Shown here: positions 1 through 64,000 of the stretch, in pieces
Layout: each line of letters begins with the position of its first letter
Position numbering within the stretch: the first letter of the stretch is position 1
From: an uncultured Clostridia bacterium
Lineage (GTDB): Bacteria > Bacillota > Clostridia > Christensenellales > UBA1242
Assembly: GCA_944360075.1 (NCBI GenBank)
Contig: CALVTE010000003.1
Coordinates: forward strand, 12,964 to 76,963
DNA: 64,000 bases
Direction of reading: 5' to 3'
Notes under the pieces: model-generated
The model's database searches: none
The model's input: the letters and a program-made list of their open reading frames with translations, nothing else
Told to the model about the DNA's origin: nothing
Made by a program: the position numbers and the translations under genes

Positions 1-9
1 CAAAAAAAG

Positions 10-1077
10 ATGGACTGCATTGTCAAAGCCTTTGACTATGAAAGGTTAAAAAATATATTCCTACATAGAAAAATAGAAATTTTAAATGAATATTTATTCA
101 TAAAATCTTTTCAAGTAAGACTGAGCGGGCAAGAAATTTTTTCGCTAAGCAATCTCAGTCAGGTGAGCAAAATCTACTCAGTTTCTGTGGCTTCGGCCAT
201 GATGAATGTGGCAAAAAAAATTTTAAATGTCACCTCTTCTTCTCTTACAGGCAAGGGTGTCACCGTGGCTTTTATTGACACAGGCTTAAGCAGGCACGTT
301 GATTTTGTGGCAGGCAAAAACAGGATAAAAATGTTTAAAGATTTTGTTGGCGAGGGCAAATTTTGCTATGATGACAACGGACACGGCACCTTTGTTTGCG
401 GAGTTTGCTCGGGCTGCGGTATGCTTTCGGGCGGCAAATATTCCGGTGTTGCTCCGCAAAGCGAAATTGTTGCGTTAAAAGCTCTTTCCTCAAAAGGAGA
501 GGCTGGCGCCGACAAGATTTTAAACGCTATGCAATGGATTTATGACAATCACAAAAAATTTGATATACGAATTGTGTGCATGAGTTTTGGCTCTGAGCCG
601 CTGGGTTTTAACGACCCCATTATGAGCGGGGCAGAAGCGCTATGGAAAGAAGGGGTGGTGGTTGTGGCTGCGGCTGGCAACAGCGGGCCGGAATTTCAGA
701 CCATAAAAAGTCCTGGAGTGTCAAAAACAATCTTGACTGTCGGCGGATTTGATGACAACCGTCTTGACGAAGAAAATTTTGATGAAAGGTTTTTTGAGGT
801 AGCTTCCTTTTCTTCCAGGGGGCCTTCTTTCAACCGCTTTAAACCCGACCTGATAGCCCCTAGTGTTGACATAACTTCTTGCGGGCTGAACAACGACTAT
901 GTCAAGCTGAGCGGCACAAGTGTTGCCACTCCAATGGTAGCGGGCATGTGCGCTCTTTTATTGCAATCAAATCCATCTTTGATGCCTGAGCAGGTCAAAA
1001 AAATCATACTCTCGCGTTGTCGTCCAATCTGTTTCAACAAAAATTTGGAAGGCTTAGGCTATCCCAAACTTAGTTGA
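10..1077 (+). CDS. S8 subtilisin-like serine protease (AprX-like, no signal peptide)
   Basis: Catalytic triad motifs FIDTG, DNGHGT and GTSVATP; oxyanion motif AAGNSG; start is at the window edge and uncertain. Confidence 0.85.
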   Translation: MDCIVKAFDYERLKNIFLHRKIEILNEYLFIKSFQVRLSGQEIFSLSNLSQVSKIYSVSVASAMMNVAKKILNVTSSSLTGKGVTVAFIDTGLSRHVDFVAGKNRIKMFKDFVGEGKFCYDDNGHGTFVCGVCSGCGMLSGGKYSGVAPQSEIVALKALSSKGEAGADKILNAMQWIYDNHKKFDIRIVCMSFGSEPLGFNDPIMSGAEALWKEGVVVVAAAGNSGPEFQTIKSPGVSKTILTVGGFDDNRLDEENFDERFFEVASFSSRGPSFNRFKPDLIAPSVDITSCGLNNDYVKLSGTSVATPMVAGMCALLLQSNPSLMPEQVKKIILSRCRPICFNKNLEGLGYPKLS

Positions 1078-1135
1078 AAATATCGTTTTTTAATCAAAAA
1101 AATGTCGATTTTGCAAAATTTTTTATGCCATCAAA

Positions 1136-2185
1136 TCATCTTTCAACTTTCTTAATTTGTTCCAAAATTTTTTCGCAAGCATCAAAAGGTTGCATTTTTT
1201 TCATGTTTTGCCTGTATTTTTCACGGTTTTTTACCAAATTATCAAGTTTTGCCATCAAAGCACTGTCGTAATATTCTTCTTCTTGCAACATATCAGCAAG
1301 CCCCTGTTTTTCAAATAATTTTGCATTTTCTATTTGGTCGCCGCGAGAACATTTTTTTGAAAGGGGGATGAGCAGCATAGGTTTTCTTAAAGCCAGAAAT
1401 TCATTTATTGCACCCGAGCCAGCACGAGAAAGCACAATATCTGCAAATGCCAAAAAATCGCCAATGTTTTCTGCATAGTCAACTTGAAGATAGTTTTTGC
1501 AGACGTGTTTGTTGTCTTTTGCCTGTTTGCCTGCAATGTGCACCACATTGAATTTTTTTGTCAAAGTTTCAAGGTTATCCCAAACTTTTTGGTTGATAAA
1601 ATTTGCGCCAAGCGAGCCGCCCACAACAAGAAGGCAGGGCAGATTTTTGTCAAATTGAGCCATGTTTTTTATTTTGTTTTTGTCGCCATTCAAAACCTTT
1701 TTTCTTATTGGTTGCCCTGTAAAAATGCACTTGTTTTTTCCTTCTGCAGTTTGCTTGAAAGTTGTGCACATCACAGAGCAATTTTTCAAAATGATTTTGT
1801 TGGCAAGCCCAAAAGTCAAGTCGCTTTCATGACTGACAACGGGAAGGCCAAGGCTTTTTGCAGCAAGCACAACAGGCATTGCCACAAAGCCTCCTTTTGA
1901 AAAAATCACTGCCGGCTTTATTTGTCGTAGCAGTTTTTTTGCCTTTTTGATTGAAGAAAAAAGTTTGAAGGGTATAAGAAGATTTTTAAGGGTAAAATTG
2001 CGAGCAAGTTTGACAGTTGGAATTTGATAGAAGCTAATATTTTTTTCTTTTCTAACAATCTCCTGTTCCATGCCGCTGCCGCCAATATAGACAAAATTAT
2101 ATTCCTTTTCCACTCTTTCTTTGACGGCTAGCAGTGGATATATGTGCCCAGCGGTGCCGCCGCCAGTCAAAACCATAGTTTTCAT
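1136..2185 (-). CDS. murG: Lipid II N-acetylglucosaminyltransferase MurG
   Basis: GGGTAGH, KGGFV, HESD, GGSLGA, SRAGSG and RGDQIENA motifs; start moved to ATG 2185 behind an AAGGAG RBS. Confidence 0.92.
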   Translation of the reverse strand: MKTMVLTGGGTAGHIYPLLAVKERVEKEYNFVYIGGSGMEQEIVRKEKNISFYQIPTVKLARNFTLKNLLIPFKLFSSIKKAKKLLRQIKPAVIFSKGGFVAMPVVLAAKSLGLPVVSHESDLTFGLANKIILKNCSVMCTTFKQTAEGKNKCIFTGQPIRKKVLNGDKNKIKNMAQFDKNLPCLLVVGGSLGANFINQKVWDNLETLTKKFNVVHIAGKQAKDNKHVCKNYLQVDYAENIGDFLAFADIVLSRAGSGAINEFLALRKPMLLIPLSKKCSRGDQIENAKLFEKQGLADMLQEEEYYDSALMAKLDNLVKNREKYRQNMKKMQPFDACEKILEQIKKVER

Positions 2186-2441
2186 ATTCTCTCCTTTGTT
2201 ATATATGTTTTTGATATAAAATTTTGCTATGACAAATTTATTATTCCCTTTTTCTGTCAAAAATATTTTTAAAGTATAACACGAAAAAATATACAACAAA
2301 ATGAATAATTATGCACAACCAACTCTTTACATTTTTTAAAAAAGATTGAAAGTAATGTTCTGTTTTGCCCTAAAAAAATTTGTTTAAAAATTTTGCTTGT
2401 GATATAATAAATTAGATTTATATGTGTTTTAAGGAGTTATA

Positions 2442-4412
2442 ATGGCTGGGAAAAACTACGATTCGAAAGATATTGTTGTGCTTGAAGGGTTGGACGCTGT
2501 CAGGCTGCGCCCGGGAATGTATATCGGCACAACTGGAGTGAAGGGGTTTCATCATCTTTTGTGGGAGATTGTGGACAATGCCATTGATGAAATTTCAAAC
2601 GGCTATGGTGACACCATAAGAATCACCTTAAACAGTGACGGCTCTGCAACAGTGGAAGACAACGGCAGAGGCATTCCTGTTGACAACCATCCAACCCTTC
2701 ACAAGTCGGGTGTGGAAGTTGTTTACACCACCTTGCATGCAGGTGGAAAATTTAACAACGCAAATTACAAATTTTCTGGCGGCTTGCATGGCGTGGGTGC
2801 TTCTGTGACAAACGCGCTTTCTTCTTGGTGCAATGTCACTGTATACAAAGACAAAAAAGAATATTTCGTGGGCTTTCATTCCTATCGTGACGAAAATGGC
2901 AAGATGCACAGCGGCGTGGCAAAAGAACCTTTGAAGTGTGTGGGAAAAACCGACAAGCAAGGCACAAAAGTCACCTTTTTGCCTGACAAAGAGATGTTTG
3001 GAAATCTTACTTTCAACTTTGAAAGCGTTTGCAACAGGGCAAGAGAACTTGCCTTTCTCAACAAGGGTCTTCGGATTGTTTTGCAAGATGAGCGAACTGG
3101 CGAAGGCGAGATATATCACTACGAAGGGGGTATTGCTGACTTTGTCAGCTATCTTGTTGAAGGCAAAAACAAACTTTTTGCAAAGCCAATTTATTTTCAT
3201 GGTCAAGACAAAAATTTTGACCTAGAAGTTGCTTTTATCTACACCGATTCCTACACAGAAAGCAGTTTTTCTTTTGTCAACAACATTCCAACCATCGAAG
3301 GCGGCACGCATGAAACAGGATTTAAAAGCGCTTTCACAAAAGTGATGAATGATTGGGCCAGAAACAATAACCTTTTGAAAGAAAAAGAGTCAAACCTTTT
3401 GGGCGAAGATTTTCGCGAAGGCATCACCGTTGTGTTGAATGTCAAAATGAACAATGTTCAATTTGAAGGGCAAACAAAAACCAAACTTGGCAATCCTGAA
3501 GCAAAAACGCTGGTGGAAAGCTTGACCATCAAAGCCCTTTCTGCCATTTTGTCTGACAAGAAAAACTCTTCTGCAGGTGAAGTGATTGTGGGCAAGGCTA
3601 AAGGCGCGGCAAAAGTGAGAGAGGCAGCCAAAAAAGCCAAGGAACTGACAAGGGCAAAAAATTCAGCCGAAAACTTTAACTTGGTTGGCAAACTTGCCGC
3701 TTCCACTTCAAAAGACAGAGAAAAATCTGAACTTTTTATTGTGGAAGGCGATTCAGCTGGCGGAAGTGCAAAACAGGGGCGAGATAGACGCTTTCAAGCC
3801 ATTTTGCCGTTGCGCGGAAAACCTTTGAATGCTGAGAAAAAAAGAATTGACCAAGTGCTTGCAAATGAAGAAATCAGAACCATCATTTCAGCCTTAAACA
3901 CAGGCATAGGCCAAGATTTTGACCTCTCAAGCTTAAGGTATAACAAAGTGATTATTCTTTCAGATGCAGACCAAGACGGGGCTCATATTCGCGCCATTTT
4001 GCTGACCTTCTTTTTCAGGTATATGCGAGAACTTATCAACGATGGCCATGTGTATATCGGTCTGCCGCCATTATATAAGGTTTACAAAAAAGATTATACC
4101 GAGTATGTGTATTCTGATGCGGAGCTGCCACAAGCCATTGCAAGAGCAGGGCGCAACTATAGCCTGCAAAGATACAAAGGGTTGGGAGAGATGAATCCTG
4201 ACCAACTTTGGGAGACAACAATGGACCCTGACAAACGCAATTTGATCAAAGTCAGCATTGACGATGCAGCAGAAGCAGAAAGGCTGGTGACCACACTTAT
4301 GGGTGATGATATTGAAGCAAGAAAGCAATATATCAATCAGCACGCAAATTTTGATAAAGAAGATGAATTTTATAAAAACTACAGCAAAGTCAACACCAAA
4401 GCGGCAGATTGA
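2442..4412 (+). CDS. parE: Type IIA topoisomerase subunit B (topo IV ParE-type)
   Basis: LEGLDAVRLRPGMYIG, EIVDNAIDE, GGLHGVG, VEGDSAGG, PLRGK, DADQDG and YKGLGEM; the paired A subunit lacks a GyrA-box. Confidence 0.8.
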   Translation: MAGKNYDSKDIVVLEGLDAVRLRPGMYIGTTGVKGFHHLLWEIVDNAIDEISNGYGDTIRITLNSDGSATVEDNGRGIPVDNHPTLHKSGVEVVYTTLHAGGKFNNANYKFSGGLHGVGASVTNALSSWCNVTVYKDKKEYFVGFHSYRDENGKMHSGVAKEPLKCVGKTDKQGTKVTFLPDKEMFGNLTFNFESVCNRARELAFLNKGLRIVLQDERTGEGEIYHYEGGIADFVSYLVEGKNKLFAKPIYFHGQDKNFDLEVAFIYTDSYTESSFSFVNNIPTIEGGTHETGFKSAFTKVMNDWARNNNLLKEKESNLLGEDFREGITVVLNVKMNNVQFEGQTKTKLGNPEAKTLVESLTIKALSAILSDKKNSSAGEVIVGKAKGAAKVREAAKKAKELTRAKNSAENFNLVGKLAASTSKDREKSELFIVEGDSAGGSAKQGRDRRFQAILPLRGKPLNAEKKRIDQVLANEEIRTIISALNTGIGQDFDLSSLRYNKVIILSDADQDGAHIRAILLTFFFRYMRELINDGHVYIGLPPLYKVYKKDYTEYVYSDAELPQAIARAGRNYSLQRYKGLGEMNPDQLWETTMDPDKRNLIKVSIDDAAEAERLVTTLMGDDIEARKQYINQHANFDKEDEFYKNYSKVNTKAAD

Positions 4413-4446
4413 AAAATATAAATTAGCTTTAGGATAAGGGGATAAT

Positions 4447-6930
4447 ATGCAGGAAAATTTTGAACAAGAAAAAATGGATATAAAGTCCAGCCAAGTTGAC
4501 CAATGGGGATTGCCAAATGATAGCGGCTCTGACCAGGGCGGCGAAAAAGGCATTATTTACAAAAGCATTGACGAGGTTTTGCATGAGTCGATGATTCCAT
4601 ACACCGAGTGCGTGGTTATGGACAGGGCTTTGCCAAGGGTGGAAGACGGGCTGAAACCTGTGCAAAGACGCATTTTGTATTCAATGCTCGAGCTTGGCAT
4701 CACGCCTGACAAACCATATCGAAAAAGTGCCAGAATTGTGGGTGACTGCCTTGGCAAATATCATCCGCACGGCGATAGTTCTGTTTATGATGCCATGTGC
4801 CGTATGGCGCAAGACTATGTGCTGCGCGCCCCTCTTGTTGACGGTCATGGAAATTTTGGCTCTATTGACGGCGACAGCCCAGCCGCTATGCGTTACACAG
4901 AGGCAAGGCTGACTCCGCTTGCTATGGAACTTATGAAGGATCTTGAAAAAGACACAGTAAGGTGGAGTTTAAACTTTGACGACACATTGAAAGAACCCGA
5001 CATGATGCCGGGGCGATTTCCAAACCTGCTTGTTAATGGCGCTTCTGGCATTGCAGTTGGAGTGGCCACAAACATTCCTTCTCACAACCTTGGCGAAGTG
5101 ATAGATGGCGTGGTGGCATATATTGACAATCCAAATATCAAACTTGAAGAGATGATGAAAATCATCAAAGCTCCAGATTTTCCAACAGGCGGTCAGATTA
5201 TTGACACCGCTGGAGGGCTTAAGTCGGCTTACGCAACTGGCAAAGGCAAAATTTTGCTCAGAGCGAAGGTAGAAGTTGAAAAACAAGGCGATAAAACGGC
5301 GCTTGTGATCAGTCAGTTGCCATATCAGGTCAACAAGGCGCTTTTGCTTCAAAAAATTGCAGAACTCAAAGAGCAGAACAAAGACAAACTTGCTCCAATC
5401 AGTGAAATTCGAGATGAATCTGACCGAACTGGAATGAGGGCTGTGATAAGGCTTAAAAAAGATGCCAACGTTAAGAAAATTTTGGAATATCTTTACAAGT
5501 CTACAAACCTTCAAATTTCCTATGCAATCAATATGGTGGCTATTGCGGGCGGCAAACCTAGACTTATGGGGTTGCTTGAAATAATTTCTTACTACGCGCA
5601 GTATCAGCGAGAGATTATTGTCAGACGCACCAAATATGACCTTAACATGGCAAAGGAACGGGCTCATATTGTTGAAGGTCTCCTGGTTGCCATCAAAAAT
5701 ATTGACGAAGTGATCAAAATCATCAAAAAGTCAGCCACCACAAGTGAGGCAAGGCAAAAACTTCGCGAAAGATTTAGCTTGTCGGAAAAACAGGCGCAAG
5801 CAATTTTGGATATGCGTCTGGCAAGGCTTGTCAATTTGGAAGTGAACAAACTTGAAGAAGAACTTAAAATGCTCAAAGCAAAAATAAGTGAATATGAAAG
5901 AATTTTGGCCTCCAAAAAAGCTCAATTTGATGTGGTTAAAAAAGAAATTTTAGAGATAAAGCATAACTACGCAACAAAACGTCAATCAAAAATCTTAAAA
6001 GACGACGAGGTTTGCGTGGTAGAGGCTTCCGATAAGGCTGAAAATGACGCGGTCGATGTGGTTGTGGCCATCTCTTGTGGCAACACTATCAAACGGCTTT
6101 CCACAAAAAATTATTCTATGAGTCAAAAGTCTTTATCAGACAATTCCACCATCACAGACGTGCACTCTCAAGTGCTGAAAGTGCCATCAAATGAGCAACT
6201 GTTTATCGTGACAAACAAAGGCAACTGCCTTAAAGTGACGGCTGGCCAGATAAAAGAGTGCAAATGGCGTGACAAGGGGCTTTCGCTCAACCAAATTGAC
6301 AAAAATATTTCTCAAGACGAAATTCCTATCAGCATTTTAACCCTTCAAAAAGAGGGCTATGTGCTGTTTATGACAGAAGAAGGCATGGTTAAAAAATCGG
6401 CAATCAATGATTTGGTAGTTTCAAAATCGGTTTATCAAGTTGTAAAAATCAATGACGGCGACAATCTCATCAGCGCTGAAATAGTAAAACAAGACCAGCC
6501 AATTTTGATGCTTTCGGCTTTGGGTATGTCTCTTTGCTTCTCTTCAGCCGAAGTGCCTCTTCAAGGTAGAATTTCTGCAGGTGTGAAGGGGATAAACCTT
6601 GATGAAGGCGACAAAGTGATCTTTGCAAAGGTTGTTGACTTTGAAAGCGTGGTGGTTGTTTCAAACAAAGGCTACATCAAAAAAATCAAAACCTCGCAGT
6701 TTGCCCTTGCTTCAAGATATAGAAAAGGGTTGAAATATATCAATTTGGCTCCGTCGCAGAAAGTATACTTTGCTTGCGCCGACCAAGGAGGCTGCGTGCT
6801 GGCTGTGGATTTTGGGTTGAAAATTTTGCCGCTAGAAACAAAAAAACTGCCTTATAGCGACAGGCTTTCGGCTGGAAACGAAATCATCAAGAAAAACTTT
6901 TTCTCCATCAATCAATATTCACTGTTATAA
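4447..6930 (+). CDS. parC: Type IIA topoisomerase subunit A (topo IV ParC-type)
   Basis: [26 protein letters not shown] and [10 protein letters not shown] (catalytic Tyr); beta-pinwheel C-terminal domain has no QRRGGKG GyrA-box. Confidence 0.8.
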
Positions 6931-6931
6931 C

Positions 6932-6960
6932 AAGTCCGAGCGTTAAGCTCGGCTTTTTTT
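6932..6960 (+). terminator. Intrinsic terminator after parC
   Basis: AAGTCCGAGC-GTTAA-GCTCGGCTT followed by a T run. Confidence 0.75.
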
Positions 6961-7226
6961 GCTGCCGTGTTGCTTTTTTGCAACTTTTTTTGCAAAATAG
7001 TTTGTGTTTTTATAAAAAAATTGTTAAAATATATCAGGCGATAGCTTAAGCCCAAGAAGTTGGTCAAAATTTTTTGAGAAATTTTTTGGCCAAAACGCAT
7101 AAAGACAAATCTCGCAAATATAATAGGAATAGATTTTCGACAATTTTTTGCTTTATTCAACAATAATCAGCAAAATTTTGGTTTGTTTAAGTCTTGAAAA
7201 AATTTATTATTAAAAGTGAGGTTTGT

Positions 7227-7991
7227 ATGCCATTTTGTGTTATCAAATCTAGAACAATCAAAATCTTTCTTGCAATGGTGGCCGTTGTTGTTTTGCTTGC
7301 AATTTCTTTTGAGGGTGGATCAGCCGCTCAGGTGTGGTTTGGTTATAGCACCCGCCTTGTGCCAGTCTATAGAGTGGAAAGGCAAGAAAAACAGGTGGCA
7401 ATTTCTTTTGATGCTGCTTGGGGCGCTGACAAAACACAGCAGATTATCGATGTGCTGAAGCAATATGATGCTGGAGCAACTTTCTTTTTGGTCGGGTTTT
7501 GGGTGGATAAGCATCCTGAAATGGTCAAAGCTATCGACCAAGCGGGTTTTGAAATCGGCACTCACTCCAACACTCATCCAGACATGGCAAAAATAAGCCA
7601 AGAAAACATTGCCAAAGAGCTTGACATTTCCACTGAAAAAATCAAGGCAATCACGGGCAAAGAGGTGACGCTTTTCAGACCGCCTTACGGCTCTTATAAC
7701 AACCAACTTATTTCGGCCTGCAATCAAAGAAATCTTATTCCAATTCAATGGGATGTTGATTCGCTTGACTGGAAGGGCTTGTCTGCCACCGAGATTACCA
7801 AAAGGGTTGTGACAAAGGTGGAGAGCGGCTCGATTATATTGATGCACAACAATGCCGACAATGTTGTTGACGCACTCAAAATGGTGCTTGAAAGATTGAC
7901 CAATGATGGCTATCAGATAACTTCTGTCGGGCAGCTTGTTTATCACTCAAATTATACGATTGACAGAAATGGAGTGCAACACTCAAATTAA
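7227..7991 (+). CDS. pdaB: Polysaccharide deacetylase, sporulation PdaB-like
   Basis: N-terminal hydrophobic anchor; ISFDAAWG, HSNTH, FRPPYG, DSLDW and ILMHN NodB motifs. Confidence 0.75.
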   Translation: MPFCVIKSRTIKIFLAMVAVVVLLAISFEGGSAAQVWFGYSTRLVPVYRVERQEKQVAISFDAAWGADKTQQIIDVLKQYDAGATFFLVGFWVDKHPEMVKAIDQAGFEIGTHSNTHPDMAKISQENIAKELDISTEKIKAITGKEVTLFRPPYGSYNNQLISACNQRNLIPIQWDVDSLDWKGLSATEITKRVVTKVESGSIILMHNNADNVVDALKMVLERLTNDGYQITSVGQLVYHSNYTIDRNGVQHSN

Positions 7992-8002
7992 AAGGAGAAA
8001 TT

Positions 8003-8671
8003 ATGGAGAACACATCAGTATTAAGCTTAGAAAACAACAAAGCGCAAATTTTTGGAGAAGTTGCAGAAGACAAAATTGAAACATATCAGAGCAATGGAGA
8101 TGTTTTTTATGAGCTGAAAATCAACGTTTCAAGATTGTCAGGGGCGATTGACAAAATTCCAGTCACAATTCCAAAAAGCCTTATGGAAAGTGAGAAGGTT
8201 GACTTCAAACATGGTGACAAAATTGGTTTTAGTGGCGAGTTTCGAAGCAGAAATTTTCAAGAAGAGGGCAAAAGTCATTTGATTTTGACTCTTTTTGCAA
8301 AAGAAATATTGCAAGAGCAAAATGTTGCCGAAAAAGATACAAACAAAATCTTCTTAAGCGGATTTTTGTGCAAAAAACCTGCTTATCGCGACACTCCTTT
8401 TGGCAGGCAGATTTGCGATATACTTTTGGCTGTCAACAGGCCTAGCAAGAGAAAATCTGACTATATTCCATGCATAATTTGGGGCAGAAATGCCGTTTTT
8501 GTGAAAGATTTGCAGGTGGGCACAAAAATAAACTTGATGGGCAGAATTCAATCGAGAGTTTACACCAAAACGCAGGAAAACGGGTCGGTCAGCGAGCATA
8601 CCGCTTACGAAATTTCTGTCAATAACTTTAAAATAGAAAAACAATCTGACGAAGCAAAAGTTGAAGCTTAA
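8003..8671 (+). CDS. Single-stranded DNA-binding protein with two tandem OB folds (clostridial type)
   Basis: Repeated SSB motifs: NKAQIFG...GEFRSR and NKIFLSG...DYIPCIIWGRNA...GRIQSR. Confidence 0.8.
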   Translation: MENTSVLSLENNKAQIFGEVAEDKIETYQSNGDVFYELKINVSRLSGAIDKIPVTIPKSLMESEKVDFKHGDKIGFSGEFRSRNFQEEGKSHLILTLFAKEILQEQNVAEKDTNKIFLSGFLCKKPAYRDTPFGRQICDILLAVNRPSKRKSDYIPCIIWGRNAVFVKDLQVGTKINLMGRIQSRVYTKTQENGSVSEHTAYEISVNNFKIEKQSDEAKVEA

Positions 8672-8701
8672 AAATAAATATGCGCTTTTAGGCGCATTTT
8701 T

Positions 8702-9472
8702 TTAATTTTCAATCTGCTCGGCCAAAACTTTTGCTTGTTGCAAAATTTCAAAGTAGCGGTATTTTATCAGCGACGACATCGTTTGCTGCCAGCTGATTGT
8801 GATTCCGCTGCACAGCCGCTGCAGTGTTTCGGTTAGTTTTTCAAGCCCGAGAGTTAGGTTTTCGAGCGTTTGATTTTCAATTTCTCCAAACAAAATTTTG
8901 TAATCGGCCACCACTGTGTGTATGGCTGAAAAAGCAGAATTTATGGCCAGACGGGTAGAAATTTCATTATAGACGTTTGTGTCAAGGCTAAGAGCGATGT
9001 CAAACAAAAGTCTATAGGCGTTTTCGTGAGCATTCAAAGCTTTTTGCAGCACTTTTTTCTCTTCGCTATCAAGCGTCAGATTGATTTGCAAGGCGGGGAT
9101 TTTCAAGTTTAGAACAAGGCAATCCAAATTGTGATTTTGCTTTATGCTCTCTTGCACCAAAGCTGCATCAGCGCTGTTAAGGTAGGCCGAACTTGTCAGG
9201 TAAAAATATCCATCTTTTTCAAGCACAAAGCCTGCCGCGCCTTTGCAGCGATAGTCCTTTGCAAGGCTTTCTGCGCCGGCTTGAGTGAGAGAGCGGTCAA
9301 AACATATCACATAAAAGTCGAGAGCATTTGACGAAAGGGTGCAGGCCGATTTGTCAGTGGTTTTTAAAAGCAGCATGGAAAGAAAATTTGCAAGTATAAG
9401 AGAGGCAACAAAAAAAAGACAAAGAAGAATTGCAAGAAAACTTTTTTTGATTTTTTTTGCGTTTTTTGGCAT
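8702..9472 (-). CDS. Membrane-anchored hypothetical protein, possible SPOR-like domain followed by a helical bundle
   Basis: Lys-rich N-terminus plus TM; AESLAKDYRCKGAAGFV segment resembles the SPOR repeat pattern. Confidence 0.5.
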   Translation of the reverse strand: MPKNAKKIKKSFLAILLCLFFVASLILANFLSMLLLKTTDKSACTLSSNALDFYVICFDRSLTQAGAESLAKDYRCKGAAGFVLEKDGYFYLTSSAYLNSADAALVQESIKQNHNLDCLVLNLKIPALQINLTLDSEEKKVLQKALNAHENAYRLLFDIALSLDTNVYNEISTRLAINSAFSAIHTVVADYKILFGEIENQTLENLTLGLEKLTETLQRLCSGITISWQQTMSSLIKYRYFEILQQAKVLAEQIEN

Positions 9473-9615
9473 AAAATGTTGACTTACTCCCAATTATGTT
9501 TTATCACTTTAATGTATGAGCAAATTTATCAATCTATGAAGGGTTTTTGCCTTAAAAATATTTTGAAAAAATTGATTTGTGTCATATAATATAAAAGTGA
9601 TAAGGAGAATTAACT

Positions 9616-11530
<1,915 letters not shown>

Positions 11531-11568
11531 AAGTGGACTGACTTAGAAAAAAAAGCATATTGAAAAAT

Positions 11569-12354
11569 TTAGTCAATATGCTTTTTTTCTGTTTTATAAA
11601 ACATTTTCGTCAAAACTTTCAGCACCAAAGATTTTGGAAAGAACTTTTGCAGTTGATAAAGTATTTTGTTACGCATGCCCATCACATATTGTGGTTTGAG
11701 GCGTTTTTTTGACATAATTTTGGTCAAAATTTTGACTGCTTTTTCCAGTGGCATACGTTTGTCTTGTGCTTTGTCAATCTTTTCGGCGGAAAGTTTGACG
11801 GAAGAGCCATATCTTTGGTTTGTCTCAAAATTTTTGATACGATTTTTTGTGAATTCTGTTTTAATGTCGCAAGGACAGATTGCTGTAACCTGAATTTTGG
11901 TTTGGCAAAGCTCCATTCGAAGGCAATCACTCAACATGCTCAGCGCTGCTTTGCTGGAGCAGTAAAATGCCCGAAAAGGCAAAGGGAAAAGAGCGCAGGC
12001 AGAAGAAATATTGACGATTTTTCCATTTTTTGACATCATAGGAATGGCCAGTTGCAAAGCAAAAGTTGCACCAATCACATTGACTTCAAATTCTCGTCGC
12101 AACTGTTCTTCCTTTGTCAGCTCTATCGCTCCAGAAAGGCCAAAGCCTGCGTTGTTGACAAAAAGGTCAATGCTTCCCATGTTATTTTTGATTTGCTCAA
12201 ACACTTTTTCAAGCCCCTGTTTGTTTGAAACGTCGCATATATAGTCATCGTTTGACCTGCTGATTCCCACCACGTTATGACCTTTAGACTTAAAAAAATC
12301 TTTGAGAGCCTTTCCAATCCCGCTTGAAGAGCCTGTTATAACAATATTCATCAT
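11569..12354 (-). CDS. Short-chain dehydrogenase/reductase
   Basis: TGSSSGIG, NNAG and YCSSK motifs. Confidence 0.9.
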   Translation of the reverse strand: MMNIVITGSSSGIGKALKDFFKSKGHNVVGISRSNDDYICDVSNKQGLEKVFEQIKNNMGSIDLFVNNAGFGLSGAIELTKEEQLRREFEVNVIGATFALQLAIPMMSKNGKIVNISSACALFPLPFRAFYCSSKAALSMLSDCLRMELCQTKIQVTAICPCDIKTEFTKNRIKNFETNQRYGSSVKLSAEKIDKAQDKRMPLEKAVKILTKIMSKKRLKPQYVMGMRNKILYQLQKFFPKSLVLKVLTKMFYKTEKKHID

Positions 12355-12465
12355 TATTCTCCTAATTGTTTTTCTAAAAAGAGTATATACTAAAAATGTA
12401 AAATGCCAAAACGATTTGACTATTTTGTCAATTATCGCTATACTAAACTAGGTAGAGGTGTTTCA

Positions 12466-12966
12466 ATGAACAAAACAAAAAAGTGGCTTCTTATTTTTTC
12501 AACAATTTTTCTTTTGCTTGGCATAGGCTATGACATCTACGGCATAGTGATCTATTTTCTCGCGCCAGTTGCTGGCCGCTCGGCGCTGTTTTATTTGATT
12601 TTTGATTTTATTCGCCTTGGCTTTATGATTTCAGTTGCCGTGATGATGATTTATGTGCTTTGGGGCAATGGAAAACATTTCAGAGAGCGATATCGCTATT
12701 TTGTTTCTTCATTTATCATTTCAATTTGCTTGAATATTTTTTCAGTTTCCACCATTTTGATGATTATTTCAATTTATTTCAACGACTCAGTTTTTGTTAT
12801 GCCAGAGCAAAAAATGCAGCAGCAAGAAGACAAAGATGTTGTTGACATCACGCCAGAAGGAGTGCCAAGCGAAAAGGAGATGAAAATCGAAGCCCTTCGC
12901 AAAATGCTTCAAGAAGGCAAAATCACCAAACAGCAGTTTGAAGAAGAACTTGTCAAATTGCTTTAA
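12466..12966 (+). CDS. Membrane protein with C-terminal SHOCT-like domain
   Basis: About 3 hydrophobic segments; C-terminal LRKMLQEGKITKQQFEEEL. Confidence 0.65.
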   Translation: MNKTKKWLLIFSTIFLLLGIGYDIYGIVIYFLAPVAGRSALFYLIFDFIRLGFMISVAVMMIYVLWGNGKHFRERYRYFVSSFIISICLNIFSVSTILMIISIYFNDSVFVMPEQKMQQQEDKDVVDITPEGVPSEKEMKIEALRKMLQEGKITKQQFEEELVKLL

Positions 12967-12984
12967 AAAACAAGGAAGAGCGGC

Positions 12985-13434
12985 TTAGTTTCTCTTCCTT
13001 TTTTCTTGAAAAAATGCAGACAAAATTTGACTGATTTGTTTTTGATATGTTTGGTCAAAAACCATTTCTGTATGATGGTTGAGCCGGTTGCTTTTCAAAA
13101 TTTTTTCACACAAATTTTCTTCCGAAGTTTTTTCTTGGCAGCCATAAACAAGTTTGTCAATTCGGGCGTTGACAATGGCACCAGCACACATCGGGCAAGG
13201 CTCTAGCGTGACATAAATTTGGCAGCCGTCAAGTCGCCATGAATTCAATTTTTTGCAGGCTTTGTCAATGGCAACAATCTCGGCGTGCATAAGGGCGTTT
13301 TGATTTTTTTCTCGGCAGTTATATCCACGCGCAATGATTTTGCCATTTTTGACAATCACAGCGCCGATTGGCACTTCATCTTTTTCAAGGGCTTTGTTTG
13401 CCTGTTTGATTGCCTCTTCCATAAAGTTTAACAT
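12985..13434 (-). CDS. tadA: tRNA adenosine(34) deaminase
   Basis: EVPIGAVIV, HAE and TLEPCPMCAGA. Confidence 0.9.
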   Translation of the reverse strand: MLNFMEEAIKQANKALEKDEVPIGAVIVKNGKIIARGYNCREKNQNALMHAEIVAIDKACKKLNSWRLDGCQIYVTLEPCPMCAGAIVNARIDKLVYGCQEKTSEENLCEKILKSNRLNHHTEMVFDQTYQKQISQILSAFFQEKRKRN

Positions 13435-13513
13435 GATCTTATTTTAATAAAAAAAATTGCTAAAGTAAAGCGGTTTTGTTGTGTTTTTGCCTTTATTGTT
13501 GTATAATTGAAAA

Positions 13514-14467
13514 ATGGAAAACGAAAAAGAAGTGTTTGAGCGAAGAAATTTTTATACCGATGATGACAGCGGCAAGGTGTTCATTATAAGTTTGCTTGTG
13601 CCAATTTTGGTCACTTTAGTTTTTTCGTTGCTCTATTCGGGTATTGCTGCGGCTCTTGGCTACCAAGCAGAGCAGGCAATGGGCTCGATTTGGTTTAATG
13701 TGGCAGCCTCTTTTATCTCCACTCTTACTTTGATTGCGATTTATCTTATTTACAACAAAGTCAACAAAATTGACAACAGGGCAGTGCGTTTTGATTTCAA
13801 AATTGGTTGGAAAAATTATTTGCTTGCAATTGGCATTGGCATTGCTGCCCTTTTTGCTTTGCAACCGTTGATTTCAATGTTTGACAGACTTTGGGCTGGC
13901 CTTGGCTATGAAATCAACGAGCTTTCAATCAACAGCTTTGGAATGTTTGTGCTTTTTGTGTTTGTCAGCGCTGTGGCTCCAGCCATTTGTGAAGAAATCC
14001 TTTTCAGAGGCATGATTTTAAGCGGACTTCGCAAAAAATTTAGCGACGTGGTCAGCATAGTGCTTTCTGCCTTGATGTTTGCCTTGATGCACCAAAGCCT
14101 TCAACAATTTATCTACCCATTCTTGCTTGGCTTGGTTCTGGGCTGGCTTTATCTGCGCACTGGCTCTGTTGTTGCAAGCATGCTAGCACATTTTTTCAAC
14201 AACTTTTTTGTGGTGCTTGTTTCTTTTCTTCAATCGACAACAAATTTTTCAATGATTTTGCCGCTGAAGTGGTGGAGCATTTTGCTGGCCATCGTTTTGC
14301 TTGCTGTGATTGCTGTGATTGTGTTTTTGATTGACAGATTTTATTTTAAGCATCAAAGCAAAACCATAGAGCAGCGTACTCCGGGCAAAATTTCGCTCTT
14401 TCTTTGGGTGGCCATTGCTCTTGCCGTGCTGATTTTCTTGTTCAACTTGGTGGCTGCTTTTGTGTAA
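13514..14467 (+). CDS. CPBP (CAAX/Abi) intramembrane metalloprotease
   Basis: EEILFRG, FALMH and HFFNN motifs; multi-TM. Confidence 0.9.
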   Translation: MENEKEVFERRNFYTDDDSGKVFIISLLVPILVTLVFSLLYSGIAAALGYQAEQAMGSIWFNVAASFISTLTLIAIYLIYNKVNKIDNRAVRFDFKIGWKNYLLAIGIGIAALFALQPLISMFDRLWAGLGYEINELSINSFGMFVLFVFVSAVAPAICEEILFRGMILSGLRKKFSDVVSIVLSALMFALMHQSLQQFIYPFLLGLVLGWLYLRTGSVVASMLAHFFNNFFVVLVSFLQSTTNFSMILPLKWWSILLAIVLLAVIAVIVFLIDRFYFKHQSKTIEQRTPGKISLFLWVAIALAVLIFLFNLVAAFV

Positions 14468-14523
14468 AAACAGTCATTTTATACCTTTGAAAACAATATG
14501 ATATTAAAAAAACTAGGAGTTTT

Positions 14524-15669
14524 ATGTCTGTAAAAAGCAAAGTTTCAACTGTTTCGCTGGTCTGCTATTTTTTGATAGTTGTTTTGTTTGCCATCGTTCG
14601 TATGCTGACAGCTTTTGGCGTTTTCGACGGCTTGGGCAAAAATTTTGACTATGCCCTCAATGTTGTCAGCCAGGTGGTGATTCTTTTTTGCCTGTCAATT
14701 TTTCTGTTTTCAGCAATGCAAAAAAACAAGGTTAAAGACACTTTCAAGTATTTTGGCTATAAAAAAATCAGTTTTAAAGCTGTTTTGATTTGCATTGGCA
14801 TTGGCATAATTGTATATTTTCTAAATATTTTTATTGCCACTTTTTTCAATTCAATTTTGGCGCTGTTTGGCTATAGCTCGTCGTCTTCAGTCACTTATCT
14901 GTCTTCTTATCCATTCTGGCTTTTTCTTATCAACATTTTGGTGACAGCTGTTTTGCCGGGGGTATGTGAAGAAACTGTCCACCGCGGTCTTCTTTTAAAA
15001 GGTCTGTCTGGTTTTGGAGAGAGAAAAGCCCTTGTCATCTCTTCGCTGCTTTTCGGCTTTATGCACATGAATATTGACCAGTTTTTCTATGCCACTCTTA
15101 TTGGATTTTTGCTCGGCTATCTAGCCCTTATTTCTGATTCAATTTTCCCAGCCATGATTGTGCATTTTATCAACAATGCGCTGTCTGTTTTTGCATCCTA
15201 TTCATCTTTCAACAGCCTTGGTTTTGAAAAAATCATTGGTGGCTTTAATGCCGCTCTTGAGCTCAATTTCTTTTTGGGTTTTTTGCTGGTGGTTGTGTTT
15301 ATGGCTTCGCTTTCGTTTTTGCTTTTTATTCTTATCAAACAGTTATTTCGCGAAACAACTGTCAAAAACATGGCAAAACTGGAGCAGACCATCATCAAGC
15401 AGATGGAAAAAGAAAATTATATCAAACAGCTTGAAACTGTTGCAAGTGAAGGAGAAAATCAAACTCAACCAACCACAATTTCTTTTGAAGAATTTGACAA
15501 ACTTTACAAATTGCACAATCAAAAAATGGGACTGATGTCAAATCTAGAGCAAAACATGTTGTCTTCGCCAAATGTCAAAATGACCACTTTTCAAAAGATT
15601 TTGAGCATCGGCATTTTGATTATTGTGGCCAGCGTGACGATTTTTACCTTTATCTGGGGGATTTTGTGA
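14524..15669 (+). CDS. CPBP (CAAX/Abi) intramembrane metalloprotease
   Basis: EETVHRG, FGFMH and HFINN motifs; multi-TM. Confidence 0.9.
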   Translation: MSVKSKVSTVSLVCYFLIVVLFAIVRMLTAFGVFDGLGKNFDYALNVVSQVVILFCLSIFLFSAMQKNKVKDTFKYFGYKKISFKAVLICIGIGIIVYFLNIFIATFFNSILALFGYSSSSSVTYLSSYPFWLFLINILVTAVLPGVCEETVHRGLLLKGLSGFGERKALVISSLLFGFMHMNIDQFFYATLIGFLLGYLALISDSIFPAMIVHFINNALSVFASYSSFNSLGFEKIIGGFNAALELNFFLGFLLVVVFMASLSFLLFILIKQLFRETTVKNMAKLEQTIIKQMEKENYIKQLETVASEGENQTQPTTISFEEFDKLYKLHNQKMGLMSNLEQNMLSSPNVKMTTFQKILSIGILIIVASVTIFTFIWGIL

Positions 15670-16127
15670 TGTTGACGATAAATATTGTGTGCGTGGGCAA
15701 TTTGAAAGAAAAATTTTGGAAGGATGCACAAGAAGAATACAAAAAAAGGCTGTCTAGGTTTTGCAGCCTAAACATTGTCGAACTTAAAGAAGAAAATCAG
15801 CTGGGGCAAGTTGACAAAATTCTTGAGGTGGAAGGGGAAGCGATTTTAAAAGCGGTCAAAGGCAAAACGTATTTGCTGGCCATTGAAGGCGAGCAGTACT
15901 CTAGCGAGCAATTTGCCAAAGAAATTGAAAAGATTTCAAATCAAAGCAGTCAGCTTAGTTTTGTTATAGGCTCTTCACACGGCGTCAGCAAACAGGTTAA
16001 GCAAAAACTTTCTAGTAAAATATCTTTTGGTAAGCTGACTTTCCCGCATAATTTGGCAAGGGTGATGCTGCTTGAGCAAATTTATCGTGCTTTTATGATA
16101 AACAGCGGCGCAAAATATCATAAATGA
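15669..16127 (+). CDS. rlmH: 23S rRNA pseudouridine1915 N3-methyltransferase
   Basis: VGNLKEK, FVIGSSHG, TFPHNLARVMLLEQIYRAF, YHK terminus. Confidence 0.95.
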   Translation: MLTINIVCVGNLKEKFWKDAQEEYKKRLSRFCSLNIVELKEENQLGQVDKILEVEGEAILKAVKGKTYLLAIEGEQYSSEQFAKEIEKISNQSSQLSFVIGSSHGVSKQVKQKLSSKISFGKLTFPHNLARVMLLEQIYRAFMINSGAKYHK

Positions 16128-16202
16128 TTGAAAAATAAAATTGAAAGCATAACGCTTAAAAACACAAAAAAAATTGCAAAAAGTGAAAGATGGCGAAGCA
16201 TT

Positions 16203-16613
16203 TTATCTCCTATAATGGCGATCAAACTCTTGCGTCGGCTGGTCGGGGCGATTATATTCGTCTTCGCGCCTGTCTGAAAAAATTTGATGGTCATTTTCAT
16301 GCTTTTCCTCGTGTTGACGCGGTTTGGTTACTTCGCTGGAGGCTTCAACGTTGAGTTTTGATTGCATTTTGGCCATATTTTTTTCAAGGTCTTTTGTGTT
16401 GCGCTTGGAAAATACCGAGATTGCCCCTTTGCCTTTGATCAGTTTGAAAACCAAAACAAAGCAAGAAAAGCCAAACAAAATGTAACACAAGCGAGATAAT
16501 ATACTTGCTTGAAGGCCAAAAATTCCGGCAATAAAATCATATTGAAACAAACCTATCATCAGCCAGTTTATTGAGCCGGCCGTGGATAGAAGAAAGGCAA
16601 GAATGGTAAACAT
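16203..16613 (-). CDS. DUF378-like small membrane protein with charged tail
   Basis: GSINWLMIGLFQYDFIAGIFG...SRLCYILFG resembles the DUF378 pattern. Confidence 0.65.
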   Translation of the reverse strand: MFTILAFLLSTAGSINWLMIGLFQYDFIAGIFGLQASILSRLCYILFGFSCFVLVFKLIKGKGAISVFSKRNTKDLEKNMAKMQSKLNVEASSEVTKPRQHEEKHENDHQIFSDRREDEYNRPDQPTQEFDRHYRR

Positions 16614-16747
16614 TTTTTTCTCCTTTGCATATATTATCTGCAAGCGTCGCAAAAAAATTCAAAAATTAAAATTTAAAAATAAGTTGACTATTTTTTTGAA
16701 TTGTGTATAATAATCTTCACATGCTTTGAAACTAAAAGGAGATGGAC

Positions 16748-17215
16748 ATGGAAAAACACTACTTGACACCAGAAGGAAAGAAAGAACTTGAAGAGAAACT
16801 TCAATACTACAAAACTGAAAAAAGAAAACAAGTCACTGAGCAAATTGTAAGAGCTAGAGAGTTTGGCGACCTGTCTGAAAACAGCGAATATGATGCTGCA
16901 AAAGAAATGCAAGCACAAATCGAAGCTGAAATTGCAGAAATGGAAGATATACTTTTGTCATGCCATATTATAAATAAAAAAGATGTGAAAAGTGACGAAA
17001 TCACTATTGGCTCAACAGTAAAACTCTATGATGAAGAGTTTGATGAAGAGCTTGAGTATAAAATCCTGGGCACAACTGAAAGCAATCCTGCAAAGGGGGT
17101 TATCAGCAATCATTCTCCAGTGGGCAGTGCTCTTATTGGTCACAAAAAGGGTGATGTGATTTCAGTCAAGCTTCCAACAGGGGTAGTAAAATACAAAATT
17201 CTTGAAATAAAGTAA
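16748..17215 (+). CDS. greA: Transcription elongation factor GreA
   Basis: LTPEG, GDLSENSEYDAAK, ISNHSPVGSALIG. Confidence 0.96.
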   Translation: MEKHYLTPEGKKELEEKLQYYKTEKRKQVTEQIVRAREFGDLSENSEYDAAKEMQAQIEAEIAEMEDILLSCHIINKKDVKSDEITIGSTVKLYDEEFDEELEYKILGTTESNPAKGVISNHSPVGSALIGHKKGDVISVKLPTGVVKYKILEIK

Positions 17216-17287
17216 TTTTACAAGGCTTTTTTGTTTGCATAAAAGGTCTCTTTATTGTATAATACTTGTAAAGATTGGTGCAAAGAG

Positions 17288-18214
17288 ATGATGTTTAAAA
17301 ATTCAACAAAATTGTTGCTTGCAAATTTTGACAAGGTGTGGAAATTGCTGGTTTACCACATCTTGTGTTTTGCTTTGTGTTTTGGTCTTTTGTCGATTTT
17401 TTACAACTTTTTTGCTGCCAGCATTGTTTCAGCTTGGGAAGAAGCAAATCTTGCAGGAGTGTTTTCTTCCGGCACTTTTTATGGCTACAGTGTGGCAGGA
17501 GTGCTGCATGGCATTGTCAATGCAGTGATTGGCTTTTTTATCAACATTTTTGCTGAAAATGTGTGGATTGGTGTTTATTTTTGTGTGATAGTTTTCTATC
17601 TGTTGCCATTTCTTATGAATGTGGGCAAATATGTGGTCGACGAAATGCTCTACGGCTTTATGTCTTCAGCACAAAAACAGTCTTTCACAGGCACTTTTTT
17701 GAGAACTCTTGGCAAATCAACACAATTTGCCGCAGTCAAAACTCTTTATGCTCTTCCTTTCAATGCCTTGATTTTGCTTTCAATGTGTGGCTTGTCAAGA
17801 ATTCAAAACCAAGTTTTTGATTATATTTTCCCTCTTGCTCTAGCAGTTATTCCAGCCATCATGTTTGCTTTCAAACAAACTTTCAATGCAGGTTGGGCTC
17901 CAGCTATGGTGGTTTTTGATGTTGGGGTGGCAAAAGCTTTTATGCTTGGTCACAGAGCCATTCTTCGTCGAGGCGCAAGGGTGTTTTCAACCGCCTTTGT
18001 TATCTGTTTGCTTGCCATCGTTCTGTCGCTTATCCTTGGGCTTTACGCTCTTATCATCATCCTTCCAATCGTTTTGCCTTTCAGCGATATTTTTGAAATG
18101 ACAGCCTTTTTCTCAAGTCAAGGGATGAGGTTTTATGCCGACTACGACACCATTTTGACACCAAAAAAACTTGAAGAAGTTGACAAAATCGAAAACGCAA
18201 AATTTATTTTGTAA
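17288..18214 (+). CDS. Hypothetical multi-pass membrane protein
   Basis: Long ORF with about 6 hydrophobic segments and host-like codon usage. Confidence 0.65.
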   Translation: MMFKNSTKLLLANFDKVWKLLVYHILCFALCFGLLSIFYNFFAASIVSAWEEANLAGVFSSGTFYGYSVAGVLHGIVNAVIGFFINIFAENVWIGVYFCVIVFYLLPFLMNVGKYVVDEMLYGFMSSAQKQSFTGTFLRTLGKSTQFAAVKTLYALPFNALILLSMCGLSRIQNQVFDYIFPLALAVIPAIMFAFKQTFNAGWAPAMVVFDVGVAKAFMLGHRAILRRGARVFSTAFVICLLAIVLSLILGLYALIIILPIVLPFSDIFEMTAFFSSQGMRFYADYDTILTPKKLEEVDKIENAKFIL

Positions 18215-18306
18215 TCAACAAAAGTTGACAAATTGTTTATAAAAAACTTGTTCAAAATTTTTCTTTGGGCAGGTTCTTTGATAGTTTAAATAAAAGGAGA
18301 AGAAAA

Positions 18307-19965
18307 TTGAATAACAACAAATTGAAAATAACCTTCTTGGGCGGAGTGGGTGAAATTGGAAAAAACATGACCGCCTTTGAATATAATGACGAAATTATTG
18401 TGGTTGATGCAGGAATGACTTTTCCCGACGATGATTTGCCGGGGATTGACGTTGTTATTCCAGACATCACATATTTGCTTGCCAACAAAGACAAGGTCAA
18501 AGCAATTTTGCTCACTCATGGGCATGAAGACCATATTGGCGCCATGCCATTTGTGCTAAAACATCTCAACGTGCCAGTTTATGGTTCAAGGCTGACACTT
18601 GCTTTGGTGGAAAACAAACTTAAAGAATACAAAGACATAAAAATGAAGGCAGTGGCAGTCAAGCCTAAAAATGTGCTTAAAATTGGCTCTTTTGTTGTTG
18701 AGTTTGTCAAAGTCAGTCACTCTATCGCTGGCTCTTTGGCTATGAGCATTTCAACACCAGTTGGCACAGTTGTTCACACTGGTGACTTCAAGGTTGATTA
18801 TGAGCCTATTGACGGAACGATGACCGATTTGCCAAGATTTGCTGAGATTGGCAAAAAGGGTGTCAATTTGCTGCTTTGTGAAAGCACCAACGTTTGCAGA
18901 AAGGGCTATTCTATGAGTGAACGGGCGGTTGGCAGAGCTCTTGAAGAGATTATAAAAGAGCATTCTGACCAAAGAATCATTGTTGCCACCTTTGCTTCCA
19001 ACATCCACAGAATGCAGCAAATTTTGGATTTGGCTGAAAAATATAAACGCAAAGTTGCTTTTACTGGCCGAAGCATGGTCAATGTGAGCGAAACGGCATT
19101 GAAACTTGGAGAGCTTACTTTTAACCGTGAAAATTTTGTGGACATTGCCAAAGTTGAAAAGATGGAAGACAAGGAAGTGCTTATCATGACAACAGGCAGT
19201 CAAGGCGAGCCTATGAGTGCACTGACCAGAATGGCTGCGGGCGAGTTTAAAACCTTTAAAATCAAGCCAAACGACCTTGTTATTCTTTCAGCTTCGCCAA
19301 TTCCGGGCAACGAAAAAAATGTGTATAACGTTATCAACGCACTTTACAAACTTGGCGCTGACGTGATTTATGACGAGCTTGCCGATGTTCACGCCTCAGG
19401 CCATGCTTGTCAAGAAGAAATCAAGCTTATTCACAGCCTTGTCAAGCCAAAACATTTTATTCCTATTCACGGCGAGTATAGGCATTTAAAAACGCATAAA
19501 GAGCTTGCAATGGCTCTTGGGCAGGAGGAGAGAAACATCATTTTGCCAAGCATTGGTATGCAAATTGAACTTGGGCCAAACTCTATGCGTCAATCTGGTT
19601 TTGTGACGGCTGGTCAACGCCTTGTTGACGGGTTTGGCATTGGAGACATGGACAGCAACGTGCTGAGAGAACGAAAACAACTGTCTGAAGAAGGATTGTG
19701 TGTGGTTTGCGTCAATATCAACAATGTTGCAGGCGAGGTCACTTCAGAGCCTTTCATCATCACTCGCGGTGTGGTCTATGCAGACGAGCAAGAAAGTTTT
19801 GTGCAAGATGCCAAAGCGTGCATAATCGCATCACTCAAAGAAGCGGATTTAAGGGGCGTTGAGCCGTCAGTAATCAGACAGTCATTGCGCCGCAATATTT
19901 CAAACTTTATTTTCAAACGCACAAAACGCCGCCCTATGATTTTGGCTATTGTGACTTTGGACTAG
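18307..19965 (+). CDS. rnj: Ribonuclease J
   Basis: GGVGEIGKNM, THGHEDH, HTGDFK, GSQGEP, HASGH, PIHGE; TTG start behind AAGGAG. Confidence 0.95.
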   Translation: MNNNKLKITFLGGVGEIGKNMTAFEYNDEIIVVDAGMTFPDDDLPGIDVVIPDITYLLANKDKVKAILLTHGHEDHIGAMPFVLKHLNVPVYGSRLTLALVENKLKEYKDIKMKAVAVKPKNVLKIGSFVVEFVKVSHSIAGSLAMSISTPVGTVVHTGDFKVDYEPIDGTMTDLPRFAEIGKKGVNLLLCESTNVCRKGYSMSERAVGRALEEIIKEHSDQRIIVATFASNIHRMQQILDLAEKYKRKVAFTGRSMVNVSETALKLGELTFNRENFVDIAKVEKMEDKEVLIMTTGSQGEPMSALTRMAAGEFKTFKIKPNDLVILSASPIPGNEKNVYNVINALYKLGADVIYDELADVHASGHACQEEIKLIHSLVKPKHFIPIHGEYRHLKTHKELAMALGQEERNIILPSIGMQIELGPNSMRQSGFVTAGQRLVDGFGIGDMDSNVLRERKQLSEEGLCVVCVNINNVAGEVTSEPFIITRGVVYADEQESFVQDAKACIIASLKEADLRGVEPSVIRQSLRRNISNFIFKRTKRRPMILAIVTLD

Positions 19966-19968
19966 GCT

Positions 19969-20559
19969 ATGTTTGAAGAGATTGAAAAGTTTGCTCAGCA
20001 AAATTACATTCCAATAATCAGGCCGCTTTCACGCAAACTGCTATGCGACCATGTGAAAAAATCTAAGCCTGAAAAAATTTTGGAAATAGGCACCGCAATA
20101 GGCTTTTCTGGGCTTTTGATGCTGAGTTGTTCCACGGCCTTTTTGACCACAATAGAAAAAGATGAACAAAGGGCAGAAATGGCAAAACGCAATTTTGAGC
20201 GGTATGGTTTTGAAAATCGCGTAAATTTGATTTGCGATGATGCGCTTGACGTTCTCAAACGCTTTGTGGCCAGCAATCAGCAATTTGATTTTATCTTTTT
20301 GGATGGGCCAAAAGGGCAATACTATCGTTATCTGCCTTTGCTTAAAAAAATATTGACCACAAATGGCATTATTTTTGCTGATGATGTTTTTCTGCACGGG
20401 CTGGTGCGCTCAAAATCGCCAATCCCGCACAAAAGTCGCAGCATGGTCAACAATATGCGAAAATATCTGTCTTTGCTTGAGCAGTCTGACAACTTTGAAA
20501 GCGAAATTTTAGACATTGAAGACGGCATTGCTATAACAAAAAAAATTGATGAGCTTTAA
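19969..20559 (+). CDS. O-methyltransferase (YrrM/TrmR-like)
   Basis: ILEIGTAIGFS and FDFIFLDGPKGQY. Confidence 0.85.
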   Translation: MFEEIEKFAQQNYIPIIRPLSRKLLCDHVKKSKPEKILEIGTAIGFSGLLMLSCSTAFLTTIEKDEQRAEMAKRNFERYGFENRVNLICDDALDVLKRFVASNQQFDFIFLDGPKGQYYRYLPLLKKILTTNGIIFADDVFLHGLVRSKSPIPHKSRSMVNNMRKYLSLLEQSDNFESEILDIEDGIAITKKIDEL

Positions 20560-20629
20560 GCTCATTTTTTTTGTGATAAAGTGTTTATTTTAAGTTGTAT
20601 TTTTTATCATAATTTGTTACAATAAAAGC

Positions 20630-21214
20630 ATGGATTTTGAAGTTGAACTTATCAAATTTTTGCAGTCAGGGCTTTCAACCAACTGGATTTCTGTTTTCCA
20701 AGTGGTAACTCTTTTGGGCAGTTGGCTGGGGCTTCTTATCAGTTTTATCATAATTTTCAGAAAAAGAAAAATTATGGCTTGCCTTATGGTTATTGGCTTT
20801 GTTGCTGCTATCGCCATCAATTTTGCTATAAAAAACATCGTGTGTCGCGCAAGACCTTTTGAAAGTTTTGATTTTATTGTGAATTATGGAAACGAAGGCG
20901 GCTTTAGCATGCCTTCTGGTCACAGCTGTGCAGTGGCAGTTATGGCTGTGTTTTTGATTGCTTACATTTTTCAAATATCTTTAAATAACACCTCCAAGAT
21001 TCTTGGCACTGTTGCTGTTATTCTTTTGTCGCTTCTTGTGGGCTTTTCAAGAATGGTGCTTGGTGTGCATTATCTGACCGACGTTTTGATAGGACTGCTT
21101 GAAGGGGCAATCATTGCTTCAATTTTGCTTTTGATTTATTATCATTATATCTACAAAGTTCAAAAGCAGGTCGATATGCTTAAAGCGATGCTTAAGGGAG
21201 ACGAAGATGAATAA
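20630..21214 (+). CDS. PAP2-family membrane phosphatase
   Basis: KNIVCRARP, PSGH and SRMVLGVHYLTD. Confidence 0.9.
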   Translation: MDFEVELIKFLQSGLSTNWISVFQVVTLLGSWLGLLISFIIIFRKRKIMACLMVIGFVAAIAINFAIKNIVCRARPFESFDFIVNYGNEGGFSMPSGHSCAVAVMAVFLIAYIFQISLNNTSKILGTVAVILLSLLVGFSRMVLGVHYLTDVLIGLLEGAIIASILLLIYYHYIYKVQKQVDMLKAMLKGDEDE

Positions 21215-21644
21215 GCTGCTGATAAAAACAAATTCTGAAAGCCAGACAATGGAGTTTGCTGAAAAATTTGCCAAAATTTTAAGCAAAGGTGCAGTGCTGC
21301 TGCTCCACGGCGATTTGGGGGCGGGCAAAACTCATTTTGTCAAAGGGCTTGCAAGAGGGCTGGGCTCAAACATGATGGTCACAAGCCCAACTTTCACACT
21401 GCTCAACATTTATGACGATGGGCAGCTGCCTTTATATCATTTTGATATGTATAGGCTGAGTGGAAAAGAAGAGGCTGAAGAAATGGGCTTCAATGAATAT
21501 TTTGACACCAATTCTCTTGACGGTGTGGTTGTGGTGGAATGGCCAGAACAAGTGGAAGGCTTGATAAATTGCCCGCACATAAATGTTGAAATCACAAAAC
21601 TAGACGAAAGCACTCGCCAGATTGTTGTTGGAGGAGGAAAATGA
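21207..21644 (+). CDS. tsaE: t6A biosynthesis ATPase TsaE
   Basis: GDLGAGKT, SPTFTL, HFDMYRL, VEW. Confidence 0.95.
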   Translation: MNKLLIKTNSESQTMEFAEKFAKILSKGAVLLLHGDLGAGKTHFVKGLARGLGSNMMVTSPTFTLLNIYDDGQLPLYHFDMYRLSGKEEAEEMGFNEYFDTNSLDGVVVVEWPEQVEGLINCPHINVEITKLDESTRQIVVGGGK

Positions 21645-22285
21645 TTGCCATTTGTTCTGCTTTTAAAAAAGCTATGGTTGCGATTGATATTTCAGGCAAG
21701 CAAGACTATTGTCAAGTTGATGCAAATTGCGGTCATAGCGAAAAACTTTTGCCAGCCATAGATTTTTTGCTTTCAAAAAATAATCTCACCATTGCAGACA
21801 ACGATAGCTTTGCTGTGGTTGTTGGGCCAGGTTCCTTCACTGGTCTTAGGATTGCTTTGGCACTGATAAAGGGCTTGTGTGCTGGGCAAGAAGAAAAAAT
21901 TGAGGTTTATCCAATAACTTCTTTCCAGCTTATGGCATATACATATACCAAGCATTTCAAACCAGAGCGAGATTTTGTTTGTCTTGTAAATGCTCTGAGC
22001 GGAAAGGTTTTTGCTTGCCGCTATTCAAAAGATGGTTTGCAGATTGGGCAGGAGCAGCTTTTAAGCCAAGAGCAACTTGAGTCAGAGCAGCAAGTTTGCC
22101 TTGAAGAAGAAGACCTTTGCCAGAATAAAGTTGAATTGTCGCCCAAAGAACTTCTTGAACTTGCACTCATAAAAAAAGACCAAGCTCAGCCTGTTTCAGT
22201 GGAAAAAATTGCGCCGCTATACCTACGCAAAAGCCAAGCGGAAGACGATTTGGAAAGGCGGGAACAAAAGTTGAAAAAAAGTTGA
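21641..22285 (+). CDS. tsaB: t6A biosynthesis protein TsaB
   Basis: HSEKLLP, GPGSFTGLR, PLYLRKSQAE. Confidence 0.9.
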   Translation: MIAICSAFKKAMVAIDISGKQDYCQVDANCGHSEKLLPAIDFLLSKNNLTIADNDSFAVVVGPGSFTGLRIALALIKGLCAGQEEKIEVYPITSFQLMAYTYTKHFKPERDFVCLVNALSGKVFACRYSKDGLQIGQEQLLSQEQLESEQQVCLEEEDLCQNKVELSPKELLELALIKKDQAQPVSVEKIAPLYLRKSQAEDDLERREQKLKKS

Positions 22286-22358
22286 AAAAACTTGCAAAAT
22301 TGATAGACTTTTTGTGATTATATTAGTATAATGTTGGAAAATAATAAAGGAGAAAATT

Positions 22359-22883
22359 ATGAAAAAACCAGTTTATATCAGATGCCCTAGATGCGAACTT
22401 AACTACATTCAAAAAAAGGATAAATTTTGCCCAGTTTGCAAAGCTGAAATGGAGGCTAAAAGAGACTATATCGACGATGTTGATTTAGAACTTTGCCCAA
22501 TTTGCAAAACAAACTACATTCAACCAGATGAAATCATGTGCGCAAGCTGTTTGAAAGAGCATCAAAGCGAAGATGGCGAGATTTCAACTGATTGGGAAGA
22601 CTATATGGTGCGTGATGACGAAGAAGACATCATGACCGCTGAAGACGAAACAGGTGAGATGGCTTCTGTGACCGACATCACAAAATCTTCACTTCTTGAC
22701 GATGATGACATTTCGCCAGACATTCCGTTTGACGACGAAGACCTTTCTTTTGATGAGGCTTTTGATGATGAAGAAGATAATGCTGATGCGGATGATGATT
22801 TTGACGACGATTATGATGACGATTATGACGACGACGACTTTGACGATGACGATGATGACGAACTTGATGATGACGATGAATAA
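22359..22883 (+). CDS. Tandem Cys4 zinc-finger protein with Asp/Glu-rich tail (unknown function)
   Basis: CPRCELNYI...CPVC and CPICKTNYI...CASC; poly-Asp C-terminus; own promoter elements and AAGGAG RBS. Confidence 0.8.
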   Translation: MKKPVYIRCPRCELNYIQKKDKFCPVCKAEMEAKRDYIDDVDLELCPICKTNYIQPDEIMCASCLKEHQSEDGEISTDWEDYMVRDDEEDIMTAEDETGEMASVTDITKSSLLDDDDISPDIPFDDEDLSFDEAFDDEEDNADADDDFDDDYDDDYDDDDFDDDDDDELDDDDE

Positions 22884-22892
22884 ACTTGTTAC

Positions 22893-22923
22893 AAAAAAAG
22901 GACTTTAATAAAAGTCCTTTTTT
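22893..22923. terminator. Bidirectional intrinsic terminator
   Basis: A-run-GGACTTT...AAAGTCC-T-run between convergent genes. Confidence 0.75.
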
Positions 22924-22926
22924 GTT

Positions 22927-25900
22927 TTATTTTTCTTCTTTATCGCTCTTGTTTTCTTTTCGCTGCTGAGCATTCATTTTGCGCTCTTGTTTGAGTCTGT
23001 ATTCTTCTTCACTAGTCACTTCCTTTTCAATTTCTATCAAATGTTCAGGGGAAGAAACTGCTGAAATTTGCTCATCAATGATTGCAAGTTTTTCTTCAAG
23101 TTTGCTCATGGCAGCAGCGTATGACTTAAACTCTTTTTCAATTTCTTTGGTGATTTTTCCTTGATTTGCAGCTCTTGATTCTTGAACGAAAGATTTGTGC
23201 TGTTCTTCAAGCGTTGTTTTTTCATTTTGCAATGATTTTTTGTTTTCAAACAATTCGCTTAGTTGCTCATCTCTGCGGCGTTTTGCTTCGTTTGCAACCA
23301 AATCCAAGTCAATTGAAATTTTTCTGTCGTAGCCAGATTTTTCGAGTTTTGGCTTTTTCTTGATTTTGATTTTCTTGACAAGCACTGCCACAACAGCCAC
23401 AATGATTGCAAGAGTCATGATTATAGAACCAATCAGCAGCCAAGGGTCAGCTTGATTTGCAGGAGTGGATGGTTCTTCGTCGGCTGAAGGGGTGTCGTCT
23501 TCTGAGCCTTCGTCGCTGTCAGTTGAAATATAATTGCTTTGGAACACTTTTTCTTGATAGTATGGGTCAATTTTGGCGCTATTGAATTCTGTTTGTGAAG
23601 ATTTTGTGATGTCAATGTTTGTCAAAATTGCCGAGCCAAGTGTTTCCATGCTGTCACTGGTCAGAGTGAAGACGATTTGTGCAGTTGAAGATGATGAACT
23701 GTTGAGATAAATGGTGTAGGATTCAAGTTTGTTCGACTTCAAATTGCTTATAACTTCAAAGCCATCTATACTGATTGAAACGCCGTAGTCATGCTCTTCT
23801 TCATCACTTAAGTCTTCTTCATCTGGCAGTAGTGTTTGAAGGTCAAAAGTAAGTTTATAGTAGGTTGAACTTTCAAATGTGATAGGGAAGTTTGAACGCA
23901 ATGTTGCCGTGCTTGGCCTTCTTGTTGAGATAACCAAAAGGTTTTTGTCATTTTCTACTTCGTAAACATTGTTTTTGCCTGTCACCATGGCGCCAACTGC
24001 ATATTGACTGTCAGCAAGATTACCACCGTCCAAGGCTTCATCCACTGCAAACTGATATGCCGTTGTGGTTGAAGAGGTGTAGACGTCGCCAGTCAACTTG
24101 TCGCTTTCAAAAGACAAGAAATAGTCTGAGAAGTTGTTTCTGTATAAAGCCTGTTCATATTCATCACTGGAACTTGTGGTCAAAAGCAGATTGTCGATAT
24201 AAACTGTGCCAACTTCATTTTCATCCTCTGTTCCAAACGAAATCTTGACTGTCACAGAACTGCTTACCGTTTCAGCGGTGTGGAAAACAACTTCAAATTT
24301 GCTCCAATGGTCAGCGCTTTCAAGTGCTTTTTCTTCAAACAGAACAATTCCGTTTTCATCAACGATTTCCACTGAGATGCTTGCCAAATTGGAATCTGTT
24401 TTTGATTGCGTGTAAAAGTCAAATGAAATTTTTTGATAAGAGTTTGCGGCCATGGAGAGAGATGGCGAGGTCAATGATTGATAAGAATAAGTGCTGTTGT
24501 GCATCATATAAACATTGTTTGTTTGGGCTGAAAATGGAGGATTTTCTGGGAAGAAGGTTGCCCAGTCATAGCCAGCATACATTTGATTATACATTTCTTT
24601 GTTGTAAAGATAAATCACGCCAGAAGAGTTGTATTTTTCATCCTCAATTTCGCTAGTATATTTTTCGGCTGCCACAGGATACCCTTTTTCGGATGCCTGA
24701 GTTGAGTTGAAATATGCGTTGTTTTCGTTTGCACTCGAGAAAGACGTCAGTTCGTATTTTTCCGTTGCATTGTTGTATTGTTCATAGCTAGCACTTTCAA
24801 TTTTAATGTTGTCAACCACCACACAGCCCTTTGCCATAGTGGAAGAATCGCCAAGCGAAAGCACCACGTTGAAGGAGGACTTATATAGTGAGTGACCTTT
24901 CACATAAAATTCTACCGTTTGATAGTTGTTTTTAAACTCGTTGGTTGTGTTGCTGGTCAGGCCAGAAGTTTTTCCGCTTTGCAAGCTGTAACTTGTGTTT
25001 TCCAAAGAAGGGTAGTAAGCAAAAATTCCTTGTTTGCCGTCTTCTGTTTTTCCCACTTCTTCAATGCCCAAGCTGAAGCTTCCGCTTTCGATTGATGCAA
25101 CTTTGACAGACGCTGTGATTTTGTAAATTTGATGAGGGGTGATATCAACAGCCTTTGATTTCACTCTCACATAGCCAGATTTTGCATTTTTGTCGGTAAA
25201 CAGCACAAGAGCTTTTGTGTTTTCTTTGTCATTGAGTATGTCGTAAGAAAGGTCCATTCCAATATAGTCATAGCCTGTTTGCGTTTTGAAGTTTGTGTTT
25301 GGCTCTTTCAGTCTCATCACTCTGGCGTTGCCGTTTTTAGAGTCCTTGACGTCCCAAGCAGGTGAAAGGGTGTCTGAAGAGGTTGTTTCATTTTCAAAGT
25401 CAAAATTATAGCTTTCGTCAACAATATTTTCATCATCAAGCAGTGTTGTGACCAAATATTTTGTTTCTGTGCTTGCAAGCTGGTTGTAATTATCTACGGT
25501 GTAATCATCTTCTATCTGAGCGACAAAGGAGTTTGCAGAATATTGCGTAAGCATCACCTCGTCAAAGAAGACAACTCCGCTGCTATAGTCGCCAGAGTTT
25601 GTGCCGAGATAGAAGTCTAGGGTGACAGTTTGTTCTTCCTCTCCAGTTGCCACAAAAATTTGATAAGGCTGCCATGGGCGGTTTTTAAGACGTTCATAGC
25701 CAATTTTCAATGCTTCACCGTCTTGGTCAACCATGCCTGTCAAGTAGGCGGAAGCAAAGGCATCATTGTCGCCATTTGTGTCAGTTTTCACTGCAAAAGA
25801 AAAACTATAGTAAGAATTTGGGCTCAAGGGGATTTGCGAAGAACGAAAACCTTTGCTCGCACGATTGTTTTTTGCTGATTTTGAATCTTTTGAATTGATC

Positions 25901-26295
25901 ATCAAAATTCTGCTGTCATCGCCAAGTTCAGCTTTAGGATTTGATGTAAGAAAATAGGTGTCTTCTTGGTATTTTGAAAAAGAATTGCTTGACGAGGTGC
26001 TGCTAACATCAATAATCATTCCTGTTGCATCACTTTCTGTTTCAATAGCGCTCCAGTTGCCAACAGAACCATCATCGTCAGAGTCGTAAGGCTTTGAGCC
26101 ATCTTTAAAAGAAGGATTGGTGATGTTTTTTGTCACATCAACTTGCCTAGAAGGAATATAGGCACTTGTTGTTGTTTCTTCTTCCGCTTTTGTCATCTTA
26201 AAAGCGCCCATTCCCATTGTTAAGGAAAGAGGCAAAATAGCCATTGCAGCAAGAGATAAAATAAGTTTTGATTTTTTAGTCTTTTTTCTGATCAT
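22927..26295 (-). CDS. Large cell-surface protein: signal peptide, repeated jelly-roll (CBM-like) domains, TM, cytoplasmic coiled coil
   Basis: N-terminal signal; repeat ends VFFDEV, VVVDNI, VYIDNL, ILTNID; TM WLLIGSIIMTLAIIVAVVAVLV; charged tail. Confidence 0.7.
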   Translation of the reverse strand: MIRKKTKKSKLILSLAAMAILPLSLTMGMGAFKMTKAEEETTTSAYIPSRQVDVTKNITNPSFKDGSKPYDSDDDGSVGNWSAIETESDATGMIIDVSSTSSSNSFSKYQEDTYFLTSNPKAELGDDSRILMINSKDSKSAKNNRASKGFRSSQIPLSPNSYYSFSFAVKTDTNGDNDAFASAYLTGMVDQDGEALKIGYERLKNRPWQPYQIFVATGEEEQTVTLDFYLGTNSGDYSSGVVFFDEVMLTQYSANSFVAQIEDDYTVDNYNQLASTETKYLVTTLLDDENIVDESYNFDFENETTSSDTLSPAWDVKDSKNGNARVMRLKEPNTNFKTQTGYDYIGMDLSYDILNDKENTKALVLFTDKNAKSGYVRVKSKAVDITPHQIYKITASVKVASIESGSFSLGIEEVGKTEDGKQGIFAYYPSLENTSYSLQSGKTSGLTSNTTNEFKNNYQTVEFYVKGHSLYKSSFNVVLSLGDSSTMAKGCVVVDNIKIESASYEQYNNATEKYELTSFSSANENNAYFNSTQASEKGYPVAAEKYTSEIEDEKYNSSGVIYLYNKEMYNQMYAGYDWATFFPENPPFSAQTNNVYMMHNSTYSYQSLTSPSLSMAANSYQKISFDFYTQSKTDSNLASISVEIVDENGIVLFEEKALESADHWSKFEVVFHTAETVSSSVTVKISFGTEDENEVGTVYIDNLLLTTSSSDEYEQALYRNNFSDYFLSFESDKLTGDVYTSSTTTAYQFAVDEALDGGNLADSQYAVGAMVTGKNNVYEVENDKNLLVISTRRPSTATLRSNFPITFESSTYYKLTFDLQTLLPDEEDLSDEEEHDYGVSISIDGFEVISNLKSNKLESYTIYLNSSSSSTAQIVFTLTSDSMETLGSAILTNIDITKSSQTEFNSAKIDPYYQEKVFQSNYISTDSDEGSEDDTPSADEEPSTPANQADPWLLIGSIIMTLAIIVAVVAVLVKKIKIKKKPKLEKSGYDRKISIDLDLVANEAKRRRDEQLSELFENKKSLQNEKTTLEEQHKSFVQESRAANQGKITKEIEKEFKSYAAAMSKLEEKLAIIDEQISAVSSPEHLIEIEKEVTSEEEYRLKQERKMNAQQRKENKSDKEEK

Positions 26296-26407
26296 AATCA
26301 CACCTTTTAGTAGTCAAAATTGTTTATATTTAAAGTCACTAGAATATTATAATATATTTATTGCCACAAATCAAATAATTTTTGCAAAAATATCAATAAT
26401 ATATTTG

Positions 26408-26824
26408 ATGAATTTGAAAAAAGAGAATTATCAAAGCGCTATCGCAAGTAAAAAGCAGAAAAGCCTTGAAGCAAAAAAGGTTTTTATTTTGATTGGTTGT
26501 GGCGCTTTGATTGGTTTTTTGAACGGTTTTTTTGGCGGTGGCGGGGGAATGGTCTGCGTGCCTTTGCTTGAAAGAGTGCTAAAGCTTTCAAGCAAACAGG
26601 CTCACGCGACGGCCATTTTTGTTATTTTTCCGCTCAGCTTTCTTTCTTCTTGCATCTATGTTTTCAGCAATTCAGTTTCGTCATTGCCTTTGCTCACGGT
26701 GGCTTTAGGCTCAGTGCTTGGTGGTTTGCTTGGCGCCTACATTTTGAAATTTATGCCGCCCAAGGCATTAAGGCTGGTTTTTGCTCTGATTATGGTGGCA
26801 GGTGGAGTGAGGATGATTTTATGA
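26408..26824 (+). CDS. TauE/SafE (TSUP) family half-protein
   Basis: GFLNGFFGGGGGMVCVPLL and AHATA. Confidence 0.85.
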   Translation: MNLKKENYQSAIASKKQKSLEAKKVFILIGCGALIGFLNGFFGGGGGMVCVPLLERVLKLSSKQAHATAIFVIFPLSFLSSCIYVFSNSVSSLPLLTVALGSVLGGLLGAYILKFMPPKALRLVFALIMVAGGVRMIL

Positions 26825-27201
26825 CGACTTTTCTTTATATATTGTTTGGTTTTCTGTCTGGAATTTTTGGCGGATTAGGCATGGGCGGCGGCACCATTCT
26901 TATTCCATTATTGACAATTTTTGTTGATTTAGACCAAAAAATGAGTCAAGGCATAAACTTGATTGCTTTTTTGATTATGGCGCTGTTTTCTTTGGTTATT
27001 CATTATAAAAACGGCTTTTTAAAAACCAAAGGGACGTGGCAAATCATCTTTAGCGGTCTGCTGTTTTCTTTTTTGGGTGCCATTGTTGCAAACATTGTTT
27101 CTGCCAAAATTTTGAAGGTTTGTTTTGGCGTTTTTCTTATTCTTCTTTCACTAGAGCAGATTTTTAAGATTTTTAAGAAAAATAAAAGAGAAGAAAGATA
27201 A
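26821..27201 (+). CDS. TauE/SafE (TSUP) family half-protein
   Basis: SGIFGGLGMGGGTILIPLL and QGINL; ATGA overlap with the previous gene. Confidence 0.85.
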   Translation: MTTFLYILFGFLSGIFGGLGMGGGTILIPLLTIFVDLDQKMSQGINLIAFLIMALFSLVIHYKNGFLKTKGTWQIIFSGLLFSFLGAIVANIVSAKILKVCFGVFLILLSLEQIFKIFKKNKREER

Positions 27202-27269
27202 TTTTTATTACAAAAATTAGTTTACATTCTTGGTCAAATGTGTTAAAATACAAGCAAACGGAGGACTGT

Positions 27270-27437
27270 ATGGTTGACAAACAAAAATGTATAGGCTGCG
27301 GCACTTGTGTGGCAATTTGTCCAGTGGGGGCTATCAGTTTTGACAAAAAGGGCAAGGCTGAGATTGACAAAACAAAATGTATCCGTTGTGGCGCTTGTCA
27401 AGCCAGCTGTCCTGTAGAGGCTATAAAACTTGATTAA
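27270..27437 (+). CDS. 2[4Fe-4S] ferredoxin
   Basis: Two CxxCxxCxxxCP motifs; GGAGG RBS. Confidence 0.92.
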   Translation: MVDKQKCIGCGTCVAICPVGAISFDKKGKAEIDKTKCIRCGACQASCPVEAIKLD

Positions 27438-27448
27438 GAGAGGATAAA

Positions 27449-28945
27449 GTGGAAAAATTAGCAATATTAGAATTAAATGAAAGTATGTTGAGGGTTTCAA
27501 TCTACAAAGTCAGCAACGGCAGATTTCAAATGATTTTAGACAAAAATCAACCTTTCAATTTGGGCAAAGAAATTTCGGCGGAAGAACTTATCAGACCAAA
27601 AACCAGAACTGAACTTTTAAACGTGATAAAAATTTACAGAAAACTTATTGAAAGCTATAAGGCAACAAAAATCGTTGCGGTGGCTTCCAAGATTTTGTTG
27701 CAGGCCAGAAATTATCGCGGCTTTGTTGATGAAGTTTACAACAACACAGCAATGACCATTCAAATTTTGTCAGATGAAGAGTTTTTGAAAATTCTGTATA
27801 ATTCTGTTATAAACTCAATCGACAATTCAAAAGGGTTTTTCTTCTATGTTGGCAGCGACTTTACTGGGATTGTCAAATATAACAGAAGAACGATGCTTGC
27901 CAGCCAAATTTTGCCTTTTGGCATTGACAATGTGGGCAGGGATGAGCAGGGCAACGAGCGAAGCGCTTTGCAAATTGAAGAATATGTTGGCAAACAGCTC
28001 TCAAACGTTGACATACTGAAAGAGATTGACAGCGAAAGCAATATTGTGGGCTGCGGAAATGCCTTTCTTGCTTTTGGCAAAATTGCAAAAAAGATTGCAA
28101 GATATCCTCTTGATATCGACAATAATTTTGAAGTTTCAAAAGATGTTATGGAAAAAACCTATCAATTTGTCAGCACGATTGAACTTGAAAAAATTGGAAA
28201 AATCAAAGGCATCAACTTTATAGGGGCTGACAAAGTGATAACGGCTGTTGCTTTTGTTAAAGCCTTGTATTTGGCCAGTGAAGCTGAGAGCATTGCTGTT
28301 TCCTCGGCAAGTTTGCGTCACGGCCTTGTCATTCAAAACACAACCGTGCCAGCGCAAGCACAATTTAGCGACCTGTTGTCAAATTCGCTTGACAATTTCT
28401 ATGAATTTAGCAAAAGCGAAAATTCTATCAATGAATATGTTTATCAAATGGCCATGATTTTGTTCAAGCAGCTTAAAGTTATGCACAAATTGCCAAGGTT
28501 TTATGTCAAGCCTTTGCGCATTGCTTCCTTCCTTTATGACTGCGGAGCCATGATAAATTATGACAATCTAGAGAGAAATGGCTTTGATGTGATTTTGAAT
28601 GCTGGCATTTGCGGTGCCTCGCACAAAGAACTTTTGATTGCAAGCTTTATCTGTCTTTGTCAAGACCTTGACAATTTGTCGCTTAGCGAATGGCTGAAAT
28701 ATAAAGACATCTTGAATGATGAAGATTTGGATGCTGTGCGCAAGCTGGGCGTTATTTTAAGCCTTGCAAGGGCTTTGAACGCTTCACGCAAACCGCTGAT
28801 AACTGATATTGTTTGCGACATTTTGGGCGATTCAATCATTGTCAAAACCATCACGGAAGGCAATGCAGAGTTTGAAATTATGGAGGGCATGAAGGTTGCC
28901 TCAACTTACAAAAAAGTGTTCAAGAAAAGTCTGCAAATTATTTGA
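27449..28945 (+). CDS. Ppx/GppA-family protein with degenerate catalytic motifs
   Basis: Ppx-like layout (ASKHA + HD + C-terminal domain; SLRHGL for GLREG); DIGS, EEEA, DIGGGSTE and HD residues are substituted. Confidence 0.75.
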   Translation: MEKLAILELNESMLRVSIYKVSNGRFQMILDKNQPFNLGKEISAEELIRPKTRTELLNVIKIYRKLIESYKATKIVAVASKILLQARNYRGFVDEVYNNTAMTIQILSDEEFLKILYNSVINSIDNSKGFFFYVGSDFTGIVKYNRRTMLASQILPFGIDNVGRDEQGNERSALQIEEYVGKQLSNVDILKEIDSESNIVGCGNAFLAFGKIAKKIARYPLDIDNNFEVSKDVMEKTYQFVSTIELEKIGKIKGINFIGADKVITAVAFVKALYLASEAESIAVSSASLRHGLVIQNTTVPAQAQFSDLLSNSLDNFYEFSKSENSINEYVYQMAMILFKQLKVMHKLPRFYVKPLRIASFLYDCGAMINYDNLERNGFDVILNAGICGASHKELLIASFICLCQDLDNLSLSEWLKYKDILNDEDLDAVRKLGVILSLARALNASRKPLITDIVCDILGDSIIVKTITEGNAEFEIMEGMKVASTYKKVFKKSLQII

Positions 28946-28956
28946 TTGGAGTTGAT

Positions 28957-29958
28957 ATGAAAAAGTATAGGTTTGCTATTGAAATTGGAGGAGCTTACAC
29001 CAAAATCTATGTCAAAGATTTTGGCATTGTTTTGTGCGAGCCAACTTTGGTTGCAGCCAAAGCCACTGCCAGCGGGTATGAGATTGAAGCCCTTGGCAGT
29101 GAAGCGAAAAAACTTATCGGCAAAACAAGTGAAAATGTTGAAATTTTCAGCCCTATCATCAATGGTCAAGTCAGCAATTATGAATATTTGAAAGAACTTT
29201 TAAACTACTTTTTCGATAAAATTGAAATCAGACGGAAAAAAGAAAATATTATCGCTCTTGTCAACTGCGCAATAGCACAGCAAGACCGGACAAATTTGAA
29301 AAATCTGCTCAATGCGGTGGGCTTTCGTGAAGTGGCGCTTGTGCCAACAGTGATTTGCTCCTGCGTGGGGGCGGGCAAGAATATAAGTTCGACAAAAACC
29401 AACATGGTGATAAATATTGGCGGAGCAAACACAGACATTGCTGTTATCAATATGAACAGCATCATCAAAGGTGCAACGCTTGGGCTGGGTGGCAAAGCAG
29501 TGGATGTGGCCATCACCAACGCTATTGCATATAACCACGGCATCGTGCTGGGTGTGGGTGTGAGCGAAAATCTAAAGGTCGAAATTGGCTCGCTTTATGC
29601 CAATGACACTCTAAATATGGAAGTGACAGGCATTGACGTTGAAAGCAAAATGCCAAAATCGTATATCATCACCTCAAACGATTTGCTGCCTATTTTGGAA
29701 CCTTTTTACGATGAAATCGTAAGGTCAGCCGACGTGACAATCACTTCGCTGGCGCCAGAAATTTCAACAGACATCATCAACAATGGAGTGTTGTTTTGTG
29801 GCGGCATGAGCAATATCACAGGCCTCGACCACTATTTGAAAAGAGAGTTTCACTATCCATTCAAAATTCTTCCTGATGCTGAAAATATTTCTATTATGGG
29901 TGCAGGCAAACTTCTTGACGACTGCGAACTTTTAAACAAAATTATTGAAAATTTTTGA
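28957..29958 (+). CDS. Divergent MreB/Mbl-family actin-like protein
   Basis: EPTLVA, GSEAKKLIGKT, PIINGQV, NIGGANTDIAVI, LKVEIGS, APEISTDIINNGVLFCGG. Confidence 0.85.
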   Translation: MKKYRFAIEIGGAYTKIYVKDFGIVLCEPTLVAAKATASGYEIEALGSEAKKLIGKTSENVEIFSPIINGQVSNYEYLKELLNYFFDKIEIRRKKENIIALVNCAIAQQDRTNLKNLLNAVGFREVALVPTVICSCVGAGKNISSTKTNMVINIGGANTDIAVINMNSIIKGATLGLGGKAVDVAITNAIAYNHGIVLGVGVSENLKVEIGSLYANDTLNMEVTGIDVESKMPKSYIITSNDLLPILEPFYDEIVRSADVTITSLAPEISTDIINNGVLFCGGMSNITGLDHYLKREFHYPFKILPDAENISIMGAGKLLDDCELLNKIIENF

Positions 29959-30079
29959 GTTAAACATGCAATTTTTGCATGTTTTTTTATGCAAAATTTG
30001 ACAAAAAGCCTTCAAAAAATCAAATTATCTCGTTTGCCGTGGCTCTATTTTGATATAAAATATTGGCAGGAGCAAAAAT

Positions 30080-30871
30080 ATGGCAAGAAAAATAGTTCTC
30101 ACAAGCGGAAAGGGCGGCGTTGGAAAAACAACGGTGTGTGCAAATCTTGGCAAAAACCTTGCAAAACTAGGGTTTCGAGTGGCGCTTTTGGATGTGGATA
30201 TTGGTCTGAACAATTTGGATGTTGTTATGGGGGTTGAAAACCAAGTGGTTTTCGATATAACTGATGTGGTTATGGGCAAATGTAGAGCCAGACAGGCGCT
30301 TGTTCAAGACAAAAAAATTTCTTCGCTTTATGTGATGCCTTCCACTCATGCCTACAACAAAGTCAAAATTCTTGGAGAGCATATCAAAAATGTGGTCGAT
30401 CAACTCGATAGCAATTTTGACTATATTTTGATTGATTGCCCGGCAGGGGTTGAAGCGGGGTTTCATCGAGCGGTATTTCCGGCAAACGAAGCCATTATTG
30501 TTGTCACGCCCCATCTTTCTTCCATCCGTGATGCTGACAAAGTGATTGCCTTGCTCAGCGACTATAACATTGCAAGCAAAGGGCTTGTGATAAATCGCAT
30601 GAGGGGAGATATGCTTTTGAATGGCGAACTTATGGATATCGAAAGCATTGTAAAGGGGCTTGGTATTCCACTTCTTGGCATTATTCCTGAAGATGACGCG
30701 ATAGGGTCAAGCTGTTCGTTGGGCGGGCAATGTGCATCGGTGGAAAGTGCGCGAGCCTTCACTTTGCTGAGCGAGAACATCCACAACGGGTCAAAAAAGA
30801 TTTTTGATTGCACCTACAAATATCGCGGTCTTTTTGGTTATTTAAAAAGAAATTTAAAAAAGAGGGTGTGA
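30080..30871 (+). CDS. minD: Septum site-determining ATPase MinD
   Basis: TSGKGGVGKTT, DIGLNNLDVVMG, IDCPAG, SIRDAD; C-terminal amphipathic GLFGYLKR. Confidence 0.93.
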   Translation: MARKIVLTSGKGGVGKTTVCANLGKNLAKLGFRVALLDVDIGLNNLDVVMGVENQVVFDITDVVMGKCRARQALVQDKKISSLYVMPSTHAYNKVKILGEHIKNVVDQLDSNFDYILIDCPAGVEAGFHRAVFPANEAIIVVTPHLSSIRDADKVIALLSDYNIASKGLVINRMRGDMLLNGELMDIESIVKGLGIPLLGIIPEDDAIGSSCSLGGQCASVESARAFTLLSENIHNGSKKIFDCTYKYRGLFGYLKRNLKKRV

Positions 30872-31104
30872 TGATGGACTACAGAATTTCAAATCGGCTG
30901 TCATCTGTTTTGGAAGGTGACAAAATGTTTGACACGCAAAGAATTTGTCAAATTTTGGAAAAAGAACTTCAGCCAATAATCGACAATTTTTTGGAACTTG
31001 AAGGAAGAGTCAAAGTAAGATACAAAAAAGAAAATGCGCATAACATCTTTTTTGTTGAGTTTGCAGCGCAAAGAATAAAACCTATCGGATATATTCCTTA
31101 TTAG
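30871..31104 (+). CDS. minE: MinE-like topological specificity factor (divergent)
   Basis: Overlaps the minD stop; NRLSSVLEGDK...ILEKELQPIIDNFLEL parallels the MinE pattern ERLxxVLxxDR...IxxVIxKYVEI. Confidence 0.6.
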   Translation: MMDYRISNRLSSVLEGDKMFDTQRICQILEKELQPIIDNFLELEGRVKVRYKKENAHNIFFVEFAAQRIKPIGYIPY

Positions 31105-31152
31105 TTTATTGTTGCGAAGAGTTGAAAAAAAACACTGCAAAAGCAGTGCTTT

Positions 31153-33336
31153 TTATGCTGCAACGTCATATTCCGATAAAATTGGGAAAGGAAAGTCGTC
31201 GGCAACTTGTTGACCTTCTTCTTTCAAAGCTCCAGTTTGCGTTGAAGTTATCTCAAGGCCAAAAATTTTGATTGAAAGAATGTCGTTTTGTTTTGATATG
31301 GTGATGGAAAGTGTTTCGCTTTCAATCGACATATGAGAGGTTTTGATGGATTTATCGCTGTTAAATTCAAGGTAAATTGACATTTCAAAACCAAACAAGT
31401 CCATACTATATTCCAAAGTTGGATTTTTTGTGGTGGAGATTTCTATTGAAAGAGCAAGCAGTCCAATTCCAACCAAAGTTGAAGTCAGGGCTGTATTTTC
31501 ATTGATTTCAAACAAGGACTCTGTTTGGTCAGAGCTGTTCATGCTGATGTCGAGCTGTATGTTGTCGCCCGCTTGAATTATCATGCGAGGCGTGAAGTTG
31601 TTGTATAGTTTCACATTTATCTTATCGCCAAGTTTGACAAGCAAGCAGCGCCCGAAATCTGAGTAGCGCTGGTCAATGCAGGTGATAAGGCTTGGCAAAA
31701 CATCTTCGCTCAGCACTGACAAGGCCATCAAAGCCAAATCTTGTTTTTCAATTTCCATGCCGGTGGTCAAAGAAAGCAGTCCGTTCATGGTTGAAAGTGC
31801 TTCATCAAAAGAGTTGAAGATAAAGGATATTTCGCCAGTTTGTGCATATATTTTTCCGTCATAAAGGGCAAGTTGCAACTGTCCCAAATCCAAATATAAT
31901 TCAAAGCCGTCTTCCAAAACCATTCTATAGTTGCCACTGAAAGAAGTGTTGTTGATTTTTATGTTCATTGTGCCTTCAATGGCAGGGGAAGAAAAGAGTT
32001 CTGACATAGTCTTAAGGTATGGAGCAATCTCATCAAAATCAACAGTGAAATATTCGTTTACAATAAAGTTTGGCAATTTTGCATTATGATTGAGCTGCAG
32101 TTTTGCAGAAAAATCTTGGCCTTCAATAGAAATTTGGCAAGGGCTTGATGTTGACAGGTCGACTTTGCCAAAATCTTTGATTGACAAAGAAATCCCGTTT
32201 TCAGTTTGTGTGATTTGTTCAAAGATTGACAGTTCGATTTTGCTTAAGTCGGCAGCGCCAAGCAGTGAAAAGACGTCCTTAAGCTGGAATTTTTCAGGTT
32301 GCAAAACATTCCATATTTGTTCTGGCAAACTGATGCCAACAGCCTCGAGCGCTGATTTTAAACTAGAAATTTGGTTTATACCAAACTTATAGTGCAGGTT
32401 GTAAAAATCAAGATATACATTTTTGTTGAACAGCATAAGGCTGATATTTTCATCCAAAGAGAGTTTGATTTTATCAAAATTCTTGCTGGCAACAAAAGAA
32501 AAATCAAAAGTGTTTTGATTGAAGTTTACGCTTCCATCAAAGGCAATGTTGTCAAGCAGGGCAATGTTTTGCGCCAAGCCGTTTGCCGATTGTAAAAGCA
32601 AGTTTGCGCTCAAATATTCTTGTTTGTTTCGTTCGATTTTTTGAGCGGCTGAGTTGTCAAAGCCTACTCGAACGTTTATGCTTAAATCGCCAAGGTTGAC
32701 GTTTGCTGCGCTCAGCGAAATGATTTTATAGTCTTTGTCCGTTTCAATTTCCACATCTGCAAAAGGCAAGACAAGTTCAATCAAATACCCATTGTCAAGA
32801 GATGTTTCTTTAAGGTTTGAAAGCAGCGGCAAAAGTTCTTCAAGGTTTATTGAGTCAAAATCAAAGTCTAACTTTGGCAATTCAACTTGCATAAGTGCCA
32901 AAAGTTGTTGAATATCAGTCAGAGTTTGGTCGACATCAAAATAAAATTTTCCGCCAAAAACGTCCAAATAAAGTTCTTTTTCAAAATAAGCGACGGTCAG
33001 TGGGAGTTTTTGCTCATCAAAAGCAAGGCTGAGTTTCGCCTCGGCAGCAATATTTTCAAGCCCGTTTGAAAAATCCACTGTTCCCTTGCCGTCAAGTGCC
33101 ATCAGTGCGTTATCGTTTTTGTCTGAAATTGTTGCGTCAAAAGTCAAGTTTGTCGAAGTGTTTTGCATCATTCCCGTCAAAATATTTGAAATTTGTTCTG
33201 GGATTTGGGCAACGCTCTGTGAAGGGGAAGTGTTTGAGCTGTCATTCCAAGAAAGCAAAATCACTCCGTAAGCTGATGCCACGGATATGACCAAATACAT
33301 GAGTGTGTAAGATATGTATTTTAAAATTCTTTTCAT
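31153..33336 (-). CDS. Membrane-anchored extracellular protein with internal beta-rich repeats
   Basis: N-terminal TM; three similar LY-type segments about 190 aa apart; GGAGG RBS. Confidence 0.7.
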   Translation of the reverse strand: MKRILKYISYTLMYLVISVASAYGVILLSWNDSSNTSPSQSVAQIPEQISNILTGMMQNTSTNLTFDATISDKNDNALMALDGKGTVDFSNGLENIAAEAKLSLAFDEQKLPLTVAYFEKELYLDVFGGKFYFDVDQTLTDIQQLLALMQVELPKLDFDFDSINLEELLPLLSNLKETSLDNGYLIELVLPFADVEIETDKDYKIISLSAANVNLGDLSINVRVGFDNSAAQKIERNKQEYLSANLLLQSANGLAQNIALLDNIAFDGSVNFNQNTFDFSFVASKNFDKIKLSLDENISLMLFNKNVYLDFYNLHYKFGINQISSLKSALEAVGISLPEQIWNVLQPEKFQLKDVFSLLGAADLSKIELSIFEQITQTENGISLSIKDFGKVDLSTSSPCQISIEGQDFSAKLQLNHNAKLPNFIVNEYFTVDFDEIAPYLKTMSELFSSPAIEGTMNIKINNTSFSGNYRMVLEDGFELYLDLGQLQLALYDGKIYAQTGEISFIFNSFDEALSTMNGLLSLTTGMEIEKQDLALMALSVLSEDVLPSLITCIDQRYSDFGRCLLVKLGDKINVKLYNNFTPRMIIQAGDNIQLDISMNSSDQTESLFEINENTALTSTLVGIGLLALSIEISTTKNPTLEYSMDLFGFEMSIYLEFNSDKSIKTSHMSIESETLSITISKQNDILSIKIFGLEITSTQTGALKEEGQQVADDFPFPILSEYDVAA

Positions 33337-33345
33337 AAATCCTCC

Positions 33346-34557
33346 TTACAAAACGTCGATTACAACATCTTGGTCAAAGTAGAAATAGTTGTCAAGCGTG
33401 CCGGTGCAGGAATTTTTCATTCCATAGGCAACGATTGAATAGATTTCGGTGGAACTTATAGAAACAAAATTCCAATTCTCGTCTATTGTCACAACCTGCG
33501 TGATGGAAGAAAATTCTGGATAGGAAGACAGGCTGCTGGTGTATTTTATTTGGTTGATATAGTTCAAAACGCTGTAAATCGGGTCAAGCATCATGGTGAA
33601 CTGATAATACTTGCTTCCATCTTCGTTTTCAATAAGCGTTATCTCTCCATCCAGGCTGTTTGAAACTGTTTGCTCAGCGATAATAAAGTTTTGGCTTGTG
33701 TTTGGCAGCCCGCCAGTCAGGTTTTTATAGTCTTTTGCAAGATATGTGTTTCGCTCGCCATTCCAGTCGGCGGTTTTGTCTGAAGTGACCTGACCTTTTA
33801 TTGTGGTGACTGAGGTTTTGGTTTTGTTCATTTGAGCGATTTCTGCAATTTTCATCAGGCCGCTGCTTATGCTGATGGATTGATAGGTTTGACCGTCATA
33901 TTTTTTTTCGCTGTAAATCTTCTGCTCTGTGATGGTTGAAACCTTGCCTGTGCCTTGGATGATATATTGACTGGCATTTTCAAAGTTATAGTTTGCAAGC
34001 TGATAATTTTCGGCCAAAGTCAAATCAAGGGGAGTTGCGGCTTGCGAGTTTGAAATTTTTGCCAGAGCCGAGTTGAGAGTCTGTTCTTCTTTGGCTTCAT
34101 ATTCGTCTAGCTGCAGCAGATAGCTGTTCCAATCCATGTTTGTTGAAAGCACGTTTGCGTAATACCACGAGCCCAGAAAAACGCCAGTGACGATTGCGCA
34201 CAAAGCAAAAATTGCCTTGTTGAGTATTCTTCGTTTAAGTGATTTCTTTTTCTTTGGTTTCTTCTCTTTTTTGTCGCCTTTTTTTGCTTTACCCTTTTGT
34301 TTGTCTTGCTCTGTCAGGTCAGAAATTGGCTGCTGACTTTTGTCAGACTGATTTTCTGCAAAAAAATCCTGTTCACTGCTTTTGCAGACTTTTTGGATCG
34401 CAAGAAAATCAAAGCGCGCTTTTTTGTTTGCTTCGATTATGTTGAGATATTTGTTTTTGATATATTTTCTGTTAAAATTCAATCTTCCAGCTTCGCTCAT
34501 GCCAGTCTGCTTATCCGCTTCAAGCACAGCCATGCTGTTGTTATCAATTTTTGCCAT
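33346..34557 (-). CDS. Bitopic membrane protein with beta-rich extracellular domain
   Basis: Lys-rich cytoplasmic part, TM AIFALCAIVTGVFLGSWYY, beta-strand-rich C-terminus. Confidence 0.7.
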   Translation of the reverse strand: MAKIDNNSMAVLEADKQTGMSEAGRLNFNRKYIKNKYLNIIEANKKARFDFLAIQKVCKSSEQDFFAENQSDKSQQPISDLTEQDKQKGKAKKGDKKEKKPKKKKSLKRRILNKAIFALCAIVTGVFLGSWYYANVLSTNMDWNSYLLQLDEYEAKEEQTLNSALAKISNSQAATPLDLTLAENYQLANYNFENASQYIIQGTGKVSTITEQKIYSEKKYDGQTYQSISISSGLMKIAEIAQMNKTKTSVTTIKGQVTSDKTADWNGERNTYLAKDYKNLTGGLPNTSQNFIIAEQTVSNSLDGEITLIENEDGSKYYQFTMMLDPIYSVLNYINQIKYTSSLSSYPEFSSITQVVTIDENWNFVSISSTEIYSIVAYGMKNSCTGTLDNYFYFDQDVVIDVL

Positions 34558-34814
34558 TACCACCACTCTTAAAAAACCTTTGGCCAAAGGTTTTGTTTTA
34601 AAGTATATTAAGCACCTTGTCTAGATGCGTAAATTCGATTTTATAGCTCTGGTTTTTCCATTGCTGATTTAAGTATAATATATTAAATATATTTTGTCAA
34701 TCACTTTTACGCGAAAAAAGAAAATTTTTCAAATTTTATGTATAAATATGCAAAAAACATTTGATTTATGCAGAAAAATGATGTATAATATATTCACTTT
34801 CTAAGGAGAAAATT

Positions 34815-35333
34815 ATGAGTGAGACACTGGTTGAAGAGTTTGTGAAACAATTTAAAAAGGACTATTCGCTTGAAGAATATCAAGAAAATCAATCTCTTTC
34901 TGAGGAGGATGGCTTGTTTATCCACTACAGCCTTCTTGCTCTTATCGACAGCGAAGAGTCTGCCAAGGAGCAACTTTTCAATTCAGTAAAAGCTTTGCCA
35001 AAATATGCTGACTATTTTTCAGTAGGGCAAAAAGCGTTTGTGCTCGACAGGTCGGCTCTTGCACAAAACATTGAGAAATTTGTTCAAATGCCGCTGCAAG
35101 GCAACAGCGGGATTGCTTATAGCGACTCAAAACTGGCCTTAAAATCTGACAATCAAATTTTTCGTGAAGAGGTGGTTGAAAGGGCTGCAGCCTCTTCAGG
35201 GATGCAGGTCAAACAAATCAAGCAACTTCTCAGTCCAAAGTTAGACGAGTTTTTGAAGGGCAAGTTTGACTACTACAAGCAGGCTCTTCTCAACCAGCAC
35301 GGGCTTTATAGCTATAGCGAAGCTCAAAAATAA
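34815..35333 (+). CDS. Orphan hypothetical protein
   Basis: 172-aa ORF with TTGATT-17-TATAAT promoter and AAGGAG RBS. Confidence 0.7.
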   Translation: MSETLVEEFVKQFKKDYSLEEYQENQSLSEEDGLFIHYSLLALIDSEESAKEQLFNSVKALPKYADYFSVGQKAFVLDRSALAQNIEKFVQMPLQGNSGIAYSDSKLALKSDNQIFREEVVERAAASSGMQVKQIKQLLSPKLDEFLKGKFDYYKQALLNQHGLYSYSEAQK

Positions 35334-35371
35334 AATTCTGTCAAATATTTTGAATTTTCTGCAAAAAACGC

Positions 35372-35400
35372 TTGACAAACTATAGAAAAATATATAAAAT
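35372..35400 (+). promoter_or_regulatory. Sigma-A promoter of rplM-rpsI
   Basis: TTGACA-17 bp-TAAAAT. Confidence 0.8.
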
Positions 35401-35404
35401 TAAA

Positions 35405-35490
35405 TCGTCTTAACTAAATAAGGCGTTTTTTGTCTGTATTAGCCCCACAGCCTAAAAGAGCCTGTATGAAAAGACTAAATTTTCGGAGGA
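35405..35490 (+). promoter_or_regulatory. Possible L13 ribosomal-protein leader (autoregulatory 5' UTR)
   Basis: About 90-nt UTR before rplM containing TAGCCCC, reminiscent of Firmicute L13 leaders; not tested against a model. Confidence 0.35.
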
Positions 35491-35496
35491 AATCAA

Positions 35497-35940
35497 ATGA
35501 AAACTTTTATGCTTAAACCAACGGATGTTGAAAGAAAATGGTTCGTTGTTGATGCAACCGCTATTCCGCTTGGCAGGGTGGCTTCACAAGTTGCAGACAT
35601 TTTGACAGGTAAAAATAAACCTACTTACACTCCACACGTTGATAATGGCGATTTTGTTATCGTTCTCAATTCTGACAAAATCGTGCTCACTGGCAAAAAA
35701 ACTGTGGAGAAAAAACTTAGATGGCACACAGGATATGTTGGCGGCCTTAAGGAAATTGACTATGGCACTTTGATGGCGAAAAACAGCCCAAAAGCAGTTG
35801 AAAAAGCAGTCAAAGGAATGCTTCCAAAAACTTCTCTTGGCAGAAAACAAATCACAAGACTTTACGTTTACAAAAACGCTGAACATAACCATCAAGCACA
35901 AAAGCCAGAAATGGTTGAGTTAAAAGGAGCTAGAAACTAA
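35497..35940 (+). CDS. rplM: 50S ribosomal protein L13
   Basis: [32 protein letters not shown]. Confidence 0.98.
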
Positions 35941-36347
35941 TGGCAGAGAAGAAAGTGAAAAGCAATCAAATCATTGCTACAGGAAGAAGAAAAAAATCTA
36001 TCGCAAGAGTAAGACTTTTCCCAGGAACTGGCAAATGCACAGTCAATGGAAGAGATATGGGGGAGTATCTTCAAAGAGATACCTTGCTTTTAGTTGCTAG
36101 ACAACCATTTGAAATCACCAGCACTGGCGATAAGTATGACATGATTGTTCGCGTTGTTGGTGGTGGCGTTTCTGGCCAAGCTGGCGCAATTTGCCATGGC
36201 CTTGCAAGAGCGCTTGTAAAAGCAAATGAGAATTTCAAAAAAGAACTTAAAGAAGCAGGCCTTTTGACAAGAGACCCAAGAATGAAAGAAAGAAAAAAAT
36301 ATGGTCTCAAAAAGGCAAGAAAAGCATCTCAATTCTCAAAGAGATAA
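35940..36347 (+). CDS. rpsI: 30S ribosomal protein S9
   Basis: [34 protein letters not shown]. Confidence 0.98.
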
Positions 36348-36434
36348 AAAACTGCAGGCTTTTGCCTGCTTTTTTGTTTGATTTTGTGAGACAATTTGGT
36401 TGTTAAAACAAAGGCTTTGTGATATAATAAAAGC

Positions 36435-37367
36435 ATGAAAACGCAAAACTATTTGAAATATGACATTGTTGTGATTGGTGGCGGGCCGGCAGGCATTTCG
36501 GCAGCAATCTATGCTGCAAGGGCTGGGCGCAAAGTTGTTGTGATTGAAAAATACGCCCCAGGAGGACAACTCAATTTGATAGGCGAAGTGGAAAATTATG
36601 CTGGCTTCAAAAAGATTTCAGGAGCAGAGCTTGCCCAAAATTTTGAAGAACACGCAAGGTCACTTGGCGTTATATTTGTGATGGATGAAGTTGCCAGCGT
36701 GGCAAAATCAAACAATGAGTTTGTGGTGAAAACAAACTCGTCGGCTTATAAAGCCCTTTCACTTATCCTTGCTGGCGGGTGCCATTCAAGAGAACTTGGC
36801 ATTGAAGGGGAACAAAAATTCAAAGGGCGAGGCGTGAGCTATTGTGCACTTTGCGATGGTAATTTTTTTAAGGGAAAAACCGTGGCTGTTGTGGGCTCTG
36901 GTGATTCTGCCTTTTCAGATGCTGACTATCTTGCCAGCATTTGCAAAAAGGTTTTTGTGCTGACAAAAGCAAAACTCAAATTGCATAATTATGCAGAAAA
37001 TGAACTTGACAATAAGGATAACGTCACCATGCTTAGGGACGCTCTTTCAACTCGCATTTTGGGGCAAGACAAACTTGAAAAACTGGAATACGTGCAAAAC
37101 GGCCAAAGAAAAACCATTGATGTGGATGGTGTGTTTGTTGCCATAGGCAGAAGCCCAGACACTGCTTTATTGAAAGATTTTGTTCAGCTTTCAGATGGTG
37201 GCTACGTCAAATCAAACGACAAAATGGAAACTTCTGTTGCAGGCGTGTTTGTGTGCGGAGATGTGCGAGATGGCAGCATAAGGCAAATTGCCACAGCAGT
37301 TGGAGATGGAGCCATTGCTGGCACAAACGCCAATAAATATGTGCTTTTAAAAAAGTTTAAGGGTTAA
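36435..37367 (+). CDS. trxB: Thioredoxin-disulfide reductase family flavoprotein
   Basis: GGGPAG, GVSYCALCDG, GVFVAIG, GD, ATAVGDG. Confidence 0.88.
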   Translation: MKTQNYLKYDIVVIGGGPAGISAAIYAARAGRKVVVIEKYAPGGQLNLIGEVENYAGFKKISGAELAQNFEEHARSLGVIFVMDEVASVAKSNNEFVVKTNSSAYKALSLILAGGCHSRELGIEGEQKFKGRGVSYCALCDGNFFKGKTVAVVGSGDSAFSDADYLASICKKVFVLTKAKLKLHNYAENELDNKDNVTMLRDALSTRILGQDKLEKLEYVQNGQRKTIDVDGVFVAIGRSPDTALLKDFVQLSDGGYVKSNDKMETSVAGVFVCGDVRDGSIRQIATAVGDGAIAGTNANKYVLLKKFKG

Positions 37368-37384
37368 AGGTTATATAAAAAAAC

Positions 37385-37412
37385 AAGCTGAGCGCAAAAC
37401 TCAGCTTTTTTT
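37385..37412. terminator. Bidirectional terminator between trxB and the DegV gene
   Basis: AAGCTGAG-CGCAAAA-CTCAGCTT followed by a T run. Confidence 0.7.
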
Positions 37413-37413
37413 G

Positions 37414-38241
37414 TTAAACACAAACGATAACACCTTTTTCAAGAGCGTAGTATGAGCATAAACCCTTTGTTGGAAGAACTCTGACCTGTTTGAAATGGCA
37501 TTTCTTGTCAAGCTCCGCTTTGATTTGGGCAACTTCTTCTTCGGCATAGCAGTGCGAGATGATGATTTGTTTGTTTTCAATATCTTTTGTCTTCTCACTT
37601 ATCATTTGCACCATTTTGGAAATTGCGTTTTTGATGCCGATTGTCTTTTTGGCAATCTTTATCTCGCCATTGTCTGCCACACATATTGGTCTGATGACCA
37701 AAGTGCTTGCAATCAGCCCTGCAATTCGGCTCATGCGGCCATTGTTGACAAGGTTGTCAAATCTTTGCAATATGAAGTATAAATCTCGTTCATCTCGATA
37801 TTTTGTGATGGCAGTTTGAATTTCATCAAAAGAAAGACCTTGATTGATAAGTCTGACAAGTTCGTCAACAATCAAAATTTCAGTTCCTGAAACGGCTTTT
37901 GAATCAATCACACAAATGTTTTCTGGTTTTGAATATGATTGCCTAGCAACTATTGCTGAATTATAGCAGCCCGAAAGTTTTGAAGTGATGGTGACAACAA
38001 AAGTGTAGTCTGCTTTGTCAAACAGTTCCAAAAAACTTTGTGGAGCAGGGCAGGCACTGGAAGATTTTTTTGACCTTTTCATTTCTTCAAGCATGGCCTT
38101 GCAGTCAAGATTGTCGTCATCCACAAACTCTTTTTCGCCAACATTGATTAAAAGAGGGATAACGTGAAATCCGATTTTTTTATTTTTAAGATAGTCGCCT
38201 CTAAGTTCTGAGCAACTGTCGACTATTATTTGAAATTTCAT
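37414..38241 (-). CDS. DegV family fatty-acid-binding protein
   Basis: IVDSCS, SACPAP, ITSKLSGCYNSA, IDSK, NGRM. Confidence 0.9.
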   Translation of the reverse strand: MKFQIIVDSCSELRGDYLKNKKIGFHVIPLLINVGEKEFVDDDNLDCKAMLEEMKRSKKSSSACPAPQSFLELFDKADYTFVVTITSKLSGCYNSAIVARQSYSKPENICVIDSKAVSGTEILIVDELVRLINQGLSFDEIQTAITKYRDERDLYFILQRFDNLVNNGRMSRIAGLIASTLVIRPICVADNGEIKIAKKTIGIKNAISKMVQMISEKTKDIENKQIIISHCYAEEEVAQIKAELDKKCHFKQVRVLPTKGLCSYYALEKGVIVCV

Positions 38242-38382
38242 ATATTCTCCTTAAATGGATTGTTTTTTTATATAAGTTTTTGCAAACTCTCACTGATTAG
38301 TATAATACAATATGAAAAATTTTCAAACTAAATTCACTTTTAAAAAGATAAGTTTTTCAAAAAAAATTAAATTCGACAAAAT

Positions 38383-39570
38383 TTATTCCTGCGGATGCTT
38401 GTTTGTGTTTAAAAAACTGCTCATGTTTGACGCCAAAGCAATCTTGCCATATTTTTTGTTGATAAGTTCCACTGCCTCTGAATAGTCCTTTTTGCTGTCG
38501 AAAAAAGATAACTGCACAGCCTCGCTGCTGGCAAGAGATGAGGCTTTAAGTCGTAGGGCTCTGACAGGGTAGTCGAATTTCCAAATACTATCGGCAATTT
38601 TCATGGCATTTTTCACAAGCTCTTTGACCGAATTTGTTGGCGAAATTTTCATAGACTTGTGCGTTGTTTTCAATTTGCTGTCTTTGATGGAAAGCGAAAG
38701 CGTGCCTGCGACCACCTTATGTTTTATCATTCTGTCAGAAATTTTTTCAGCAAGAAAGGCAACAACTTTTTCAAAATCTTGCCTTTTGATGATGTCTTCT
38801 ATGGTTGTGGTGCCATTGCCAATGCTTTTGGGCGGCGGAAGAGTGTAGTAATTTGCCACCTGCGACTTTTCTTCTCCAAGCAAAGCCTGTTTCAAATTCA
38901 GTCCCGTCACTCCCATAAGATGCTGCAAAAACGAGTCTTCAAGTTTGACAAAATCACCAATAGTGGAAATCGAAATAGAGCTAAATTTGTTCTCCAGTCT
39001 TCTGCCAATGCCAATTATTGAGTTTAGTGGCAAGTTGTAAGTTATTTTTTTATAATTATCTTTGTCAATCACTGTTGTGTAGTCAGGTTTTTTTAGGTCA
39101 GAGCCAAGTTTGGCAAATATCTTTGAAAACGAAACGCCGACTGAAACTGTAAACCCAAATTCTTGCTTGACTTTTTGCCTGATTTCATCTGCAATTTGGC
39201 GGCCAGATTTGTTTAGGTAGGCCATGCTGTCAGTCACATCAAGCCAGCATTCGTCAAGCCCCAAAGGCTCAACAAAATTTGTGTAGGAAAGATAAAGTTC
39301 ATGTAGTTTTCGCGAAATTTCTTCATACAAGTCATAGTGCGGTGGCAAACAAACAAGTTGTGGGCAAAGCGCCTTTGCCTCTCCAATCACTTGACCTGTT
39401 TTCACTCCATATTTTTTTGCAAGTTCATTTTTGGCAAGAATGATGCCTGTTCGTTTTTTAGGATTTCCAGTCACAGCAACTGGTTTGTCCTTAAGTTCAG
39501 GTTTTGTTGCACACTCAACGGAAGCAAAAAAATTGTTGACGTCAGAATGTAAAATAACTCTCTCTTTCAT
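38383..39570 (-). CDS. dinB: Y-family DNA polymerase IV
   Basis: HSDVNNFFASVE, LDECWLD, AKLGSDLKKP, GIG, KSIG. Confidence 0.92.
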   Translation of the reverse strand: MKERVILHSDVNNFFASVECATKPELKDKPVAVTGNPKKRTGIILAKNELAKKYGVKTGQVIGEAKALCPQLVCLPPHYDLYEEISRKLHELYLSYTNFVEPLGLDECWLDVTDSMAYLNKSGRQIADEIRQKVKQEFGFTVSVGVSFSKIFAKLGSDLKKPDYTTVIDKDNYKKITYNLPLNSIIGIGRRLENKFSSISISTIGDFVKLEDSFLQHLMGVTGLNLKQALLGEEKSQVANYYTLPPPKSIGNGTTTIEDIIKRQDFEKVVAFLAEKISDRMIKHKVVAGTLSLSIKDSKLKTTHKSMKISPTNSVKELVKNAMKIADSIWKFDYPVRALRLKASSLASSEAVQLSFFDSKKDYSEAVELINKKYGKIALASNMSSFLNTNKHPQE

Positions 39571-39620
39571 TTGCCTTTTTTCTCCCTTTTAGTGTATAAT
39601 TGCCTTTAAGAAGGTTTTTT

Positions 39621-40514
39621 ATGATGGAAATGAAGTCTGGTTTTAAAAATTGTTTTTGCTCGCCTTTGTCTTTCTTGCCTTTGCCGCTCATAGACAAGGC
39701 GCAGATGCTGAGAAATCAACAACTTGAAGTGCTTTATGAATACGTTATTGCCAAAAATTGTCAGGCCGGCATCAAAGAGTTGTGGATTTTGAATGATTAT
39801 ATGCTAGATTTATCAAAATTTGCAAGCAAATATGATATAAAAATCAAAAGCATCATCAAAGCGGAAAAACTTTTTTCAATGCCAAGCGGCTTGCTTGTCG
39901 ACGAAGGGTTGATTGTTTTTATTGACAAGCTAGAAGAGATGAGTGACAACTTTTTGTGCGAAGTGGTCAATTTTTCTGCCAAATTCGACCTGCCTTTGGT
40001 TATAAATTTCGGGCAAAATTTGCAGATGCTTGGGCAACTAGAAAATCGTTATCACAAAAGCCCAGAAAGGGTGCTTGAGGATTTTGGTCTGCTTGACCGA
40101 AGGTGCTATCTTCTAGGTTGCAACTATCTTGACAAAGATGCTTTGAGTTTGTTTGAAGGCTATGACGTTGAATATATTTTCAGCCCAATTTCTGACGCCG
40201 AAAAAGGGGCAGGATTTGTCAATTTCAAGCTCTACGAAAACTATCGCTGCCATCTTGCAAGCATGGACGAGACTGATGTTGACCTGAAAAAACAAGCCAA
40301 CTTTTTAAGGCTTTGCACAAACAATTTGCTCAGCCAGGAAAATGTCGTTGCTGCTCAAAAATATCTCAGCCTTCTGCCTTGCGAGACGGGCATTGAAAAT
40401 AGCCAAAAAGCACTGGAATTTTTAAGAGCAAAAACCCATTGTTGCCCTAAAAATTTTGAAAAAACTGAGCAAAACTATCAAAAATTGCTTGCCGATATAA
40501 GCGAAATAAATTAA
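39621..40514 (+). CDS. Degenerate amidohydrolase-superfamily (MTA/SAH deaminase-like) protein
   Basis: KSPERVLEDFGLLDRRCYLLGCNYL...SPISD...GAGF follows the deaminase pattern, but the His ligands are absent. Confidence 0.5.
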   Translation: MMEMKSGFKNCFCSPLSFLPLPLIDKAQMLRNQQLEVLYEYVIAKNCQAGIKELWILNDYMLDLSKFASKYDIKIKSIIKAEKLFSMPSGLLVDEGLIVFIDKLEEMSDNFLCEVVNFSAKFDLPLVINFGQNLQMLGQLENRYHKSPERVLEDFGLLDRRCYLLGCNYLDKDALSLFEGYDVEYIFSPISDAEKGAGFVNFKLYENYRCHLASMDETDVDLKKQANFLRLCTNNLLSQENVVAAQKYLSLLPCETGIENSQKALEFLRAKTHCCPKNFEKTEQNYQKLLADISEIN

Positions 40515-40568
40515 AATATATCTTGTAACATTCTATAGTTATATAAAGATTTTTAAGGAGAAAATTTT

Positions 40569-42719
40569 ATGGATTTAGCATTAACACTAGCACAGGAATT
40601 TGGAATAAAACAGGAGTATAGCCAAAACCTTATCAGCCTTCTTGATGAAGGTTGCACCATTCCTTTCATAGCCCGTTATCGAAAGGAAATGCACGGCACT
40701 TGCGATGACCAAACCATCAGGGCTTTTGCCGACAGACTGAAATATCTGAGAAATCTTAACGACGAAAAAGCCAAAGTTGAAAAGGCAATCACCGAGCAGG
40801 GCAAATGGACGGACGAGCTTGCCGCGGCTTTGCAAAGCGCAAAAACTTTGACAGAAGTTGAAGATATTTACAGGCCTTACAAGCCAAAACGCAAAACAAG
40901 GGCATCAGTTGCAATCGCCAAAGGTCTTGACCCTCTTGCTGATGTGCTGCTTATGCAAAGCAAGAGTTTGGTGCTGGCAACAGAGGCAGAAAAATTTATC
41001 ACCGAAGAGGTGCCAACGGTTGAAGAGGCCATTGCTGGGGCAAAAGATATTGTTGCCGAGCGAATTTCTGATGATGCCGAGCTAAGAAAAGAGCTTCGAG
41101 CACTTATTGAAAACAAAGCGATGATTGAGTGCCAACTGCTTGAAAATGAAAATAGTTTTACTTATGAAACATACGCAAACTTCAAACAAGAGATAAAAAA
41201 CATTCCAAGCCATAGAATTTTGGCCATCAATCGCGGAGAAAAAGAAAAGTGCCTTAAAGTTGACATTGTTATAAGCCCAGAACTGACACTTGAGGTGATA
41301 AGAAAGGCCTTCAAGAAAAACAATCCTGACACCGACAAAGTGATGGAAGAAGTGATTGAAGACAGTTACGACAGGCTGCTTTTCCCTTCACTTGAACGTG
41401 AGGCAAGGACAAACTTGACTGACAGGGCAAACGAGCAGGCCATCAAAATGTTTGAAGTCAATCTTAAGCCGCTGCTTATGGAAGCACCACTTAAAAACAA
41501 CATTATTTTGGGGCTTGACCCAGCATATAGAACAGGCTGCAAAATCGCAGTTATTGACAAAAACGGCAACGTGCTTGCCACCACTGTGATTTATCCAACT
41601 CCGCCACAATCAAAAACTGAAGAGTCGATTGAAAAGTTGAAAACTTTGATTGAAAAATATAAAGTTGACGTGATTTCAATCGGAAACGGCACAGCTTCAA
41701 AAGAAGCGGAGATTTTTGTGGCCGAACTTATCAAGCACGTTTCTCGACCAGTCAGCTACGCTGTGGTGAGCGAGGCGGGAGCCTCTGTTTACTCGGCAAG
41801 CAAGCTGGGCGCTGAAGAATTCCCAGACTACGACGTTTCGCTAAGGTCGGCTGTTTCAATCGCAAGAAGACTTCAAGACCCACTTGCCGAACTTATCAAA
41901 ATTGACGTCAAATCTATCGGTGTGGGGCAATACCAACACGATATGCCTCAAAACAGATTGACCGAAGTGCTTACAGGTGTTGTTGAAGACTGCGTCAACT
42001 CTGTTGGCGTTGACCTTAACACTGCAAGCCCAAGCCTTTTGTCTTACGTTTCAGGGCTGAATATGTCTATTGCAAAAAATATTGTGGCATACAGGGCAAA
42101 GGTTAAAGGAATCACAAACAGGCAGCAACTTTTGTCAGTGCCAAAACTTGGGCCAAAAGCCTATGAGCAATGTGCGGGCTTTTTGCGCGTGGTTGGCGGT
42201 GAAGAAATTTTGGATAACACTGCTGTTCATCCAGAAAGTTATCAAGCCACCAGAAAACTGCTTAAAACTTTTGATTTGACCGAAGAAGATGTCAAAAATG
42301 GCAACATCTCATCGCTGCCAAACCTTATCAAACTCAAGGGCGAAGAAAAGGTGGCAAAAGAATGCGAAATTGGTTTGCCAACCCTTGAAGATATCGTCAA
42401 GGAACTGCTTAAGCCAGGCAGAGACATTCGCGAAAGCATGCCAAAACCAGTGCTGAGAAGCGATGTGCTTTCTATGGAAGACCTGAAAGAAGGCATGGTG
42501 CTTTCAGGCGTTGTGCGAAATGTTATCGACTTTGGAGCGTTTGTTGACATTGGAGTGCATCAAGATGGACTTGTTCACATAAGTCAAATTTCAGATGCCT
42601 ACATCAAACATCCTTCTGAAGTGCTTAAAGTTGGGCAGCGCGTGGATGTGAAAGTTTTGTCGGTTGACCTGCAAAAGAAAAGAATTGCTTTGACCATGAA
42701 GGGAATTGATAAAGAGTAG
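40569..42719 (+). CDS. tex: Tex transcription accessory RNA-binding protein
   Basis: TIPFIARYRKE, LDPAYRTGCK, EAGASVYSAS, GVGQYQHD; C-terminal S1 domain. Confidence 0.95.
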   Translation: MDLALTLAQEFGIKQEYSQNLISLLDEGCTIPFIARYRKEMHGTCDDQTIRAFADRLKYLRNLNDEKAKVEKAITEQGKWTDELAAALQSAKTLTEVEDIYRPYKPKRKTRASVAIAKGLDPLADVLLMQSKSLVLATEAEKFITEEVPTVEEAIAGAKDIVAERISDDAELRKELRALIENKAMIECQLLENENSFTYETYANFKQEIKNIPSHRILAINRGEKEKCLKVDIVISPELTLEVIRKAFKKNNPDTDKVMEEVIEDSYDRLLFPSLEREARTNLTDRANEQAIKMFEVNLKPLLMEAPLKNNIILGLDPAYRTGCKIAVIDKNGNVLATTVIYPTPPQSKTEESIEKLKTLIEKYKVDVISIGNGTASKEAEIFVAELIKHVSRPVSYAVVSEAGASVYSASKLGAEEFPDYDVSLRSAVSIARRLQDPLAELIKIDVKSIGVGQYQHDMPQNRLTEVLTGVVEDCVNSVGVDLNTASPSLLSYVSGLNMSIAKNIVAYRAKVKGITNRQQLLSVPKLGPKAYEQCAGFLRVVGGEEILDNTAVHPESYQATRKLLKTFDLTEEDVKNGNISSLPNLIKLKGEEKVAKECEIGLPTLEDIVKELLKPGRDIRESMPKPVLRSDVLSMEDLKEGMVLSGVVRNVIDFGAFVDIGVHQDGLVHISQISDAYIKHPSEVLKVGQRVDVKVLSVDLQKKRIALTMKGIDKE

Positions 42720-42732
42720 TCGGGGAGAAGAT

Positions 42733-42906
42733 ATGAACAAGTGCCCATATTGCAACACCACTTTCAACGAAATCAAACAAACCGGTTTTGTTGGCTGCGC
42801 AAGATGCTATCAAGAAATTGATGAGCTGAAAAGTCTTGTGCATGATCTTTATGGCGACAAAAAGCATAAGGGCAAAAAAATAGGAGGGGAAGATGGAAGA
42901 ATTTGA
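42733..42906 (+). CDS. mcsA: Truncated McsA-like zinc-finger protein
   Basis: CPYC...GFVGCARCY...HKGK equals the second McsA finger only; lies directly before mcsB-clpC. Confidence 0.75.
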   Translation: MNKCPYCNTTFNEIKQTGFVGCARCYQEIDELKSLVHDLYGDKKHKGKKIGGEDGRI

Positions 42907-43906
42907 CAATATTGCCATTTCTTCCAGAATTCGTCTTGCAAGAAATGTTGATGGACTGAAATTTTACACCAAACTTGACAGCGAAATTGACGCCAGTTAT
43001 ATCACAAATGCAGTGATAAAAACGCTGGAAAAGTTTGAGGTTTTTTCGCACATAAAACTCAGTGATTGCTCGCTCAACGAGTGTAATGCAATGTTTGAGA
43101 GCCATCTTATCAGCAAAGAACTTATCGAAAACAAAGATATTTCTTCGCTTGCCATCAGCGAAGACCAAAAAATTATTGTTATGATAAATGAAGAAGACCA
43201 TATCAGAGAGCAGTGCATTGAAAAGGGCTTCAATCTTTACAAACCATACCGCAGGCTGAGCAAGATTGACCAAGAGATTTGTGCGAGTTTGCCTATCGCT
43301 TTTGACAGAGACCTAGGCTTTATCACGGCATCTCCTTCAAACCTTGGCACGGCAATGCGGGCTTCAGTTATGCTTTTTTTGCCAGCGCTTGAAAGGCGTG
43401 GCAGCATCAGTTTGCTGCAGCGCTTGGCGGTGGAAAACGGCTTGACGGTGCGGGGCTATTATGGCGAAGGCAGCAAGGCAAAAGGCAGCTTATATCAAAT
43501 TTCAAACCAAGGCTCGCTGGGCTATAGCGAAGACGAAATCATTGACAGGGTCAGCCAGTTTATCTATGATGTGATTGAAAAAGAAAAGGCGGCAAGAGAG
43601 CAGATTTTTAGCGAAGAATTTGACCAGATTAAAGACGAGTGCTTGCGTAGCTATGGCATTTTGACAAATTGTCACTGCCTTGAAGAAGACGAAATGCTCT
43701 CTCTTCTTTCTTCCGTCAAGTTTGGAGGGGCGCTTGGTTTTTTGACCATCAAAGACGATGAAAAATTTATGAAATTGTTCTATGAAGGGGCAAGTTCAAA
43801 TTTAAAAGAAATTTTTGATTTTTTTGAAAATAAAAAGGAAAATATTGTAAGGAGTGAGTATATTTCTAAGGAGATAAAAAATCTCGTTCAAAGGGGGAAT
43901 ACATGA
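42893..43906 (+). CDS. mcsB: Protein-arginine kinase McsB family
   Basis: SSRIRLARN, NEEDH, PSNLGT, RGYYGEGS, YQISNQ. Confidence 0.9.
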   Translation: MEEFDNIAISSRIRLARNVDGLKFYTKLDSEIDASYITNAVIKTLEKFEVFSHIKLSDCSLNECNAMFESHLISKELIENKDISSLAISEDQKIIVMINEEDHIREQCIEKGFNLYKPYRRLSKIDQEICASLPIAFDRDLGFITASPSNLGTAMRASVMLFLPALERRGSISLLQRLAVENGLTVRGYYGEGSKAKGSLYQISNQGSLGYSEDEIIDRVSQFIYDVIEKEKAAREQIFSEEFDQIKDECLRSYGILTNCHCLEEDEMLSLLSSVKFGGALGFLTIKDDEKFMKLFYEGASSNLKEIFDFFENKKENIVRSEYISKEIKNLVQRGNT

Positions 43907-46353
43907 ATTATCAATCATCATCATTTTCAGATAACATCGAAAAAGTGATAAAAAATGCCAGCAAAATTGCCTTGAGGTTTGGCTCTAATCTTGTGGGCAG
44001 CGAGCATATTCTTTATGGCTTGACGGCAGTGGAAGGCACGCTTGCAAGTGAAATCCTTGCCGAAGAAGGCGTCAGCGAAAGTGCAATGTTTGACTTTTTT
44101 GAGCAAAATGCTGACGGCGACATTCTTTTCAGCACTGAAGTCGAACTAACACCTCGCACAAAGGATTTGTTTCGAATTGCGCAGGAAATTGCTCTTCAAA
44201 TGAACCATTCTTTTCTTGGCACAGAGCATTTGTTGCTTGCTCTTCTTTCTTCGAGCGGCTCGGTCGCTTACAGAATTTTGCAAGGGCCATTTAATGTTGA
44301 CATAGAAAATATGCGAGGCAAAGTGATAAGGGCTCTTCAAGCAAACACGGCCTCTTCACCAGAAGAAAAAGAAGGGCAGAAACCAAACAAACAAGCGGGC
44401 AGCACCTTGCCAGAAAAGTTGCTTGACATGGGCACTGACATCACCTTAAAAGCCAAAGAGCACAAACTCGACCCTGTGATTGGCAGGGAAGAAGAAATTC
44501 AAAGAGTTGTTGAAATTTTGTGCCGAAAAACCAAAAATAACCCAGTGCTTATCGGCGAGGCGGGCGTTGGTAAAACGGCCGTTGTTGAAGGGCTTGCACA
44601 GGCCATTGTTTCTGGTGACGTGCCAGAAATTTTGAAAGACAAAGTGATTTATTCCTTGGAAATTGGCGGGCTTATGGCAGGCACAAAATATCGTGGCAGC
44701 ATGGAAGAAAAGCTGAAAGATGCCATTGAGACCATCATTGCAAGCAAAAATATCATTGTTTTTATTGACGAAATTCACACTCTTGCTCAGGCTGGCAGCG
44801 AAAAAGGAGAAACTTCGCCTGCTGATATGCTAAAGCCTTATCTTGCACGTGGAGAAATGCAAACAATCGGGGCAACAACCACTGATGAATATCGAAAATT
44901 TATTGAAAAAGACAAAGCGCTTGAACGTCGATTTCAGCCTATAATGGTCAATCCGCCTTCAGTTGAGCAGACCATCCAAATTTTGAAAGGCCTTAAAGAC
45001 AGTTACGAGGCTTTCCACAAAATCACTATAACAGACGAAGCCATCGAGGCAGCAGCAGTTTTGTCAGACAGATATATCTCAGACAGAAGTTTGCCAGACA
45101 AAGCCATTGACCTTATTGACGAGGCAAGCAGCAAAGCCAAAGTCAACTATACTGTCAAACCGCAAGAAGTGCGAAAACTTGAAGAAAAGCTTAAATCACT
45201 TTCAGCAAGCAGAGATGAGGCTAGTTTACAAAGAAACTACGAAAAAGCAGCAAAATTGCAATCTGAAATCATCAACCTTGAAAGTGAACTTAAAAAGACA
45301 AACGAAAAACTTTTTGGCAAAAGCGAAAAATCTGCAAACAAATCTATTGGGGCAAATGAAATTGCCGCTGTGGTTGCAAAATGGACGGGCATTCCAGTGA
45401 CAAAAATCACAGAAAGCGAAAAAGACAGACTGCTTCATCTTGAAGATATTTTGCACAAACGAGTTGTTGGGCAAAACGAAGCGGTCAGTGCGGTTGCAAA
45501 GGCAATAAGAAGGTCGAGAGTGGGCTTGCAAGACTCAAAACGCCCAATCGGTTCCTTCCTGTTTATGGGGCAGACTGGCGTTGGAAAAACCGAACTTTGC
45601 AAAGCGATTACCGAGGCTATGTTTGATGACGAAAACAACATTGTCAGAATTGATATGAGCGAGTATATGGAATCGCATTCTGTGTCAAAACTCATCGGCT
45701 CTCCTCCAGGATATGTTGGATTTGAAGAGGGTGGACAACTGACCGAGGCTGTCAGAAGGCGACCATACTCTGTTGTGCTTTTTGACGAAATTGAAAAGGC
45801 GCATCCAGACATTTTTAACGCTCTTTTGCAAATTCTTGATGATGGAAGACTTACTGATGGTCAAGGCCGAACAGTGTCATTTAAAAACACCATCATCATC
45901 ATGACGAGCAATCTTGGCGCAAACGAAGTGCGTGAGCATCGCAGAAGCCTTGGATTTGGTGGAGAAGAAAGCGAAGAAATTGACACAAACAAAATATATA
46001 TGGATGCTTTAAAGCACAAATTTAAGCCAGAATTTATCAATCGTATCGACGTGATTTGCGTTTTCCAACCATTGTCACACGACGACCTTGTCAAAATTGC
46101 AAAAATTTTGATTTCAAATATAAACAAACGTTTGAAAGAGAAAAATCTTTCGCTAAAAATCACCGAAGACGCTTTGGATTATGTGGTCATGAAAGGCTCA
46201 AACACCGAATACGGAGCAAGACCGCTTAAGAGATTTATCCAGCAAGAAATTGAAGACAACATTGCCGAAATGATTTTGATGGGCAAACTTAAAAACCAAG
46301 GAACAATCGTGATCGACGAGAAAGACAACGCACTTTCTTTTGAAAACGAATAA
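43903..46353 (+). CDS. clpC: ATP-dependent Clp protease ATP-binding subunit ClpC
   Basis: Double Clp-N; GEAGVGKT and FIDEIH; UVR coiled coil; GQTGVGKT; ClpP-loop LGF. Confidence 0.95.
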
Positions 46354-46361
46354 GGGGAGTT

Positions 46362-46643
46362 ATGAAAATAACAGGTGCAAATGGATATAGGCCAACCAAA
46401 GAGCAAATAGAGCTTGTTGAACAAAAATTCGAGCAACTAAAAGCACTGCTCAAAGAGCCCGTTGGTTTTTGGGCGAAAATTGGAAAAGAAGATTTTTTCT
46501 TCAACTTAAAAACAGGGATTATCAAATTTAAAGTTTATGAAGAAGGCAAAAACATCGAGCAAAACATAAACAATGCTTTTTCTAGCCTTGAAAATTATCT
46601 CAAAAGCAGGTGGAACAAGATAAAAGATGAGGAAAAAGAGTAA
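46362..46643 (+). CDS. Small hypothetical protein
   Basis: 93-aa ORF with AAGGGG RBS directly after clpC. Confidence 0.6.
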   Translation: MKITGANGYRPTKEQIELVEQKFEQLKALLKEPVGFWAKIGKEDFFFNLKTGIIKFKVYEEGKNIEQNINNAFSSLENYLKSRWNKIKDEEKE

Positions 46644-46705
46644 ATTTTCTCAATTTTGTTTGGAAAAACAGGGCTGTTTTGTTAAAATGTGAATAGGAGG
46701 ATGAT

Positions 46706-47239
46706 ATGAAAATTGAAATCTTAGAAAGAGGTGGCTATAAAGCTGCAAAAAGAATCAAAACCATCATTGAAGACAAACTTGCAAAACTGGATAAATATTT
46801 TGATGACGACCCAACTGCAAAAGTGGTGCTCTATAAAGTTGCAAAGCAAGACAAACTGGAAATCACAATTTCAAGCAAAGGACTTCTTTTCAGATGCGAA
46901 GTGACGAGCGATAACATGTATAGCAACATCGACTACGCTCTTCCAAAACTTGAAAAACAAATTGTCAGGGCAAACGACAAAAGAAAAGGCAAGAAAAAGA
47001 GCAAGGCTCTCTTGCCAGAATTTCCATTTGAATTTTTGGAAGAAACTCCAGAGGAACTTCCAGCCATTTACAAAACCAAAACCTTCAACCTTGACCCAAT
47101 GCCTGTGGATGAAGCACGCTTTGCCATTGAGAGGCTTGGTCACGACTTCTTTGCTTTCTTAAACGCCGAGAGTGGAAGGGTCAACATCCTTTATCGCAGA
47201 CGTGACGGAAAATTTGGTTTGATTGATCTGAAATATTAA
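46706..47239 (+). CDS. hpf: Ribosome hibernation promoting factor (long form)
   Basis: KLDKYF, MYSNID, PMPVDEA, LGHDFFAF, ILYRRRDGKFGLI. Confidence 0.92.
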   Translation: MKIEILERGGYKAAKRIKTIIEDKLAKLDKYFDDDPTAKVVLYKVAKQDKLEITISSKGLLFRCEVTSDNMYSNIDYALPKLEKQIVRANDKRKGKKKSKALLPEFPFEFLEETPEELPAIYKTKTFNLDPMPVDEARFAIERLGHDFFAFLNAESGRVNILYRRRDGKFGLIDLKY

Positions 47240-47392
47240 ACTTTTTGCAAAAACAGCGCTCTGTCAAATGACAGAGCGTTTTGTTTTGTAAGCAATAGGA
47301 TTTTTATTCAAAATTTTTACTTATGAAAATTCAGAATAAAATTTGCTTTTCTTTTCAAGGCAAATGTGATAAAATTTTTATAGTGGTGGTTT

Positions 47393-48061
47393 ATGAGAAT
47401 AATAGATGACAAAACAAAAAATCTTTATTGGTGGAATAGAAACTATTTTTATATTGGCACGTTGTTTATCATCGGATTGAATTTTTTGTTGTTTTTTGTT
47501 TTAGAAAAGGGTTGGAGTTATCAGATGTGTGATCCTGATAATTCTTGGGGTGATCAATTAAATTTTATCAATCTTGTATGTTCATTTCTCAACTGTTTTG
47601 CGCATTCAAGTTTAGACCATGTGCTTGGCAATATGATATGTTTTTTAGTTATTGGAACATTTCTAGAACGAAAATACGGTTCATTACCAATTATAGGTCT
47701 TACATTTTTTGTGGCACTTTTTGCTTCGTTGGCGGTTTCTGCAAATGGTGTTGATGTTGTTTGGGCGGGCTTTTCAGTAGTGAATTTTGCTTTTTATGGC
47801 TGGATTTTAATTGATTTTTTGTTTTTATTTAAAAAAGGGAAGAAGTCTAAAGCAAACATAATTTATGGTGCTGTTATCTTAGCGCTCATTTATTTGTTTA
47901 TGTGTTGCAAAAACTTTTCTACTTTCAGCTTTGTATGGTATCCAGATGATCTGCTGTATAATTTGGGACATTACACAAGTTTTCTTGTAGGCATGATTCT
48001 AGCTTGTTTTGTAAATATTTTCCGTTTAGTGTCTGTTAAAGAACATAAGAGTGAAAACTAG
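47393..48061 (+). CDS. Rhomboid-family intramembrane serine protease
   Basis: FAH...HVLGNM, LERKYG, AGFS (GxS), GHYTSFLVG. Confidence 0.75.
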   Translation: MRIIDDKTKNLYWWNRNYFYIGTLFIIGLNFLLFFVLEKGWSYQMCDPDNSWGDQLNFINLVCSFLNCFAHSSLDHVLGNMICFLVIGTFLERKYGSLPIIGLTFFVALFASLAVSANGVDVVWAGFSVVNFAFYGWILIDFLFLFKKGKKSKANIIYGAVILALIYLFMCCKNFSTFSFVWYPDDLLYNLGHYTSFLVGMILACFVNIFRLVSVKEHKSEN

Positions 48062-48194
48062 ATAGAATAGAGTATAAGATAAAAATCGTCACAGATCTTG
48101 TTTTGTCAAATTATTTCGACAAAAGTCGACTTTTTTCAAATTTGCTATTGACAAGGCTTGGTTGATGGGGTATTATATAACAAAGGAGAGAAGT

Positions 48195-48527
48195 ATGAAA
48201 AAAGATTTTTATAGAGTAGATATTATAACTGAAAAAAAGGGCGGAGAGGTGTCAACAGAGTCCATCTATTTCTCAGACGAAGAGGAGGCTGTTGAGGCTT
48301 GCAGAATGCTTGCTGGCTTCTACAATGATGACGAAAAGCGAAACGCTATGATTACCAAGGTTAGCCATCAAGAGGAAGATGCGGAAAGAGTTATGCGCCA
48401 TAAAAGATTTTTTGCCACACATTTAGATTTCTATAAAAAGTTTGACGAAAACAACAGAAAGCAAGAGTTTAAACATGGCAAAATTGAAGTTTTTGATCCA
48501 GAAGATGCCGATGAGCATGATGATTAA
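48195..48527 (+). CDS. Orphan acidic hypothetical protein
   Basis: TTGACA-17-TATTAT promoter, AAGGAG RBS, hairpin terminator at about 48544-48574. Confidence 0.65.
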   Translation: MKKDFYRVDIITEKKGGEVSTESIYFSDEEEAVEACRMLAGFYNDDEKRNAMITKVSHQEEDAERVMRHKRFFATHLDFYKKFDENNRKQEFKHGKIEVFDPEDADEHDD

Positions 48528-48742
48528 CTAAAAAGCAGTGGGAAAAATGTCAACAACTTGTTGACGTTTTTTTTGTTTGAAAATTGCAAAGATGATTTTG
48601 CAGTTTTTCAAACTTTTTCAGTCTGTGATTGCAACAAAAAATCCTGAGTTCTTGTTGCAAAATAAAAACAACATAAAAAAGCACGAGAGGTCTCGTGCTT
48701 TTTTTTTGCAAAAAAAAGTGGCAAAATGCCACAAGGTCTCAG

Positions 48743-49015
48743 TTATTTTGATGCTTTAAGGTCATCAAGCATTTTTGAGTAGTGAGCCTTTTTTCTGTCT
48801 GCGCTGTTTTTGTGAATAACATTGTCGCAAGCGGCCTTGTCAAGCAAAGAAACAACATCTTTAAAAGCTTGTTCGCTGGCAGCAACGTCTTTGTTTGCAA
48901 CGGCAGCTTTAAACTTTTTTGCATATGTTGAAATTTTTGATTTTACTGACTTGTTTTGAAGGGTCTTCTTTTCAATTATTCTAACTCTTTTTTCTGCTGA
49001 TTTAATGTTTGGCAT
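48743..49015 (-). CDS. rpsT: 30S ribosomal protein S20
   Basis: MPNIKSAEKR and IHKNSADRKK. Confidence 0.97.
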   Translation of the reverse strand: MPNIKSAEKRVRIIEKKTLQNKSVKSKISTYAKKFKAAVANKDVAASEQAFKDVVSLLDKAACDNVIHKNSADRKKAHYSKMLDDLKASK

Positions 49016-49114
49016 GATTTTCTCCTTTAAAATGTCTATATAAGTTTAGCATAAACTTTTTGGAAAATCAAGTAAAAATAAATATTTTTTTTAAAAACTA
49101 GCAAAATAATTTTT

Positions 49115-49855
49115 ATGATTGACCTTATTGATGAATGTTCGTATGAATTTCAAAAACTTGGCTACAAAAAAGTTAGGGCAAAAAGATATGGCATTGATTT
49201 GCTTTCTTTGCACGTTGACAGTCAAAAACAAAGTCAGCAGACGGGGTTTGACAGGGGCGATTATTACATTATCAATGCGCCGATTTTGCCTTATCTTGAC
49301 AAAGAGTGCTTTGACTATGTCAGCCTTCTTCTCAAAAAAAGGCTTGCATTTTTGTTGAAAAAGCAAAAAATTGACAAATCCAAAACTTTGCTGGTGGGGC
49401 TTGGAAATCCCGAAATTTGGTCAGACAGGCTGGGCGTTCAGGTTTGCTTAAGTGGGCATTTTTTTGGCAAAAAGGTGAAAAAAATATGCCCAAATGTGCA
49501 GTATCAAACGGGAATAGAAACTTTTGATATTGTCAAGGCTTTGGTGGACAAACTTGCGGTCACATTTGTGGTTGTGGTCGATTCGTTGTGCACAAATTCG
49601 CTGTCGCGGCTGGGCTGCTCGCTGCAACTGACCACAACAGGCATGACGCCCGGCAGTGCAACAAAAAACTCTGGCAGCAAAATTTGCAGCCAAAGTTTGA
49701 AAGTGCCTTGTTTTTCCATTGGCGTGCCCTTTATGCTTGATGCGCAGTCGCTAGGTTTTGACAGGCAAATGTTGCTTGCGCCCAAAGACGTCAAAGAAAA
49801 TGTTGAAAATCTTGCCTACATCATTTCCAAAGCGCTTGCAGAGGTGCTGGTATGA
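49115..49855 (+). CDS. gpr: Spore germination protease GPR (short form)
   Basis: LLVGLGN...D.LG, QTGIET, VVDSL...RLGCSLQL, PGS, IGVP, PKD; divergent from rpsT as in other spore formers. Confidence 0.85.
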   Translation: MIDLIDECSYEFQKLGYKKVRAKRYGIDLLSLHVDSQKQSQQTGFDRGDYYIINAPILPYLDKECFDYVSLLLKKRLAFLLKKQKIDKSKTLLVGLGNPEIWSDRLGVQVCLSGHFFGKKVKKICPNVQYQTGIETFDIVKALVDKLAVTFVVVVDSLCTNSLSRLGCSLQLTTTGMTPGSATKNSGSKICSQSLKVPCFSIGVPFMLDAQSLGFDRQMLLAPKDVKENVENLAYIISKALAEVLV

Positions 49856-50436
49856 ACTATTATCTTTTTATTCCCTTTGCAATAATTGTGATTTTTATGC
49901 TGCCACTCAAAATCAAAGTGAAATTTTCTTGCAATCTTCTTGAGAAAAACGGAGCGTTTGCAATCTTTTTGTTTGACAAAAAGTTGCTCCACCAGCAGTT
50001 TTTGATAAAGAAAGGGAAAATTTTGTTGCAAGATGAACAAAACTCTTCTTCCACTGAGATTGAGTTTGACAGCAAAGAAGTGATTTTTACCAAAGTGTTT
50101 GCAAATCAGTTGAAAAACAAAACAAGGCTGAAAGATCTGTTTCTTTTCTATAACGTTGGCGTGCAAGATGCTTTTGCTTCCGCTATGCTGGCTGGAGCAA
50201 TAAACCTTTTTATGCTTATATTTTTCACCAGCCTTAAAAACACCAAACCAACAGCTTCACTGGCGGTTTACGACACGGTGTCTTACAACAGATTGGTGCT
50301 GGAGTTTGCCCTCAAAAGTTGCCTTTCAATTTCTTTGTTTGATTGGGTATATTCTTTTGTGCTTTCGCTCATTATAACTAATAGAATTGCAAAACAGAAA
50401 TTTGAAAAGAAGGCTTTTGCCGAGGGGGATAAATGA
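49852..50436 (+). CDS. YtfI/DUF2953-like sporulation membrane protein
   Basis: N-terminal TM, GVQDAFASAMLAG motif, upstream of ytfJ. Confidence 0.6.
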   Translation: MNYYLFIPFAIIVIFMLPLKIKVKFSCNLLEKNGAFAIFLFDKKLLHQQFLIKKGKILLQDEQNSSSTEIEFDSKEVIFTKVFANQLKNKTRLKDLFLFYNVGVQDAFASAMLAGAINLFMLIFFTSLKNTKPTASLAVYDTVSYNRLVLEFALKSCLSISLFDWVYSFVLSLIITNRIAKQKFEKKAFAEGDK

Positions 50437-50837
50437 AATTTGAAGAAGACAAGTCAATCAGCAGCCTTATTGACAGTGCTATGGAAAAAATCAAAACAAT
50501 TGTGGATTCAAGCACTGTGATTGGCCAGCCTGTTGTGACCGAAAATGGAAAGACCATCATTCCAATTTCAAAAGTCAGCGTGGGCTATGTTGTGGGCGGC
50601 GGCGAATATGCAGACCTGTCAGCAAGGCGGGTGGCAAAGCATTTTCCTATGGCAGGCGGCTCAAGCGGCGGCATGAGCGTTTCTCCTGTCGGCTTTTTGG
50701 TGGAAAACGATGGGCAGATAAGTTTTATCAACGTTGAAAACAAAACCCTTTATCAAACTGTGCTAAATTTGTTCAACAGCCTGTTAAACAAAATGAATAA
50801 AAACGAAAAGGAGACAAAAAGCAATGAAAATGATTAG
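50433..50837 (+). CDS. ytfJ: Sporulation protein YtfJ/GerW
   Basis: VDSSTVIGQP, IIPISKVSVGYVVGGGE, GGSSGGMSVSPVGFLV. Confidence 0.9.
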   Translation: MKFEEDKSISSLIDSAMEKIKTIVDSSTVIGQPVVTENGKTIIPISKVSVGYVVGGGEYADLSARRVAKHFPMAGGSSGGMSVSPVGFLVENDGQISFINVENKTLYQTVLNLFNSLLNKMNKNEKETKSNEND

Positions 50838-51966
50838 GCCGGTATGTTTGATTTTTGTTTTCTTGCTGGTTTTTAGCGCCATTTTTACCGGTTTGTTTGT
50901 CTCGCTTGAAGGTAAAGCTATGTCAACAGATTACTCTTCAGCAAAAGCAATGTGTGTGATGGAAAGCTCTTCCAAAAGGGTTTTGAAAAGCAAAAATATG
51001 TCGGCAAAACTTGCCATGGCTTCAACCACAAAAATAATGACGGCCATCACCGCCCTTGAAAATTGCCCCGACCTTGACCAAGTTTTTGAAATATCGCCAA
51101 AAGCTGTTGGAGTGCCGGGCACCAGCCTGTATTTGCGAAAGGGCGAAAAATTTTCCACCAGACAGCTGCTTTACGGTCTGATGCTTGTCTCGGGCAATGA
51201 TGCGTCGGTGGCTATAGGCGAGCATGTGAGTGGCAGCCTTGAAGAGTTTGTCAAATTGATGAACCAAACTGCAATAAAAATTGGAGCAACAAATTCTCAT
51301 TTTGACAACACGCATGGGCTAGACTCAAAAACGCATTACACCACAGCTTATGACCTTGCGCTTATCACGAGCTACGCCATGCAAAACAACACCTTTAAAG
51401 AAATCGTTTCAACAAAAAACACAAAAATCACAAACTCCGACGGCAAAACAAGATATCTTAAAAACAAAAACAAACTATTGAACAGTTTTGAAGGGTGCAA
51501 TGGGGTGAAAACTGGTTTTACTGATGATGCAGGAAGATGCCTTGTTTCAAGTGCTGAAAAAGATGGGATGAATGTTGTGTGCGTTGTGCTTAACTGTCAG
51601 CCTATGTTTGAGGAGTGTTCAAATTTGATGGGGCAGGCGCTAAGTGAATATAAGTTGTATGATTTGACCAGCTTTTACAATTTGCCAAAGTCCATTTGTG
51701 TGACAAATGGCAGAACGGACAAGGCTCAGGTTGGCACCATGGGGCATTATTATTATCCGCTAAAAGAAAGTGAGGTTAAAGCAATTCAAATTGATTATCA
51801 AATTGAGCAAAAACTCGAAGCACCCGTCGAAAAAGGGCAGGAAGTTGGCGTGGTTAAAATTTATCTCGATAAAAACTTGCTTTTCTGTGAAAAAATATTT
51901 ACAATAGATGGTGTAAGGAGAAATTCGCTGTGGCAAAAATTGTTTGATGTTCTTGCCCAGTGGTAA
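50824..51966 (+). CDS. dacB: D-alanyl-D-alanine carboxypeptidase (spore DacB-like)
   Basis: ASTTK (SxxK), SGN and KTG; PBP5 C-terminal domain; follows ytfJ. Confidence 0.85.
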   Translation: MKMIRPVCLIFVFLLVFSAIFTGLFVSLEGKAMSTDYSSAKAMCVMESSSKRVLKSKNMSAKLAMASTTKIMTAITALENCPDLDQVFEISPKAVGVPGTSLYLRKGEKFSTRQLLYGLMLVSGNDASVAIGEHVSGSLEEFVKLMNQTAIKIGATNSHFDNTHGLDSKTHYTTAYDLALITSYAMQNNTFKEIVSTKNTKITNSDGKTRYLKNKNKLLNSFEGCNGVKTGFTDDAGRCLVSSAEKDGMNVVCVVLNCQPMFEECSNLMGQALSEYKLYDLTSFYNLPKSICVTNGRTDKAQVGTMGHYYYPLKESEVKAIQIDYQIEQKLEAPVEKGQEVGVVKIYLDKNLLFCEKIFTIDGVRRNSLWQKLFDVLAQW

Positions 51967-51972
51967 GTGGTT

Positions 51973-52680
51973 ATGAGATTAAATAAGTTTCTAGCTTCAG
52001 CAGGTGTGGCGTCAAGAAGAAAATGCGACCAACTGTTGCAACAAGGTCTGATTTCTGTCAATGGTCAGGTGGTGAGTGAACTTGGCACCGTTATAAACGA
52101 GAAAAAAGACAAGGTTTTCTATGAAGGAAGACAGGTTTTGCTGCCTTCTTCTTTCGTTTATATAAAGCTCAACAAACCAAAGGGTTATGCTTGCACCGCA
52201 AAAGATGAAAAGGGACGAAAAACCATTTACGACCTTTTGCCAAGAGAAGAAAGATTGTTTTCAATCGGCAGGCTTGATTACGACACTGAAGGCTTGATAA
52301 TCCTCACAAATGACGGCGACTTTGCCAACAAAGTGGCTCATCCAAGATATTCGGTCGACAAAGAATATCACGTCACCATTGAAGGCCAAATCAAAGAGAG
52401 TGAATTGGCGGTGCTGAGAAAGGGCGTTGTGATTGAAGGGCAGCGCATGCCTTCTGCCAAAGTTGAATTTCTTTCAAACGACGGGAAAAACACAAAACTT
52501 TCGGTTGTTATCGATGAGGGGATGAACAGGCAAATCAGAAGAATGTTTGAAGCGATTGGAAAAAACATCAAATTGCTTAAAAGGGTCCGCATTGGCAATG
52601 TGAGGCTTGGTGGAGTCAAACGTGGCGATTTTCGTGACTTAACAACTCAGGAGCTTGACAGTCTTGTGAGGCCGCAATGA
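51973..52680 (+). CDS. rluB: rRNA pseudouridine synthase RluB-like
   Basis: S4 motif RLNKFLASAGVASRR; NKPKG; GRLDYDTEGL; EGMNRQIRRM. Confidence 0.9.
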   Translation: MRLNKFLASAGVASRRKCDQLLQQGLISVNGQVVSELGTVINEKKDKVFYEGRQVLLPSSFVYIKLNKPKGYACTAKDEKGRKTIYDLLPREERLFSIGRLDYDTEGLIILTNDGDFANKVAHPRYSVDKEYHVTIEGQIKESELAVLRKGVVIEGQRMPSAKVEFLSNDGKNTKLSVVIDEGMNRQIRRMFEAIGKNIKLLKRVRIGNVRLGGVKRGDFRDLTTQELDSLVRPQ

Positions 52681-53882
52681 GAATTGCAATAATCGGCTGC
52701 GGTGCTTCTGGATTGTTTGCTGGTGGGCTTCTTTCTCAGCAGCACGAGGTTACAATTTTTGATAAAAATGAAAAATGCGGCAAAAAATTGTATATCACTG
52801 GAAAAGGACGATGCAATTTTACCAATAATTGCTCAAAAGAGCAGTTTTTGGAAAACACCATAAACGGAAAAAAATTTATGTATTCAGCCATTTCTCAACT
52901 TTCTCCGCAAAACATCATAGATTTTTTTGAGCAGCTTGGTTTAAAAACAAAAACAGAGCGTGGTGGCAGAGTTTTTCCAGTAAGCGACAAATCCAGCGAT
53001 GTGATCAAATCCTTGCAAAAATTTTGCAGCAAATGCCAAATCAAACTCAATGAGCAGGTGGATGATTTACACTACGTAAGCTCTGAAAACCTTTTCAAAA
53101 TTTCCACCAAAAAAGGAGTATATTTTTTTGACAGAGTGGTTGTGGCAACAGGCGGACAAAGCTATTCTTCGACTGGCAGCAGCGGCGATGGATACAAGTT
53201 TGCAAAAGCATTCGGACATAAAATAATCCCAATAAAACCTGCGCTTGCACCAATCGAGATTGAAGAGCAGTTTGTCAATCAGTTGCAAGGGGTGTCGCTG
53301 AAAAATGTGAGTTTAAATGGCGTTGCAGACGGCAAAAAACTCTCGTTTTTTGGGGAAATGCTCTTCACAGACAAAGGCATATCGGGGCCAATTTCACTGA
53401 CAATGTCAAGTTATATAAACAGGGCAGAAAATGTTGAACTTTCAATAGATTTCAAGCCAGCTCTTACAATGGAAATGCTTGAAAAAAGAGTGCTGAAAGA
53501 TGTGCAAGAGCTTTCAAACAAAACCATGGGCACTTTTGTTTGCTCTTATCTTCCAAAGTCGGTGGGGAAGGTGCTTTTGCAGCGGCTTGGAATTGATATC
53601 CAGCAAAAAGTAAATGGTTTAACTGCGGCTAAAAGAGAAGAGTTTGTTCAGCTTCTTAAAAGCTTCAGTTTAAAATTCAAAAGGCTGTATCCGCTCGAGA
53701 GCGGCATTGTCACGTCAGGCGGTGTTGGACTTGACCAAATAAACCCAAAAACAATGGAAAGCAAATTGCAAAAGGGGTTGTATTTTATCGGTGAAGTTTT
53801 GGACGTTGATTGTTTGACGGGCGGCTATAATTTGACAACCGCTTTTGCCACAGCTTACGCCTGCGCAGTAAATATGAAATAA
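52677..53882 (+). CDS. HI0933/YhiN-family flavoprotein
   Basis: TGKGRCNFTN, GRVFP, ATGG, GISGP, VTSGGV, GEVLDVDCLTGGYNL. Confidence 0.92.
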   Translation: MRIAIIGCGASGLFAGGLLSQQHEVTIFDKNEKCGKKLYITGKGRCNFTNNCSKEQFLENTINGKKFMYSAISQLSPQNIIDFFEQLGLKTKTERGGRVFPVSDKSSDVIKSLQKFCSKCQIKLNEQVDDLHYVSSENLFKISTKKGVYFFDRVVVATGGQSYSSTGSSGDGYKFAKAFGHKIIPIKPALAPIEIEEQFVNQLQGVSLKNVSLNGVADGKKLSFFGEMLFTDKGISGPISLTMSSYINRAENVELSIDFKPALTMEMLEKRVLKDVQELSNKTMGTFVCSYLPKSVGKVLLQRLGIDIQQKVNGLTAAKREEFVQLLKSFSLKFKRLYPLESGIVTSGGVGLDQINPKTMESKLQKGLYFIGEVLDVDCLTGGYNLTTAFATAYACAVNMK

Positions 53883-53894
53883 AAGGAGAAAGAT

Positions 53895-54503
53895 ATGTTT
53901 CATCTTGTTCAGATTTTGCTTACTATTCCTGTTCGGTTTTGCTTTCCTGCAAAATTTGTGGGTAAAGAGAATATTCCAAAAGGGCCTTGCATTATAGCAA
54001 GCAATCACACATCAAATCTTGATGCGGTGCTTTTGGCTGTGCATACGTGGGAGAAGAAATTTTATCTTGCCAAAAAAGAACTTTTCAAATGCAAACTCTT
54101 TGGCTCAATCCTAAAATGTGTTGGCGCGGTGAAGATTGACAGGCAAGAAACTGATGTCGGGGCAATCAAAAATTGTATGCGACTGCTTAAAAACGGAAAA
54201 AAACTTGTGATTTTTCCAGAAGGAACAAGAAATCATAACGACGATATGCAGCTTGGGCAGGTCAAGCACGGAGTGGCTATGTTTGCCATCAAAGCAAAGG
54301 TGCCGATAGTGCCAATGTTTATCACAAAAAAGCCAAGATTTTGGAGGAAAACCAAGGTTGTGATTGGAAAGCCTTTTTTGCTGGAGGAGTTTTATGGCAA
54401 AAAACTTGACAGTGATACCTTGACGCAAGCCAGTGACCAAGTGGCTGCAAAAATTGACCAACTGCGAGAAAGTCAGCTGAATGCTTTGACAAAAAAGAAA
54501 TAA
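53895..54503 (+). CDS. plsC: 1-acyl-sn-glycerol-3-phosphate acyltransferase
   Basis: NHTSNLD and FPEGTR. Confidence 0.92.
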   Translation: MFHLVQILLTIPVRFCFPAKFVGKENIPKGPCIIASNHTSNLDAVLLAVHTWEKKFYLAKKELFKCKLFGSILKCVGAVKIDRQETDVGAIKNCMRLLKNGKKLVIFPEGTRNHNDDMQLGQVKHGVAMFAIKAKVPIVPMFITKKPRFWRKTKVVIGKPFLLEEFYGKKLDSDTLTQASDQVAAKIDQLRESQLNALTKKK

Positions 54504-54543
54504 TTTGCTAAAATTTTTCAAAGGAATAGACGGTGATATATTT

Positions 54544-55596
54544 ATGGAAGAAAAGCGTGTTGATATTGAGCAAAAGTTTGATTTAGAGGCGATAGAAAAA
54601 ACTTTTACCTCCTACAAAAAAGGGCAGATGTTTGATGGGGTTGTTCTTATCAAGCGGCAGGACGGTGCGATATTTAATATTGGCGGAAAAAATGACGCCT
54701 TTTTGCCAAAAGAAGAGGCTCAAGATTACGACAATATTTTGATTGGCGACCGCTTTAAAGTTGTGATAACAAAATCAAAAAACGAAGAAGGCATGATTGA
54801 AGTTTCAAAAGATTTGGCAGACAATCAAATTTTACAAACGCAAAATGCTTCACGATTGAAACTGGGCAGCACGTTTTCTTTTGTTCCAACCGCTGCAGTT
54901 GAAGATGGGCTAGAGTCAAGAATGGGGCAATTTCAAATTTTTGTGCCTAACAGCGAAATCTCAAACAAATTTCACGATAAGCGCAAGTGCATTGGCAGGC
55001 AGTTTGATGCCGTGGTGACAGAAATTGACAAAGATGAAAAGCGCATTGTTGCAAGCATAAAGATTTTGGAAGAGCAAATTCAAAAAACCAATGAAGAACT
55101 GTTTTGGAACAGCATTTTTATCAACAAAATTGTCAAAGGAAAGATAAAAAAGATTATGCCTTATGGTGCTTTTGTTGACGTTGGCGGAGTTGATTGTTTT
55201 TTGCATATTTCAAACATCTCTTATCAGCATATATCTTCGCCCGACCAAGTGATTCAAGAAGGGCAGGAGTATAGTTTTAAAGTGATTGAAGTTGACAGAG
55301 AAAACAAAAAAGTTGCTCTTTCGCTTAAAGCTTTGCAAGACAGCCCAAAAAAAGCTGCCATCAAAATGTTGCAAGTGGGGCAGGCGTATGACGGCATTGT
55401 TGTCAAAATATTGAAATTTGGTGCAATCATCAAACTTGAAAATGGCGCCAGCGGCCTGCTGCACATCAAAAATGCAACTGAAGAAAACAATCGACAAATC
55501 TACGAAATTGTCAAACTCGACCAACCCGTCAAAGTGGAAGTGATTGACAAAGATGAGCAAGAAGAAAAGGTGTCTTTTGCTCTTGTAAGACAATAA
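54544..55596 (+). CDS. rpsA: Ribosomal protein S1-like protein (four S1 domains)
   Basis: Repeated S1 motifs (YGAFVDVGGVDCFLHIS, FGAIIKL...GLLHI); position after plsC. Confidence 0.75.
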   Translation: MEEKRVDIEQKFDLEAIEKTFTSYKKGQMFDGVVLIKRQDGAIFNIGGKNDAFLPKEEAQDYDNILIGDRFKVVITKSKNEEGMIEVSKDLADNQILQTQNASRLKLGSTFSFVPTAAVEDGLESRMGQFQIFVPNSEISNKFHDKRKCIGRQFDAVVTEIDKDEKRIVASIKILEEQIQKTNEELFWNSIFINKIVKGKIKKIMPYGAFVDVGGVDCFLHISNISYQHISSPDQVIQEGQEYSFKVIEVDRENKKVALSLKALQDSPKKAAIKMLQVGQAYDGIVVKILKFGAIIKLENGASGLLHIKNATEENNRQIYEIVKLDQPVKVEVIDKDEQEEKVSFALVRQ

Positions 55597-55645
55597 CAAC
55601 TATATCTTGTGGGTGTTATGCGCTGCATAATAGCATATTTAGCAA
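55597..55645 (+). promoter_or_regulatory. Candidate tandem NrdR boxes
   Basis: CAACTATATCTTGTGG (55597-55612) fits acaCwAtATaTwGtgt; weaker ATAGCATATTTAGCAA starts 33 bp later. Confidence 0.5.
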
Positions 55646-55787
55646 CAAAAATTTATGTTTGCATTTTTGCCTTATCAAAAAAGCTTCAAGTTTTTTATCA
55701 AATTTTGCGATAGAAACAAATAAAAAGATTTTGAATTTCTTTACATTTTAGATTTTTGGTGCTAAAATATAGAAAAGGAGAAAACTT

Positions 55788-56261
55788 ATGGATGATATCA
55801 AAGAGCTTATAACCAAGGTGGTCAAATATCAACCACAATATAAAAACGCGCAAGAAGTTTTGAAAGACCTTTTGCAAATTCAGCCAATCGACCTTACCTC
55901 AAAAGACACAAAAATGAAAGACGCAATGGACTGGGGCAAAGAAGTTGTGCTGTGCCTATATCGAGCAAGAAACTATTCTTTTTCAAAACAAGAGGCTGAA
56001 GTTTTGCGAGAAGCTCTTGACTTTATTGGCGCTTTGCCGCTTGAAAATTTTGATCAAATTGCGCCGCAACTGACAAGCCAAACTGCAAAAGACCGCATCG
56101 ATCCAGCACTTGTCAATGATGTTGCTTTTCCAGTGTTTGCAGCAGGCCAATTCCGAGACGAAGAAGGCGGCAAAATGGGTGTGGTTTTGAATGACATTGC
56201 TGATTTTTGGCTTGTAGAACAGGAGTATGCCGACAAAAGACCGACGCAAACTGAAAAGTAA
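55788..56261 (+). CDS. Orphan hypothetical protein
   Basis: 157-aa ORF, TTTACA-17-TAAAAT promoter, AAGGAG RBS. Confidence 0.7.
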   Translation: MDDIKELITKVVKYQPQYKNAQEVLKDLLQIQPIDLTSKDTKMKDAMDWGKEVVLCLYRARNYSFSKQEAEVLREALDFIGALPLENFDQIAPQLTSQTAKDRIDPALVNDVAFPVFAAGQFRDEEGGKMGVVLNDIADFWLVEQEYADKRPTQTEK

Positions 56262-56327
56262 AATGATTTGAAAACGAAAGGCGTAATCGAAAAGATTATG
56301 CTTTTTTTTAAATTTTTGGGCAATAAG

Positions 56328-56356
56328 TTGACAAATCTTTGCAGAATAGGTATATT
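56328..56356 (+). promoter_or_regulatory. Sigma-A promoter of tRNA-Thr
   Basis: TTGACA-17 bp-TATATT. Confidence 0.7.
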
Positions 56357-56391
56357 TATTTTGCGCACTTTTTTTTGAGTAAACAATTTGT

Positions 56392-56467
56392 GCTAACGTG
56401 GCTCAGTCGGTAGAGCAGTTGATTCGTAATCAACAGGTCGCGGGTTCGATCCCCGCCGTTAGCTCCA
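56392..56467 (+). tRNA. tRNA-Thr (anticodon CGT)
   Basis: Full 76-nt cloverleaf: acceptor GCTAACG/CGTTAGC, D-stem GCTC/GAGC, anticodon arm GTTGA-TTCGTAA-TCAAC, T-arm GCGGG-TTCGATC-CCCGC, encoded CCA. Confidence 0.97.
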
Positions 56468-56730
56468 TAAAGAAATGAAGTCAGAAGAAGTGCTAAATGA
56501 GAAAAACAGGATAAGCGACCTGTTGATGAAGGGCTCCTGAAAATGCCGAGCATTTTTGGGAAAAGGAGCACTCTTTCGCAAGGCGAGATTTGGCCTGCAA
56601 GGGCAAATCGACAGAAAAGAAAGCAGTGCGACGCGGTCGCGGGTTCGATTCCCGCCGTTAGCTCCATAAAGAAATGAAGTCAGAAGAAGTGCTAAATGAG
56701 AAAAACAGGATAAGCGACCTGTTGAAGAAG
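56436..56730 (+). repeat. 96-bp direct repeat (56436-56531 and 56635-56730) of tRNA 3' half plus trailer, around a 103-bp structured insert
   Basis: The two copies differ at only 2 positions by direct comparison. Confidence 0.92.
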
Positions 56731-56751
56731 TAATAGTAATAAAGGAAAAAC

Positions 56752-57462
56752 ATGGAAAGACCGATTATTATAGGGATTATAGCAAAACACCTTGAAAAAA
56801 ATGGGCACAAAAGACAAAATGCTTTGATAAGAGATGAAGTGAAAAATGCAATTTTTGCAAATGGGGCAATCGCTATTGGAATATTGTCGCCAGAAAAAGA
56901 AATTGGCTTTATTCACAAGATAAATCAAACGCATTGGAACTTGACCAAACGTGAGCAACAATATTTGATTGAACAAATCAACCTTTGTGACGGCATTGTT
57001 TTGCAGGGCGGAAGAAACTCAGAACACTTTGAGTCTTGGGTGGCAAAATATACTTATGACCACGATATTCCAACACTTGGCATTTGCGCTGGACAAAACA
57101 ACATGATAAGGGGGCTTGGCGGAAGCGTTAAGTGTGTGAAAAATCAAAAAAAGCATAATCAAATGTGGGTGGATTATGTGCATCCAATTTTTATTGACAG
57201 CAAAAGCCGCTTTTACAAAATTGTGGGCTGCAAAAAAATGGATGTCAACTCTCGTCATATCTACGCCATCAAGCAACCGACTGAAAACTATCGTGTTGCG
57301 GCAGTGTGTGACGATGGCTATTTTGATGTTTTGGAAGCGCCAGACAAAAAATTCAACTTTGCTCTCAGATTTCATCCAGAAAGTTTGTTTGAAAAAAGCC
57401 CAGAGCACAACAAAATTTTCAAGGCCTTTATCAAAGCGTGCAAAGAAAATCGCAAAAACTAA
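56752..57462 (+). CDS. Class I glutamine amidotransferase-like hydrolase (peptidase C26/PuuD family)
   Basis: DGIVLQGG, LGICAG, VNSRH, FHPE. Confidence 0.85.
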   Translation: MERPIIIGIIAKHLEKNGHKRQNALIRDEVKNAIFANGAIAIGILSPEKEIGFIHKINQTHWNLTKREQQYLIEQINLCDGIVLQGGRNSEHFESWVAKYTYDHDIPTLGICAGQNNMIRGLGGSVKCVKNQKKHNQMWVDYVHPIFIDSKSRFYKIVGCKKMDVNSRHIYAIKQPTENYRVAAVCDDGYFDVLEAPDKKFNFALRFHPESLFEKSPEHNKIFKAFIKACKENRKN

Positions 57463-57489
57463 GTCGAGCGTTTTGCTTGACTTTTTTTG
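57454..57489 (+). repeat. Left copy of a 36-bp exact direct repeat (gene end plus intrinsic terminator)
   Basis: AAAAACTAAGTCGAGCGTTTTGCTTGACTTTTTTTG, identical to 59608-59643. Confidence 0.92.
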
Positions 57490-57559
57490 TGCCTTAACAG
57501 CCAAAACTATTGTTTTTTGTCAGGAAATATGGTATAATATTTTTGATAGGAGGGGTTGC

Positions 57560-59587
57560 ATGGCAAAAAACAAAGTTGGCATTTTAGCAAGACTTCTTGG
57601 TTTTAAAAATTTACCTAAAAATCTCGAAGACATTACGCCGGGAACGAAAATATGCCAAATGGCTCGAGAAAAACAACAGCAGTATGAAGAATTTTTTGAT
57701 CTTATTAAAAAATTTTTAAAAAGTGTTCCAAGCAAAAAATTGCTTAGTGAAATAATAGACAAATTTATAGACCTGTATATTGTTCCGTCGGGCTTTAGTG
57801 AAAAACCACCAATAAAATGGCGCCATTTGAATATGAATTTGTTAAAAAACGTGACTGGTGGAGAATATGGAGGATTTGGGGGAGATCGGGCAATAAGATT
57901 GAATAAATCATTGTTACCGTTTAGCGTATTGGACAAGGCGCAATTCTTAGTTTTTGGATTAGAAATTATAGCGCATGAATTTCAGCATCATTTGCAATAT
58001 TTAAAATTGCACGAAAGACAGTTAAATGAAACCACCAGAGCCCAGCTAAATGAAATTTTGACTTATCAAAGTATGACGATAGATAACGCATATGAAAATA
58101 GCCGGCTTAACGCAGAGACTTTTTATGCCTTATGGGACTTGACTTTAAGAAAAGAGTTTGAAAAAACTTCTTCGAAAAGCAAATCTAGGCCGAAAATTTC
58201 CAAAGCTCCCGCAGGTTTGGTAAATTTTGCACTTTACTTAAGACAGGCACATGAGGTAAATGCTAGATGGGCATCAGATATATATTTGCAAAATTTTGTT
58301 GAAAGTTTGCCAGAAAATTTTCCTAAAAGAGATTCTTTTGTGGAAGCATTATATATGGCGAAAGAAATCAATAAAAGAAACACTAATCTTGTAAAACAGA
58401 TAGATAGTGTTATAGGTGATACTAAAAATTTTTCTAGTGATCATTTCATGGATTTGGCTATTGGGGCTTCAGGAACCAGAAAACGTTTTGATTTTCAAGC
58501 AAATCGTTACTATTTGGTGCAAGGCGATAAATATAAAGATTCTGATATGGGTGTCTGGATGGATCGCATGCGTGAAGATGTGCGAAATCTTTTGCAGGTG
58601 GCTATGGCAACGAATGATTTGGATCTACGACGTGATATAACTGGTGATTGGGACGTCTATAAGGCGTGTGAGCAGCTTGTCGAACTTGGCTTTTGCGAGG
58701 CCGCAAAGATTGTTCTTGATGAAGCACTTGCTGTTTGTGAAAACAACAGTAGCTTTATTGGTGGGGGCGTATATTATGTGGCTTTTAAATTGTTTCCTGA
58801 AGCGGTAAGAGAAAAAGGTGCTAGAGCTGCTTTTGGAGGTGACTACCTTTCTATGAAAACTTTAAGCAAAAATGTCCAAGAAGAATTTTCTAAACGCTAT
58901 TACGAAACGCTTTGTTATGGCGATGTCACAGAGGGCTCGTTTGATTTTATCTATTTGTTGAATTCAGATCAGCTAAACGATATTATTTCTCAATATATAA
59001 GAGAAGGCAAATTTGATTTTGTGACTCAGATAATGAATATCAATGAAAGTCGTTTAAAGATGTTCACAACGCAAAAACTTGAAATTTCACCTGATTTGGA
59101 AGCGATTGAGACAAGACTTGAACGGTTGCAGAATCAGATTGAAAAGGGCGAAGCATGCTATGACGACATTAACGATCTGATATGTTTTATTGATTATTTA
59201 TGCCTAGGCAGTGTGCCAGACTATCATTTGGAATGTTATTCTCCATTTGATCAAGAAGCTTTTGCCGATGTAAAAATGCCGGCTGCATCTGCTAACGACA
59301 AAGACTATCAATTCAAGCAAACACTGTTCAATCTTTACAGAAAGGCAGAGTGGCTGGGATATCAGCAGGCAAAAATTATCTACAAGCAAAAATATAACAG
59401 AGAGCTCACTCCGCTTGATTATCGCTATCATCACGGCACTGACCGACAAGAGTTTTTGCTGCCAAAGGAAGAAGAGGATAAGCGTATAGAAAAATTGTAT
59501 GGCGAAAATCAAAGAAAGTATATCGAAATGTTCGAGAACGAGTGGTCGACAACCGAGAAGGTAGAAGAGCATGCTGAAAACAAATAA
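57560..59587 (+). CDS. Orphan 675-aa protein with zincin-like HEXXH motif
   Basis: IIAHEFQHHLQY with downstream YLRQAHEVNAR; TGG-TATAAT promoter and AGGAGG RBS before ATG 57560. Confidence 0.75.
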   Translation: MAKNKVGILARLLGFKNLPKNLEDITPGTKICQMAREKQQQYEEFFDLIKKFLKSVPSKKLLSEIIDKFIDLYIVPSGFSEKPPIKWRHLNMNLLKNVTGGEYGGFGGDRAIRLNKSLLPFSVLDKAQFLVFGLEIIAHEFQHHLQYLKLHERQLNETTRAQLNEILTYQSMTIDNAYENSRLNAETFYALWDLTLRKEFEKTSSKSKSRPKISKAPAGLVNFALYLRQAHEVNARWASDIYLQNFVESLPENFPKRDSFVEALYMAKEINKRNTNLVKQIDSVIGDTKNFSSDHFMDLAIGASGTRKRFDFQANRYYLVQGDKYKDSDMGVWMDRMREDVRNLLQVAMATNDLDLRRDITGDWDVYKACEQLVELGFCEAAKIVLDEALAVCENNSSFIGGGVYYVAFKLFPEAVREKGARAAFGGDYLSMKTLSKNVQEEFSKRYYETLCYGDVTEGSFDFIYLLNSDQLNDIISQYIREGKFDFVTQIMNINESRLKMFTTQKLEISPDLEAIETRLERLQNQIEKGEACYDDINDLICFIDYLCLGSVPDYHLECYSPFDQEAFADVKMPAASANDKDYQFKQTLFNLYRKAEWLGYQQAKIIYKQKYNRELTPLDYRYHHGTDRQEFLLPKEEEDKRIEKLYGENQRKYIEMFENEWSTTEKVEEHAENK

Positions 59588-59607
59588 ACAATTGCCATGC
59601 AATCAAA

Positions 59608-59643
59608 AAAAACTAAGTCGAGCGTTTTGCTTGACTTTTTTTG
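59608..59643 (+). repeat. Right copy of the 36-bp direct repeat/terminator
   Basis: Identical to 57454-57489; its TTGACT lies 18 bp before TAGAAT of the next gene. Confidence 0.92.
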
Positions 59644-59666
59644 ACGAATTGGGGTAGAATAGCATT

Positions 59667-60974
59667 ATGAGTTTGTTTGATGCTGCACAAATTGTAAGTA
59701 TTTTGACTGTTGTTTCCACTGCTATTGGTCTGTTTCAGAAAGAAAAATTCAAAATAATGCTGTGCTTTACCGTCACCAATGTTTCAATGCTTGCCACTTA
59801 TGCGTTGCTTGGCAGGTGGCTTTCAACAATTTTGGTTGCCCTTGCCACTATTCGAACCATCGTTTACTATATCTATGCGGTAAAAAACTTGAAGCCAAAC
59901 ATGTATGTGTTTGTGGGCTTTGAAGTGCTGTTTATCGTGGTGACCATGCTGCTTTGGAAGGATTATTTTGACCTTTTGATGCTTGCAAATCTCAGCATGC
60001 TTGCCTACACAACTTGGCAAGACGACATGAAAGTGCTGCGCGCTGGCTATTTGGTTTCGGCCATTTTGTTGATTATTTACAACATTTTGGTCAAAGCTTA
60101 TGTTGGCGTGATAAGCGAAGCTGTGCTGCTTGTTTCGTCAATCATTTCTGTCATAAAATTTGACATCAAAAACAAAGTCAAAGACATTGTGCTATGTTTT
60201 TATCAAACCATTTCTTCCACCTATAAAACCACAATAAAAGAGAAGGAAGACTATGCTTTTATCACTTCAAAATCAATCAAAGATGAGTTTAACAATTTTG
60301 CTTACATAAAAAAATGCGATTTTGCAAATTTTGAAAATTTTAAAAAGCCTATATGCAAAAAGTTCAAAGAAAAAAACCAAGAAAGCGTTTTCTACTTTCT
60401 TTCAAAGCAGGGCGAAAATATTCAAGAAATTGCGGAAATTGCAAGGCAAAACCAGCGACTTTTCAACGATACTTGGATGAAATTGCGAAGCGGATATAAC
60501 CCAAGGCGAAAAATTTGTCAGCTCAATATTGAATGCAAACCGGTTAACGAAGAGTGGGGCGAAGATTTGCTCTATGTGTTCACAAAAGGGTTTATTCATC
60601 AAAGCGACGATGCGATTTACAAGTATGATGAAGAATACGCAACAATTTATCAACAAGTTTTAAAAGAAAAAAAGCTTAAACAGCACCATATCACTCCTTA
60701 CGCAGCTTTTTTGGACGGCAAAATGATTAGCGTTTTGTTTGCCTATCACAACGGCACAAACATTTTTCTTTGCCAGATTACCACCTTGGAAGAATATCGC
60801 CGCAAAGGTGTGGCTTCAAAACTTATTTCTTATGCCGTTGACATTGAACGCAAAAATGGCGCAGGAGAGTTTTATCTTGTCACAGAAAGCTATACATATC
60901 TTGAAAGTTTTTATATGAAAAACAATTTTCAAGAAGTTGCAAAAGGCGTTTGCGTGAAGTTGCTTGAAAAATAA
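59667..60974 (+). CDS. YgjV-like membrane domain fused to a GNAT acetyltransferase
   Basis: About 165-aa multi-TM N-terminus; C-terminal ITTLEEYRRKGVA...FYMKNNF acetyl-CoA motifs. Confidence 0.7.
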   Translation: MSLFDAAQIVSILTVVSTAIGLFQKEKFKIMLCFTVTNVSMLATYALLGRWLSTILVALATIRTIVYYIYAVKNLKPNMYVFVGFEVLFIVVTMLLWKDYFDLLMLANLSMLAYTTWQDDMKVLRAGYLVSAILLIIYNILVKAYVGVISEAVLLVSSIISVIKFDIKNKVKDIVLCFYQTISSTYKTTIKEKEDYAFITSKSIKDEFNNFAYIKKCDFANFENFKKPICKKFKEKNQESVFYFLSKQGENIQEIAEIARQNQRLFNDTWMKLRSGYNPRRKICQLNIECKPVNEEWGEDLLYVFTKGFIHQSDDAIYKYDEEYATIYQQVLKEKKLKQHHITPYAAFLDGKMISVLFAYHNGTNIFLCQITTLEEYRRKGVASKLISYAVDIERKNGAGEFYLVTESYTYLESFYMKNNFQEVAKGVCVKLLEK

Positions 60975-61071
60975 TGGGCTGACAAATTTTTGCAAGATTT
61001 TTGTTGAAAGTGCTGTAAATGTTTGACTTGCCTAGGGGTTGTTTGTTATCATAAAAACAGAAGGAGAAACT

Positions 61072-61596
61072 ATGATCTGTGCAATAATCACAATTTTGTT
61101 TGGAGCCTGCGCTTTTGTGATGCTGACTCAACCTGCACTTGCTTTTTATGGCGGTGGCGAGGGCGAACTTGCAAACGAAATCAAGGATTTTTTGAATAAA
61201 TTTTTAGGAGACAATACCTCTGGGTATGGACTTCTCACCTTTGAAGAAGGGCAAAACACTTTTCATCTCGTTGGCAACATTTTTATCATTATCGCTATGG
61301 TTTTTTGCGGACTTATGATTTTGTTTTCCATCATAAACCTTATCATGACGGCTGCTGGCAAAGACAAGGTGATTGGCACAAGGGTTTTTGCAATGCTATT
61401 CTTTGTCTTTGCTCTAATCGCTCTTATCATGTATGTGCTTTATGCAAACCAGCTGATGAGCACAACAATTGAAGACTTTATTCAAACCATCAAAGACGGC
61501 GGGGTGGTGTTTACTGTTGGCTATGGGCTTATTTGCTTTGCCGCAGCATCATTGTTGTCCATCTTTTTTGCAAGTGGCAGAAAAAAGAAAAAATAG
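61072..61596 (+). CDS. Hypothetical 4-TM membrane protein
   Basis: Four hydrophobic segments, AAGGAG RBS, basic tail. Confidence 0.65.
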   Translation: MICAIITILFGACAFVMLTQPALAFYGGGEGELANEIKDFLNKFLGDNTSGYGLLTFEEGQNTFHLVGNIFIIIAMVFCGLMILFSIINLIMTAAGKDKVIGTRVFAMLFFVFALIALIMYVLYANQLMSTTIEDFIQTIKDGGVVFTVGYGLICFAAASLLSIFFASGRKKKK

Positions 61597-61604
61597 GAGT
61601 ATTT

Positions 61605-61988
61605 ATGGAAAATTTAGCACTTATCTCAGAACTTTTGCAAACTTCGGCCTCAGCTTGTGACAATTTTATAAAAAGCCAGATTGCGCTTGAAGATGGCGAC
61701 GTGCAAGCATGTCAAAATGCCAGCCAAAAGGGGCAACAACTTGTCAGAACCTTGATTAAAGACACTTTTGAAGAATTTGAAGAAGAGTATAAAACCAGCA
61801 TCTCGGATTGCCTTGATTATGATTATCCAAACAATATGGAGCTTATCAAAGCGCTCAACAGTCTCAGCGTCAACGTTGGCGGACTTTTAGGGGCGGAAGA
61901 TGAAAAAATTGCTCTTATGTTTGCAAAAAACATTCAAAAGTCTATCAACACAGTAAAAGAAATTTATCTTGCATTGTTTGAAAATTAG
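61605..61988 (+). CDS. Hypothetical helical protein
   Basis: AGGAG RBS; 127-aa ORF. Confidence 0.65.
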   Translation: MENLALISELLQTSASACDNFIKSQIALEDGDVQACQNASQKGQQLVRTLIKDTFEEFEEEYKTSISDCLDYDYPNNMELIKALNSLSVNVGGLLGAEDEKIALMFAKNIQKSINTVKEIYLALFEN

Positions 61989-62030
61989 AAGAATTTTTCT
62001 CTTCTAATTTTTGCGTTTTAAGGAGGGAGT

Positions 62031-62687
62031 ATGTTGAATATTGCAATAGATGGTTATGTTGGAAGTGGCAAAAGCACACTGGCGCATGAACTTGCAAAAA
62101 AGATGAACCTGAAAGTTCTCGACACAGGGGCAATTTATCGCTCGATAACCTGCTTTTATCAAGAAAAGTTTGGAAATCTTGTCAGCAGCGATTTGGTGGA
62201 AGAGTTGGTCAAAAACTTGGAAGTGGAAATTGAGTTTAAGGGTGATAGTCAAATTGTTTTTGTCAACGGGAAAGATTATACAAACAAAATAAGGCAGGAA
62301 GAAATTTCGATTTTAACTTCTCTTCTTGCTCCCTATCTGTCAGTGCGAGAAAAAGTGCTTTCTGTTCAGCGGAAATTTGCCAAAGATTACAACTGCGTTA
62401 TCGAAGGACGTGATATCGGGACGGTTGTGCTGCCAAAAGCAAACTTCAAATTTTTTGTGACTGCCTCTGAGCAGACAAGAGCCCAGCGCCGCTATAGTCA
62501 AATCAAAGACAAGCAAAAGGTGACTTTTGACCAAATTTTGCAAGATTTGCAGCAACGCGACTATAACGACACTCATCGAAAGGTTGCTCCACTTGTTCCG
62601 GCAAAAGATGCGATAATTTTGGATACCACAGATTTGACGTTAGGCCAAACGGTTGAAAAGTGTTTGGAAATTATAAAGGGGAAATAA
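62031..62687 (+). CDS. cmk: Cytidylate kinase
   Basis: IAIDG..GSGKST, DTGAIYR, EGRDIGTVVLP, RDYND. Confidence 0.95.
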   Translation: MLNIAIDGYVGSGKSTLAHELAKKMNLKVLDTGAIYRSITCFYQEKFGNLVSSDLVEELVKNLEVEIEFKGDSQIVFVNGKDYTNKIRQEEISILTSLLAPYLSVREKVLSVQRKFAKDYNCVIEGRDIGTVVLPKANFKFFVTASEQTRAQRRYSQIKDKQKVTFDQILQDLQQRDYNDTHRKVAPLVPAKDAIILDTTDLTLGQTVEKCLEIIKGK

Positions 62688-62714
62688 AAATAGCGCCAAA
62701 AAGGTGCTATTTTT
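62686..62714. terminator. Bidirectional terminator
   Basis: AAAAATAGCGCC-AAAA-AGGTGCTATTTTT between convergent genes. Confidence 0.7.
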
Positions 62715-63303
62715 CTTCGGGGTTGTCCACAAGAACAGAGATTGTGTGCATAATGCCTAAAACTGATTGATAATCTTCTTGTGAAAAATATTTGCTGCTT
62801 AAAATGTCCTCTCTGTTTTTCAGCACAAAATCAAACACTTTTTTAACATCTTCTTGCAGATGGTTTTCAATTATGTAAGAGCCTACAATTTGATAGTATT
62901 GATCATGATTTGCGTGGTGAAGCAGCTGTTTTATTTTGGTTATCTTGTCAGCTTTTGGCGCTTTTTCATCGATAACAATGTTTATAATGTGCTGAAAACC
63001 TTTGACAATGCGGTCGTTTAGGTCTACATTTGGTTTGAAGTCATCTAAACGCGGGTATGCTTTAGAACATTTTTCAGACACTGTTGGAAATTTTTTCGGT
63101 CTTGAAGATTCGCAATTTCTTATTCTTCTCAAAACATATCGCTCTTTTCCATCTGGCAAAGTTTCTGGATAAATTTCGAGAGAGTATTCGTTGCCACTTT
63201 TATATATTGTAAATGAAGGTATTAGTCTTCCTTGTAATACTAGTTTTGCTTTATTTTGATAAATTTTTTCTTTTGTCAAATCATCATATGAGCCTTCTCT
63301 CAT
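62707..63303 (-). CDS. Orphan hypothetical protein
   Basis: 198-aa ORF, ATGA-coupled to the upstream ORF. Confidence 0.65.
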   Translation of the reverse strand: MREGSYDDLTKEKIYQNKAKLVLQGRLIPSFTIYKSGNEYSLEIYPETLPDGKERYVLRRIRNCESSRPKKFPTVSEKCSKAYPRLDDFKPNVDLNDRIVKGFQHIINIVIDEKAPKADKITKIKQLLHHANHDQYYQIVGSYIIENHLQEDVKKVFDFVLKNREDILSSKYFSQEDYQSVLGIMHTISVLVDNPEEK

Positions 63304-63701
63304 TTTTCGCTCTCCTCCATATCCTTCAATATATCAAGCAGGCGGTGGCAAATTTGGTTGTATTCATCTTCTGTTTTTATATAATATCCTTCAATAAATT
63401 TTTCTTTGTTCTGAAAAAGATACTTAACCATATCGGCAAAATCCTTTTGCTGTTTGTAAAATATCAAGTTGCTGATTGCCGATGAGCGGTTTATATCTGG
63501 CTCTGAGTTTAAAGTCTGCTTCAATAGTCTTGGCAAATCTGAAAAATCTGCTCCTTTATGTTGTGCTAGTTCAGCATAATATGTAGTCGCATTTTTAATG
63601 ACGCAAGCATAGCGGATTTCAGGGGTTTCTTTTACTGCTATAAGTCCTAAGTGACGGGTTAATGGTCTGTAAAACGTATCTGTTTTGTTTTTCTTTCTCA
63701 T
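63300..63701 (-). CDS. Orphan hypothetical protein
   Basis: 133-aa ORF with AGGAG RBS. Confidence 0.65.
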   Translation of the reverse strand: MRKKNKTDTFYRPLTRHLGLIAVKETPEIRYACVIKNATTYYAELAQHKGADFSDLPRLLKQTLNSEPDINRSSAISNLIFYKQQKDFADMVKYLFQNKEKFIEGYYIKTEDEYNQICHRLLDILKDMEESEK

Positions 63702-63859
63702 AATTTTCTCCTATTGCATTGATAGTGATATGTAAATTATAATTTTGTATGCTTATAAAGTCAATAGCAAATATAAAAATATTTTTATTTTTTTTGCAAA
63801 TGCTGCAAATTTATCGTTTTTTCTTTTCATCTCCCACAACGGGCGGGGGAGTATCGTGG

Positions 63860-64000
63860 AGAAGAGGGGAAAAAGGGGAAAAAAGTTGAAAAAAGATTGA
63901 AAAAGTAGTTGACAAAGGGAGTAAGGATATGCTAAGATATACTCGCTAACCCGCAGAGAGGGGGAGCGAAGAACCATGAAAATTAAATAGAAAGTACAAG
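63860..64000 (+). promoter_or_regulatory. Probable rRNA operon promoter and leader start
   Basis: Phased A-tracts, TTGACA (63909)-18 bp-TAAGAT with extended TG, then boxA/processing-stem-like GAACCATGAAAATTAAATAG; the rRNA itself is not in the window. Confidence 0.55.

Follow-up and report, generated by a model that had tools for sequence, protein, structure and literature searches.

A gene-less three-helix repeat of small gut Clostridia genomes, flanked by antisense and sense tRNA copies at tRNA genes and also lying inside other non-coding repeats

Here we describe a family of short non-coding repeats with a conserved three-helix fold, one copy of which lies behind a tRNA-Thr(CGT) gene of an uncultured Clostridia bacterium (GCA_944360075.1, contig CALVTE010000003.1). 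The 64,000-nt stretch of this contig that was analysed is referred to as the window. The existence of the family, its fold, its copy numbers and contexts, a flank rule by which tRNA-derived arms covary with the local tRNA, hairpins found both filled and empty, and differences in copy number between strains were all observed. We read the insert in the window as a member of a mobile repeat family that is non-coding and non-autonomous, inserts into the loops of hairpins and keeps the tRNA gene intact, and we give this reading a probability of about one half. The combination of a conserved scaffold, covarying flanks (antisense on the left, sense on the right), entry at four different loops and no cognate enzyme was not found described in Rfam or in the literature on the systems compared below. 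Its parts are already known separately, as tRNA-linked repeats (tyrT/RtT), att-site duplications and hairpin-targeting insertion sequences.

The only tRNA gene that ARAGORN found in the window is an intact tRNA-Thr(CGT) with an encoded CCA (56392-56467, plus strand, as are all features of this locus; Rfam tRNA 72.8 bits). A repeat search confirmed the 96-bp duplication that a sequence-only reading of this DNA had described. The repeat begins at tRNA nt 45 in the variable loop, includes the T arm, the 3' acceptor strand, the CCA and a 64-nt trailer (56436-56531), and recurs at 56635-56730 with 98% identity (2 mismatches) and a spacing of 199. No terminator was found in this trailer, which contains near its end an antisense segment, GCGACCTGTTGAT (56515-56527). 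This segment is an exact 13-nt reverse complement of tRNA nt 38-50, covering the 3' strand of the anticodon stem, the variable loop and the start of the T stem, and its counterparts in other species change together with the tRNA beside them.

The 103 nt between the two repeat copies (56532-56634) constitute the scaffold, matched by our covariance model R1 at 56530-56634 with 105.3 bits. Folding and pair counts define three helices: H1, a 12-bp hairpin with a conserved G-U pair (56535-56561); P2, with its 5' strand at 56568-56577 and its 3' strand at 56619-56629; and H3, a variable hairpin with a GCAA loop (56587-56609). Scaffold alignments show a conserved linker, AAAGGAGC (56562-56569), the last two bases of which begin P2, and a conserved 3' end, GCGACGC (56628-56634), in which GACG is invariant in 17 of 17 sequences. 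A displaced sense copy of tRNA nt 45-76 follows directly (56635-56666) and equals the live gene at 30 of the last 31 positions. By the repeat search and the unit anatomy described below, the second trailer copy (56667-56730) ends in a second antisense segment (56714-56726, 1 mismatch), which is the start of a further, truncated unit.

The insert is GC-richer than its surroundings (0.51, compared with 0.33-0.42 for the contigs) and folds at -39.1 kcal/mol against a shuffle mean of -27.2 (z = -3.39; 1 of 200 shuffles equal), with helices as the sequence-only reading had drawn them. An alternative pairing around H1, GCTCC/GGAGC, was rejected because it is inconsistently kept, and a small ORF behind a conserved AAGGAG was rejected because its start codon is not conserved. 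The possibility of an assembly artefact, raised in the same reading, was checked against Logan contigs from chicken-gut metagenomes. Pieces of these contigs (X1, 56497-56664; X2, 56497-56583, 56554-56646 and 56617-56690; X12, 56620-56730) cover the repeat-insert-repeat junctions in three independent studies, and the arrangement is therefore not an artefact, though no single Logan contig spans the entire stretch. A search of 56000-57000 against Rfam at E <= 10 returned only the tRNA, a T-arm fragment matched by the tmRNA model and chance matches far below thresholds. Thus no known family was matched beyond tRNA, and RtT was not among the matches at this threshold; at gathering score, 16 related loci gave tRNAs only.

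The genus is represented by 154 species genomes. Among the 153 besides our own, the tRNA-Thr match extended beyond the tRNA into the insert in 18, and most of the remaining species matched in the tRNA only. We read the anatomy at the window and at 13 of these 18 loci, giving 14 loci with 18 units of 192-228 nt. From left to right, each unit has an AT-rich, species-specific spacer, then 13-20 nt antisense to tRNA nt 31/38-49/52, then the conserved scaffold and finally nt 46-76 in sense orientation. Both arms follow the local tRNA. The sense copy equals it at 29-31 of 31 positions and tracks changes in its acceptor stem, and the antisense copy tracks changes in its anticodon stem (GTTGAT, GTCGAT, ACCGAT, GCTGAT). 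Units also occur in arrays, with two in G241 and in G246, three in G250, and at least three units of a distinct 132-nt module in G211. G241 is a near-identical relative (98% identity in the flank) and carries two units where the window has one, the proximal unit being a different H3 variant. An array is also seen in a metatranscriptome library, where one contig of depth 3.9 runs from one insert through the copy into a second insert; origin from an RNA library is no proof of transcription.

Approximately 0.7 kb downstream of the G246 array (L311, G246:C4, 1400-2080) lies a gene for an IS200-like Y1 transposase, with a 157-aa ORF between the two. The transposase gene has an internal stop codon, and we rejected it as a mobiliser because it is a separate pseudogene that looks like an unrelated, broken insertion.

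The sequence-only reading had also suggested a tRNA-mimic RNA with a large insert, in which GCTAA of the trailer would pair with TTAGC of the second tRNA copy. This idea is not supported. A tRNA-like or tmRNA-like RNA would have an acceptor stem closed by a 5' strand and stacked on a T arm, but the acceptor pairing is not conserved: a complement of at least 6 nt to the 3' acceptor strand was found in 0 of 18 homologous units. The copy at tRNA-Arg described below is without the 5' strand of the T stem, and ARAGORN and Rfam gave no second tRNA-like or tmRNA gene.

To describe the scaffold as a family, R1 was built from 17 scaffolds and a hand-drawn structure with 27 pairs in H1, P2 and H3. It matched 102 of 151 genus genomes (E <= 1e-4), with up to 23 copies per genome and more than 500 matches in total, nearly all of full length. 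Base pairs were counted in 69 matches, 62 of them distinct, in a sample that leans to Thr-type copies and an alignment that is fitted to the model and favours the structure; read with that bias, 87.1% of the paired cells of the 62 distinct copies could pair, compared with 68.7% in shuffles (reached by 0 of 500) and 34-55% in slid controls with partners moved by 1-3 columns. Double, compensatory changes occur in 22 of the 27 pairs, distributed as 7 of 11 in H1 (95% of cells paired), 9 of 10 in P2 and 6 of 6 in H3. An independent RNAalifold prediction on a MAFFT alignment gave compensatory changes in 12 of 31 pairs. H1 cells hold 51 G-U or U-G against 13 A-C or C-A combinations, mostly at one conserved pair, and this excess indicates that the tRNA-sense strand is the one that folds; P2 and H3 have no such strand bias. 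Thirty of 64 distinct copies, again a sample leaning to the Thr type, have a tRNA within 500 nt, of which 26 have it on their own strand only, 3 on the opposite strand, and 1 on both. Beyond the genus, dozens of assemblies of gut Clostridia also have the H1 motif, usually arranged as at the T loop and frequently in arrays; its strict form, by contrast, was found in only 4 of 200 other genomes sampled from the family. Tandem runs of two to four H1 hairpins or whole units were seen in other gut Clostridia assemblies (L081, L085, L080, L033), in some cases with consecutive hairpins only 9-10 nt apart.

The host genome of the window (899 kb, 24 contigs, 85% complete) contains further copies. A BLAST search with the insert, as the sequence-only reading had proposed, found a second copy behind tRNA-Arg(ACG) with the same duplication geometry. 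It has the same H1, with one G-C to A-U exchange, and the same 3' end GCGACGC, followed by a duplicate of the 3' part of tRNA-Arg and its terminator. This copy and the homologous core at tRNA-Thr in 18 other species support the earlier suggestion of a small, enzyme-less element tied to tRNA genes, and the proposed search for such copies gave a positive result. The antisense tRNA copy left of the junction, the dispersed multi-copy scaffold and the many copies away from tRNA genes had no place in that reading.

A genome-wide scan for duplicated tRNA 3' ends and for the H1 motif found shorter modules with a shared H1 behind the tRNAs Leu(CAA, TAG, AAG), Met and Glu(CTC); Met, Asn and Phe tRNAs are followed by other modules. 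Weak matches to the scaffold model added three cases: a pseudo-tRNA-Phe copy immediately before the real gene has a scaffold inside its anticodon loop, pseudo 5' copies that precede tRNA-Leu(CAA) and Leu(TAA) have H1 inside their D loop, and Leu(AAG) has a third unit. The junctions lie in the D loop, the anticodon loop, the variable loop and the T loop. A strict two-sided rule, under which both a sense copy (12 nt or longer) and an antisense copy (10 nt or longer) must lie within 450 nt downstream, was passed by 9 of the 38 tRNAs; in control pairs of mismatched tRNAs and flanks these lengths were reached in 5.8% and 3.4% of 2680 cases. With 5'-side and other forms added, modules are present at at least 12 of the 38 tRNA genes. 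Where the tRNA is Arg, Met, Glu or Leu, it is separated from the module by a terminator (a hairpin with T run), and the module often begins 4-25 nt after this terminator. Units in arrays carry different trailers, for example at Leu(CAA).

Read in tRNA orientation, the tRNA-linked copies share one order: antisense of the sequence left of the junction, scaffold, and a sense copy from the junction to the CCA. The antisense piece is the T arm at the Arg, Leu, Met and Glu copies, and in D-loop copies of relatives ATTCCGCC precedes ATGGCAGAC as the antisense piece. Between the antisense arm and the sense arm there is an overlap of 5-7 nt, over which they could pair (GCGAC/GTCGC at Thr, GTGGGAG/CTCCCAC at Leu). 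When inverted flanks were tested for in general by k-mers, the signal was weak, with a median longest match of 5 compared with 4 in controls. The pseudo-tRNA-Phe consists of nt 1-36, the scaffold, nt 44-62 and an antisense T arm (G000:C15:16583-16824, minus strand). Its sequence is found again at the end of contig C21 (G000:C21:1-140, minus strand), and contigs C15 and C21 probably join there.

Many copies lie away from tRNA genes. Among 22 copies examined in three high-copy genomes, five are beside tRNA genes or pieces of them and the rest are inside other non-coding repeats. For one of these repeats, the 45-nt hairpin HPb, both empty and filled versions were found; a filled HPb has the scaffold in place of its loop and of the distal part of its 3' arm, and retains the 5' arm together with the final 5 nt of the 3' arm. 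At 12 scanned loci with non-tRNA copies the neighbours are ordinary housekeeping genes, with no transposase nearby and a serine recombinase near one only (L045). Five copies (L291, L293, L304, L307, L310) have behind the scaffold one and the same conserved sequence, about 100 nt long (CGAAGAGGACTGGGAAGAG...GTTGGTGTCCG..), which points to a larger composite repeat.

No enzyme that would move the repeat was identified among the families surveyed. In our own genome, at 85% completeness, Y1 transposase (PF01797), TnpB, IS1182-type DDE transposase (PF13751), IS110 (PF01548) and reverse transcriptase were not found. In a sample of 11 high-copy and 11 zero-copy relatives, Y1 was present in 3 of 22 (2 high-copy, 1 zero-copy), reverse transcriptase in 8 of 22 (2 high-copy, 6 zero-copy), and IS1182, IS110 and TnpB in 0 of 22, such that none of the five tracks scaffold copy number. 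The recombinases of our genome are limited to one large serine integrase and one tyrosine recombinase, whose best match, XerS, reaches 188.6 bits and so stays under the cut-off of 267. A search for a dif-like site resembling H1 in the region before the Xer-like gene gave nothing convincing.

The serine integrase (507 aa) stands at the end of a 6-kb AT-rich island in tRNA-Leu(CAA) (L003, G000:C6:36500-45500, 936-7280), directly followed by two modules. The island also encodes a DnaQ-like exonuclease with a BRCT domain and two proteins without a Pfam family, and the last codons of the integrase imitate the tRNA-Leu 3' end (..GGTTCG..CCGCACCA). Comparison of L003 with its relatives L147-L150 shows flanks that become different immediately behind the tRNA-Leu CACCA, at either border of the element, and this places the integrase crossover at the CCA end and not in the T loop. 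The hairpin motif was absent, up to 6 kb on either side, from the 42 loci checked among the 80 of the integrase relatives, and we rejected this integrase as the mobiliser on both grounds. A scan of viral contigs for the motif returned only 1 chance palindrome. At tRNA-Leu(TAG) in another genome (L010, G033:C47, about 1500-1660), a fragment of the 210-aa island protein is fused directly to the module (82% identity over 34 aa), which suggests deletions that end at the left border of the module.

As a mechanism, we propose that the family, about 100 nt long and with three helices, enters the loops of DNA hairpins. At tRNA genes the targets would be the D, anticodon, variable and T loops of a cloverleaf formed by single-stranded tDNA, and elsewhere they would be other palindromic repeats. 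The product at a tRNA gene would begin with an intact tRNA and a spacer; the 10-20 nt that lie left of the junction would follow in inverted form, then the scaffold, and last a direct copy from the junction to the CCA, so that the gene stays functional and the old part is pushed aside. Arrays could lengthen when further copies enter the live gene, or when the direct repeats cross over unequally. We infer that the element moves as DNA, with a folded single strand of tRNA sense as its active form, that the tRNA-derived flanks may be made or chosen at insertion, and that the enzyme would act in trans. If the mobile reading holds, very small gut genomes (about 0.7-1.5 Mb) carry a repeat that enters essential tRNA genes without destroying them, and the covariation of flank and target is a natural record of site recognition by shape and base pairing. 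The modules also create partial tRNA copies and break assemblies at tRNA loci, and the annotation of such genomes is affected.

Alternatively, the scaffold could encode a small structured RNA or act in cis within the transcript of the tRNA, with the RNA released by tRNA read-through like RtT. The antisense arm would then pair with tRNA-Thr or its precursor, the 3' end would copy the tRNA, and the dispersed copies would be paralogues. This explanation, which is compatible with the mobile reading, appears fairly unlikely to us. Three helices kept by compensatory changes, an H1 in which G-U outnumbers A-C by 51 to 13 so that the tRNA-sense strand folds, and 26 of 30 tRNA-linked copies on the strand of the tRNA all favour it, as do two arms that still correspond to the neighbouring tRNA, a Thr trailer without a terminator in the window, and the array contig of depth 3.9 from the metatranscriptome library. 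The species-specific, drifting spacers and conserved scaffold at tRNA-Thr also fit vertical inheritance of a selected RNA. However, a terminator separates tRNA and module at the Arg, Met, Glu and Leu copies, and since the module often begins so soon after it, there is no room for a promoter. An RNA gene also does not account well for copies inside other repeats that replace part of a hairpin, or for tandem arrays with copy numbers that differ between strains. Rfam matches, including to RtT, are absent, and the contigs from RNA libraries do not establish transcription. In integron attC and CTX phage attachment sites a single strand folds into the recombination site, and by analogy the arms and scaffold might fold as such a site in a gene-less mini-cassette, whose circle a XerS-like recombinase of the host would insert into the tRNA gene, with the newest unit adjoining the gene. 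We consider this rather doubtful. It would account for the arrays, the strand bias and the missing enzyme, and it is consistent with arms that overlap and can pair over 5-7 nt, a strand-specific H1 fold, array units with different trailers (as at Leu(CAA)), a proximal unit that is the odd one in G241, and a genome in which no enzyme is borne by the element and the one tyrosine recombinase is XerS-like, although below cut-off. Yet nothing connects this recombinase with the sites, the closing stem is short, and the copies in other hairpins delete part of their target, unlike a conservative site-specific exchange.

A more far-reaching possibility is that the two arms, antisense and sense, act as programmable guides: as RNA, or as single-stranded DNA in folded form, they would direct the scaffold to a selected loop in a selected tRNA gene for a not yet recognised recombinase (neither IS110, TnpB nor a Y1 transposase), and exchange of the arms would retarget it from Thr to Arg, Leu or Phe. 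We regard this as a long shot; if true, it would be a guide-directed insertion system that repairs its own target. Least probable is a view that fits poorly, in which the modules are inactive, decayed ends (att-site arrays) left by prophages or integrative elements formerly resident in tRNA genes. Partial tRNA duplication by integrating elements is common (PMC9897764), and the 6-kb serine-integrase island in tRNA-Leu(CAA) adjoins two modules. But that integrase family crosses over at the CCA end, the hairpin motif was found at 0 of 42 checked loci of its relatives and in viral contigs only as 1 chance palindrome, and compensatory change has kept the fold of a scaffold that is also dispersed at non-tRNA sites.

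In the E. coli tyrT operon each repeat unit closes with a copy of the tRNA 3' end, and the position of our units directly behind a tRNA gene resembles these tRNA-linked repeats and their RtT (rttR) RNA. However, there is no match to them in sequence or structure (for RtT, at E <= 10), and the family described here has an antisense arm and places its scaffold at many tRNAs and non-tRNA sites in most genomes of the genus. With integrase att remnants the locus shares the direct repeat of the tRNA 3' end (96 nt; 31 nt in other species) and a live gene that is kept whole (PMC9897764). Arrays of tRNA remnants are also reported for tycheposons. The likeness to an att site noted in the sequence-only reading is only loose, the one nearby integrase crossing over at the CCA end and not at these junctions. 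The element also differs from att remnants in being 100-200 nt long and gene-less, in its inverted copy of the left flank, and in its 5'-side entry at D and anticodon loops.

Other parallels are found among elements that recognise DNA structure. According to PMC4923244, IS1272/TnSha1 of the IS1182 family targets DNA secondary structures, removes part of a stem-loop and does not produce a target duplication. The filled and empty HPb hairpins, with part of the stem-loop lost, and the junctions in cloverleaf loops are similar to what is described there; in contrast to it, 31-96 nt of tRNA and trailer are duplicated at the tRNA sites here. An IS1182-family MITE would also be expected to have its cognate DDE transposase, and PF13751 was found neither in our own genome (0 of 1) nor in the relatives (0 of 22). 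For the IS110 bridge RNA, PMC11208160 describes two arms of 4-9 nt, the 5' arm sense and the 3' arm antisense to the target, which pair with opposite strands flanking the crossover and overlap at the core. The two overlapping arms of our units resemble this only loosely. Relative to that description the order is reversed, with the 5' arm antisense to the top strand, and the arms are 13-31 nt long; the DEDD recombinase PF01548 was seen neither in our own genome (0 of 1) nor in any of the 22 relatives.

Integron attC sites and the hairpin elements of IS200/IS605 or REP type need a folded single strand, pair an inverse core with the core, and form arrays of units. No integron integrase was identified here; the arms overlap by 5-7 nt, and the only tyrosine recombinase scores best against XerS, below cut-off. 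Unlike in IS200/IS605 or REP/RAYT systems, the Y1 domain PF01797 is absent from our own genome and, with 3 of 22 relatives, does not follow copy number.

The central dinucleotide of the T loop is not inverted in three of the antisense T-arm copies. At Arg (L002, 1475-1495) and at Asn (G000:C8, about 2290-2310, minus strand) the sequence is CGGGAC-GA-GAACCC, where CGGGAC-TC-GAACCC would be expected. At the Thr locus of G211 (L251) it is ATTC-TC-A in place of the expected ATTC-GA-A. This non-inverted dinucleotide could be a trace of the joining chemistry.
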